A stretch of 4,270 nucleotides of DNA from a virus (lineage: Duplodnaviria > Heunggongvirae > Uroviricota > Caudoviricetes), in IMG/VR virus record IMGVR_UViG_2579778894_000011. The stretch is one strand, 5' to 3'. Shown here in pieces: positions 1 to 4,270 of the stretch (positions within the stretch are counted from its first letter, which is position 1; the number at the start of each line of letters is the position of its first letter). The position numbers were made by a program, and so were the translations under genes. Under the pieces are notes generated by a model. It saw only the letters and a program-made list of their open reading frames with translations. It had not been told where the DNA came from and did no database searches.

Positions 1-25
1 GTCAGAACAAGTGCAAATGCTGTAT

Positions 26-214
26 TCATTGCCAGCATCCTTTTTGTATCGGACGTAAACGGGCCAGCATTGAAAGAATGCATATTTTATTTAATAACTC
101 CCGTTCGTGTTTTCTCTTGTTAATGGCATCTTCAGTAAATACAGGGTTACTGATAGTGACACCAATTTCAAAACAACCTTCAGACGTATTAACGTTTGGT
201 AATAACGTTTCCAT
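26..214 (-). CDS. dicB: Cell-division inhibitor DicB (62 aa); the track ORF 26..319 is an over-extension
   Basis: Minus-strand ORF. The internal ATG at 214..212 gives a 62-aa product, METLLPNVNTSEGCFEIGVTISNPVFTEDAINKRKHERELLNKICILSMLARLRPIQKGCWQ, matching my recollection of E. coli DicB in length and sequence. A GAGGA Shine-Dalgarno lies about 7 nt upstream on the minus strand. It sits downstream of DicF as in the known dicB operon. The 35 extra N-terminal residues in the track ORF have no ribosome-binding site. Confidence 0.8.
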   Translation of the reverse strand: METLLPNVNTSEGCFEIGVTISNPVFTEDAINKRKHERELLNKICILSMLARLRPIQKGCWQ

Positions 215-380
215 TATCGCGTCCTCAACAATGAATTTTGTGATGCGATGCCTGGTGCCTCCAGGTGACGTTAACCAGTTAACAATTAACGCCGGATACA
301 GAGAATCCACCCATAACACTGTTTTTGGTTTTAACTGTTCCGCGTGCGCTCAGCCGCATTCACCACATCACAAAATTCAC

Positions 381-402
381 TTTAAAAACGGCGGCAGAGC
401 AG
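381..402 (-). terminator. Possible leaky intrinsic terminator at the DicF 3' end (GC-rich segment followed by a T-run on the minus strand)
   Basis: Minus-strand RNA reads ...CUGCUCUGCCGCCG followed by UUUUUAAA (plus 381..388 = tttaaaaa). GGCGG and CCGCC segments within DicF can pair. dicB lies downstream, so any termination must be partial. Confidence 0.35.
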
Positions 403-441
403 TCACGGAGTAAAACTGATACCGCCAAACGTCACCAGAAA
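389..441 (-). ncRNA. dicF: DicF small regulatory RNA (about 53 nt, antisense regulator of ftsZ and other mRNAs)
   Basis: The reverse complement of 389..441 is tttctggtgacgtttggcggtatcagttttactccgtgactgctctgccgccg, which matches my recollection of E. coli DicF almost base for base. Its position between ydfC and dicB on the dicA strand is the known arrangement. The exact ends are processing-defined and cannot be fixed from sequence alone. Confidence 0.8.
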
Positions 442-466
442 ATTGATAACAGAGGGCGTTGCAGCG

Positions 467-503
467 GGGTTGTCACTTAAGCGTATGGTCAACCTGACAA
501 CCC
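467..503 (-). other. Stem-loop (9-bp perfect stem GGGTTGTCA / TGACAACCC, 19-nt loop) in the untranslated region just upstream of DicF in the operon transcript
   Basis: Perfect inverted repeat read directly: 467..475 gggttgtca and 495..503 tgacaaccc. There is no ORF on the operon strand here. Candidate RNA-processing or stability element. Confidence 0.4.
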
Positions 504-782
504 GGTGTCCTCAACGGGGGAAGGAATAACCCCGCCATACTTACCGCCGCGCCATTTCGCGGATTGCCACAACCGGAAGCGCACGGTCGACGAAAATTTA
601 ACGACAGGCTATCTATGAACCAGCTACCTCGCCGTGCGCTTTCGCGTTATGGTCTGACTTTTCAGGGAAATATCCTTTCAGTAAACTGTCAATGCCGGAT
701 GCTCACCCGTGTCCGGCGCACGCACTCCACCTCACCCGTGGAGAACTCCTTAATTACTAACCTTAGCTTTGTTGATTAGCTA

Positions 783-1001
783 CTAACGCGGGTATGTAAT
801 CATTCTGGCAATGCTTAATGCCGCTGCTTTTTCCAGATTGGTGATATCCTGCTCCAGAGCGGACAGATTTTCAGCCTGCTTAGCTCTGGCTTCATTGGCC
901 CATTTCAGATCCTGCGCTGCATTAATTTTCTGGTGCATCCACTCATAAAGTTCATCATCGGTATAGTCTGGCGCGATGATGACGGGTTCTCGTTTCTGCA
1001 T
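783..1001 (-). CDS. ydfC: Small prophage protein YdfC-like (72 aa), function unknown
   Basis: 72-aa minus-strand ORF with ATG at 1001..999 and a GAGGAA Shine-Dalgarno 5 nt upstream (plus 1007..1012 ttcctc). The position (third gene after dicA) and length match YdfC of the Qin dicB operon; identity is from recollection, not a search. Confidence 0.75.
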   Translation of the reverse strand: MQKREPVIIAPDYTDDELYEWMHQKINAAQDLKWANEARAKQAENLSALEQDITNLEKAAALSIARMITYPR

Positions 1002-1030
1002 ACTGATTCCTCGCGGTGCTGTTTCGCTTA

Positions 1031-1159
1031 TCAGCCGTTAGATTTTGCCGAACTGGAAAGCGCCTGTTTAAATTCGTTGAAGCTGAGAGCTTCTTCGCCT
1101 TCGGCAAGACCTTCGAAGTATTCTTCGTAAGCCTTTTCCATGATTGTGTCGAAATCCAT
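1031..1159 (-). CDS. ydfB: Small acidic prophage protein YdfB-like (42 aa), function unknown; absent from the supplied ORF track
   Basis: Hand translation of the minus strand gives MDFDTIMEKAYEEYFEGLAEGEEALSFNEFKQALSSSAKSNG, with ATG at 1159..1157 and stop TGA at 1033..1031. A GGTGA Shine-Dalgarno lies about 5 nt upstream. The start sits 1 nt after the ydfA stop (TGAtATG). Length and position match YdfB (42 aa). Confidence 0.7.
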   Translation of the reverse strand: MDFDTIMEKAYEEYFEGLAEGEEALSFNEFKQALSSSAKSNG

Positions 1160-1160
1160 A

Positions 1161-1316
1161 TCACTCACCTGAGTTTCTTTCCAGCCAGCGACGGGCACCA
1201 TTTTCGGTTTTAAACGTTTTGCTTTTGGTATACGTCATCGCGGTGAACGTACCGTCCTGGTTGGGAAACACGCCGTACACCAGAGATTCGTTGTTGCCAA
1301 GATCGATAGTATCCAT
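1161..1316 (-). CDS. ydfA: Small prophage protein YdfA-like (51 aa), function unknown; first gene of the dicB operon
   Basis: The internal ATG at 1316..1314 of track ORF 1161..1370 gives the 51-aa product MDTIDLGNNESLVYGVFPNQDGTFTAMTYTKSKTFKTENGARRWLERNSGE, with a GAGGT Shine-Dalgarno 5 nt upstream. The upstream ATG at 1370 has no ribosome-binding site. Length matches YdfA (51 aa). Confidence 0.7.
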   Translation of the reverse strand: MDTIDLGNNESLVYGVFPNQDGTFTAMTYTKSKTFKTENGARRWLERNSGE

Positions 1317-1393
1317 GCTGACCTCATTTCCCCTTAACGCTGGGGTAGCGGAACTGTTTGCTGAGAACACCGTGCGGTGTGTTGATGCAAATA

Positions 1394-1422
1394 AGATTAG
1401 CCATGGCTAACATATAGGTCAA
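1394..1422 (-). promoter_or_regulatory. Candidate sigma70 promoter of the ydfA-ydfB-ydfC-dicF-dicB operon (PdicB-like): -35 TTGACC, 17-bp spacer, -10 TAATCT on the minus strand
   Basis: Minus-strand read: cactTTGACCtatatgttagccatggcTAATCTtatttg. The -35 is plus 1417..1422 (ggtcaa) and the -10 is plus 1394..1399 (agatta). It lies about 75 nt upstream of the ydfA start and overlaps the palindrome at 1397..1410. Confidence 0.45.
1397..1410. promoter_or_regulatory. Candidate DicA operator: palindrome TTAGC-CATG-GCTAA overlapping the spacer and -10 of the candidate dicB-operon promoter
   Basis: Perfect 5-bp inverted half-sites separated by 4 bp. It belongs to the same family as the two palindromes in the dicA-dicC intergenic region (1893..1906 and 1943..1956). 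Confidence 0.5.
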
Positions 1423-1432
1423 GTGATTTTGT

Positions 1433-1448
1433 ATGTTATGGCTAACAT
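1433..1448. promoter_or_regulatory. Second palindrome ATGTTA-TGGC-TAACAT just upstream of the candidate -35; possible auxiliary operator or other protein-binding site
   Basis: Perfect 6-bp inverted arms with a 4-bp spacer, read directly. It shares the TGGCTAA core with the 1397..1410 site but has different half-sites from the TTAGY family. Confidence 0.3.
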
Positions 1449-1460
1449 GATTGATGTGGT

Positions 1461-1491
1461 AAAAGATAACTCATTGATGATGTTATCTTTT
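1461..1491. other. Perfect 10-bp inverted repeat AAAAGATAAC-(11 nt)-GTTATCTTTT overlapping the dicA stop codon
   Basis: Arms at 1461..1470 and 1482..1491. Read on the plus strand it is followed by TTTTATTTG, so it is terminator-like against antisense transcription into dicA. On the minus strand it is not followed by a U-run. Confidence 0.35.
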
Positions 1492-1890
1492 ATTTGTCCG
1501 CTGACGGGCTTTTAGTAATTCTTCAAAGAGTTTATTGAAGTTTTTTACTCGAGCTCGCATTTCGGCGAGCTGGGTATCCTGTTCTGATTCTGGCAGTGCA
1601 TTAAACAGCTCAAGGAGCTCTAGTTCTTTGGGGGATAAGGCAACTGGCTTCTCAACAGGTGGTGTTGGTTGCTTGTCTTCATCGCCAAATAGAATCCATG
1701 TTGGTGAGCATTGCAATACTTTGCTGAGGGCAAAAAGGTTCTTCCCTGTAGGTTCACTATCATCCCGTTCCCATTGTGATACAGACACATGGGAGATTTT
1801 CAGGGCTTTAGCAAGAGACCTTTGGGTGTGTTTGAGGTTTTTCCGACGATACCTAATGCGTTCGCCGATAGTTAAATTTTTTGTTTCCAT
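1483..1890 (-). CDS. dicA: Prophage repressor DicA (CI/C2-like HTH_XRE repressor, 135 aa)
   Basis: 135-aa minus-strand ORF, METKNLTIGERIRYRRKNLKHTQRSLAKALKISHVSVSQWERDDSEPTGKNLF..., with an N-terminal helix-turn-helix (QRSLAKALKISHVSVSQWE). It matches my recollection of E. coli DicA and is divergent from a Cro-like gene. Confidence 0.9.
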   Translation of the reverse strand: METKNLTIGERIRYRRKNLKHTQRSLAKALKISHVSVSQWERDDSEPTGKNLFALSKVLQCSPTWILFGDEDKQPTPPVEKPVALSPKELELLELFNALPESEQDTQLAEMRARVKNFNKLFEELLKARQRTNKR

Positions 1891-1892
1891 AG

Positions 1893-1906
1893 TTAGCTAA
1901 TGCTAA
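1893..1906. promoter_or_regulatory. Candidate operator in the dicA-dicC intergenic region: TTAGC-TAAT-GCTAA
   Basis: Inverted 5-bp half-sites separated by 4 bp, located between the dicA start (1890) and the candidate dicC -35. Confidence 0.5.
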
Positions 1907-1912
1907 ATCGTA

Positions 1913-1941
1913 TTGACTATGTTTTTGTTAACATCTATTTT
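1913..1941 (+). promoter_or_regulatory. Candidate sigma70 promoter for dicC: -35 TTGACT (1913..1918), 17-bp spacer, -10 TATTTT (1936..1941)
   Basis: Good -35 match with canonical spacing, about 30 nt upstream of the dicC ATG. The predicted transcription start falls inside the palindrome at 1943..1956. Confidence 0.4.
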
Positions 1942-1942
1942 G

Positions 1943-1956
1943 TTAGTTATGACTAA
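1943..1956. promoter_or_regulatory. Candidate operator: TTAGT-TATG-ACTAA overlapping the predicted dicC transcription start
   Basis: Inverted 5-bp half-sites separated by 4 bp, same family as 1893..1906 and 1397..1410. Confidence 0.5.
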
Positions 1957-1973
1957 CAATAAAGGTGTTTTAA

Positions 1974-2204
1974 ATGCTTAAAACTGACGCTCTTTTGTAT
2001 TTCGGTTCAAAAACAAAACTTGCACAAGCAGCAGGTATTCGTTTGGCTTCGCTTTATAGCTGGAAAGGGGATTTAGTTCCCGAAGGTCGCGCGATGCGTC
2101 TACAGGAGGCATCTGGCGGGGAGCTTCAGTATGATCCCAAAGTTTATGATGAATATCGTAAGACGAAGCGGGCGGGGCGGTTGAACAATGAAAATCACTC
2201 CTGA
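1974..2204 (+). CDS. dicC: Cro-like regulator DicC (76 aa)
   Basis: 76-aa ORF, MLKTDALLYFGSKTKLAQAAGIRLASLYSWKGDL..., with an AAGGTG Shine-Dalgarno 6 nt upstream. It is divergent from dicA and matches my recollection of E. coli DicC. Confidence 0.88.
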   Translation: MLKTDALLYFGSKTKLAQAAGIRLASLYSWKGDLVPEGRAMRLQEASGGELQYDPKVYDEYRKTKRAGRLNNENHS

Positions 2205-2709
2205 ACAGGCTCGTGAGGCTCTGGATGCCTGGATATGTCGACCAGGAATGACACAGGAGCAGGCGACGATATTAATCACTGAAGCATTCTGGGCTTTGAA
2301 AGAGCGCCCGAACATCGATGTTCAGCGTGTCACAGATGAAGGTGGCGCGGTTGATCAGCGAGCGCTTGGCGTTAATCGAGTGAAGATATTCGAACGCTGG
2401 AAGGCTATCGACACCAGGGATAAGCGTGAAAAGTTCACGGCGCTAGTGCCTGCGATTATGGAGGCTATCCGGATTAGTGATTTCAGGTTGTATCGTGAGA
2501 TCAGTGATGGAAAAAGTATTACGTACATGATCGCCGGGTTAAATAAAGAATATGGCGATGTGGTGGAATCCGGACTGCTTTTTGCAGATCCTGCCGTTGT
2601 AGATCGTGAAACTGACGAACTTATAGAAAAAGCAATTGCTTTCAAGCTTGCGTATCGACAGCAATACCAACAAAAAGCTGGATGGAATTATGAGTCTTCT
2701 TTTTGCTGA
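2188..2709 (+). CDS. YdaT-family prophage protein (173 aa), likely a CII-like regulator; often labelled toxin YdaT in databases
   Basis: 173-aa ORF directly after the Cro-like gene, overlapping its 3' end by 17 nt. This position is held by YdaT-family proteins in Rac/Qin-type prophages. The family assignment is from gene order and general resemblance, not a search. Confidence 0.6.
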   Translation: MKITPEQAREALDAWICRPGMTQEQATILITEAFWALKERPNIDVQRVTDEGGAVDQRALGVNRVKIFERWKAIDTRDKREKFTALVPAIMEAIRISDFRLYREISDGKSITYMIAGLNKEYGDVVESGLLFADPAVVDRETDELIEKAIAFKLAYRQQYQQKAGWNYESSFC

Positions 2710-3655
2710 ACGCCCACTGGTTATAAACACGCAGCTGGCAATGAAAATTGGCTTAAACGAAGCCATTGTTTTGCAACAACTGCACTACTGGTTGAGAGAT
2801 ACCAACTCCGGCATGGAATGTGATGGTGTTCGCTGGATTTATAACACAACGGAACAATGGCTGGAACAGTTCCCATTCTGGTCAGAGTCAACGTTAAAGC
2901 GCGCGTTTGCAAGTCTGAAAACGCTGGGGCTTTTGCGTTGTGAAAAGCTCAATAAATCAAAGCGCGATATGACCAATTTCTACACGATCAACTACGGGAG
3001 CGAGCTTTTAGATGGTGGCAAATTGAGCGAATCCATCGGTTTAAAATGCGCCGCTCCATCAGGTCAAAATGACACGATGGAAGAGGTCAAAATGAAACGC
3101 TCCATTGGTTCAAAACGACTCAATGTCATCGGGTCAAAATGGCCTGATGATCTTACAGAGAATACAACAGAGATTACTACAGAGAATAAAAAGACTTCTC
3201 GTCCGGAAGCTTCGCAACCGGACCCGCAGACGGTTGAACAGGATTTTTTAACCCGACACCCTGACGCGGTTGTGTTCAGTGCGAAAAAACGCCAGTGGGG
3301 CAGCCAGGAAGATTTGGCGTGTGCGCAGTGGATCTGGGGGCGAATCGTGAGTCTTTACGAGCAGGCCGCCAGCGATGATGGCGAGATTTCGCGACCGAAA
3401 GAACCCAACTGGACCGCATGGGCCAACGACGTGCGCACAATGCGGATGCTGGATGGCAGAACTCACAGACAAATTTGTGAAATGTTTGGTCGGGTGCAGC
3501 GGGATCCATTCTGGGTAAAAAATATCATGAGTCCGTCAAAGCTTCGCGAAAAATGGGATGAACTGGTTATCCGCCTGGGGCGTTCGTTTGTACAGCGTTG
3601 TGTGAATCATATTTCTGAGCCGGATACCGAAATTCCGCCGGGCTTCAGGGGGTAA
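2690..3655 (+). CDS. Phage replication initiator (replisome-organizer, O-like) protein; start uncertain (2690 or 2744)
   Basis: Long ORF (track 2636..3655). An N-terminal winged-helix-like segment (MSLLFAERPLVINTQLAMKIGLNEAIVLQQLHYW...) resembles phage replisome-organizer N-terminal domains. Iteron-like repeats and an AT-rich block sit inside the coding sequence, as with lambda O and ori. The ATG at 2690 overlaps the upstream stop by 20 nt. Confidence 0.7.
   Translation: MSLLFAERPLVINTQLAMKIGLNEAIVLQQLHYWLRDTNSGMECDGVRWIYNTTEQWLEQFPFWSESTLKRAFASLKTLGLLRCEKLNKSKRDMTNFYTINYGSELLDGGKLSESIGLKCAAPSGQNDTMEEVKMKRSIGSKRLNVIGSKWPDDLTENTTEITTENKKTSRPEASQPDPQTVEQDFLTRHPDAVVFSAKKRQWGSQEDLACAQWIWGRIVSLYEQAASDDGEISRPKEPNWTAWANDVRTMRMLDGRTHRQICEMFGRVQRDPFWVKNIMSPSKLREKWDELVIRLGRSFVQRCVNHISEPDTEIPPGFRG
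3062..3142. repeat. Four iteron-like direct repeats (GGTCAAAATGA core) spaced about 23 bp apart inside the replication gene; candidate origin iterons
   Basis: Copies at 3062..3072 (ggtcaaaatga), 3085..3095 (ggtcaaaatga), 3107..3118 (ggttcaaaacga) and 3132..3142 (ggtcaaaatgg). The last is embedded in a local dyad, TCATCgggtcaaaatggccTGATGA. Confidence 0.55.
3155..3188. repeat. AT-rich block with three 12-bp-periodic repeats ACAGAGA(A/T)TA immediately after the iterons; candidate DNA-unwinding region of the origin
   Basis: acagagaata at 3155..3164, acagagatta at 3167..3176, acagagaata at 3179..3188. It encodes a low-complexity linker (TENTTEITTEN) in the replication protein, analogous to the lambda ori layout. 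Confidence 0.5.
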
Positions 3656-3695
3656 GTGTTAATTTCTGGTCATGAGGTAATTTTCAGGAGGGCTT

Positions 3696-4118
3696 GTGGC
3701 AAAAGTTTTTACACAAGAAGAGCGGGAAAAAATTAAAGGGCAGGTTGTTGAACTCGTACGCCGGAGTGGGCGTGAGACGTTACGGCAACTGGAAGTCAAG
3801 ACAGGTGCGACAAGATATCTGATGAGCGTTCTCGCAAGAGAGCTGGTTGCCAGCGGCGATGTATACAACTCTGGTTACGGGTTATTCCCGTCTGAACAGG
3901 CGCGTAAGGACTGGCAAAATGCCCGTAAAAAGCTCTCAAGGGCAAAGCTGAAGGAACCATCTGCGGTTGATCCGGACCTTATCTGGTCATTACCTGACGG
4001 AGAAATACGTCGCTACGACAGGCGTCAGAACATAATCTGTCGCGAGTGCCGGAAGAGTGAAGTTATGCAGCGCATACTAGCATTCTATCAGGGAAATGCT
4101 CGATATTTATTGAAGTGA
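3696..4118 (+). CDS. Hypothetical prophage protein (140 aa), unknown function, GTG start
   Basis: ORF with a strong AGGAGG Shine-Dalgarno (3686..3691) 4 nt upstream of GTG at 3696. It has no Walker A motif, so it is not a DnaC/P-type helicase loader. A basic stretch and a single CxxC (ICRECRK) are present. Confidence 0.6.
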   Translation: MAKVFTQEEREKIKGQVVELVRRSGRETLRQLEVKTGATRYLMSVLARELVASGDVYNSGYGLFPSEQARKDWQNARKKLSRAKLKEPSAVDPDLIWSLPDGEIRRYDRRQNIICRECRKSEVMQRILAFYQGNARYLLK

Positions 4119-4180
4119 TGAGATTAAAGTTTATTAGTTCAGATATTGATTGGCTCTTTTGTGGAGTAGGGTAGAGTTAG

Positions 4181-4270
4181 GGAAGGTGCGAACAAGTCCC
4201 TGATATGAGATCATGTTTGTCATCTGGAGCCATGGAACAGGGTTCATCATGAGTCATCAACTTACCTTCG
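4181..4270 (+). mobile_element. IS5 left end (terminal inverted repeat GGAAGGTGCGAACAAG at 4181..4196), continuing beyond the window
   Basis: The sequence from 4181, ggaaggtgcgaacaagtccctgatatgagatcatgtttgtcatctggagccatggaacagggttcatcATGagtcatcaacttaccttcg, matches my recollection of the IS5 terminus and the start of its transposase. It is immediately preceded by TTAG (4177..4180), which fits the IS5 target preference (YTAR). Confidence 0.85.
4249..4270 (+). CDS. insH: IS5 transposase InsH, first 7 codons only (MSHQLTF...); truncated by the window edge
   Basis: ATG at 4249 followed by codons for SHQLTF, matching the N-terminus of the IS5 transposase as I recall it (MSHQLTFADSEF...). Confidence 0.8.

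Follow-up and report, generated by a model that had tools for sequence, protein, structure and literature searches.

A very probable, intact-looking copy of the small RNA gene dicF in a Qin-like lambdoid prophage of Escherichia coli

The stretch of DNA analyzed here (the window, 4,270 nt of the viral record IMGVR_UViG_2579778894_000011) almost certainly carries, on the minus strand at 389..441, a functional-looking copy of dicF, which by its sequence and by analogy with K-12 would encode the Hfq-dependent sRNA of the dicBF operon of a Qin-like lambdoid E. coli prophage. Read directly from the window, these 53 nt are TTTCTGGTGACGTTTGGCGGTATCAGTTTTACTCCGTGACTGCTCTGCCGCCG, exactly the bases that the initial annotation had quoted when it named the interval DicF. 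The U-run reported there is also present, as TTTTT at 388..384, and is followed by AAA at 383..381; the whole of 388..381 reads TTTTTAAA on the minus strand, and the interval 381..441 given in that annotation divides into the mature RNA (389..441) and the U-run with AAA (381..388). A covariance-model search, which had been proposed as a check, matched the Rfam DicF family RF00039 at 389..440(-) with 72.5 bits (E = 3.2e-15; gathering score, 48 bits). All 52 model positions (1-52) were aligned with 0 non-canonical pairs, and this was the sole Rfam 15 match at gathering thresholds when the whole window was scanned. The second proposed check, a comparison with E. coli K-12, gave 52/53 identical nucleotides by pairwise alignment to dicF of MG1655 (b1574, NC_000913.3 1649382..1649434), which is annotated as 'small regulatory RNA DicF' in the ydfC-dicB interval of the cryptic prophage Qin. 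As a sequence match this is much above chance, and the window holds no sequence evidence that counts against the identification. DicF nucleotides are numbered below so that nucleotide n is window position 442-n.

389..441, minus strand: mature DicF sRNA, 53 nt (Rfam RF00039 and identity to K-12)
441..427, minus strand: DicF 5' single-stranded seed, nt 1-15 (identical to K-12)
417..390, minus strand: DicF ftsZ-pairing region, nt 25-52 (ftsZ duplex)
426..420 with 396..390, minus strand: predicted hairpin stem 1, nt 16-22 with 46-52 (fold)
418..414 with 404..400, minus strand: predicted hairpin stem 2, nt 24-28 with 38-42 (fold)
384..388, minus strand: five-U run of the Rho-independent terminator, 3' end of the 53-nt form (read directly; role from PMC5069750 and PMC9438474)

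When the minus strand was aligned over 20..1005, DicF nt 1-52 were found to be unchanged across the window, K-12, and the E. coli genome FORC064, and the flanks of the gene, ∼130 nt upstream and ∼140 nt downstream, are likewise identical in all three. The predicted terminator hairpin has 7 + 5 bp and a minimum free energy of −16.6 kcal/mol, is followed by UUUUU, and is the same structure as that in the Rfam consensus line. Its energy relative to shuffled sequences gives a z of only −1.96, which is weak evidence by energy alone.

The gene neighborhood is that of Qin. The order dicC, dicA, ydfA, ydfB, ydfC, dicF, dicB matches K-12, with the start of ydfD running off the window, and the placement of dicF between ydfC and dicB in the initial annotation agrees with both RefSeq gene names and Pfam. 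The nearest complete genome, FORC064, is 99.93% identical over 4180 nt, has the same genes named by RefSeq, and differs from the window at three positions (389, 1454, and 3588).

26..214, minus strand: dicB, 62-aa cell division inhibitor (Pfam PF05358; annotated in FORC064)
783..1001, minus strand: ydfC, upstream of dicF (RefSeq annotation of FORC064 and K-12; alignment)
1031..1159, minus strand: ydfB, one of the first genes of the dicBF operon (annotation)
1161..1316, minus strand: ydfA, DUF1391, one of the first genes of the dicBF operon (Pfam and annotation)
1394..1448, minus strand: candidate dicBp region, with −35 TTGACC at 1422..1417, a 17-nt spacer, and −10 TAATCT at 1399..1394 (read by eye)
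1483..1890, minus strand: dicA, cI-like repressor of the dicBF operon (HTH_3; annotation)
1940..1959, minus strand: DicA operator Oc, TTGTTAGTCATAACTAACAA, 20 nt, exact copy (sequence match; PMC3441716)
1974..2204, plus strand: dicC, Cro-like regulator, divergent from dicA (Pfam P22_Cro; annotation)

The predicted DicB protein matches PF05358 with 127 bits over positions 1-62 of 62 and is identical to K-12 DicB at 55/62 residues, while DicA is identical to its K-12 counterpart at 134/135. The one DicA difference is at residue 43, where Asp replaces the Gly of K-12 (WERG to WERD, codon 1762..1764) just after the HTH recognition helix. G43D occurs in 14/18 DicA-bearing loci that we compared, FORC064 included; it is a common allele, and this rules it out as a lesion specific to the window. 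The DicA repression claimed in the initial annotation is further borne out by the exact copy of Oc, an operator whose sequence and in vivo DicA binding are established (PMC3441716). Operator-like 15- to 20-mers of the TTAGYYATGRCTAAC type lie on both sides of dicA, at 1397..1413, 1432..1448, 1892..1906, 1918..1934, and 1940..1959. The first two are 17-mers situated between dicA and ydfA, where they flank the candidate dicBp, and position 1454, one of the FORC064 differences, falls just outside the second. Three operators have been described between dicA and dicBp (PMC10448788). We infer the position of dicBp from the letters of the window; its candidate hexamers score below the 9/12 cut-off of our promoter scan and overlap one of the operator-like 17-mers. 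We also note a perfect 11-bp inverted repeat (TAAAAGATAAC / GTTATCTTTTA) at 1460..1492, with its arms 11 nt apart, which straddles the dicA stop codon and may terminate dicA transcription or be an additional regulatory element.

Beyond dicC the window carries YdaT-family, O-like, and DUF977 genes, and it is more complete on this side than Qin, which has ydfX and ydfW in K-12. At 4181..4270 the sequence becomes the end of an IS5 element (GGAAGGTGCGAAC..., running into the transposase start ATGAGTCATCAA). The insertion follows TTAG downstream of the DUF977 gene, and homology to FORC064 ends at 4180. The IS5 at the far end is one difference from K-12 Qin, the others being nt 53 of DicF (C in K-12 vs G in the window) and the 7/62 residues at which DicB differs; the ydfC and dicB neighbors, DicA, Oc, the hairpin, the U-run, and the ftsZ-pairing region are shared.

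The initial annotation described DicF and DicB as two independent cell-division inhibitors. This holds for their mechanisms, and not for their regulation, since both are made from one transcript that starts at dicBp (PMC10448788). Deletion of dicA raises dicBp activity 22-fold (PMC10448788), and filamentation upon loss of DicA, acting through DicF and DicB, is knowledge from K-12 (PMC10448788, PMC3441716). Because the region matches at a median of 2 places in the genomes that carry it, such filamentation could be masked by another prophage of the host with the same immunity.

For the transcription, processing, Hfq dependence, targets, and phenotype of the window's dicF we infer from the experiments in K-12. 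In that scheme, transcription from dicBp, downstream of dicA, would normally be shut off by DicA bound to its operators, and lifting of the repression would yield a ydfABC-dicF-dicB-ydfD transcript. The 3' end of the 53-nt DicF would arise at the intrinsic terminator made of the DicF hairpin and UUUUU, and RNase E would create the mature 5' end, as reported for K-12 (PMC5069750, PMC9438474, PMC10448788). Transcripts that read through would be cut by RNase III within long duplexes on either side to give a 190-nt and a 72-nt species. Both are documented as RNase III-dependent, the 72-nt form having an alternative 3' end (PMC5069750, PMC9438474) and the 190-nt precursor an upstream 5' end (PMC10448788). 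The expected 5' end of the 190-nt species falls at 578 (389 + 189) and the expected 3' end of the 72-nt species at 370 (441 − 71), and each of these positions is spanned by a predicted duplex, the upstream one in a hairpin that is near-identical to K-12 and the downstream one in a long stem of the dicF-dicB spacer. The predicted duplexes at 578 and 370 fit the processing map reported in the literature.

567..652, minus strand: predicted long hairpin of the ydfC-dicF spacer, arms 652..629 and 589..567 (fold)
361..389, minus strand: predicted 29-bp stem of the read-through transcript, 5' arm (fold)
251..360, minus strand: predicted multi-hairpin core of the dicF-dicB spacer (fold and distant homologues)
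221..250, minus strand: 3' arm of the 29-bp stem, including the dicB Shine-Dalgarno GAGGA at 226..222 (fold)

Mature DicF would then act on ftsZ, with nt 25-52 covering ftsZ −28..−1, Shine-Dalgarno included, so that FtsZ synthesis would be blocked and septation would not take place. The DicF 5' end would pair with xylR and pykA. DicB, translated from read-through transcripts, would inhibit division separately, at the protein level and via MinC.

The complementarity of the DicF 3' half to the ftsZ ribosome-binding region, a further check suggested at the outset, was computed with the K-12 leader rather than that of the source strain; this leader is ≥99% identical in 5389/5426 E. coli genomes. 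Between DicF nt 25-52 and ftsZ −28..−1 there are 21 pairs at −28.3 kcal/mol, an energy equaled by 6/2000 shuffles. Restricting the search to the 3' half gave a clearer outcome than the full-length RNA, for which the RNAduplex energy was matched by 61/500 shuffles and is uninformative. A GGC-repeat in K-12 ftsZ codons ∼14-30 (+40..+90) reaches −33 kcal/mol with the GCCGCC 3' strand of the hairpin, an energy below that of the ribosome-binding site, and this complementarity is probably a GC artifact. Since that repeat outscores the ribosome-binding site, energy scans cannot by themselves prove the target, and the DicF-ftsZ claim rests mainly on published genetics, in which pairing of the DicF 3' region with the ftsZ ribosome-binding site was proven by compensatory mutations (PMC5069750). 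The statement in the initial annotation that DicF inhibits ftsZ and other host mRNAs fits both the intact pairing region and the literature, where xylR, pykA, and manX are further targets, reached through the DicF 5' end (PMC5069750).

These additional targets raise the question of whether division arrest is what the RNA is chiefly for. The same molecule might have another main job, either in sugar metabolism and phage susceptibility together with DicB (through manX, xylR, and pykA, and through inhibition of ManYZ and FhuA-type receptors) or in EHEC virulence, with division arrest as a side effect of overexpression. We consider this a serious possibility, although a rather unlikely one. It is favored by the observations that ftsZ repression alone does not account for DicF toxicity (PMC5069750), that pchA is activated in EHEC (PMC9438474), and that DicB is reported to protect against phage infection (PMC6832061). 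The DicF 5' seed, nt 1-15, is identical to K-12 in the window, which also speaks for it. However, the regulation of ftsZ is experimentally direct and the region that would pair with it is intact here, and a different principal role would in any case not conflict with the identification of the gene as dicF.

The lone DicF difference is at nt 53 (window 389), which is G in the window vs C in K-12 and FORC064; the Rfam DicF consensus also carries C at this place. With a 40-nt query centered on G53, each 28-mer seed of which contained this nucleotide, we found the G in 949/5426 complete E. coli genomes (17%), in 914 of them as an exact match, and a 27-mer with G53 occurs in at least 120 IMG/VR contigs and in representatives of Shigella flexneri and Escherichia ruysiae as well. 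The 949 genomes and the IMG/VR contigs show that G53 is neither private to the window nor an artifact of sequencing. Most G53 copies also carry C at window 365. The window instead combines G53 with a flank of the FORC064/K-12 type, which is more typical of C53 copies, and none of the 5426 complete E. coli genomes matches its 131 nt around dicF perfectly, the best match having 1 mismatch. G53 itself is common as a natural allele; the flank haplotype that carries it here is slightly unusual. In the duplex with the ftsZ leader, nt 53 lies opposite A(−29), where the change from C to G neither adds nor removes a pair, which rules out an effect of G53 on this pairing. The terminator hairpin is slightly stabilized (−16.6 kcal/mol with G53 vs −15.9 with C53), and in the predicted fold of the read-through leader G53 pairs with C221.

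The departure of nt 53 from the Rfam consensus is also a point that can be cited for the locus being a silent or decayed relic, that is, a DicF sequence that gives no useful RNA on account of permanent repression, decay, or harm done by C53G to termination or Hfq binding. The IS5 end that interrupts the prophage at 4181 and, in FORC064, an internal stop in ydfD and a frameshifted integrase point in the same direction. Yet DicF nt 1-52, their flanks, dicA, Oc, the operator-like sites near the candidate dicBp, and dicB are all intact, and neither the frequency of G53 in complete genomes nor its small effect on the hairpin suggests damage. K-12 Qin is itself defective and nonetheless makes DicF in stationary phase (PMC10448788). 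Taken with these observations, the relic reading is very improbable, and we retain that of an intact dicF.

In the predicted fold of the read-through transcript, the dicF-dicB spacer closes into the 29-bp stem listed above, which spans 221..389 and encloses four small hairpins; the spacer as a whole folds more stably than shuffled sequences, with z = −4.8. At the base of the stem the DicF U-run and nt 53 pair with GAGGAC, which is the dicB Shine-Dalgarno plus one base, with a probability of ∼0.99, and the dicB AUG (214..212) is unpaired. An in silico replacement of G53 by C makes the fold 4.1 kcal/mol less stable and lowers the pairing probability of the Shine-Dalgarno to 0.36-0.96. Among 34 distinct close relatives, 99.2% of the cells of the stem alignment are paired and all of the changes are one-sided; we detected no compensatory pairs in these 34, where divergence is small, and shuffle controls were not exceeded. 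Two apparently compensatory pairs are seen in the stem of P7, in a register set by eye and outside the formal count. The support for the stem comes from thermodynamics (the z value above), wobble-compatible changes, and distant homologues. We found no description of a dicB leader stem or of Shine-Dalgarno occlusion in the literature searched, which did not cover Faubladier et al. 1990.

On the basis of this fold one may tentatively propose, as a model that we regard as doubtful, that a leader gated by RNase III and occluding the Shine-Dalgarno couples DicF termination to the translation of DicB or Kil and is tuned by nt 53. DicB would be translated only once RNase III opens the stem, the same cut would yield the 72-nt DicF, and the extra G-C pair provided by G53 would shift the balance from DicB toward DicF. 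If true, a structured leader of this kind would serve phage division inhibitors in general as a control module.

The spacer module recurs in other phages. Diverged copies of it, with 80-86% identity, precede kilR in Rac-SA53, kil in Stx phage 75/02, and terB in P7, and the kil leaders keep the arrangement of a terminator hairpin and a U-run that pairs just 5' of the Shine-Dalgarno or over it. The following copies give whole-model STnc100 matches below threshold.

1234..1423 of L128 (Rac-SA53): spacer-module copy
1205..1403 of L129: spacer-module copy
1201..1316 of L130: spacer-module copy

The spacer of the window itself (182..391, minus strand) aligns to the whole of the Rfam model RF02076 (STnc100) with 34.3 bits (E = 4e-6 to 2e-5). 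The gathering score is 47 bits, and we reject membership in this family and speak of a resemblance only. All of the spacer modules fall below that value, with scores of 33-44 bits, of which the copy upstream of kilR in Rac-SA53 has the highest at 43.8. STnc100/PasD sRNAs and the spacer share sequence blocks, including UGGUGAAU and CACCnGGAGGCACCnGGCA, and both occur in lambdoid prophages (PMC12370729; bioRxiv 10.64898/2026.05.13.724894). They differ in position, since canonical STnc100 lies downstream of stx2 or beside Fels-1-type genes, whereas the spacer lies in the early-left operon.

Upstream of kilR in Rac-SA53 there is also a DicF-like terminator hairpin (L128 1190..1244), whose score of 41.1 bits does not reach the DicF threshold. 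It resembles DicF in its place in the leftward early operon and in the series of a hairpin with a U-run, a structured spacer, and a small FtsZ-directed inhibitor, but its loop is without the ACUCCG anti-Shine-Dalgarno by which DicF pairs with the ftsZ Shine-Dalgarno. As judged from its sequence, it is not demonstrably DicF and is probably not an ftsZ regulator, and it may represent another sRNA built on this scaffold. In another IMG/VR record, IMGVR_UViG_2923286960_000003 (L081 656..1135), a full-scoring DicF is followed by matches to isrK and to the C4 antisense RNA rather than by dicB, so that the downstream cassette differs.

The dicF locus of the window is an ordinary, intact copy of a well-studied and already known sRNA. 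Work on DicF and DicB of Qin-like prophages goes back to the late 1980s, and the locus adds little beyond its correct annotation; its only item of some research value is the conserved dicF-dicB/kil leader together with the effect that nt 53 might have on DicB translation. The 131-nt dicF region occurs in 3973/5426 complete E. coli genomes, about three quarters, in up to 7 places each. The dicF-dicB module of further prophages of E. coli and Shigella and of the sequenced temperate phages PPompW, mEp460, Tritos, PhiR42_1, and HannyBb is 97-99% identical to that of the window.

Annotation of the gene is uneven across these copies. The Tritos record reads 'DicF antisense sRNA, inhibits ftsZ', the RefSeq records list no feature beneath the matches to the dicF region, and PhiR42_1 annotates neither dicF nor dicB and carries a hypothetical protein (L127 5184..5519) that is the counterpart of a plus-strand 111-aa ORF at 78..413 of the window, antisense to both DicF and dicB. 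That the region codes for protein on this other strand is extremely improbable despite the presence of the ORF and its annotation in PhiR42_1, which is probably most simply accounted for as an automatic call, given that on the minus strand Pfam DicB and Rfam DicF both match over their full lengths and that RefSeq, K-12, and Tritos annotate dicB or dicF there. Flagging dicF is useful in preventing misannotation because automatic annotation usually omits it, and one phage record annotates the antisense ORF.

Finally, near-identical copies (86-99%) of this E. coli prophage region appear in records assigned to unrelated hosts, namely the 'Collinsella sp.' MAG contig JAIIUG010000151.1 (L126), Aeromonas phage AP1 (MT713136.1, 249912..250152), and an Actinobacillus phage (PP818812.1), and their occurrence there suggests misbinning, contamination, or chimeric assembly.

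Follow-up and report, generated by a model that had tools for sequence, protein, structure and literature searches.

DicF was among the earliest bacterial small RNAs to be described. In the stretch of viral DNA analysed here, hereafter the window (4,270 nt of the Caudoviricetes record IMGVR_UViG_2579778894_000011), a spacer separates DicF from the gene ydfC, and the question raised by this locus is what that spacer contains and what it might do. The ydfC gene is the ORF at 783..1001 on the minus strand and bounds the gap on one side. On the other side, DicF was located at 389..440 on the minus strand by a match to the 52-nt covariance model of Rfam family RF00039 (72.5 bits against a gathering score of 48); the annotated 53-nt form of DicF is 441..389. 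This leaves a gap of 341 nt (442..782), exactly where the original prediction had placed it. The RF00039 match covers only the neighbouring sRNA, and the spacer lies outside the model. The same unannotated gap is found in Escherichia coli K-12, with approximately 98% identity over the interval.

The spacer had been described as GC-rich, and it is moderately so (52.5% GC against 46.4% for the window). It had also been described as lacking a credible ORF on the minus strand, with none exceeding 21 codons. There is indeed no credible gene, but the length limit holds for ATG starts only (longest 21 aa); when GTG and TTG starts are allowed, minus-strand ORFs of 31 aa (489..584) and 29 aa (403..492) appear. 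A plus-strand ORF of 71 aa at 564..779, a 54-aa version of which is sometimes annotated by PGAP, had been judged spurious, and we agree: an ORF of at least 50 aa is intact in only about one-quarter of instances, and recombination breakpoints fall within it. No Pfam match was found for this ORF or for the small minus-strand ORFs, which are likewise not conserved, and coding explanations were rejected. As homologues carry indels of 1–7 nt, including length changes in the hairpin P3 (see below) that are not multiples of three, a coding role for the spacer can be excluded.

The window contains the same locus as the DicF precursor studied in the dicBF operon of K-12 (Ragunathan et al. 2023, PMC10448788). 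There, the transcript starts at dicBp, an internal promoter is absent, and both a terminated 1,146 nt and a read-through 1,608 nt transcript are produced (PMC10448788). A 190-nt DicF species, the 5′ end of which is made by RNase III and lies inside the interval, is lost in a Δrnc strain, and the 5′ end of the 53-nt form is generated by RNase E; primer extension was performed, and both forms are stable in stationary phase (PMC10448788). Processing of DicF by these two enzymes is also traced to Faubladier 1990, as cited in PMC10448788. No sigma-70-like promoter was found in 330..1050 of the window, which agrees with the published primer extension, and an internal promoter was rejected. Published work thus already identifies the interval as untranslated DicF precursor within the polycistronic dicBF transcript. 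The papers on the locus consulted here map cleavage and call the region untranslated; they do not describe its structure, its conservation or the core domain presented below.

Hairpins, the long helix and RNase III cleavage

Three perfect inverted repeats had been predicted in the spacer, and all three are present (467-475/495-503, 694-699/712-717 and 725-730/738-743). Only the first exceeds chance. A perfect 9-bp hairpin arises in 3.2% of dinucleotide shuffles, while hairpins of at least 6 bp are at chance level (3 observed against 1.65 ± 1.3 expected, P=0.23), and the fold of the whole spacer is unimpressive (z=-1.77). Both 6-bp hairpins are in the distal third of the spacer (656..782, minus strand), a lineage-specific mosaic 3′ UTR of ydfC with a fold z of -0.66. 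Similarity of this part to other prophages ends at window position 662, 670, 722, 740 or 762, and it is missing from the cdtI, F1055 and phage P1 lineages.

Conservation with compensatory changes had been proposed as the check on these hairpins, and the outcome differs among them. The 9-bp hairpin, which is helix P4 of the core domain, has been conserved through compensatory changes. For GCCGGA/UCCGGC (694..717, minus strand, exact), the 12-nt loop has diverged (CACGGGUGAGCA versus CACGGAUAAGAA) and the stem has stayed constant; the rare exceptions in the stem either allow G.U pairing or occur once, and none forms a compensatory pair. The hairpin CUCCAC/GUGGAG (725..743, minus strand), exact and at chance level, was found only in near-identical copies with a few single disruptive changes.

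The strongest structure had been missed. A 13-nt inverted repeat (574-586/632-644) is part of a helix of approximately 22 bp that the MFE fold places at 567..652 on the minus strand, with a 5′ arm at 652..629, a 3′ arm at 590..567 and a variable apex at 628..591. Its 7+2+10+3 = 22 bp provide the roughly two helical turns (at least 20 bp of largely uninterrupted double-stranded RNA) expected of an RNase III substrate. The helix has a z-score of -3.51 (0/200 shuffles), and in 25 Qin-type homologues 94% of its cells are paired, compared with 26–36% when the partners are slid. In the cdtI and F1055 lineages, helices that are unrelated in sequence but have the same GUUGUG(G) ending are found (z=-3.9 and -4.8, respectively).

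The two K-12 species map onto this helix and the linker that precedes DicF. When 190 nt are counted from the DicF 3′ end at 389, the RNase III cut would fall at 577..578 on the minus strand, midway along the 3′ arm of the 22-bp helix, a position that derives from a gel size and carries an uncertainty of about ±5 nt. The linker (442..457, minus strand) is a single-stranded, A/U-rich stretch of 16 nt that ends at the RNase E-generated 5′ end of DicF; its sequence and length differ among the cassette types described below. The original prediction had suggested that determinants for the release of DicF by RNase III or RNase E might lie in the spacer, which is correct and published, but the substrate would be the long helix and none of the hairpins it had listed. 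A second processed sRNA, also suggested, exists only as the known 190-nt species. Its third suggestion, that a cis-regulatory element in the spacer governs read-through, describes a possible function that is taken up below.

The core domain

Between the long helix and the linker, and sharing GUUGUGG with the former, is a 116-nt core domain (458..573, minus strand) made up of helix P1, hairpin P2, a GGU/ACC helix, hairpins P3 and P4, and a pseudoknot. The covariance model R1 matches the window at 447..575(-) with 147.8 bits and its next best score is 7.4, making this the single core match in a window that includes approximately 2.4 kb of the rightward operon. In alignment A4 (71 distinct sequences), 97.7% of the pair cells of the core are paired against 32–60% with partners slid, and there are 11 compensatory pairs against 2.7 ± 1.3 in shuffles, a number reached by 0/500 of them. 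RNAalifold independently recovers P1 to P4, and the single-sequence MFE of the core is the comparative fold. As G.U pairs are abundant, the structure belongs to the minus strand.

Helix P1 is formed by GUUGUGG (567..573, minus strand) and CUGCAAC (464..458). The same GUUGUGG is the base of the 3′ arm of the RNase III helix, where its partner is CCAUAAC (652..646), and the two partners are mutually exclusive. Helix P1 (pairs 3-9/120-126 in A4) is 97.6% paired, for the most part by way of G.U-compatible transitions; sequences from phage P1 use another helix here, and their alignment is uncertain at this point. P2 (CCGCG-AAAUGG-CGCGG, 547..562, minus strand) is 98% paired and essentially invariant, and covariation is uninformative for it. 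P3 (515..534, minus strand) is variable, with CGGGG/CCCCG in the window and at least eight stem sequences at the one position, including CUGGG/CCCAG, CAGGUG/CACCUG, CGAGG/CCUCG and CCGGU/ACCGG, and all three of its modelled pairs show a compensatory change. P4 (467..503, minus strand) is the 9-bp hairpin GGGUUGUCA/UGACAACCC; it has an invariant 19-nt loop and compensatory changes in 4/9 pairs, for example UA to CG at 87-111. The pseudoknot (483..540, minus strand) joins GUAUGG (540..535) to CCAUAC in the P4 loop (488..483). It is 99.3% paired, and its pair 38-100 is UA in 66 sequences, CG in 3 (phage P1 type) and UG in 2, with the other five pairs invariant or nearly so. A second pseudoknot, between the P3 loop and the GAGGA linker, was rejected (mean of the best complementarity 4.25 against 3.58 in shuffles); it is also absent in phage P1 and L258.

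The core could conceivably have no function at the RNA level and be a conserved 'linker' that recent horizontal spread has preserved and that serves as a recombination joint between phage modules, or a gene remnant. Such an origin would suit the mosaic flanks with their sharp breakpoints, the identity of at least 95% among most copies and the ordinary thermodynamics of the core alone (z=-0.84). We nevertheless consider it very unlikely, given the excess of compensatory pairs over shuffles, the strand-specific use of G.U pairs and the replacement of P3 by at least eight stems at a fixed position, with lengths that are not multiples of three. The copy in phage P1, which is only ~77% identical, keeps the helices and retains the pseudoknot via a double change. 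No ORF spans the core on either strand, and no Pfam matches were found. In other phages, the antisense 'hypothetical proteins' annotated over the core share neither size nor frame.

Comparative analysis thus shows the long helix and the core to be minus-strand RNA structures that have been maintained in evolution. Beyond DicF, Rfam 15 returned no match on the window at E<=1 and no relevant match on 380..670 at E<=10, and no Rfam family lies over the core in L005–L008. As we found no annotation, Rfam family or paper that describes it, the core appears to be an undescribed conserved folded RNA domain and is a candidate new RNA family for Rfam.

DicF is a variable 3′ cassette of a fixed RNA module

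The core is present in 4,417/5,426 complete E. coli genomes (~80%), in a total of 9,462 copies, and enterohaemorrhagic E. coli (EHEC) carries up to eight. It was also found in P1-type plasmids and Salmonella phages. In a scan of genome contigs with a pattern of 15 specified bases, in which matches otherwise arose by chance, E. albertii gave the only real match; the taxonomic range beyond E. coli and the plasmid and phage collections is poorly sampled.

Each of 71 loci has one core match. A long helix ending in GUUGUGG usually precedes the core, and a linker and a DicF-like terminator hairpin always come after it. Canonical DicF has the core upstream of it in 125/125 loci. DicF with its intrinsic terminator (389..441, minus strand) is itself one of at least eight 'UUUGGCGG...' terminator cassettes found 3′ of the core. 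A terminator-like hairpin and U-run lie 33–74 nt after helix P1 in 69/77 cassettes, and the remaining eight are truncated contigs or longer hairpins. The deepest tier of conservation starts at window position 573 or 562, coinciding with the 5′ end of the RNase III product. Together, these observations show that lambdoid prophages and phage P1 have in common a fixed module, in which helix, core, linker and terminator-sRNA cassette follow one another, and that DicF is the variable 3′ cassette of this module. With approximately 9,500 occurrences in the 5,426 genomes, the module is a defined object for mutation studies.

Phage P1 and one natural variant depart from this arrangement. In phage P1 the long helix is missing and the module begins approximately 36–45 nt downstream of the Pban promoters, which C1 controls; thus, its 5′ end is set by initiation and not by RNase III. 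The phage P1 record (NC_005856) includes a 'dicF-like region' at 68791..68892 that overlaps the 3′ half of the core and the terminator cassette, an annotation that reflects sequence similarity only, and the Rfam DicF model found no match on phage P1 at E<=0.01. By these comparisons, what phage P1 shares with Qin is the core and not DicF proper. In the natural variant, the core has been lost exactly (GUUGUG|AAUAACAAC) while the RNase III helix and a DicF-like cassette are kept. The core is therefore dispensable for the existence of such a cassette.

The 190-nt RNA, or the core itself, might instead be a non-coding RNA with a function in trans, such as the titration of a phage or host protein as a decoy or sponge. 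The DicF-like hairpin would then be chiefly its terminator and 3′ stabiliser. A 190-nt species that accumulates and is stable in stationary phase (PMC10448788) would suit this role, as would the 9,462 copies over 4,417 genomes, a conservation of the core far above that of the sRNA cassette that follows and invariant loops (the 19-nt P4 loop and CGGUAAGUAUGGC) that resemble a recognition surface. However, core-less variants are viable, neither an Rfam family nor a paper was found that describes the core or a partner, and the present results fit trans and cis function alike. We regard action in trans as improbable; if it were correct, the best-studied bacterium would harbour in the core a widespread non-coding RNA that has escaped annotation.

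Possible roles of the core in the DicF precursor

The most likely role of the core, we infer, is as a folding and processing scaffold of the DicF-family precursor. A three-part leader of ydfC 3′ UTR, RNase III helix and core, with the core as this scaffold, has in our judgement an even chance of being right. In such a leader, the distal third (782..656) would be the lineage-specific 3′ UTR of ydfC, and RNase III would cut the 22-bp helix near 578, freeing the stable 190-nt species. The core (573..458) would then form the 5′ body of that RNA, followed by the 16-nt A/U-rich linker in which RNase E would act to yield 53-nt DicF. GUUGUGG would pair upstream first, as the base of the RNase III helix, and, once its upstream arm had been removed by RNase III, would be free to pair with CUGCAAC and close P1. 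Closure of P1 would place the new 5′-monophosphate end beside the single-stranded linker, may give RNase E a defined entry site next to a rigid domain and would stabilise the 190-nt intermediate.

Whole-unit MFE structures of six cassette types show the comparative fold together with a local terminator. For the 190-nt RNA of the window, an alternative conformer is predicted to be approximately 5–10 kcal/mol more stable. The covariation of helix P1, on which closure would depend, comes mainly from transitions that are always pair-compatible and from the uncertainly aligned phage P1 sequences.

The two mutually exclusive partners of GUUGUGG would also suit a riboswitch-like attenuator, in which the core is the sensor that chooses between termination at the DicF hairpin and read-through. 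The layout fits: P1 closes a conserved domain with a pseudoknot, and a short linker then leads to an intrinsic terminator. In the 190-nt RNA of the window the MFE pairs core CGGCGGUAAG with the terminator 3′ arm. Of the features expected of a terminating riboswitch, a conserved structured domain followed by an intrinsic terminator is present, but conserved, mutually exclusive pairing between sensor and terminator was not found. Pairing of core GGCGGUA with the terminator 3′ arm was rejected as a feature of the family: it is predicted for the 190-nt RNA of the window, but it was not seen in other cassette types and does not covary. All 35 of the 35 cassette groups were scored as having a local terminator, in a test that cut canonical-DicF units at DicF's internal U-run and so evaluated those incompletely; the comparative core fold was visible in the structures printed. 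In L004, the terminator has changed from GGCGG/CCGCC to GGUGG/CCACC with the core unchanged, the phage P1 terminator has no complementarity to the core, and no known riboswitch class in Rfam matches. A riboswitch therefore appears highly improbable.

Approximately 50 invariant unpaired nucleotides and a pseudoknot exceed the needs of a rigid neighbour of an RNase E site. Conservation of this kind suggests a specific ligand or partner. One such partner could be RNA polymerase, if the core were a cis-acting, factor-independent antiterminator similar in action, but unrelated, to the put RNAs of HK022. The nascent core would modify the polymerase, which would then read through the DicF-type terminator just downstream and reach dicB/kil, ydfD, exo/bet and xis/int. 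The phages concerned would be temperate ones lacking an N protein. The core is directly 5′ of a strong intrinsic terminator in an early operon that needs downstream expression, and in phage P1 it lies right after the Pban promoters and before a terminator-like hairpin and the tRNA/ban operon. Both terminated and read-through transcripts occur in K-12 (PMC10448788), and the many invariant unpaired bases would suit contact with a conserved host machine. An N-type protein was found in 0/171 core-bearing loci (with at least 2.5 kb upstream) and in 16/25 core-deleted loci, and the upstream ORF clusters contain no antiterminator Pfam family. The N correlation is numerically strong but phylogenetically confounded, with at least L409 and L410 among the core-deleted loci in N-less DicA/YdfA contexts, and we kept it as weak support only.

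The put RNAs of HK022 are approximately 70 nt long and consist of two stem-loops (PMC9378689). Like the core, they are structured phage-encoded RNAs of an early operon, upstream of terminators, in a phage without N. However, the core resembles them in neither sequence nor structure, with four helices and a pseudoknot in approximately 116 nt; model R1 scored at best 7.6 bits in the HK022 early region (24–32 kb), and homology to put was rejected. Whereas HK022 has putL and putR, one downstream of each early promoter, the core is present once per locus, in the leftward operon only, and the Qin-type core is approximately 850 nt from the promoter, behind three ORFs. Antitermination, which for put is factor-independent and goes through the zinc-binding domain of RNAP β′, is a candidate activity of the core that we consider unlikely.

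In the lambda N-leader, a hairpin sensitive to RNase III lies between nutL and N. The window resembles it in that RNase III cleaves a long helix of the leader or inter-cistronic RNA in a PL-type operon, but the spacer has no boxA-like site, core-bearing loci have no N gene, and what comes next is an sRNA/terminator cassette and not a ribosome-binding site. A lambda-type nut site would have a boxA consensus and a boxB hairpin upstream of an N-dependent operon; no boxA-like match was found in 442..782, and such a site was rejected on boxA and N.

More broadly, the core may be a cis-acting regulatory RNA of a new class in N-less lambdoid prophages and phage P1, either a factor-independent antiterminator or a sensor of a host component, a possibility to which we assign a low but appreciable probability. 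If so, the core would set passage through the DicF-family terminator into the toxic dicB/kil and the recombination and excision genes, and sRNA production would be coupled to read-through of the early operon. Control by the core of either processing or read-through would amount to an unseen layer of control on the expression of prophage toxins and cell-division inhibitors, including those of EHEC.

Close parallels to the processing of DicF are MicL, CpxQ and SroC, sRNAs derived from 3′ UTRs or from within operons that undergo structure-guided processing by RNase E (PMC9438474). As in those cases, the sRNA uses an internal terminator of the operon, and its RNase E-generated 5′ end is in a single-stranded A/U-rich stretch beside a stable structure. 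Unlike them, the DicF precursor undergoes an RNase III step first, and in place of a simple stem-loop the neighbour of DicF is a 116-nt pseudoknotted domain that is conserved across unrelated phage types.

Conservation of the spacer between ydfC and DicF

The window belongs to a Qin-type lambdoid E. coli prophage and makes up its immunity and early-left region. The minus strand carries dicA (1483..1890), ydfA, ydfB, ydfC (783..1001), DicF (389..440; Rfam RF00039, 72.5 bits) and dicB (26..214), while dicC and the replication genes are on the plus strand. The arrangement in K-12 MG1655 is identical, with an unannotated ydfC-dicF gap of 340 nt, and many E. coli genomes match the spacer at 98–100% identity. 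The 341 nt gap (442..782) and its three perfect inverted repeats, at 467..503, 694..717 and 725..743, are exactly as originally predicted, and the plus-strand ORF at 564..779, which had been dismissed as spurious, is unconserved and has no family match. That the operon strand holds no ORF longer than 21 codons is correct for ATG starts (longest 21 aa) but not for GTG/TTG starts, where ORFs of 31 and 29 aa, neither with a family match, are found.

As a whole, the spacer has an unremarkable fold (z = −1.77). Hairpins of at least 6 bp are at chance level (3 seen, 1.65 ± 1.3 expected; P = 0.23), and a perfect 9 bp hairpin arises in 3.2% of dinucleotide shuffles. The strongest feature is a 13 nt inverted repeat (574–586/632–644) that was missing from the original prediction.

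When the spacer was used as a BLAST query (query position q is window position 783 − q), layers of conservation were revealed. Lineage-specific sequence makes up the distal third (656..782), which folds ordinarily (z = −0.66), and similarity in this part ends at window position 662, 670, 722, 740 or 762, depending on the prophage. The segment 576..662, which bears a long helix, is retained at 76–91% identity in many contexts. A region at approximately 465..573, here called the core, is conserved far more widely than the rest of the spacer, and is present in cdtI and Stx2c phages, Salmonella phages, a phage that was deposited under the name of Actinobacillus, and phages and plasmids of the P1/P7 type; the phage P1 genome record calls part of it a ‘dicF-like region’. 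The Rfam DicF model returned no match on the distant core-bearing loci. These loci have the sequence ahead of DicF in common with Qin, and not DicF proper.

The three predicted hairpins fared differently. The 9 bp hairpin is a helix of the widespread, covarying core, and the other two are minor. The 725..743 hairpin is known only from near-identical copies. In the 694..717 hairpin the stem is constant while four loop positions differ, and the rare stem changes are wobble-compatible and include no compensatory pair, which is weakly suggestive of a real but local structure. The loops of these two hairpins carry an identical 10 nt direct repeat (702..711 and 731..740) (plus strand CTCACCCGTG; RNA CACGGGUGAG), 29 nt apart, and the first copy becomes CACGGAUAAG in diverged homologues.

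Structure and distribution of the core

The core is a 116 nt RNA domain on the minus strand (573..458). Helix P1 (GUUGUGG/CUGCAAC, 573..567 with 464..458) encloses P2 (CCGCG/CGCGG, 562..558 with 551..547), a short GGU/ACC helix (545..543 with 506..504), the variable hairpin P3 (534..530 with 519..515) and P4, the predicted 9 bp hairpin (503..495 with 475..467). A pseudoknot pairs GUAUGG (540..535) with CCAUAC (488..483) inside the P4 loop. P1–P4 were recovered independently by RNAalifold, and the single-sequence MFE structure of the core is the comparative fold.

We assembled 159 instances (71 distinct) from viral and metagenome contigs, annotated phages and genomes. Among 28 representatives, the paired share of pair cells is 97.3%, compared with 31–59% when partners were slid, and there are 11 both-sided pairs against 2.3 ± 1.3 in shuffles (0/500). 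The 71 distinct cores, in a covariance-model alignment that is biased towards the model, gave 97.7% paired and 11 compensatory pairs (0/500 shuffles). P3 is fixed in position and has at least eight unrelated stem sequences of differing lengths. At pseudoknot pair 38-100, 66 sequences have U-A, the three of phage P1 type have C-G and two have U-G; P2, GGU/ACC and the other five pseudoknot pairs vary little or not at all and are hence uninformative on covariation. On the opposite strand the numerous G.U pairs would become C.A mismatches, which assigns the structure to the operon-strand RNA. This covariation contradicts the view that the core is purely a recombination linker or a gene remnant.

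The covariance model matches the window once (447..575, 147.8 bits; runner-up 7.4). No Rfam match to the core was found even at E ≤ 10, the papers searched contained neither its invariant sequences nor a description of the domain, and the only genome annotations over it are inconsistent antisense ‘hypothetical proteins’. In complete E. coli genomes we found 9,462 copies in 4,417 of 5,426 (median 2 and maximum 8 per genome), of which 506 are plasmid-borne. The core is a pseudoknotted RNA domain, widespread and supported by covariation, and it seems to be undescribed so far.

The invariant core motif GGCGGUA (535..546) exactly matches the DicF terminator 5′ arm (420..426), and could be shared through duplication. 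In the predicted MFE structure of the window's 190 nt RNA, the core copy pairs with the terminator 3′ arm; this pairing is not retained across the other cassettes.

The deposited ‘Actinobacillus phage vB_Apl-pPE4’ (PP818812.1) has a core 84.8% identical to that of E. coli over 107 aligned nt, and the P1 3′ strand and linker (CCCCGCCACAACAACCCAUGUUGAUUA) are duplicated past its terminator. Its DicA/YdaT/Kil/exonuclease VIII early region looks enterobacterial, and the host assignment merits checking.

DicF processing and the surroundings of the core

The polycistronic transcript from dicBp is the precursor of DicF; RNase III makes the 5′ end of a 190 nt species and RNase E that of the 53 nt sRNA, both forms build up in stationary phase, and no internal promoter was indicated by primer extension (PMC10448788; review PMC9438474). 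We found no promoter-like site within 330..1050. Counting 190 nt from the DicF 3′ end (389) places the RNase III 5′ end at 577/578 (approximately ±5 nt), in the 3′ arm of a 22 bp helix (652..629/590..567; 7+2+10+3 bp). Within the spacer, only this helix stands out thermodynamically (z = −3.51; 0/200 shuffles). From the literature and this mapping, we conclude that the spacer is transcribed within the dicBF mRNA, that RNase III cuts the long helix to leave a stable 190 nt species made up of core, linker and DicF, and that RNase E cuts in the linker to yield 53 nt DicF. The suggestion that the spacer holds RNase III or RNase E determinants for DicF was therefore right, and is the already established interpretation, but the helix responsible is none of the three predicted hairpins.

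A helix of 14–29 bp, with a 3′ arm ending GUUGUG(G), lies upstream of the core in nearly all instances. These helices fall into three families with no BLAST relationship (Qin, cdtI and F1055/L258 types), and the non-Qin helices are also stable (z = −3.9 and −4.8). The Qin type is 94% paired, and its changes are mostly one-sided wobbles with only one compensatory pair. Directly upstream of the RNase III helix is a small minus-strand hairpin (654..665; columns 10–23 of the helix-region alignment), which most homologues have as CCCUGA-AAAG-UCAGGG, whereas the window copy is degenerate (CUGA/UCAG). Some both-sided changes occur in it, at pairs 10-23 (CG/GC/UA) and 13-20 (GC/UA), in part reflecting an alternative sequence type.

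Every full-length core is followed by a 10–45 nt linker and then a terminator-like hairpin and U-run, 33–74 nt past helix P1. At least eight hairpin types occur here, each starting UUUGGCGG; canonical DicF is one of them, and the core is present at all 125 canonical DicF loci. Phage P1 lacks the long helix, and its module starts approximately 36–45 nt past the C1-controlled Pban promoters. The core is precisely absent from a naturally occurring variant, found in phiSTEC1589-Stx1c and in 38 viral contigs: the long helix terminates ...CCGGUUGUG, directly followed by AAUAACAAC, a linker and a DicF-like cassette. The core is therefore a discrete module that is dispensable for the existence of a DicF-like cassette.

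Possible roles of the core

Because the long-helix 3′ arm ends in GUUGUG(G), which is also part of P1, GUUGUGG has two conserved, mutually exclusive partners: CA(U/C)AAC upstream, at the base of the long helix, and C(C/U)(A/G)CAAC downstream, in P1. The computed duplex energies are comparable (−6.8 kcal/mol upstream; −5.4 to −8.7 kcal/mol in P1). We infer that the core is a scaffold for folding and processing. GUUGUGG would pair upstream first, during transcription, and removal of the upstream arm by RNase III would let it close P1. Closure would set the new 5′-monophosphate beside the A/U-rich linker, adjoining a rigid domain, a geometry that may favour RNase E. Such an arrangement would account for the stability of the 190 nt intermediate. 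However, there is more invariant unpaired sequence than a scaffold should require, and natural variants without the core still exist.

An attractive alternative is that the core is a put-like cis-antiterminator, as it always lies upstream of a strong terminator in an operon with distal genes that need expression, and an N-type protein is encoded in none of 171 informative core-bearing loci but in 16 of 25 core-deleted loci. That correlation is confounded by lineage, though, two core-deleted loci are in N-less contexts, and the core has no homology to HK022 put, from which it differs in architecture and copy number. A riboswitch-like attenuator is a further reading, against which the expression platform is not conserved, and it is possible that the 190 nt RNA acts in trans.

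Two other core-deleted loci (L404 and L408) include a 130 aa ORF with an arginine-rich N-terminus (MTRISVARPRSRRKTPRR...) approximately 1.56 kb upstream of the deletion junction. It is missed by the N profile, occupies the N position of related loci and may represent a further N-type antiterminator family.

Differences downstream of the module were also seen. An IS3 element (1073..2235 of locus L003) interrupts dicB in one E. coli genome, leaving the upstream core and DicF module intact. In E. coli WP5-S18-ESBL-07 (locus L004, 2087..2288), an immI-type antirepressor module, comprising C4 antisense RNA, IsrK and a Rha-family regulator, is inserted between DicF and dicB, of which a fragment remains. 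The dicB 5′ leader, between dicF and dicB (182..391, minus strand), has a sub-threshold match to Rfam STnc100 (34.3 bits; gathering score 47), and equivalent weak matches also lie downstream of the module in L004 (2357..2498), in a further locus, L005 (2842..2961), and in PP818812.1 (L008, 1766..1950). This suggests that the dicB leader is a second conserved structured leader that is poorly covered by the Rfam model.

Follow-up and report, generated by a model that had tools for sequence, protein, structure and literature searches.

ydfA and ydfB, two small genes that open the dicBF operon of a Qin-type prophage: genuine coding genes in separable cassettes

Results

ydfA and ydfB begin the DicA-repressed early-left operon

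The window analyzed here, the whole 4,270-nucleotide stretch of IMG/VR record IMGVR_UViG_2579778894_000011, is the immunity region of a Qin-type lambdoid Escherichia coli prophage. Its segment from 760 to 1500 is 100% identical to E. coli SLK172, many other strains reach about 98% identity, and 4093 of 5426 complete E. coli genomes match it. The minus strand carries dicA, ydfA, ydfB, ydfC, the DicF RNA, and dicB, in the same order as NC_000913.3. The plus strand carries the divergent dicC (P22_Cro-like), a YdaT-like gene, a replication-O-like gene, and a DUF977 gene.

The first minus-strand gene, dicA (1890..1483), encodes a CI-like repressor. It is a 135-aa ORF that matches Pfam HTH_3 (9.8e-16) and Phage_CI_repr, carries the name dicA in RefSeq, and lies directly upstream of the ydfA-led operon. 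Next on the minus strand are ydfA (1316..1161; 51 aa, DUF1391), with its ATG at 1316..1314 and its TGA stop at 1163..1161, and ydfB (1159..1031; 42 aa), with its ATG at 1159..1157 and its TGA stop at 1033..1031. The third member of the small-gene trio is ydfC (1001..783; 72 aa; phrog_1744, 1e-39), also so named in RefSeq. Its ATG at 1001 follows ydfB after a gap of 29 nt (1030..1002). Farther along the same strand lie the DicF small RNA (440..389; Rfam RF00039, 72.5 bits, gathering score 48) and the cell division inhibitor gene dicB (214..26; 62 aa; Pfam PF05358 DicB, 1.7e-37). With dicA, ydfA, ydfB, ydfC, DicF, and dicB all on one strand, this is the dicBF operon, and ydfA and ydfB are the first two cistrons of this DicA-repressed early-left operon of a Qin-type lambdoid prophage. 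The temperate phages Tritos and PhiR42_1 have the same module between the repressor and DicF, dicB, ydfD, exonuclease VIII, xis, and int. Therefore, the module belongs to an immediate-early leftward operon in those phages.

The short forms of both genes are the correct ones

The original prediction read two short minus-strand ORFs of 51 and 42 aa, each with a good Shine-Dalgarno sequence, as YdfA and YdfB of the dicB operon. We confirmed the peptides, their coordinates, and the assignment, with DicA, YdfC, DicF, and DicB all present around them. The YdfA peptide, MDTIDLGNNESLVYGVFPNQDGTFTAMTYTKSKTFKTENGARRWLERNSGE (51 aa), is identical to E. coli K-12 b1571 at 51 of 51 residues; it is the same gene from another strain, in the same place after dicA, with no difference. 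YdfB agrees with K-12 b1572 at 41 of 42 residues, and the junction and the operon are the same in K-12. YdfA also matches Pfam PF07151 (DUF1391) over profile positions 1 to 48 of 48, with 98.5 bits against a cutoff of 27.3, and the Rac-prophage protein YdaF is a YdfA paralogue that shares DUF1391. YdfB matches the PHROG profile phrog_2061 (2e-27). No Pfam or NCBIfam family was found for ydfB or ydfC, and both match only PHROGs of unknown function.

The ydfA Shine-Dalgarno sequence GAGGT (1325..1321, minus strand) ends 4 nt before the ATG. That of ydfB, AGGTGA (1170..1165, minus strand), ends 5 nt before its ATG and lies within ydfA codons 48 to 50 (Ser-Gly-Glu). The TGA stop of ydfB is followed by a second in-frame stop, TAA, at 1030..1028 (minus strand).

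One of the two genes had been described as missing from the ORF list. This is right in that the 42-aa form itself falls below the length cutoff of the list. However, that form is nested in a listed 56-aa ORF from an ATG at 1201, and RefSeq annotates ydfB along with ydfA and ydfC. The mechanical list likewise lengthens ydfA to 69 aa by starting it at a GTG (1370). We rejected both longer forms, neither of which has a Shine-Dalgarno sequence. In Salmonella, Cronobacter, and Citrobacter, the YdfB homologues share the start Met of the short form, and loci without ydfA join the leader and its Shine-Dalgarno sequence straight to the ydfB ATG, which also counters the long ydfB form. The PHROG profiles include such extensions because gene callers choose the longest ORF.

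Both genes are under purifying selection

We compared 24 to 30 distinct alleles per gene. The pN/pS in the annotated frame was 0.17 for ydfA, 0.33 for ydfB, and 0.33 for ydfC. Off-frame values were 2.8 to 3.0 for ydfA, 0.86 to 2.98 for ydfA and ydfB taken together, and 0.64 to 2.98 when ydfC was included. Between genera, the 29-codon YdfB core had a dN of 0.03 to 0.2 and a dS from 0.7 to saturated. The reading frames of both genes are intact in related prophages and in Tritos and PhiR42_1. Thus, ydfA and ydfB are genuine protein-coding genes under purifying selection in their annotated frames only, and the earlier suggestion that they matter to the prophage gains support from this selection. 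Amino acid constraint with saturated synonymous sites also argues against a purely RNA-level role of the gene body. In the literature texts that we searched, we found no direct ribosome-profiling or tagging evidence for translation of YdfA or YdfB.

The genes are tightly joined but occur independently

The stop codon of ydfA and the start codon of ydfB form the junction TGA-t-ATG at 1163..1157 (minus strand). Its 1-nt spacer and the 29-nt distance from ydfB to the ydfC start are as first described. At least 120 IMG/VR contigs contain the exact junction CAGGTGAGTGATATGGATTT, which is invariant at every ydfA-to-ydfB locus compared. The window holds 70 ORFs of at least 20 aa, so short ORFs alone are unremarkable. 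A same-strand pair of ORFs of at least 40 aa each, with Shine-Dalgarno sequences and ATG starts and a spacing of -4 to +5 nt, arose in 2 of 1000 mononucleotide shuffles. With the ydfB Shine-Dalgarno sequence inside the last three ydfA codons and a 1-nt gap between stop and start, the two genes are probably translationally coupled.

However, each gene is also found without the other, and their tight coupling does not make them a functional pair. Without ydfA, a YdfB-family gene is the first one called after the CI-type repressor in Citrobacter, Cronobacter, Salmonella, Klebsiella, and Pantoea prophages and in one unassigned contig. The leader is fused straight to ydfB, without ydfA, in 14 IMG/VR contigs, and in E. 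coli variants the ydfB ATG comes directly after the ydfA leader and its Shine-Dalgarno sequence. Conversely, ydfA occurs without ydfB in Rac-type loci (ydaG-ydaF) and in loci where it is followed by a 125-aa gene or by some other small gene. Therefore, ydfA and ydfB are mosaic cassettes and not an obligate pair.

Wherever the genes are present, the leader, the promoter-proximal position, and the gene order are kept, the order being leader, a ydaG-like gene, ydfA, ydfB, and then ydfC or others. Breakpoints between cassettes fall just before the ribosome-binding site of the next gene. The C terminus of YdfA varies with its neighbor: it reads ERNSGE before ydfB, where its codons spell the ydfB Shine-Dalgarno sequence, and ARNTD or EKHTVS otherwise. 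ydfA is also joined by a 1-nt spacer or an overlap to unrelated downstream genes (TAAaATG in locus L099, TGATG in loci L086 and L095). Therefore, coupling is general in this region and is no sign of partnership.

A conserved leader motif precedes the first gene

A probable dicBp promoter can be read from the sequence at 1422..1394 (minus strand), with a -35 hexamer TTGACC (1422..1417), a 17-nt spacer, and a -10 hexamer TAATCT (1399..1394). The literature places dicBp upstream of ydfA, and many related loci have a TTGAC-type hexamer at the corresponding position. A consensus promoter scan did not call the 1422..1394 site. A possible hairpin, ACACC-GCAC-GGTGT (1380..1367, minus strand), lies near the 5' end of the transcript and appears in the predicted MFE and centroid structures. 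Related loci have different but hairpin-capable sequences at the equivalent position (CAACGA..TCGTTG, CAGC..GCTG, and GCAC..GTGC).

Directly 5' of the ydfA Shine-Dalgarno sequence is a conserved 25-nt leader motif, GTTCCGCTACCCCAGCGTTAAGGGG (1354..1330, minus strand). It recurs behind promoters, operators, and repressors of unrelated types, and a scan within about 3 kb found it on the leftward side of the loci only. The motif had no Rfam match. The motif core precedes whichever gene comes first, be it ydfA, ydfB, or a ydaG-like gene.

The helix CGCY/RGCG of the leader can pair in 12 of 12 variants, and in two of its four pairs the changes are compensatory (C-G becomes G-C, and C-G becomes U-A by way of U.G). 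The loop CCC(C) can pair with a downstream GGG(G), and CCG and CGG are swapped in two lineages. Such pairing would make an H-type pseudoknot possible, although the covariation is thin, with few independent events. The fold energy of the leader is ordinary (MFE z = 0.15) and gives no support for a thermodynamically stable structure.

Predicted folds of YdfA and YdfB

AlphaFold2, run with the family alignment, predicted YdfA as a disordered N terminus followed by three β-strands and a C-terminal helix (pLDDT 80). The model superposes on AP2 domains with 1.6 Å over 38 residues at 26% identity and also matches UPF0339 (YegP) and dsRBDs. The predicted fold thus has a weak resemblance to nucleic-acid-binding domains, and YdfA has a conserved basic patch made up of K31, K33, K36, R42, R43, and W44. 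At E ≤ 10, YdfA matched no Pfam family besides DUF1391, the AP2/ERF profile included, and a PDB sequence search found no AP2 chain. Foldseek against BFVD returned nothing for YdfA at E ≤ 0.001.

Two other identities for YdfA were rejected. A relationship to the head-decoration protein D/SHP comes from a 19-residue match to 1td0 (E = 0.012), which is too short, and the predicted fold of YdfA is different; the label "head-DNA stabilization protein D" in phage PhiR42_1 is probably due to this match. As for membership in a defense system, PADLOC gave only a marginal AbiEi match (E = 0.009).

YdfB has a net charge of -7 in 42 aa and a pI of 4.05, a high negative charge density such as acidic DNA-mimic or anti-restriction proteins (Ocr, ArdA, and gp5.9 type) have. 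It was predicted by AlphaFold2, again with the family alignment, to be a helix-loop-helix (pLDDT 85), for which Foldseek found nothing in the PDB. YdfB also had no match to Ocr, ArdA, or the anti-defense or PADLOC families.

An EF-hand reading of YdfB was considered and rejected. The profile search placed one eukaryotic EF-hand protein at 7e-5. The loop LAEGEEALSFNE, with Leu as its first residue and Glu as its sixth, departs from the canonical 12-residue DxDxDG...E calcium-binding pattern. The Pfam EF-hand was not matched, and the PDB matches were marginal (E = 0.17 to 1). We also set aside P0230 and P0273, highly significant multi-repeat matches to YdfB; these fall on a short "EGDRGRSFAEFKVTL" segment, and to the eye the repeats resemble unrelated β-sheet repeat proteins.

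YdfB belongs to a wider family of acidic miniproteins

A profile search of 1.84 billion representatives placed 77 clusters at 50% identity in the YdfB family. A word-indexed search gave 443 clusters at 90% identity, all named "hypothetical," from Escherichia, Salmonella, Citrobacter, Cronobacter, Klebsiella, Raoultella, and Pantoea. Family members are 29 to 50 aa long, and the 29-aa Klebsiella member, MDKAYEEYFNSLAEGEEALSFAEFVEALS, is the core alone. Y14, F15, and G21 are invariant, and Y11, E12, L18, E23, S26, and E29 are nearly so. YdfB is thus a member of a wider, uncurated family of 29- to 50-aa acidic miniproteins, with a predicted helix-loop-helix fold, in Enterobacterales prophages. The breadth of this family was not recorded in the libraries or literature that we searched.

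The YdfB-family gene is usually the first after a CI-type repressor, and it is the first called gene in that position at loci L101, L104, L107, L108, L110, L116, and L118. Remoter members sit among strings of small phage ORFs. Genuine ydfB is on plasmids in only three records. The IncI1/IncK plasmid genes named "ydfA" and "ydfB" presumably follow an unrelated naming scheme.

Published expression and phenotype data

Papers of 2016, 2023, and 2024 still describe ydfA, ydfB, and ydfC as being without known function, in agreement with the original prediction. ydfA mRNA is present in stationary phase as a 1146-nt ydfABC-dicF transcript that depends on RNase E and RNase III. ydfA is induced by an ionic liquid and is one of four Qin genes differentially expressed upon DicC induction. 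In an overexpression screen, the many candidates for oxidant resistance included ydfA and ydfB.

In one published construct, Plac was placed before ydfA, dicF and dicB were deleted, and ydfABC was kept. Induction left growth and viability normal and caused no filamentation (PMC5069750), and lambda-vir plated nearly as on the control. Therefore, YdfA, YdfB, and YdfC are jointly nontoxic when expressed to this extent, and lambda-vir is not excluded by them. These data, obtained with ydfABC expressed together, show no toxicity of the kind found in toxin-antitoxin modules, and the normal growth and morphology argue against host takeover by a toxic activity. The anti-defense role raised in the original prediction is conceivable, but nothing found here supports it.

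Discussion

Taken as a whole, the locus is probably best explained as the known genes ydfA and ydfB in real, coupled, but separable cassettes that encode stoichiometric-binder proteins. At 51 and 42 aa, and with a conserved YdfB core of 29 aa, YdfA and YdfB are too short to be enzymes. Each most likely acts by binding, in stoichiometric amounts, a conserved macromolecule of the host or phage, and both would be made as soon as derepression or infection sets in. YdfB, with its invariant Tyr, Phe, and Gly and its nearly invariant Leu, probably dimerizes into a small four-helix bundle. The type of the adjacent repressor varies while YdfB is conserved, so the repressor itself is an unlikely target of YdfB.

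T7 Ocr, T7 gp5.9, and phi29 p56 are very small, strongly acidic phage decoys that are transcribed first or early. YdfB is like them in size, acidity, and early position, but it has no homology to them and no structural match. From charge, size, and gene position, our preferred guess is that YdfB might dimerize into an acidic bundle and serve as a decoy for one of the host proteins that bind DNA, for instance a nuclease, restriction enzyme, or nucleoid protein. We offer this tentatively. For YdfA, the model hints at binding of RNA or DNA through the K31/K33/K36/R42/R43/W44 patch, a suggestion fainter still. Equally doubtful is the broader proposal that the whole YdfB family, as a widespread first early-left product of about 30 aa, could be an immediate-early decoy that neutralizes a conserved DNA-binding defense or repair factor of the host, with the leader, perhaps through its pseudoknot, controlling translation of the first cassette.

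The lambda PL proteins Ral, CIII, Kil, and Gam offer a second comparison. They are likewise small and nonessential, and they are made from a repressor-controlled leftward promoter in a mosaic region upstream of recombination functions, xis, and int. Ral, CIII, Kil, and Gam act by binding host proteins, which is a feature of the lambda proteins; YdfA and YdfB have no detectable sequence or profile similarity to them. There is no N-type antiterminator here either. The N termini of YdfA and YdfB are acidic and the leader motif is leftward only, which does not fit the lambda N/nut system, where the first gene product has an arginine-rich N-terminal peptide and both early operons have boxA/boxB sites.

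The main alternative is that the two proteins regulate the development of the phage itself and do not act on host defenses. For instance, YdfA would bind the leader RNA or the polycistronic dicBF mRNA and alter its processing or translation, and YdfB would be a CIII-like modulator of the choice between lysis and lysogeny. The first position after the repressor, beside the conserved leader motif, fits this idea, as do the resemblance of the YdfA fold to dsRBD and AP2-type nucleic acid binders and the dependence of the upstream dicBF transcript on RNase III and RNase E. Lambda CIII is likewise a small early-left protein. However, the active helix of CIII is basic and amphipathic whereas YdfB is acidic, and neither CIII nor N shares sequence similarity with the proteins here. 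In addition, many natural prophages that retain this leader can dispense with ydfA or with ydfB, and the fold energy of that leader is ordinary. We therefore regard a role in phage development as unlikely.

It is also conceivable that ydfA and ydfB act in cis and not through their proteins: ribosomes kept on the promoter-proximal mRNA by their translation would shield it from Rho or RNases and so allow DicF and dicB expression. They do lie, as short ORFs, at the start of a long operon that includes an untranslated stretch, and the stability of the upstream mRNA segment depends on RNases. Nevertheless, the strong amino acid constraint and the saturated synonymous changes speak for the proteins, and the YdfB core is conserved in prophages with no dicF or dicB downstream. 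These points make such a cis role improbable.

We hold it very improbable that ydfA and ydfB form an obligate two-component module, as a toxin-antitoxin-like system or a heterodimer. The TGAtATG junction is invariant wherever both genes occur, but either gene is often alone, which largely refutes the idea; ydfABC without dicF and dicB is not toxic, neither protein matched a toxin-antitoxin family, and ydfA is coupled in a similar way to unrelated genes. Finally, the view that these are chance ORFs or decaying remnants can draw on the defective state of Qin in K-12, the frameshifted or truncated copies at loci L098 and L100, and the many "partial" entries, but it is refuted by purifying selection, intact copies in temperate phage genomes, and hundreds of clusters in several genera.

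ydfA and ydfB were already known and annotated, and the original finding is correct but not new. What is added here is the picture of the YdfB family, the independence of the cassettes, the conserved leader motif, and the fold prediction for YdfA. The advance is an incremental clarification of known genes and not a new element. ydfA and ydfB are long-standing "y-ome" genes of the best-studied bacterium; about three quarters of complete E. coli genomes have them, and one genome often carries them in several prophages. They become more tractable now that they are seen to be real and selected, to be independent cassettes, and, for YdfB, to belong to a broad family in the promoter-proximal position. 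The 29-aa core peptide of YdfB can be synthesized.

Leader of the early-left operon

A conserved leader motif, GTTCCGCYA-N-GCGTTAA-GGG, lies at 1330-1354 on the minus strand. It directly precedes the Shine-Dalgarno sequence of the operon's first gene, whether that gene is ydfA, ydfB, or ydaG-like, and it is shared by different immunity types and genera. Two short helices in the motif show compensatory changes, which makes it possible that the leader forms a small pseudoknot. A hairpin of variable sequence accompanies the motif close to the 5' end (1367-1380, minus strand). The leader sequence CCGCCA would be complementary to UGGCGG in the DicF small RNA.

DicB and the rightward genes

Compared with the K-12-type DicB, MKTLLPN...IVSMLARLRLMPKGCAQ, the DicB of the window (26-214, minus strand), METLLPN...ILSMLARLRPIQKGCWQ, is different mainly in its C-terminal part. 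The K-12 type is present in locus L005 and others, and L019 carries the same variant as the window.

In K-12 Qin, only the short ydfX and ydfW follow dicC. However, the prophage in the window has longer rightward genes there (2188-4118, plus strand). The first is a YdaT-like gene of 173 aa, which has a 17-nt overlap with dicC; the others are a replication-O-like gene of 321 aa and a DUF977 gene of 140 aa. An IS5-family element is inserted after the DUF977 gene; its left end (about 4165-4270, plus strand) forms the 3' end of the window, and its transposase begins at 4249 with ATGAGTCATCAACTTACC on the plus strand.

First genes of the operon

Residues 21-39 of YdfA (1200-1256) resemble SHP, the head-decoration protein of phage 21, over 19 residues (PDB 1td0, E 0.012); the aligned segments are dGtftAmtYTkSktFKtea in YdfA and EGTETALTYYKSGTFATEA in 1td0. 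This similarity is probably the source of the label "head-DNA stabilization protein D" given to ydfA in the temperate phage PhiR42_1.

The final five to six residues of YdfA (1161-1185) vary with the downstream gene, reading ERNSGE, ARNTD, or EKHTVS (compared loci L086, L087, L095, and L099), because their codons encode the ribosome-binding site of the next gene. Therefore, mosaic breakpoints fall inside the 3' end of ydfA.

Among the IMG/VR loci L003-L082, 80 in total, we found 11 in which YdfB residues 1-34 are followed by a long C-terminal extension of a different kind (L004, L005, L006, L008, L019, L020, L028, L049, L077, L080, and L082); ydfC is absent from all of these. These ORFs (for example, L005:1063-1638) encode 191-205 aa, match phrog_35040, and contain CPICGF. 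Shortened versions of 48-83 aa also occur (proteins P0040, P0034, and P0229). The long form could represent either a genuine fusion protein or a scar left by recombination.

In Rac-type loci, a YdaG-like protein of 44-46 aa, MVHYEVVQYLMDCCGITYNQAVQALRSNDWDLW..., holds the first position, before the YdfA homologue YdaF (L087:2856-2990; L095:2849-2989). The YdaG-like gene may represent a third interchangeable first-gene cassette.

Follow-up and report, generated by a model that had tools for sequence, protein, structure and literature searches.

Does a single family of palindromes, repeated at both promoters that flank the repressor gene dicA, serve as a shared set of operators through which one repressor controls both promoters? 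The initial annotation of the locus proposed as much, by analogy with OR and OL of lambda. Later citing papers trace the operator idea to Bejar et al. (1986/1988), and both intergenic regions are said, after Bejar et al. (1988), to hold lambda PR/PL-like operators (PMC10448788). The switch has therefore been described since the 1980s and is partly confirmed by experiment, and finding it here is the rediscovery of a known system. The interpretation of the palindromes as shared operators is supported by the analysis below, and we place the probability that they serve a Qin-like prophage as operators of its P22-type immunity switch at about 0.87.

The immunity region and its two regulators

Gene content (dicB, DicF, ydfCBA, dicA, dicC and a ydaT-like gene) and sequence identity mark the window, by which we mean the whole 4,270-bp stretch of DNA analyzed, as an immunity region that belongs to a lambdoid E. 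coli prophage of the Qin type. Over positions 1300..2250, identity is 100% with the E. coli SLK172 chromosome and 98.9% with K-12-type strains. In the SLK172 record, the minus strand carries, in order, ydfD, dicB, ydfC, ydfB, a DUF1391 gene (ydfA) and dicA, and the plus strand carries dicC, a ydaT-family gene, a frameshifted replication-type gene and a DUF977 gene. A match to a stretch of the Qin-type immunity region is found in 3,700 of 5,426 complete E. coli genomes. The features of the window are collected in Table 1.

The DicA protein matches the Pfam family HTH_3 (E = 9.8e-16), and its residues 7-71 resemble the DNA-binding domain of P22 C2 (E = 8e-20), a domain whose operator complexes have been solved. 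The PDB entries 1adr, 2r1j and 3jxb match the same residues with E values of about 1e-19, which identifies an N-terminal five-helix helix-turn-helix domain. The Pfam matches of the 135-aa protein include no RecA-stimulated self-cleaving (S24 peptidase-like) C-terminal domain; in the literature, DicA is described as lacking an Ala-Gly cleavage site and as controlled by the antirepressor Rem. Given the helix-turn-helix match and the absence of a cleavable domain, DicA is best regarded as a P22-C2-like DNA binder and not as a full SOS-cleavable repressor of the C2/CI type. DicC scores 44.1 bits against PF14549 (E = 1.7e-11; cutoff 30.2), and is consequently a member of the P22_Cro family. A search for leader hairpins with Rfam at E ≤ 10 over positions 1200..2000 gave nothing credible, and the leader hairpins were misaligned in the MAFFT alignment given to RNAalifold.

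Table 1. Regulatory sites, promoters and genes of the window (site scores are matches to the 14 defined positions of the 18-bp consensus).
Feature	Position	Strand	Description	Basis or remark
Oc	1940..1959	.	dicC-proximal operator, perfect 8+4+8 palindrome TTGTTAGTTATGACTAACAA	18-bp core 1941..1958; 14/14
Om	1916..1933	.	Degenerate middle site, candidate operator, ACTATGTTTTTGTTAACA (8/14)	D1 register; overlaps dicCp -35 and spacer
Oa	1891..1908	.	dicA-proximal site, candidate operator, AGTTAGCTAATGCTAAAT (11/14)	Exact pattern match; adjoins dicA ATG
dicCp	1913..1941	+	PR analogue: TTGACT 1913..1918, 17-nt spacer, TATTTT 1936..1941	Consensus promoter scan
dicBp	1394..1422	-	PL analogue: TTGACC 1422..1417, 17-nt spacer, TAATCT 1399..1394	Sequence, positional conservation, literature
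OL1	1395..1412	.	Candidate operator, GATTAGCCATGGCTAACA (12/14)	Exact pattern match; dicBp spacer and first -10 bases, about -26..-9
OL2	1430..1447	.	Candidate operator, TGTATGTTATGGCTAACA (12/14)	Families D1 and D2; just upstream of dicBp -35, about -61..-44
dicA	1483..1890	-	Repressor, 135 aa	ORF list; DicA annotation in 100%-identical SLK172; Pfam HTH_3
dicC	1974..2204	+	Cro-like protein, 76 aa	ORF list; annotation; Pfam P22_Cro PF14549
ydfA	1161..1316	-	DUF1391; first gene in dicBp-driven operon	Annotation; Pfam DUF1391, E = 1.7e-28
DicF	389..440	-	sRNA; downstream product of dicBp operon	Rfam RF00039, 72.5 bits, above gathering score

A palindrome family confined to two promoter regions

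The pattern TTAGYNNNNRCTAA has exactly three matches on both strands of the 4,270-bp window, namely TTAGCCATGGCTAA (1397..1410), TTAGCTAATGCTAA (1893..1906) and TTAGTTATGACTAA (1943..1956), just where the initial annotation had read three TTAGY-N4-RCTAA sites. In 200 dinucleotide-preserving shuffles, the mean number of matches was 0.00 and the largest 0. If two mismatches are allowed, the specificity is gone (10 found versus 5.25 expected). Growing the arms outward from the 14-mer yields an extended 18-bp consensus, TGTTAGY-N4-RCTAACA, whose best four matches in the window start at 1941 (14/14), 1430 (12/14), 1395 (12/14) and 1891 (11/14). All four sit at the promoters of the dicCp/dicA or dicBp region, and shuffled windows contain 0.62 matches that score 11 or more. 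As a search tool, the extended consensus outperformed the relaxed two-mismatch 14-mer.

A repeat finder returned a family, D1, with four in-register copies at 1397, 1432, 1918 and 1943. The palindrome ATGTTATGGCTAACAT (1433..1448) had been set apart as a different one, a distinction that does not hold: it lies in the D1 register and scores 12/14 against the extended consensus, equal to the site at 1397..1410, and so it belongs to the same family. The three sites originally named likewise did not exhaust the family, since Om had been overlooked. The five sites score 14, 12, 12, 11 and 8 of 14 against the 18-mer. They measure roughly 17-20 bp and have imperfect two-fold symmetry, the outer arms being conserved and the centre variable. 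The P22 repressor recognizes six 18-bp symmetric operators with the symmetry centre between bp 9 and 10, in which the outer bases are contacted and conserved and the central bases are neither (PMC4267663). A cluster of half-sites at the ydfC end (756..786) was also considered as an operator and left out of the set, because its sequence does not change with immunity type.

Sites in the divergent dicA-dicC region

Three sites lie between dicA and dicC: Oc covers the -10 and the start of dicCp, Om sits on the -35, and Oa is at the dicA ATG. Om is exactly 25 bp from Oc and from Oa. Of the sites first described, the one at 1943..1956 is the centre of Oc and the one at 1893..1906 is the core of Oa, and comparison with the published operators bears out the first and agrees with the second. 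The published Oc, TTGTTAGTCATAACTAACAA, is the reverse complement of window positions 1940..1959, identical base for base. A DicA site is annotated at -8..+12 of dicCp, and intact sites on plasmids are counter-selected (Reg-Seq follow-up, bioRxiv 10.1101/2025.05.13.653802). The start of dicCp falls at about 1948 when this annotated site is placed on the 20-bp Oc, which then covers about -8..+12 of the promoter.

The experimental case for Oc comes mainly from Yun et al. (2012), who showed that in vivo DicA binds Oc and that DicA-dependent repression acts through Oc cloned in pHL1105 (PMC3441716). A single A-to-C change in the Oc half-site abolishes DicA binding, and high-copy clones of the Oc region survive only when they carry Oc point mutations (PMC3441716). 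The changed base corresponds to window position 1944, within the half-site of 1943..1956. With DicA on Oc, dicC is repressed and dicA expression is favoured (PMC3441716). It is virtually certain that Oc functions as an operator for DicA and/or DicC. The proposal that the palindromes are DicA operators therefore stands for Oc, but for Oa it meets the report that DicA does not bind this site alone: with Oa and Om each cloned alone, DicA binding was reported as absent in an rpsL assay (data not shown; PMC3441716). The names Oa and Om are known from later citations, and the window coordinates attached to them here are our putative assignment. On balance we favour Oa, somewhat guardedly, as a candidate operator of DicA and/or DicC; for Om the chances of such a role fall slightly short of even.

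The second regulator has been mapped by ChIP-seq, which places DicC at sites on either side of dicA and gives, by MEME, a palindromic motif TT(A/C/T)G...C(G/A/T)AA, together with a weak region upstream of dicF (bioRxiv 10.1101/2024.09.21.614188). The strongest peak is at the dicA-dicC region, and induction of DicC represses dicA 48- to 84-fold (bioRxiv 10.1101/2024.09.21.614188).

The leftward promoter and its candidate operators

The promoter of ydfA, TTGACC-N17-TAATCT, is present as first described and reads into ydfA-ydfB-ydfC-DicF-dicB, although calling it a good promoter overstated the case: its -10 agrees with TATAAT at 3 of 6 positions, which is why the consensus promoter scan did not list it. 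Deletion of dicA leads to 22-fold derepression of dicBp, which was placed upstream of ydfA (Ragunathan and Vanderpool 2023, PMC10448788). The literature yielded no mapped start site for dicBp. In the first Reg-Seq paper, the DicA site for dicB is listed as 'low-evidence' with 'binding location unknown'.

Two sites are supported at this promoter. The core of OL1 is the site at 1397..1410, which had been said to overlap the spacer and -10 of the promoter and does so, OL1 extending over the spacer and into the start of the -10. OL2, 35 bp away, has a perfect right arm (GCTAACA) and an imperfect left arm (TGTATGT). Compared with K-12, this strain has GGCTAACA versus GACTAACA at OL1 and TGTATGTTATGG versus TGTATGCTATAG at OL2. 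OL1 very probably works as an operator for DicA and/or DicC, and OL2 is a strong candidate for the same role with slightly lower confidence. Both presumably correspond to dicBp operators of Bejar et al. Three dicBp operators are cited in later papers. Upstream of OL2, a third one was sought by comparing self with cross scores across immunity types, and the covariation there is flat (86 versus 85.7 ± 2.6). The stretch downstream of OL1 was rejected as an operator because it is conserved whatever the immunity type. The leftward early promoter thus has a second operator set with two supported sites and not three.

Half-sites follow the repressor type

Heteroimmune versions of the module with the same flanking genes were collected from E. 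coli genomes and phages, and a scan at the protein level brought in relatives from Citrobacter, Enterobacter, Symbiopectobacterium, Rahnella and other genera, with repressors 51-62% identical to DicA. The self-versus-cross matrices comprise 12-15 immunity types. The best 7+4+7 palindrome between the divergent genes begins, in almost all types, 66-68 nt ahead of the repressor ATG. Its arms differ from type to type: TGTTAGT..ACTAACA in the window, TGTTAGA..TCTAACA in L003, CCTTAGA..CCTAAGG in L006, TATTGAG..CTCAATG in L004, TGTTGAG..TTAAACA in L025 and TCATAAC..GTTATTA in L024.

For the leftward promoter, the Oc-like site of each type was scored downstream of every type's repressor gene, and the two best non-overlapping matches were taken. 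The sum over own pairs is 321, versus 269 ± 8 when permuted, a value reached in 0 of 100,000 permutations; the set includes pairs of related types, and because the two regulatory regions lie on either side of the repressor gene and are inherited as a block, part of this covariation reflects the shared ancestry of close types. Two copies resembling a type's Oc-like site thus follow its own repressor gene, with closer matches there than downstream of other types' repressors. In 12 of 15 types, the OL1 position ranks among the top two self-matches to Oc downstream of the repressor gene, always overlapping the -10, and in 12 types the two downstream self-matches are 34-36 bp apart. A cTTGACc/cTTGCC sequence sits between both downstream operators in all relatives. 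In L003, the OL2 position holds a perfect palindrome of the L003-type operator, TGTTAGATCAATCTAACA.

The weaker sites of the divergent region behave in the same way. Across 13 types, the Oa position tracks the Oc type with a score of 127 versus 109.1 ± 4.0 and the Om position with 121 versus 103.3 ± 3.4, each reached in 0 of 50,000 permutations, and the spacing of the three divergent-region sites is 25 ± 1 bp across types. At every site position, the half-site sequence changes with the repressor, and position and spacing stay fixed (12-15 types), so that operator sequence co-varies with immunity type. The palindromes recur at the corresponding promoters of related prophages with arms that follow the repressor type, the conservation that had been suggested as a check on the original proposal. 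Even with the shared ancestry of close types, self-similarity that persists between repressors so far apart requires selection.

Variation within the window's own immunity type points to the same positions. Among 78 loci with DicA at least 90% identical, there are 29 distinct upstream and 37 distinct downstream haplotypes. TGTTAG and CTAA(CA) of Oc, OL1 and OL2 are invariant in all haplotypes (for OL1, TGTTAG and CTAA are unvaried in 37), as is the dicBp -35 TTGACC within the type. Free variation is seen at the inner Y/R and the four central bases, as well as in the promoter spacer and the flanks. The whole Om stretch is invariant in 29 haplotypes, and Oa is nearly so. The variable inner position agrees with the degenerate Y/R of the pattern first described.

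Mechanism and alternative readings

In the mechanism we propose, dimers of DicA and dimers of DicC would each recognize the 18-bp symmetric TGTTAGY-N4-RCTAACA, the helix-turn-helix of each monomer reading one outer arm and the four central bases probably remaining uncontacted. Because Oc lies over the -10 and start of dicCp, DicA bound there would block dicC transcription. Oa probably overlaps the dicA promoter, besides adjoining the dicA start codon. Om and Oa would be weak sites, probably filled cooperatively at high DicA only, or filled preferentially by DicC, and DicC on these sites would shut off dicA in the manner of Cro at OR3. At the leftward promoter, DicA at OL1 and OL2 would exclude RNA polymerase from dicBp and keep ydfABC-DicF-dicB silent. 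We infer DicA occupancy at OL1, OL2, Oa and Om, as well as cooperativity, a non-contacted centre and the start site of dicBp. OL1 and OL2 are 35-36 bp apart, one helical turn more than the 25 bp between neighbours among Oa, Om and Oc, a relation that points to a shared dimer-dimer geometry and to cooperative binding at the two promoters alike. That one repressor acts at both promoters flanking dicA, as at OR and OL, is upheld by DicA-Oc binding, the 22-fold repression of dicBp, DicC ChIP and the covariation.

The main competing view, which is possible though the less probable one, is that the operators of DicA comprise only Oc and the dicBp sites, with Oa and Om mainly recognized by DicC or acting as elements of the dicA promoter. 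The failure of DicA to bind isolated Oa and Om (PMC3441716) fits this view, as do the strong repression of dicA on DicC induction and the position of the strongest DicC peak (bioRxiv 10.1101/2024.09.21.614188). In the relatives, a conserved TAGAAT-like hexamer that could be the dicA -10 lies within Oa, 9 nt ahead of the ATG, in which case the conservation of Oa is explicable without DicA binding, and invariance within the type spans the whole stretch from Om to the ATG, beyond the half-sites. However, the Oa and Om positions change with immunity type, which a pure promoter element would not, and the negative DicA result concerned lone sites without a cooperative partner (PMC3441716). Since DicA and DicC co-vary as one module, covariation is blind to which of the two proteins binds. 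A more specific and speculative extension, which we consider unlikely, is that the DicA family controls its leftward promoter through a conserved clamp of two operators on either side of the -35, their centres 34-36 bp apart, instead of the three adjacent operators of lambda and P22, and that Oa and Om are functionally DicC sites, so that the two proteins divide the operator set rather than compete for it. If this were true, the short, non-cleavable, antirepressor-controlled switch would be a distinct architectural variant of the lambdoid switch.

Two further readings place the palindromes outside the prophage's own regulation. Binding by a host factor could be argued from the TetR-family protein YjdC, which gives a ChIP-qPCR signal at the dic locus and interacts genetically with dicA and dicC (PMC9283627), or from the CnuK9E/H-NS complex, which antagonises DicA at Oc (PMC3441716). 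A host factor predicts a constant sequence, whereas the half-sites vary with the prophage repressor type within one host species and across genera; repression at Oc is genetically DicA-dependent (PMC3441716), and the operator geometry fits the homologous P22 C2. Largely refuted by the covariation, this reading is very improbable and was rejected. Even less probability attaches to chance similarity in AT-rich promoter DNA or to a functionless relic of an old duplication. Both regions are indeed AT-rich, and the two-mismatch pattern is not significantly enriched. Yet the shuffles never produced an exact match, self-similarity is maintained in about 12 lineages despite the divergence of their repressors, and within the type the cores are invariant and the adjacent bases variable, and these results together refute it. 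The reading we prefer is thus that the palindromes are operators of the prophage's own immunity switch.

In a large share of E. coli strains, it is through these operators that two inhibitors of cell division, DicB and the sRNA DicF, are kept silent. Extra copies of Oc titrate DicA and cause toxicity (PMC3441716; bioRxiv 10.1101/2025.05.13.653802). A full list of sites is of practical importance in cloning and for reporter libraries, and bears on how cryptic prophages are silenced. What the present analysis may add to a known system is a set of candidate dicBp operators at base resolution, where databases give 'location unknown', and a comparative definition of the positions likely to be contacted.

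Comparison with known systems

The dicA-dicC/dicBp operators of Qin (Bejar et al. 1986/1988; Yun et al. 2012) belong to the same locus as the window. Qin of K-12 shares with the window the gene order, the DicA and DicC proteins and the two regulated promoters. The difference lies to the right of dicC, where the SLK172-like strain has a fuller prophage with ydaT-like and replication genes and K-12 has ydfX/ydfW remnants.

P22 immC resembles the window in having a homologous repressor DNA-binding domain, a Cro of the P22_Cro family, and divergent genes with three sites between them. Its operators, like those of the window, are symmetric 18-bp sites centred between bp 9 and 10 with conserved arms and a variable centre. 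The half-site of P22 is ATTTAAG and that of the window is TGTTAGY; the relatives L004, L012 and L025 have TTAAG/TTGAG-type arms in the same register. Unlike P22 C2, DicA is a protein of 135 aa without a RecA-cleavable C-terminal domain, relieved by the antirepressor Rem. Unlike the leftward promoter of P22, dicBp has two comparatively supported sites with the -35 between them (34-36 bp), which are not adjacent.

The logic of lambda CI and Cro is also recognizable here, in that one repressor silences both PR (dicCp) and PL (dicBp) and favours its own synthesis, and a Cro-like protein, working through the same operators, turns off the repressor gene. The present system differs from lambda in the fold and family of its Cro-like protein, in its operators (18 versus 17 bp) and in the absence of SOS cleavage. 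The RacR/YdaS/YdaT region of Rac and the GfoR/GfhR systems of Gifsy share the same layout, a short non-cleavable repressor, a divergent cro-like gene and then ydaT, and their repressors, like DicA, are relieved by an antirepressor. The operator sequences of Rac and Gifsy differ from those of the window.

A possible antitermination signal in the dicBp leader

The leader between dicBp, the PL-analogous promoter, and ydfA is a transcribed stretch containing two hairpins, with a conserved linear motif between them (see table). Both stems are kept in relatives from other immunity types (classes defined by repressor) and other genera despite changes on both sides, the paired changes including AACCAC/GTGGTT, AATCAC/GTGATT, GCC/GGC, and CCCTG/CAGGG. 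A second class of relatives carries ACAGTTCTGAC and, after it, a boxB-like stem whose loop is GGAAAGA. The hairpins and the motif may together form an antitermination signal, of the nut or put kind, for this PL-like operon. Alternatively, the stems could represent a protein-binding DNA palindrome, for which the same stem-preserving pattern would be expected. An Rfam search of window positions 1200..2000 (E <= 10) gave no credible match to the hairpins.

Features of the immunity region, in window coordinates
Feature	Position	Strand	Sequence or remark
Half-site cluster, ydfC end	756..786		ACTAAC-CTTAGC...GATTAGC-TA-CTAAC
ydfA ATG	1316	minus	
dicBp-ydfA leader	1330..1380	minus	
Leader hairpin 2	1330..1345	minus	CCCC-AGCGTTAA-GGGG
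Linear motif	1354..1348	minus	GTTCCGC
Leader hairpin 1	1367..1380	minus	ACACC-GCAC-GGTGT
Inverted repeat	1460..1492		TAAAAGATAAC-N11-GTTATCTTTTA
dicA stop codon	1483..1485	minus	
Replication-type ORF, right of ydaT-like gene	2636..3655		4391..5355 in the compared locus L001

Other elements and related loci

The dicA stop codon is overlapped by a perfect 11-bp inverted repeat, detected by repeat finding and followed on the minus strand by TTTTA. Both of its arms are variable within the immunity type. This repeat is a candidate for a weak terminator of dicA, which would insulate dicBp.

The end of ydfC, approximately 320 bp upstream of DicF, harbors a cluster of operator-like half-sites whose spacing is wrong for a full operator. 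The cluster is conserved regardless of immunity type, with one exception: the two CTAAC copies of the window type and K-12 read CCAAC and TTAAC in heteroimmune relatives. A weak DicC ChIP region reported as lying "upstream of dicF" (bioRxiv 10.1101/2024.09.21.614188) might be the counterpart of this cluster.

Contigs assigned to gut MAGs of Gram-positive bacteria or Negativicutes were also found to carry DicA-family loci that match E. coli prophage types. The repressor of L009, on a contig labelled as a Collinsella sp. MAG, is 100% identical to the DicA of the window, and L018 (Bacillota MAG) and L019 (Veillonella parvula MAG) carry the L004/mEp460-type repressor. All three are most likely mis-binned E. 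coli prophage contigs.

Comparison with Qin and lambda

The window's prophage is more complete than K-12 Qin, in which ydfX and ydfW are remnants. In the identical record of E. coli SLK172, its replication-type ORF carries a frameshift annotation, so this prophage is probably defective as well.

A dicA promoter has been sought, and none was detected by Yun et al. (PMC3441716) or by Reg-Seq. The minus-strand stretch directly before the dicA ATG (1888..1908) lacks a Shine-Dalgarno sequence, and in most relatives the dicA-proximal operator site Oa (1891..1908) contains a TAGAAT hexamer (TAGCAT in the window) ending 9 nt before the ATG. Together, these sequence features suggest a nearly leaderless dicA mRNA whose weak promoter would overlap Oa, an arrangement that would resemble the transcription of lambda cI from PRM.

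Follow-up and report, generated by a model that had tools for sequence, protein, structure and literature searches.

A candidate replication origin within the initiator gene of a lambdoid prophage pairs palindromic iterons with a conserved block of 12-mer repeats

The replication origins most similar to the one described here lie inside initiator genes. In phage lambda, palindromic iterons are followed by an A-rich region within the initiator gene (PMC5043065). The origin of pSK41 is central in rep, and the linker-type segment of Rep that it encodes is dispensable (PMC5703833). On direct comparison, this origin contains, in the middle of rep, four GTGTCAAAAGGACAC boxes at 22-bp intervals, followed by AT-rich repeats (PMC5703833). 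The iterons of RepA_N replicons are semi-palindromes that converge on a poly-A tract (PMC7145576), and initiators capture one strand of the opened region (reviewed in PMC5043065). We group the O/ori region of Stx phages with the lambda ori as the nearest known system; a paper on the Stx-phage replication region mentions neither iterons nor DUF977 nor DnaT.

We analyzed a 4,270-nt stretch of phage DNA (the window) that carries a similar arrangement. Our data support a lambda-type, and equally a pSK41-type, in-gene origin, and we assign a probability of roughly 80% to the reading that positions 3011–3190 are the theta-type replication origin of a Qin/mEp460-type lambdoid prophage, located in the linker-coding part of its initiator gene. 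That the prophage once replicated autonomously from this putative origin is a reasonable inference. The prophage type is very common in E. coli, and at least 80% of the window was covered in 456 of 5,426 complete genomes.

The putative initiator is a 321-amino acid protein encoded on the + strand at 2690–3655. It was identified from the list of open reading frames, an AlphaFold2 model, its similarity to lambda O and a match to PHROG 391 ("replication initiation O-like"; E = 1.8e-94, residues 17–321 against profile positions 11–298 of 298). AlphaFold2 predicted an N-terminal domain (approximately residues 1–110), a disordered linker (residues 111–203) and a helical C-terminal domain (residues 204–297). 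The linker, with pLDDT below 50, is flanked by the two folded domains, and the origin DNA is the segment of the gene that encodes it, in agreement with the initial annotation. Residues 183–294 are 39.3% identical to the C-terminal domain of O from lambda and 933W (E = 6e-18); the Pfam model Phage_rep_O did not match the protein.

We delimited the winged-helix N-terminal domain (coding region 2690–3019, + strand) using AlphaFold2, Foldseek and identity to the N-terminal domains of other phage proteins. Its pLDDT was about 71–92, and the order of helices and strands is typical of a winged helix. The best Foldseek matches in the PDB were 4pql, 5kbj and 4pt7, with weak E-values (0.03–0.25) and probabilities of at least 0.99; we take these to be RepA_N initiators of pTZ2162/pSK41. 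The predicted fold is therefore closest to RepA_N plasmid initiators, although weakly so by E-value. There was no Pfam match to PF06970 (RepA_N) in the N terminus, and pSK41 Rep showed no similarity by BLASTP. Similarly, we found no Pfam or NCBIfam family for this domain or for three other N-domain types that accompany the repeat block described below, and a profile search of PDB sequences, using an alignment of relatives that lacked the C-domain columns, gave no match. Profile comparison with the N-terminal domain of lambda O revealed no similarity (hhalign probability 0.3). Counterparts with 43–72% identity were present in Klebsiella, Pantoea, Pseudomonas, Staphylococcus and Bacillus phages. 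Thus, the initial description of the locus as lambda-type holds for its layout and the C-terminal domain of its initiator, but not for the N-terminal domain, which is presumed to be an iteron-binding dimer module.

At the other end of the protein, the C-terminal tail FVQRCVNHISEPDTEIPPGFRG (encoded at 3590–3652, + strand) matched positions 159–179 of the NCBIfam DnaT model, which correspond to the last 21–23 residues of DnaT, and was also matched in PDB chains 2ru8_A, 6aep_A and 9zbt_D. Tails of the form P.GFRG occur on unrelated C-terminal domains among relatives. A paper on the preprimosome makes no mention of the DnaT tail.

Within the linker-coding DNA, positions 3011–3149 contain five clear 23-bp imperfect palindromes and one degenerate copy, each centered on GGTCAAAATG. 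A repeat search of the window stacked five 37-nt copies at intervals of 23, 23, 23 and 24 bp. Iteron 1 (3034–3056) has the core GTTTAAAATG at 3039. Iteron 2 (3057–3079; CATCAGGTCAAAATGACACGATG) is the best palindrome of the array and falls in an inverted repeat (I1), as does iteron 5 (3127–3149; CATCGGGTCAAAATGGCCTGATG). Exact GGTCAAAATG cores lie at 3062 and 3132 in these two iterons and at 3085 in iteron 3 (3080–3102), while iteron 4 (3103–3126; CATTGGTTCAAAACGACTCAATG) has the core GTTCAAAACG at 3108. The cores of iterons 2 to 5 are on the + strand, and iterons 1, 3 and 4 were placed by the repeat search and the core positions. A degenerate copy, iteron 0 (3011–3033; GATGGTGGCAAATTGAGCGAATC), is in register with the array and has its core GGCAAATTG at about 3016. 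Klebsiella phage Kp4886-3 and a 330-amino acid E. coli variant carry a good copy, GAGGTCAAAGTGA, at this position. The four iterons initially reported at 3062, 3085, 3107 and 3132 are therefore real, with 3107 corresponding to our 3108 in another register, but the count rises to five or six because the copies at 3039 and about 3016 had been overlooked.

The array is difficult to explain by composition or coding. A phased array of five never arose in 300 shuffles that preserved the dinucleotides of the window, where the longest array was three, and arose in only 5 of 1,000 synonymous recodings of the same peptide. Moreover, the five cores fall in ORF frames 1, 0, 2, 1 and 1; since all three reading frames are used, a protein repeat cannot be their cause. 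Repeat searches detected no second iteron array in the window. We also set aside a DnaA-dependent origin, as the window contains no DnaA boxes or IHF consensus sites.

Immediately after the iterons is a block of 12-mer repeats (3152–3190; CTT ACAGAGAATACA ACAGAGATTACT ACAGAGAATAAA), which we defined from Tandem Repeats Finder, a pattern test, stability calculations and codon evidence. The AT-rich, 12-bp-periodic segment noted initially was recovered by Tandem Repeats Finder (3155–3188, period 12, 2.8 copies, 86% matches). Three ACAGAGAWTAM units start at 3155, 3167 and 3179 and span 3155–3190. Allowing one mismatch, the window contains four matches to this pattern (the fourth at 298) where 0.23 would be expected; all 200 shuffles had fewer than four. 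Three copies of ACAGAGA appeared in 2 of 1,000 synonymous recodings. Thus, neither chance nor the protein sequence explains the iterons and the 12-mer block.

The block is presumed to be the unwinding and helicase-entry element. G+C content is 30% at 3150–3199, compared to approximately 42–52% in the iteron region to the left and up to 65% just to the right. In the stability calculation suggested at the outset, the block was the 40-bp stretch of lowest stability in the ORF (z = 2.3 relative to the full window); the intergenic parts of the window have lower stability still. Its AT-richness is moderate, not extreme, and in high-G+C hosts the block is about 45% G+C. Ease of melting is thus not enough to account for its conservation.

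We compared the locus with the lambda origin, analyzed with the same tools. In both, ori is contained in the initiator gene, separating the segments that code for two domains, and consists of dyad-symmetric iterons with a CAAAAYG-like A-tract center, spaced about 20–23 bp (roughly two helical turns) apart, with an A-rich block that is purine-rich on the top strand (40 bp in lambda) directly 3′ of them. The C-terminal domains are homologous, and the gene order (repressor, cro, cII-like, initiator) is the same. In contrast, the N-terminal domains are unrelated by sequence, and the window has five to six iterons of 23 bp where lambda has four of 19 bp. The window initiator has a DnaT-like tail that distinguishes it from lambda O, and no P gene follows it, whereas P follows O in lambda. 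Finally, the generic A-rich stretch of lambda is replaced by a sequence-conserved 12-mer repeat.

RepA_N initiators (pSK41, pTZ2162) and the RepA of Vibrio PLE resemble the window protein in length (about 320 residues) and in having a winged-helix N-terminal domain of about 110–120 residues, an origin-encoded linker and an exchangeable C-terminal domain (PMC5703833). RepA_N replicons also share semi-palindromic iterons on a poly-A tract in the center of the initiator gene, and their proteins are the top structural matches of the N-terminal domain despite the lack of sequence similarity. They differ in that pSK41 lacks a CAGAGAnTAC block, the C-terminal domain is DnaD-like or DnaG-binding rather than lambda-O-like, and the replicons are plasmids rather than phages or prophages. 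Like the 13-mers and DnaA-trios of oriC and the 13-mers of RK2 and F (TrfA/RepE), the 12-mers are direct repeats of about one helical turn, directly beside the presumed binding array of the initiator and where the stability of the region is lowest; they do not resemble those elements in sequence, and their block is only moderately AT-rich.

To find relatives, we used a degenerate-pattern scan in place of an N-domain alignment search, which recovered nothing beyond near-identical E. coli loci. At least 120 species genomes, drawn from many bacterial phyla, had two or more ACAGAGAnTACn units, and the 30-nt core of the block (3155–3184) was identical in at least 119 IMG/VR contigs, where it lies 3′ of several iteron types. 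In phages and prophages from different phyla, the units are retained with small changes across G+C contents of 0.22–0.63. At least three phased repeats occurred upstream of the block in 81 of 106 diverse genomes, compared to 5 of 106 for a control segment of the same gene. The block is always close to the iterons and on the same side of them, about 18–21 bp from the iteron center in the subset of lineages measured by hand. A few genome matches are probably unrelated tandem repeats, among them L347, an archaeal match in another frame of a 1,048-amino acid ORF, and L321, whose sequence, we presume, resembles a restriction specificity subunit.

Codon usage in the block points to selection on DNA rather than peptide. 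The ATT:ATC ratio was 93:0 in the block and 719:618 in the rest of the ORF, and for threonine the ratio of ACA+ACT to ACC+ACG was 512:19 compared to 843:880; the test is partly circular for GAG and the first ACA, which lie inside the anchor used to find units, while the ATT and ACW counts are unaffected. The variable base of the block is a second codon position (encoding N, I, T or S), and third positions are fixed. As a control, unrelated T/E-rich repeat proteins, recovered as by-catch of a broad degenerate T-E-x-T-T-E-x-T-T-E scan, used ACT/ACC and GAA. Synonymous drift, which the initial annotation regarded as the mark of a protein by-product, is not seen in the block, and the repeats are present in homologs. 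Primase trinucleotides (CTG on the bottom strand) were also considered as a possible reason for the conservation of the block.

Iteron sequence varies among lineages with diverged N-terminal domains, while position and period are constant. The core is GGTCAAAATG in the window lineage, GGGCAAATTGCCC in Pantoea phage AH07 (N-domain identity to the window 57%, or 53% by tblastn), GGACAAAATGRCCC in Staphylococcus phage 42E (47%) and GTGTCAAAATGAATCA in Bacillus phage TP21-L (43%). IMG/VR contigs L018 and L027 have GGACAATTTGTCC, and Staphylococcus-like contigs have CGTATCAAAATGATACG. Among close relatives (75–100% identity), iteron cores were only modestly more conserved than spacers, a suggestive difference (entropy 0.16 vs. 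0.27, p = 0.08).

By analogy with lambda O at its ori and pSK41 Rep at its origin, we propose that dimers of the winged-helix domain would bind the five or six A-tract-centered palindromes and bend the DNA. The resulting stress would open the adjoining block of three ACAGAGAnTAC units, and the lambda-O-like C-terminal domain, together with the DnaT-like tail, would recruit host DnaB(-DnaC) to the opened strands. This would occur without a phage-encoded P or DnaC-type loader, as the examined regions of phage mEp460_ev081 and the IS-free E. coli locus have no annotated gene of either type. Since no loader gene is nearby, the recruitment step is conjecture; the loader-less module and the tail suggest a route to host DnaB-DnaC unlike that of lambda P.

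It is also possible, and we suggest it tentatively, that the ACAGAGAnTACn repeats are a sequence-specific origin element common to winged-helix initiators of phages and prophages that form a very large superfamily, for the most part unannotated, spanning bacterial phyla. The near-invariance of the repeats from 0.22 to 0.63 G+C, their fixed side and close spacing to lineage-specific iterons, and their retention with at least three or four N-domain families are all consistent with such an element. The repeats would then be read by a conserved initiator surface, by analogy with DnaA-trios or with the action of TrfA on 13-mers; alternatively, a replication protein universal among hosts would read them. 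In either case, they would mark the entry of helicase or primase.

Natural domain swaps among relatives have their junction at the origin, which agrees with its placement in the linker. Kp4886-3 has the N-terminal domain and iterons of the window with a different C-terminal domain; contig L040 has a different N-terminal domain and iterons with the block and C-terminal domain of the window; and vB_EcoM-689R6 shares only the C-terminal domain, with different repeats and no block. Such mosaics raise the alternative that the identity of the block stems from its serving as a linker for recombination where modules meet, and so from recent horizontal spread, rather than from a role in replication. 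Relative to the window, junctions in Kp4886-3, L040 and AH07 fall exactly at the block, and contigs with unrelated flanks share the identical 30-mer. However, recent exchange is implausible for units that persist in distant phyla of such different G+C content. In addition, the number, spacing and frame of the units vary while the CAGAGAnTAC core is kept (in some Firmicutes-type origins, units are 10–11 bp apart and in other frames), and the block stays on one side of the iterons and close to them. We consider this explanation unlikely on its own, and the two roles are not exclusive.

Plasmid iterons also serve in copy-number control and incompatibility. The array could accordingly be a regulatory or titration site (a roadblock, autoregulatory operator or incompatibility/exclusion locus), with the true origin elsewhere, and a passage in PMC3349717 describes an inhibition phenotype from cloned lambda ori/O fragments. 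We regard this as improbable: the same three-part layout is a mapped origin in lambda and pSK41 (PMC5043065, PMC5703833), an operator needs no adjoining conserved block of low stability, and the window offers neither another array nor a DnaA box. Least probable, and largely refuted, is that a repetitive or low-complexity linker peptide (IGxK..., TENTTEITTE) gives rise to the repeats, which would then have no role as DNA: the linker does contain short recurring motifs (SIGLK, SGQN, IGSK, TENTTEITTEN), the 12-bp period is a multiple of three and the block reads ACA GAG in 106 of 120 genomes, but the iterons occupy three frames, recodings seldom regenerate the array or the block, synonymous alternatives are almost absent although the amino acid at the variable codon switches freely, the units of TP21-L and further low-G+C contigs lie in another frame, which encodes IPETTQRIPETT, and unrelated T/E-rich proteins prefer other codons.

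The in-gene origin architecture is already known, but the sequence-conserved 12-mer block appears to be new. Searches of the literature for the 12-mer sequence, the TENTTEI peptide and in-gene phage origins returned no description of it, and the sequence matches were chance matches to primers. Our analysis assigns a predicted origin and an initiator to a prophage type that is very common in E. coli and whose initiator gene is annotated in RefSeq as "hypothetical protein." It also points to one origin plan in prophages of many phyla: a winged-helix segment, lineage-specific palindromic iterons centered on poly-A and a CAGAGAnTAC block. The block is a simple tag by which such origins and initiators could be located in genomes that lack annotation, and an experimental handle on how non-AAA+ initiators (lambda O, RepA_N) open DNA and load helicase.

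The next gene after the initiator, at 3696–4118 on the + strand, encodes a DUF977 protein (Pfam E = 2e-30; PHROG 142, "Ren-like exclusion protein"). In lambda, P and then ren occupy this place. Both mEp460_ev081 and the IS-free genomes of E. coli have the gene in this position, and it may or may not belong to the replication module. The left end of an IS5 element occupies 4181–4270 (+ strand), as similarity to IS-free genomes ends at 4180 and the bases beyond it correspond to IS5-family elements found in many places in E. coli genomes. The initial annotation suggested that this insertion had left the module incomplete. This is not supported, as IS5 begins 62 bp beyond the DUF977 stop codon, in intergenic DNA outside the origin, and interrupts no annotated gene; the initiator and DUF977 module, with no P or DnaC gene, has the same layout in IS-free genomes and in the deposited genome of mEp460_ev081.

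The initiator gene (2690-3655, plus strand) contains an array of repeats followed by an AT-rich block. Exact copies of GGTCAAAATG lie at 3062, 3085 and 3132; those at 3039 and 3108 carry two mismatches, and a sixth, near 3016, is degenerate. These iterons (3011-3149) are A-tract-centred imperfect palindromes (e.g., CATCAGGTCAAAATGACACGATG) that recur every 23 bp in register, except for one unit of 24 bp. The initial annotation described four iterons; the array itself holds, but the count rises to five to six. Five cores fall in reading frames 1, 0, 2, 1 and 1. A five-copy phased array arose in 0 of 300 dinucleotide shuffles (maximum, three copies) and, when the encoded peptide was recoded synonymously, in only 5 of 1000 trials; the repeats are real. 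After the iterons, Tandem Repeats Finder and a pattern test both recovered the three ACAGAGAWTAM units of the annotation, at 3155, 3167 and 3179 in the block (3152-3190). With at most one mismatch, this pattern matched four times in the window, including once at 298, compared to 0.23 expected. The block, already noted as AT-rich, has 30% G+C and is the least stable 40-mer within the initiator ORF in a stability calculation, with several intergenic stretches of the window even less stable.

Comparison with relatives was decisive. The initiator of the deposited phage genome mEp460_ev081 is 96% identical, with the same iterons, block and DUF977 neighbour. Klebsiella phage Kp4886-3 retains the N-domain (tblastn and alignment give 62-72% identity) together with six iterons and the block, next to an unrelated C-domain. 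In Pantoea phage AH07 (N-domain identity 53-57%), five iterons keep the 23-bp period with the core changed to GGGCAAATTGCCC, and the block that follows is identical to that of the window over at least 34 nt. Phage vB_EcoM-689R6 pairs the window-type C-domain with a different N-domain and different repeats, and lacks the block. For a sample unbiased by origin sequence, we scanned IMG/VR for all codings of the N-domain peptide IGLNEAIVLQQ, which yielded approximately 111 distinct origin regions on contigs of 32-60% G+C. All regions inspected shared one plan: lineage-specific palindromic iterons centred on AAA(A/T) (CGTATCAAAATGATACG, TGGCCAAAATGGCCA, CTACCCAAAATGGGTAG, GTTGCTCAAAATGAGCAAAC and others), with CAGAGAnTAC units shortly 3′ of the last iteron; hand counts in four cases put them 18-21 bp away from the iteron centre. 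At least one unit was present in 106/111 regions, and two to five in 90/111. Together, the phages and this sample reveal that iteron sequence varies among lineages with diverged N-domains while the block is constant; the former pattern is that of O and its iterons in lambdoid phages.

Codon usage shows that the block is constrained as DNA. Scanning for every synonymous coding of TENTTEITTE returned 129 sites, 123 of them nucleotide-identical; in the remaining six, the only changes were Thr codons switched between ACA and ACT. The repeats persist in homologues and the block does not drift synonymously. In the unbiased sample, Ile codons in the block were ATT 93 times and ATC never, compared to 719:618 across the remainder of those ORFs, and Thr codons were ACA or ACT 512 times and ACC or ACG 19 times, compared to 843:880 elsewhere. 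(The GAG count is partly circular and was left out of the argument.) Only one position of the unit varies; it is the second base of a codon and yields N, I, T or S, and the adjacent third base is T in 99% of units. Some of the units in Bacillus phage TP21-L and other low-G+C contigs lie 10-11 bp apart and in another reading frame. Unrelated repeat proteins rich in T and E draw on other codons.

We also scanned one genome per species for ACAGAGAnTACnACAGAGAnTAC, obtaining at least 120 matches where, by our own estimate, about one was expected by chance. The matches listed came from Pseudomonadota, Bacillota, Cyanobacteria, Chloroflexota, Patescibacteria, Desulfobacterota, Nitrospirota and other phyla. 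Among them, the longest ORF across the motif read it as ACA GAG in 106/120, and ORFs were usually 250-450 aa with the motif mid-gene. The window-type N-domain family accounted for 55 of these 120, and the rest had N-domains of at least two or three additional winged-helix-like types outside Pfam. At least three phased repeats occupied the 170 nt upstream of the motif in 81/106 of the matches listed, compared to 5/106 in a control segment taken from that gene and 3/106 in shuffles. In prophage initiator genes across many bacterial phyla (G+C 0.22-0.63), ACAGAGAnTACn repeats lie just 3′ of iteron arrays that differ by lineage; we found no description of them in the searchable literature. Block-bearing loci from genomes (L282-L401) and IMG/VR (L006-L131, L216-L280) represent at least three or four non-Pfam N-domain families.

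Several observations accompany these surveys. In one IMG/VR contig (L241, 2563366940_000001), the block is broken after its first unit by unrelated DNA of IS-like appearance that begins tgtgaaccgccccggg and includes an ORF whose product begins MTKNTRFSPEV; such an insertion would knock out both origin and initiator naturally. Several non-mobilizable "plasmids" of 42-48 kb (records H88, H90, H92-H95) from E. coli, Bacillus cereus, Staphylococcus aureus, Fructilactobacillus ixorae and Levilactobacillus brevis encode the N-domain family, and may be extrachromosomal or circularised phage genomes using a window-type origin. Just right of the block, a short inverted repeat, GTCCGG-N11-CCGGAC (3201-3223), encloses a GAAGCTTC palindrome; lambda has a palindrome in the equivalent place, right of its A-rich region (about 1167-1195 of lambda locus L135). 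As vB_EcoM-689R6, with only the C-domain in common with the window, retains the inverted repeat too, the repeat may do no more than encode the conserved SRP(D/E)ASQPD peptide.

The initiator matched no Pfam family, but matched PHROG 391 ("replication initiation O-like"; 1.8e-94), and residues 183-294 are 39% identical to the lambda O C-domain. AlphaFold2 predicted a confident N-domain of winged-helix topology (aa 1-110), with aa 111-203 disordered and aa 204-297 forming a helical C-domain. The probable origin DNA (3011-3190) encodes aa 108-167, within the disordered stretch, in agreement with the earlier proposal that the origin encodes an interdomain linker. In PDB, the folds closest to the N-domain, all with weak E-values, were 4pql and 5kbj, which we take to be pTZ2162/pSK41 RepA, and 4pt7. 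The last is listed among S. aureus RepA (RepA_N-family) structures (PMC7145576). We found no sequence similarity between the initiator and pSK41 Rep, or between its N-domain and that of lambda O. The last 22 residues (aa 300-321; 3590-3652), ending VNHISEPDTEIPPGFRG, are near-identical to the DnaT C-terminus (PDB 2ru8, 6aep, 9zbt_D), and tails of the form P.GFRG(A) also terminate relatives with unrelated C-domains. This tail, absent from the discussion in a 2026 preprimosome paper, resembles a short linear motif that was borrowed from the host primosome or is shared with it. In descent, the window system is a chimera that joins an N-domain whose fold resembles RepA_N, a lambda-O-like C-domain and a DnaT-like tail. 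Among the database proteins retrieved (P0002-P0004, P0121-P0240), some of 448 aa seem to fuse a YdaT-like gene product to the initiator. Many "partial" N-domain proteins of 110-210 aa seem to end in the linker, possibly because the repeats cause breaks in assembly or gene calling.

The proposed lambda-type arrangement was supported, as the same tools found four TCCCTCAAAACGAGGGA-type iterons and then an A-rich 40-mer inside lambda O. In lambda, dimers of O bind the iterons, bend them and open the A+T-rich region, after which P delivers DnaB (PMC5043065). In pSK41, the 120-aa N-domain of the 319-aa Rep binds four mid-gene Rep boxes; Rep also has a host-specific C-domain, and the linker that the origin encodes can be dispensed with as protein (PMC5703833). 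The window system has the architecture common to both; pSK41 lacks the CAGAGAnTAC block. Because of its position, modest instability and constancy on the 3′ side of the iterons, the block may serve as an unwinding or helicase-entry element; its sequence conservation exceeds the needs of easy melting. We conjecture that helicase is recruited through the C-domain and DnaT-like tail.

The window belongs to an E. coli Qin/DicA-type lambdoid prophage. The minus strand carries ydfC, ydfB, ydfA, dicA (1483-1890) and the DicF antisense RNA (389-440; Rfam RF00039, 72.5 bits), which is placed as expected for the dicA-ydfABC-dicF-dicB operon and so identifies the element as Qin-type. On the plus strand, dicC/cro (1974-2204), a cII/YdaT-like gene (2188-2709), the 321-aa initiator ORF and a DUF977 gene (3696-4118; PHROG 142 "Ren-like exclusion protein") precede the left end of IS5 (4181-4270, the window end). 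At least 80% of the window is present in 456 of 5,426 complete E. coli genomes, the top matches being approximately 100% identical over bases 1-4180 with no IS5 at the site. In lambda, P and then ren occupy the position held here by the DUF977 gene. As that position is kept in mEp460_ev081 and IS-free E. coli genomes, DUF977 may be a member of the replication module. The mEp460_ev081 region examined has no annotated P or DnaC gene, and a loader-less module is probably the natural state of this initiator family. IS5 had been thought to have left the module incomplete; instead, it begins 62 bp past the DUF977 stop and interrupts no gene. Its left end directly follows TTAG in intergenic sequence (4177-4270), and in IS-free relatives a gene for a SMEK-domain protein lies approximately 250 bp onward (13371-14270 of the E. 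coli locus L001).

Follow-up and report, generated by a model that had tools for sequence, protein, structure and literature searches.

The 140-aa open reading frame (ORF) at 3696..4118 (plus strand) of the window, i.e., of the whole 4,270-nt stretch of DNA analysed here, encodes a Ren-family protein, comes last in an early-right replication block (the Cro-like DicC, a cII/YdaT-like protein, an O-like initiator and this gene) and most likely acts as a Ren-like accessory, a reading to which we assign a probability of about 0.7. The original prediction had described the product as a protein of unknown function, not assignable to a family, encoded where one would expect a helicase loader. Its family was left unassigned because no search tools had been used, and the profile searches, structure prediction and synteny comparison suggested at that time have now been carried out. 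Following these results, the gene should be named DUF977/Ren-like protein, and neither an unknown protein nor a candidate loader.

The window corresponds to the region for immunity and replication of a lambdoid prophage of the DicA/Qin type in Escherichia coli. Many E. coli genomes have chromosomal loci with 100% identity to bases 1-4180, and 456 of 5,426 E. coli genomes cover 80% or more of the window; the exact window, with an IS5 at 4181, was not found in the complete RefSeq E. coli genomes, where the best matches end at 4180. The RefSeq genes of the region are dicB, ydfC, ydfB, ydfA and dicA on the minus strand and, on the plus strand, dicC, a 'toxin YdaT family' gene (cII-like), a gene for a 321-aa hypothetical protein, and that of a DUF977 family protein. 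Further, the DicF antisense sRNA is present in full length at 389-440 on the minus strand (Rfam RF00039, 72.5 bits), between dicB (~26-214, minus) and ydfC, which is where one expects it in prophages of the Qin type.

The gene preceding our ORF encodes an O-like replication initiator of 321 aa (2690..3655, plus strand; PHROG 391 'replication initiation O-like', E-value 1.8e-94), and the two are separated by a spacer of 40 nt. A repeat search within the initiator gene located five iterons with a spacing of 23-24 nt and the core GGTCAAAATG (3020..3149), after which two A-rich 14-nt repeats are found at 3154-3191. Lying in the linker region of the initiator, these iterons and A-rich repeats are the probable origin of replication, and in lambda the ori iterons are likewise annotated within gene O. 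The initiator ends in a tail, RCVNHISEPDTEIPPGFRG (residues 303-321; 3596..3652, plus strand), closely similar to the C-terminus of the E. coli primosomal protein DnaT (…VNTVSEPDSQIPPGFRG), and a weak NCBIfam match to DnaT was obtained. The initiators of phage Tritos and Shigella phage 75/02 Stx, although divergent elsewhere, share this tail without any change, and it is found both in modules that contain a DnaC-like loader and in modules that do not. It may serve as a peptide that recruits primosome or loader proteins of the host; if so, it could account for the existence of loader-less modules.

The ORF itself begins with GTG at 3696 and ends with TGA, and a Shine-Dalgarno AGGAGG, read from the sequence, lies 4 nt 5' of the start (3686..3691, plus strand), all as first described. 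Homologues carry ATG where this ORF has GTG, behind a GGAGG of their own, which confirms the position of the start; loader-containing relatives also show GGAGG at the equivalent site ahead of their ATG. In an identical locus RefSeq annotates exactly this CDS as WP_001151251.1, 'DUF977 family protein'. The product has 16 kDa and a pI of 9.95, and the features first noticed in it are indeed there: no Walker A or Walker B pattern occurs, consistent with the reported lack of ATPase motifs; the centre is basic, with 8 K/R versus 3 D/E in residues 67-88; and the single CxxC (CREC) holds the only two cysteines, C115 and C118. A database search returned 890 homologues (E-value ≤1e-3), and the median dN/dS over 419 allele pairs was 0.12. 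Lack of conservation, named at the outset as an observation that would count against the gene, was thus not what we found, and the ORF at 3696-4118 is a real, conserved gene under purifying selection. On its 3' side, no intrinsic terminator or significant RNA structure was detected (z = -1.1).

An 18-codon mini-ORF (MRLKFISSDIDWLFCGVG*; 4118..4174, plus strand) begins in a TGATG overlap with the stop codon of the 140-aa ORF, and had already been held doubtful. Its ATG is ACG in phage Tritos, which also carries a frame-breaking 1-nt indel, and it is found in only 4 of 80 related loci; judged from these comparisons it is spurious, and it should be dropped from the annotation.

Beyond it the window runs into the end of an IS5 (4181..4270, plus strand), entered at TTAG 62 nt past the ORF stop, with the transposase beginning MSHQLTF at the ATG at 4249; in ~1,500 genomes, an element annotated 'IS5-like element IS5 family transposase' matches positions 4181-4270 with 100% identity. 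In IS-free E. coli loci, identity ends at 4180 and unrelated cargo starts from exactly there, and the slot just 3' of DUF977 is a variable cargo site. In Tritos (L003:5161-6495) the cargo is a 444-aa protein of the PADLOC candidate defence family PDC-S15 (E-value 1e-98), and in an O157:H16 locus (L002:16371-18946) it consists of a SMEK-domain protein and a methyltransferase, the former with a partial match to an Aga_REase-type PADLOC model (E-value 1.4e-20). HannyBb and Rac-SA53 carry still other genes in the same slot.

Profile searches placed the protein in a family. Pfam DUF977 (PF06163) matched with an E-value of 2e-30 and 106 bits (cutoff 22.1), aligning residues 1-135 with profile positions 1-133 of 134, and PF06163 was carried by 120 of the 120 homologues among the matches listed; the 140-aa protein is therefore a full-length member of DUF977, with no structural difference from the family. 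PHROG 142, 'Ren-like exclusion protein', matched with an E-value of 3.4e-46 over profile positions 1-113 of 116. NCBIfam returned no family for the ORF, and PADLOC no defence-system match. DUF977 is a narrow family: 104 clusters at 50% identity were counted for it in a set of 1.84 billion representatives, and fragments are numerous among them. In 24 phage records the same gene is named LygF or 'Ren-like exclusion protein'. In our literature searches the name LygF did not turn up in any phage-related paper, and for DUF977 the only mention found was in a paper on Fic/Doc AMPylation domains. The exact protein is thus already in RefSeq and already labelled Ren-like by phage annotation pipelines, and the gene is an ordinary one.

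Lambda Ren (96 aa, taken from NC_001416) belongs to the same PHROG 142 (E-value 1.6e-41, positions 11-110 of 116) and, like the 140-aa protein, is small, basic and devoid of enzymatic motifs. BLASTP between the two proteins aligned the 20-residue C-terminal motif only (50% identity, E-value 2e-6) and lambda Ren did not reach a match to Pfam DUF977; consequently, a profile-profile comparison was needed, in which an alignment containing DUF977 members only was compared by hhalign with one containing lambda Ren sequences only. The two profiles aligned over 89 columns covering both domains, with a probability of 96.9% and an E-value of 1.6e-10, and this result identifies the 140-aa protein, at the level of sequence profiles, as a long-form homologue of lambda Ren over the winged helix and the C-terminal motif. 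Identity between the two is ~22%, and the 140-aa protein is 44 residues longer, with most of the additional residues separating the winged helix from the C-terminal motif.

The domain organization was explored with an AlphaFold2 model, built from a 23-sequence alignment and with a mean pLDDT of 76.7, which shows a winged helix-turn-helix (wHTH), a basic helix and C-terminal helices. The N-terminal wHTH (residues 7-64; 3714..3887, plus strand) is modelled with a pLDDT of ~90 as three helices and a beta-hairpin wing, and is followed by the basic helix (residues 67-83; 3894..3944, plus strand). The linker at residues 84-110 is of low confidence in the model and varies in length and sequence over the family alignment, and most of the basic helix/linker segment is absent from lambda Ren, being gapped in the hhalign alignment. 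The C-terminal half of the model is likewise of low confidence (pLDDT 50-79), with residues 116-132 modelled as two short helices. This part contains the C-terminal Ren motif (residues 112-131; 4029..4088, plus strand), N-x-x-[C/F]-x-E-C-R-x-S-x-x-M-x-R-x-L-x-[F/V]-Y, in which N112, E117, C118, S121, M124 and R126 are the most conserved positions, invariant across DUF977 members and lambda Ren. The CxxC pointed out at first lies within this motif and is not conserved as a pair: its first cysteine is an invariant phenylalanine in the lambda Ren group, and for this reason we rejected it as a metal site. A zinc ribbon or knuckle would moreover call for four ligands, and two cysteines are all that the protein has.

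Given this fold and a pI of ~10, the protein might be taken for a conventional wHTH transcription regulator (MarR-/GntR-like) of downstream delayed-early, cargo or lysis-lysogeny genes that has no action on replication or exclusion complexes, which we regard as an unlikely explanation. It does share with MarR/GntR/MntR-type factors the N-terminal three-helix and wing fold, and PHROG 2391, 'DNA binding protein', matches it with an E-value of 3e-5. Weak profile and fold matches point to MntR, GntR, MarR and ArsR regulators, N-terminal Ren fragments are labelled 'MarR family transcriptional regulator' in databases, and one distant member of the family is encoded outside a replication module. However, no Pfam regulator family reached its threshold, and MarR, HTH_5 and GntR gave no match even at an E-value ≤1. 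A profile search of PDB sequences yielded marginal wHTH matches (Z-alpha, MntR, AraR and AsnC types; E-values 4e-4 to 3e-3), and Foldseek searches against PDB and BFVD returned generic winged-helix proteins and regulators, covering the wHTH only; no structural match was obtained in PDB or BFVD at an E-value ≤1e-3, the best being 0.026. The 140-aa protein has no dimerisation or effector domain matching those of such factors, and its strongest conservation falls not on the recognition helix but on the C-terminal motif, which is foreign to these regulators and had no counterpart in the sequence-profile or fold searches of PDB and BFVD. Further, variable cargo follows the gene downstream even where the protein itself remains at least 91% identical, which argues against a conserved target nearby, and no operator-like repeats were found in 3656-4180.

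The position of the gene agrees with its assignment to the Ren family. The order in lambda is O-P-ren-ninB (NC_001416), with ren closing the early-right replication block and following the loader; the 140-aa gene occupies the same place, behind any loader that the module contains. Rac-SA53 and Shigella phage 75/02 Stx have the initiator followed by a DnaC-like loader, a DUF1627 protein and then DUF977, whereas in Tritos, mEp460_ev081 and HannyBb, DUF977 comes directly after the initiator, at the same 40-nt spacer position as in the window; gene order and gene sizes in mEp460_ev081 and HannyBb, both deposited as complete phage genomes, match those of the module in the window. These arrangements were counted in the best 80 of ~500 IMG/VR loci, all encoding proteins at least 91% identical, 71 of which were informative upstream. 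As in the window, DUF977 lies directly after the initiator in 47 of these 71 loci, with no other candidate loader in the module, and in the remaining arrangement (24/71) a DnaC-like loader and DUF1627 are found upstream of it. One initiator subtype occurs in both arrangements, and the DnaC and DUF1627 genes thus behave as an optional cassette, with DUF977 as the constant terminal gene of the module. The 140-aa gene is therefore in the ren slot of lambda (O-P-ren) and not in the loader slot that had been proposed: the loader, where there is one, stands upstream of the same gene.

Some differences from lambda were also observed. The coding sequences of P and ren overlap in lambda (39582-40283 and 40280-40570), whereas the 140-aa gene is preceded by the 40-nt spacer and its own AGGAGG; with no overlap upstream, translational coupling of the kind seen for P and ren is absent. 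Within the spacer (3656-3695) lies GTCATGAGGTAA, similar to the GTCATGAAAAAC with which the DnaC-like gene of loader-containing relatives opens; at its 3' end the spacer is also similar to the GGAGGCGCTT-ATG junction of these relatives. From these short resemblances, the loader-less form could be a deletion derivative of the loader-containing one.

Among distant members of the family (31-40% identity), four of five informative ones likewise end a Cro-YdaT-initiator module, and the initiators of these four modules, of the HTH_36 or DUF1376+DnaT types, are unrelated; some of the modules have a loader and some lack one. In one distant locus (L092), DUF977 accompanies a DnaC-like loader, and in another (L096:3378-5354) a DUF1376+DnaT-domain initiator is followed by DUF1627 and DUF977 with no DnaC-like gene, indicating that DUF1627 and the loader are not strictly linked. 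The distant member P0221 (L090:5001-5402, 32% identity) is encoded in an early-left operon beside recombination genes, upstream of the integrase, with a Gp157-like gene on one side, a ParB-like HTH gene on the other and no replication module; the link of the family to replication is thus not absolute.

What is known of lambda ren gives this assignment a functional content. The gene is co-translated with O and P and is non-essential; neither P-lethality nor replicative killing needs it. Mutants of ren grow poorly in Rex+ lysogens, with suppressors mapping to O and P, and Ren interacts with RexB by yeast two-hybrid and with both RexA and RexB by bacterial two-hybrid; its function was considered by the authors to be probably linked to replication. 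The association of ren with initiator-loader modules is likewise on record, Weigel and Seitz (2006) being cited for it.

Homology to lambda Ren and genomic position suggest that the 140-aa protein assists the replication initiation complex as a non-essential accessory; its translation would start from the strong ribosome-binding site of the gene, presumably on the early rightward mRNA. The invariant C-terminal motif of the protein would bind a protein partner, and the basic winged helix probably contacts DNA or a second protein. By analogy with lambda Ren, it would most plausibly keep Rex-type prophage exclusion systems from aborting phage replication, an anti-exclusion mechanism that we put forward tentatively: resistance to Rex exclusion and the binding of RexA/RexB are known for lambda Ren alone, and with Ren below the DUF977 threshold and BLASTP confined to the motif, the transfer of function crosses a distant relationship. 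The 4,270-nt window contains no Rex-like system. In the module of the window, which has no phage loader, helicase loading would presumably proceed via the host DnaB-DnaC, and the DnaT-tailed initiator is a more likely recruiter than the 140-aa protein. As the gene is a genuine, conserved one attached to a replication module, the accessory or regulatory role first suggested for the product was a reasonable reading.

A broader and rather improbable version of this role is that DUF977/Ren is a hitherto unrecognised universal component of lambdoid replication modules, whose motif would dock on host DnaB, DnaC or a primosome protein, and which, where the module has no loader, would act together with the DnaT-tailed initiator in capturing DnaB-DnaC; if that were true, the Rex resistance conferred by lambda ren would arise as a by-product of helicase recruitment.

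A loader function in the strict sense can be set aside. Like the 140-aa gene, the genes of lambda P and of DnaC/IstB-type AAA+ loaders (such as Rac YdaV) stand directly after a replication initiator; however, the 140-aa protein is much smaller, lacks ATPase motifs, resembles helicase loaders neither in sequence nor in fold, and co-occurs with them instead of replacing them. It matched neither Phage_lambda_P nor the IstB/DnaC families IstB_IS21 and Bac_DnaA, DUF977 being its sole Pfam match at an E-value ≤1, whereas lambda P matched PF06992 in the same type of scan. We rejected the helicase-loader reading since the same protein (at least 91% identity) occurs downstream of DnaC-like loaders and, being present alongside them, is not their replacement; the 140-aa protein is neither a helicase loader nor an ATPase.

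It is also very improbable that it serves as a non-ATPase loader or adaptor like lambda P, delivering host DnaB to the origin in loader-less modules. Such modules are functional, as Tritos, propagated on a K-12 strain, forms plaques on it, and in the 47 of 71 loci where the gene stands directly behind the initiator there is no other candidate for the task; the suppressors of lambda ren mutants map to O and P, and the C-terminal motif stays invariant among phages whose initiators are unrelated, which suggests that they share a host partner. Yet a nearly identical protein follows a full DnaC-like loader in 24 of the 71 loci, the homologue in lambda comes after P and is dispensable for replication, neither Walker motifs nor a lambda P or IstB/DnaC family match were found, and the DnaT-like tail of the initiator could recruit the host loader instead. 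Finally, the IS5 in which the window terminates, and the degraded prophages of some genomes with this locus, might suggest that the ORF is fortuitous or is itself decaying in a degraded prophage. This is already refuted by the conservation data (dN/dS 0.12, 890 homologues); the ORF is untouched, with the IS5 62 nt past its stop codon, and phages whose genomes were deposited as complete, plaque-forming Tritos among them, carry it intact.

We therefore return to the Ren-like accessory as the preferred reading, a result that will not surprise a phage specialist. Two points keep some interest: the way in which Ren-family proteins work, and the recruitment of the host helicase by loader-less modules with DnaT-tailed initiators. 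The DUF977/Ren family occurs widely among lambdoid phages of enterobacteria and is strongly constrained, and ren was defined more than 40 years ago; the wHTH and the invariant C-terminal motif, the position at the end of modules with unrelated initiators, and the presence in a loader-less plaque-former now provide handles on Ren.

Follow-up and report, generated by a model that had tools for sequence, protein, structure and literature searches.

The window analysed here, a 4,270-nt stretch of Caudoviricetes DNA, carries part of a Qin-like lambdoid prophage of Escherichia coli and ends within a copy of the insertion sequence IS5. The last genes of the replication block, the beginning of a non-coding spacer and the left end of the element follow each other directly. 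Their positions in the window, and the basis on which each was assigned, are as follows:

2690..3655, plus strand: O-like replication initiator, 321 aa from the annotated ATG (PHROG 391)
3696..4118, plus strand: DUF977/Ren-like gene, 140 aa, last of the replication block (Pfam PF06163, PHROG 142, annotation of relatives)
4119..4180, no strand: first 62 nt of a 252-bp non-coding spacer (empty-site comparison and alignment of four relatives)
4134..4250, minus strand: 38-aa chimeric open reading frame made by the insertion, not a gene (start codon inside IS5)
4177..4180, no strand: TTAG, IS5 target (YTAR) and presumed left copy of a 4-bp duplication (direct reading; single copy in the empty site of IS-free relatives)
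4181..4196, plus strand: left terminal inverted repeat of IS5, GGAAGGTGCGAACAAG (direct reading; same 16-mer as in the K-12 copy)
4181..4270, plus strand: left end of IS5, element bases 1-90 (90/90 identity; aligns to base 1 of the K-12 copy, locus L005 1401-2595; cut by the end of the window)
4249..4270, plus strand: start of the IS5 transposase gene (ins5A/insH), MSHQLTF... (translation; 7 codons in the window)

Left end of the element

The terminal 90 nt of the window (4181-4270) correspond to bases 1-90 of IS5 and were identical to annotated IS5 copies at every position (90/90, E = 7e-39). The 16-bp left inverted repeat of IS5 was found at 4181-4196, and the transposase start, located about 69 nt from the left end in IS5, was found at 4249, where the ATG occupies element base 69, the same offset as in the annotated transposase CDS of the K-12 IS5 copy. 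That copy has a length of 1,195 bp, with the left 16-mer at base 1 and the right repeat CTTATTCGCACCTTCC, and is flanked by a CTAG/CTAG duplication. The combination of the 90/90 match, the repeat and the transposase offset therefore identifies the left, transposase-proximal end of IS5 and not a chance match; the agreement is far beyond chance. The same IS5-end match (90/90) was present in 1,527 of 5,426 complete E. coli genomes, that of K-12 MG1655 among them, with up to 28 matching places per genome. A preliminary description of this DNA had placed an IS5 terminus at 4181 right after TTAG and the start of insH at 4249; direct reading and the 90/90 match agree with the former, and the ATG opening MSHQLTF at element base 69 agrees with the latter.

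The empty site and its prophage

Positions 1-4180 of the window differed from the IS-free Qin-like prophages of strains 98-3133 and Z1323PEC0012 at two bases (389 and 3588). When positions 3600-4270 were used as query, these relatives gave a 100% alignment to window positions 3600-4180, and the match ended exactly at 4180. The empty site of the relatives reads GAGTTAG up to the point of insertion and TGTGTTTG beyond it, with one TTAG. Their genes are ordered int (frameshifted), DUF4224, exonuclease, ydfD, dicB, ydfC, ydfB, ydfA and dicA on one strand, and dicC, a YdaT-family/cII-like gene, the gene of the 321-aa protein, DUF977, a gap of 252 bp and the gene of a SMEK-domain protein on the other; beyond the latter are two minus-strand genes (methyltransferase and hypothetical), and then hokD. 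By the annotation of these relatives, which differ at two bases, the Qin-like block (dicB, DicF, ydfC/B/A, dicA, dicC) is present. The DicF small RNA gene lies at window positions 389-440 on the minus strand (Rfam RF00039, 72.5 bits), and the base difference at position 389 falls on the 3'-terminal position of this match.

The gene order of the relatives bears out that the element was inserted directly downstream of the replication module at TTAG, as had been proposed. Among the 145 genomes with this arrangement, the spacer was uninterrupted in the best 60, so the empty state is ancestral; judged from this comparison, the IS5 insertion is a derived state confined to one strain. The idea that the spacer is a recurrent IS hotspot was considered and rejected because nothing was inserted there in the same best 60 of 145 genomes. 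By megablast, the IS5 junction was absent from the phage and plasmid collections and from 5,426 complete E. coli genomes, and exact-pattern scans of representative-genome and metagenome collections found neither the left junction (as a 40-mer and a 28-mer) nor the predicted right junction (as a 32-mer).

The closest relatives have a frameshifted integrase and IS hits of their own (loci L002 962-2012; L003 1-3098; L004 5026-6280 and 13222-14430), namely IS903B within dicB, IS421 within the exonuclease gene and ISVsa5 close to hokD, besides an IS3-family element in one of the strains. This is a lineage of decaying prophages in which IS elements accumulate.

Target site and spacer

The target motif of IS5 is YTAR (PMC5009759; PMC5493358), a strong motif in the 220 IS5 duplications reconstructed from E. 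coli mutation-accumulation lines, where IS5 insertions also favour non-coding DNA (P = 1.1e-37; PMC5009759). TTAG accounts for 3 of the 24 IS5 targets in the ISfinder list (PMC5493358). The tetranucleotide at 4177-4180 (TTAG) conforms to this motif; at the density of YTAR sites in the window (13.4 per kb), it is by itself unremarkable. The spacer of the relatives, 252 bp long, has a G + C content of 34.5% (window, 46.4%) and contains ten YTAR sites (about 40 per kb, roughly three times the density of the window). In the IS-free relatives the target is located 62 nt past the stop codon of DUF977 and 190 nt before the ATG of the SMEK-domain gene, and no annotated feature is present in their spacer. 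An IS5 insertion in such an AT-rich, YTAR-dense spacer is an expected outcome.

Downstream of the DUF977 stop codon, about 85-90 nt of non-coding sequence are shared by prophages that have otherwise diverged, and this conserved block ends at a mosaic breakpoint; it comprises window positions 4119-4180 and about 25-30 nt more in locus L001 (to about 6610). Homology across the diverged prophages is lost about 25-30 nt past the IS5 target, and the target tetranucleotide itself differs among relatives (TTAG, CTAG or GTAG). The conserved block gave no Rfam match beyond noise, and its fold was no better than that of shuffled sequences (z = +1.5); a simple consensus scan of the spacer in the FORC 064 locus yielded no terminator and no sigma-70-like promoter. 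By eye, a 6-bp hairpin could be drawn immediately beyond the target; it was dropped because two of the four relatives disrupt it and it lacks a T-run. Possibilities for the role of the block are a recombination boundary or a Rho-dependent signal.

Replication module

The 140-aa protein encoded at 3696-4118 is a full-length DUF977 protein (PF06163, E = 2e-30, residues 1-135) and also matches PHROG 142, 'Ren-like exclusion protein' (E = 3.4e-46, residues 1-137); by these profile matches it belongs to the DUF977/Ren-like family, with a predicted function. Its gene occupies the position of ren in phage lambda and is therefore the natural last gene of the replication module. As previously described, this reading frame is followed by IS5 within 62 bp, its end lying 62 nt before the element. 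The 321-aa protein matches PHROG 391, 'replication initiation O-like' (E = 1.8e-94), and has partial DnaD-like matches; it had no match in Pfam. The mechanically called open reading frame on the plus strand (2636-3655) begins at a TTG and encodes 339 aa, and the RefSeq annotation of the relatives uses the ATG at 2690 (321 aa); read from this ATG, the frame shares 20 nt with the cII-like gene upstream of it.

There is no loader gene of the P or DnaC/YdaV type next to the initiator: none was found between or after the O-like and DUF977 genes in the window, in the IS-free relatives or in phage HannyBb. The deposited phages mEp460_ev081, PhiR42_1 and HannyBb have the same module of cII-like, O-like and DUF977 genes (93-94% identity), and in the annotation of HannyBb, the one of the three that was read, the genes after DUF977 are small and nin-like, and a loader gene is lacking (locus L009 4503-5931). 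In the diverged prophage of PEC422, the order is O, ydaV, DUF1627 and DUF977, with the DnaC-like gene upstream of DUF977. On this comparative basis, the absence of a loader is native to the module and not damage caused by IS5. Since the IS-free relatives and the phages are likewise loader-less, IS5 displaced nothing from the module, and the cII-like, O-like and DUF977 genes make up an intact, complete replication block. How such a loader-less module recruits the host helicase is not evident from the annotation.

Interpretation of the insertion

We consider it probable, with good confidence, that this is a simple insertion of IS5 at TTAG in a non-coding spacer, by which no gene was broken and the replication block was left complete. 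In this reading, a Qin-like (dicB-dicF-dicA-dicC) lambdoid prophage of E. coli received a standard IS5 copy at the TTAG (YTAR) of the AT-rich non-coding spacer that follows its DUF977/Ren-like gene. The element is oriented with the early-right operon, its transposase gene reading toward the downstream cargo. The earlier statement that insH reads away from the prophage genes applies only within the window; in the relatives the prophage continues downstream of the site. A simple insertion mediated by a DDE transposase with a 4-bp duplication predicts that TTAG and TGTGTTTGTCTGCTTGG or, given to another extent, TTAG and TGTGTTTGTCTGCTTGGTGCC come after the right end of IS5, CTTATTCGCACCTTCC. The window reaches only to element base 90, and it is from the relatives and from published event frequencies that we infer a full-length element, a second TTAG and a prophage that continues as in the relatives.

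The weightiest alternative, which we nevertheless regard as unlikely, is that IS5 marks the boundary of a rearrangement, the DNA to its right having been deleted or inverted after the insertion or by recombination between two IS5 copies; the cargo genes, hokD, Q and the lysis genes would then no longer be adjacent, and no matching TTAG would be found on the far side. Such events do occur: in mutation-accumulation lines of E. coli, IS-IS recombination accounted for 98 of 857 IS events (PMC5009759), IS5-end matches are numerous in individual genomes (up to 28), and prophages of the Qin type are often truncated, as in strain E308, where a chromosomal BCCT transporter gene directly follows DUF977. 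The window itself has no sign of a rearrangement, however, and its left flank is a perfect YTAR target corresponding to a single intact site in the relatives, as for a primary transposition; among the 857 events, moreover, plain insertions (758) outnumbered recombinations by about 8 to 1 (PMC5009759).

Far less probable still, and in our judgement close to negligible, is that the element interrupted a minus-strand gene or displaced a gene for a helicase loader or another replication protein, as the preliminary description had suggested. An open minus-strand frame does extend across 4134-4180, and some lambdoid modules have a DnaC-like gene, as exemplified by PEC422 (O, ydaV, DUF1627, DUF977). 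That DnaC-like gene is, however, located upstream of DUF977 and not after it, and the IS-free relatives, two bases apart, have the same gene order with no P- or DnaC-like gene nearby, as is also the case for the three loader-less phages, so that the proposed displacement does not hold. As to the minus strand, the frame noted over 4137-4180 exists, but it is not the remainder of a gene. Its start codon lies within IS5, and the 38-aa open reading frame is therefore a chimera created by the insertion. The counterpart at the empty site encodes 32 aa and is unannotated in all relatives examined; in three diverged relatives its start codon is not conserved, and a 1-nt indel in two of them shifts the C-terminus. 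An interrupted minus-strand gene is therefore rejected. Alignment to IS-free Qin-like prophages, which had been proposed as a way of naming the interrupted gene, instead revealed a non-coding site at which no coding sequence is broken.

Downstream cargo and possible effects

The contents of the slot after DUF977, immediately to the right of the point that corresponds to window position 4180, vary among Qin-like prophages (loci L001 6520-9347; L007 2601-4405; L006 2601-3556; L008 2591-4928) and include a SMEK-domain protein together with a methyltransferase and a hypothetical protein in 145-146 genomes, a Sll1717-family P-loop ATPase, a minus-strand hypothetical gene, and the end of the prophage followed by the chromosome. 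The N-terminus of the SMEK-domain protein matches the PADLOC model PDLC02399 (Aga_REase-PNTD1-PNTD2) with E = 1.5e-20. The slot may be a hotspot for defence genes.

Because the site is non-coding, the effect of the insertion is likely neutral. IS5 elements located upstream of fucAO and glpFK change the expression of the neighbouring operon (PMC11894529; PMC5493358); activation of fucAO involves an IS5 whose transposase gene is oriented toward the gene, and a fusion promoter (PMC11894529). By analogy, the present element might switch on the SMEK-domain candidate defence gene or uncouple it from early-right transcription, and might perhaps have been selected for this, which we consider very improbable. 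The SMEK-domain gene would then be activated either by transcripts that read through from an ins5A fusion promoter or by the element's 3' bent-DNA/IHF region.

In sum, this is an ordinary, strain-specific IS5 insertion in a cryptic, decaying Qin-like prophage and is known in kind; the functional consequences suggested for it are not supported. Lying at a textbook target in non-coding DNA, the insertion has little wider import, but its junction is usable as a strain marker. The 38-aa junction reading frame is an annotation artefact and may serve as a warning to annotators.

Comparison with known systems

The insertions of IS5 at fucAO and glpFK resemble the present one in their intergenic YTAR target; as in fucAO, the transposase gene reads toward the downstream gene, and the 3' bent-DNA/IHF region of IS5 would face the SMEK-domain gene (PMC11894529; PMC5493358). 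At fucAO, in contrast, the mechanism depends on a Crp site immediately preceding the element; the insertion in the window resembles that case in position and orientation.

The IS5 copy of K-12 (NZ_CP032667.1, 1816019-1817213) shares with the window the first 90 bases, the left repeat, the transposase offset and a YTAR tetranucleotide that immediately precedes the element; it differs in its target, which is CTAG instead of TTAG, and the window contains the left 90 nt only. As in the O-P-ren region of phage lambda, the replication module runs from an initiator to a small Ren-family gene at its end, beyond which lies a variable nin-like region. Unlike the region in lambda, however, the module in the window has no P/DnaC-type loader, and its initiator, O-like and 321 aa long, shows partial similarity of the DnaD-like type.

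The prophage as a whole is comparable to Qin of E. coli K-12 and to other Qin-like prophages, with which it shares dicB, the DicF RNA, ydfC, ydfB, ydfA, dicA and dicC, followed by the early-right operon. To the right of dicC, K-12 Qin presumably retains only remnants (ydfX, ydfW), whereas the prophage in the window has intact cII-like, O-like and DUF977 genes.
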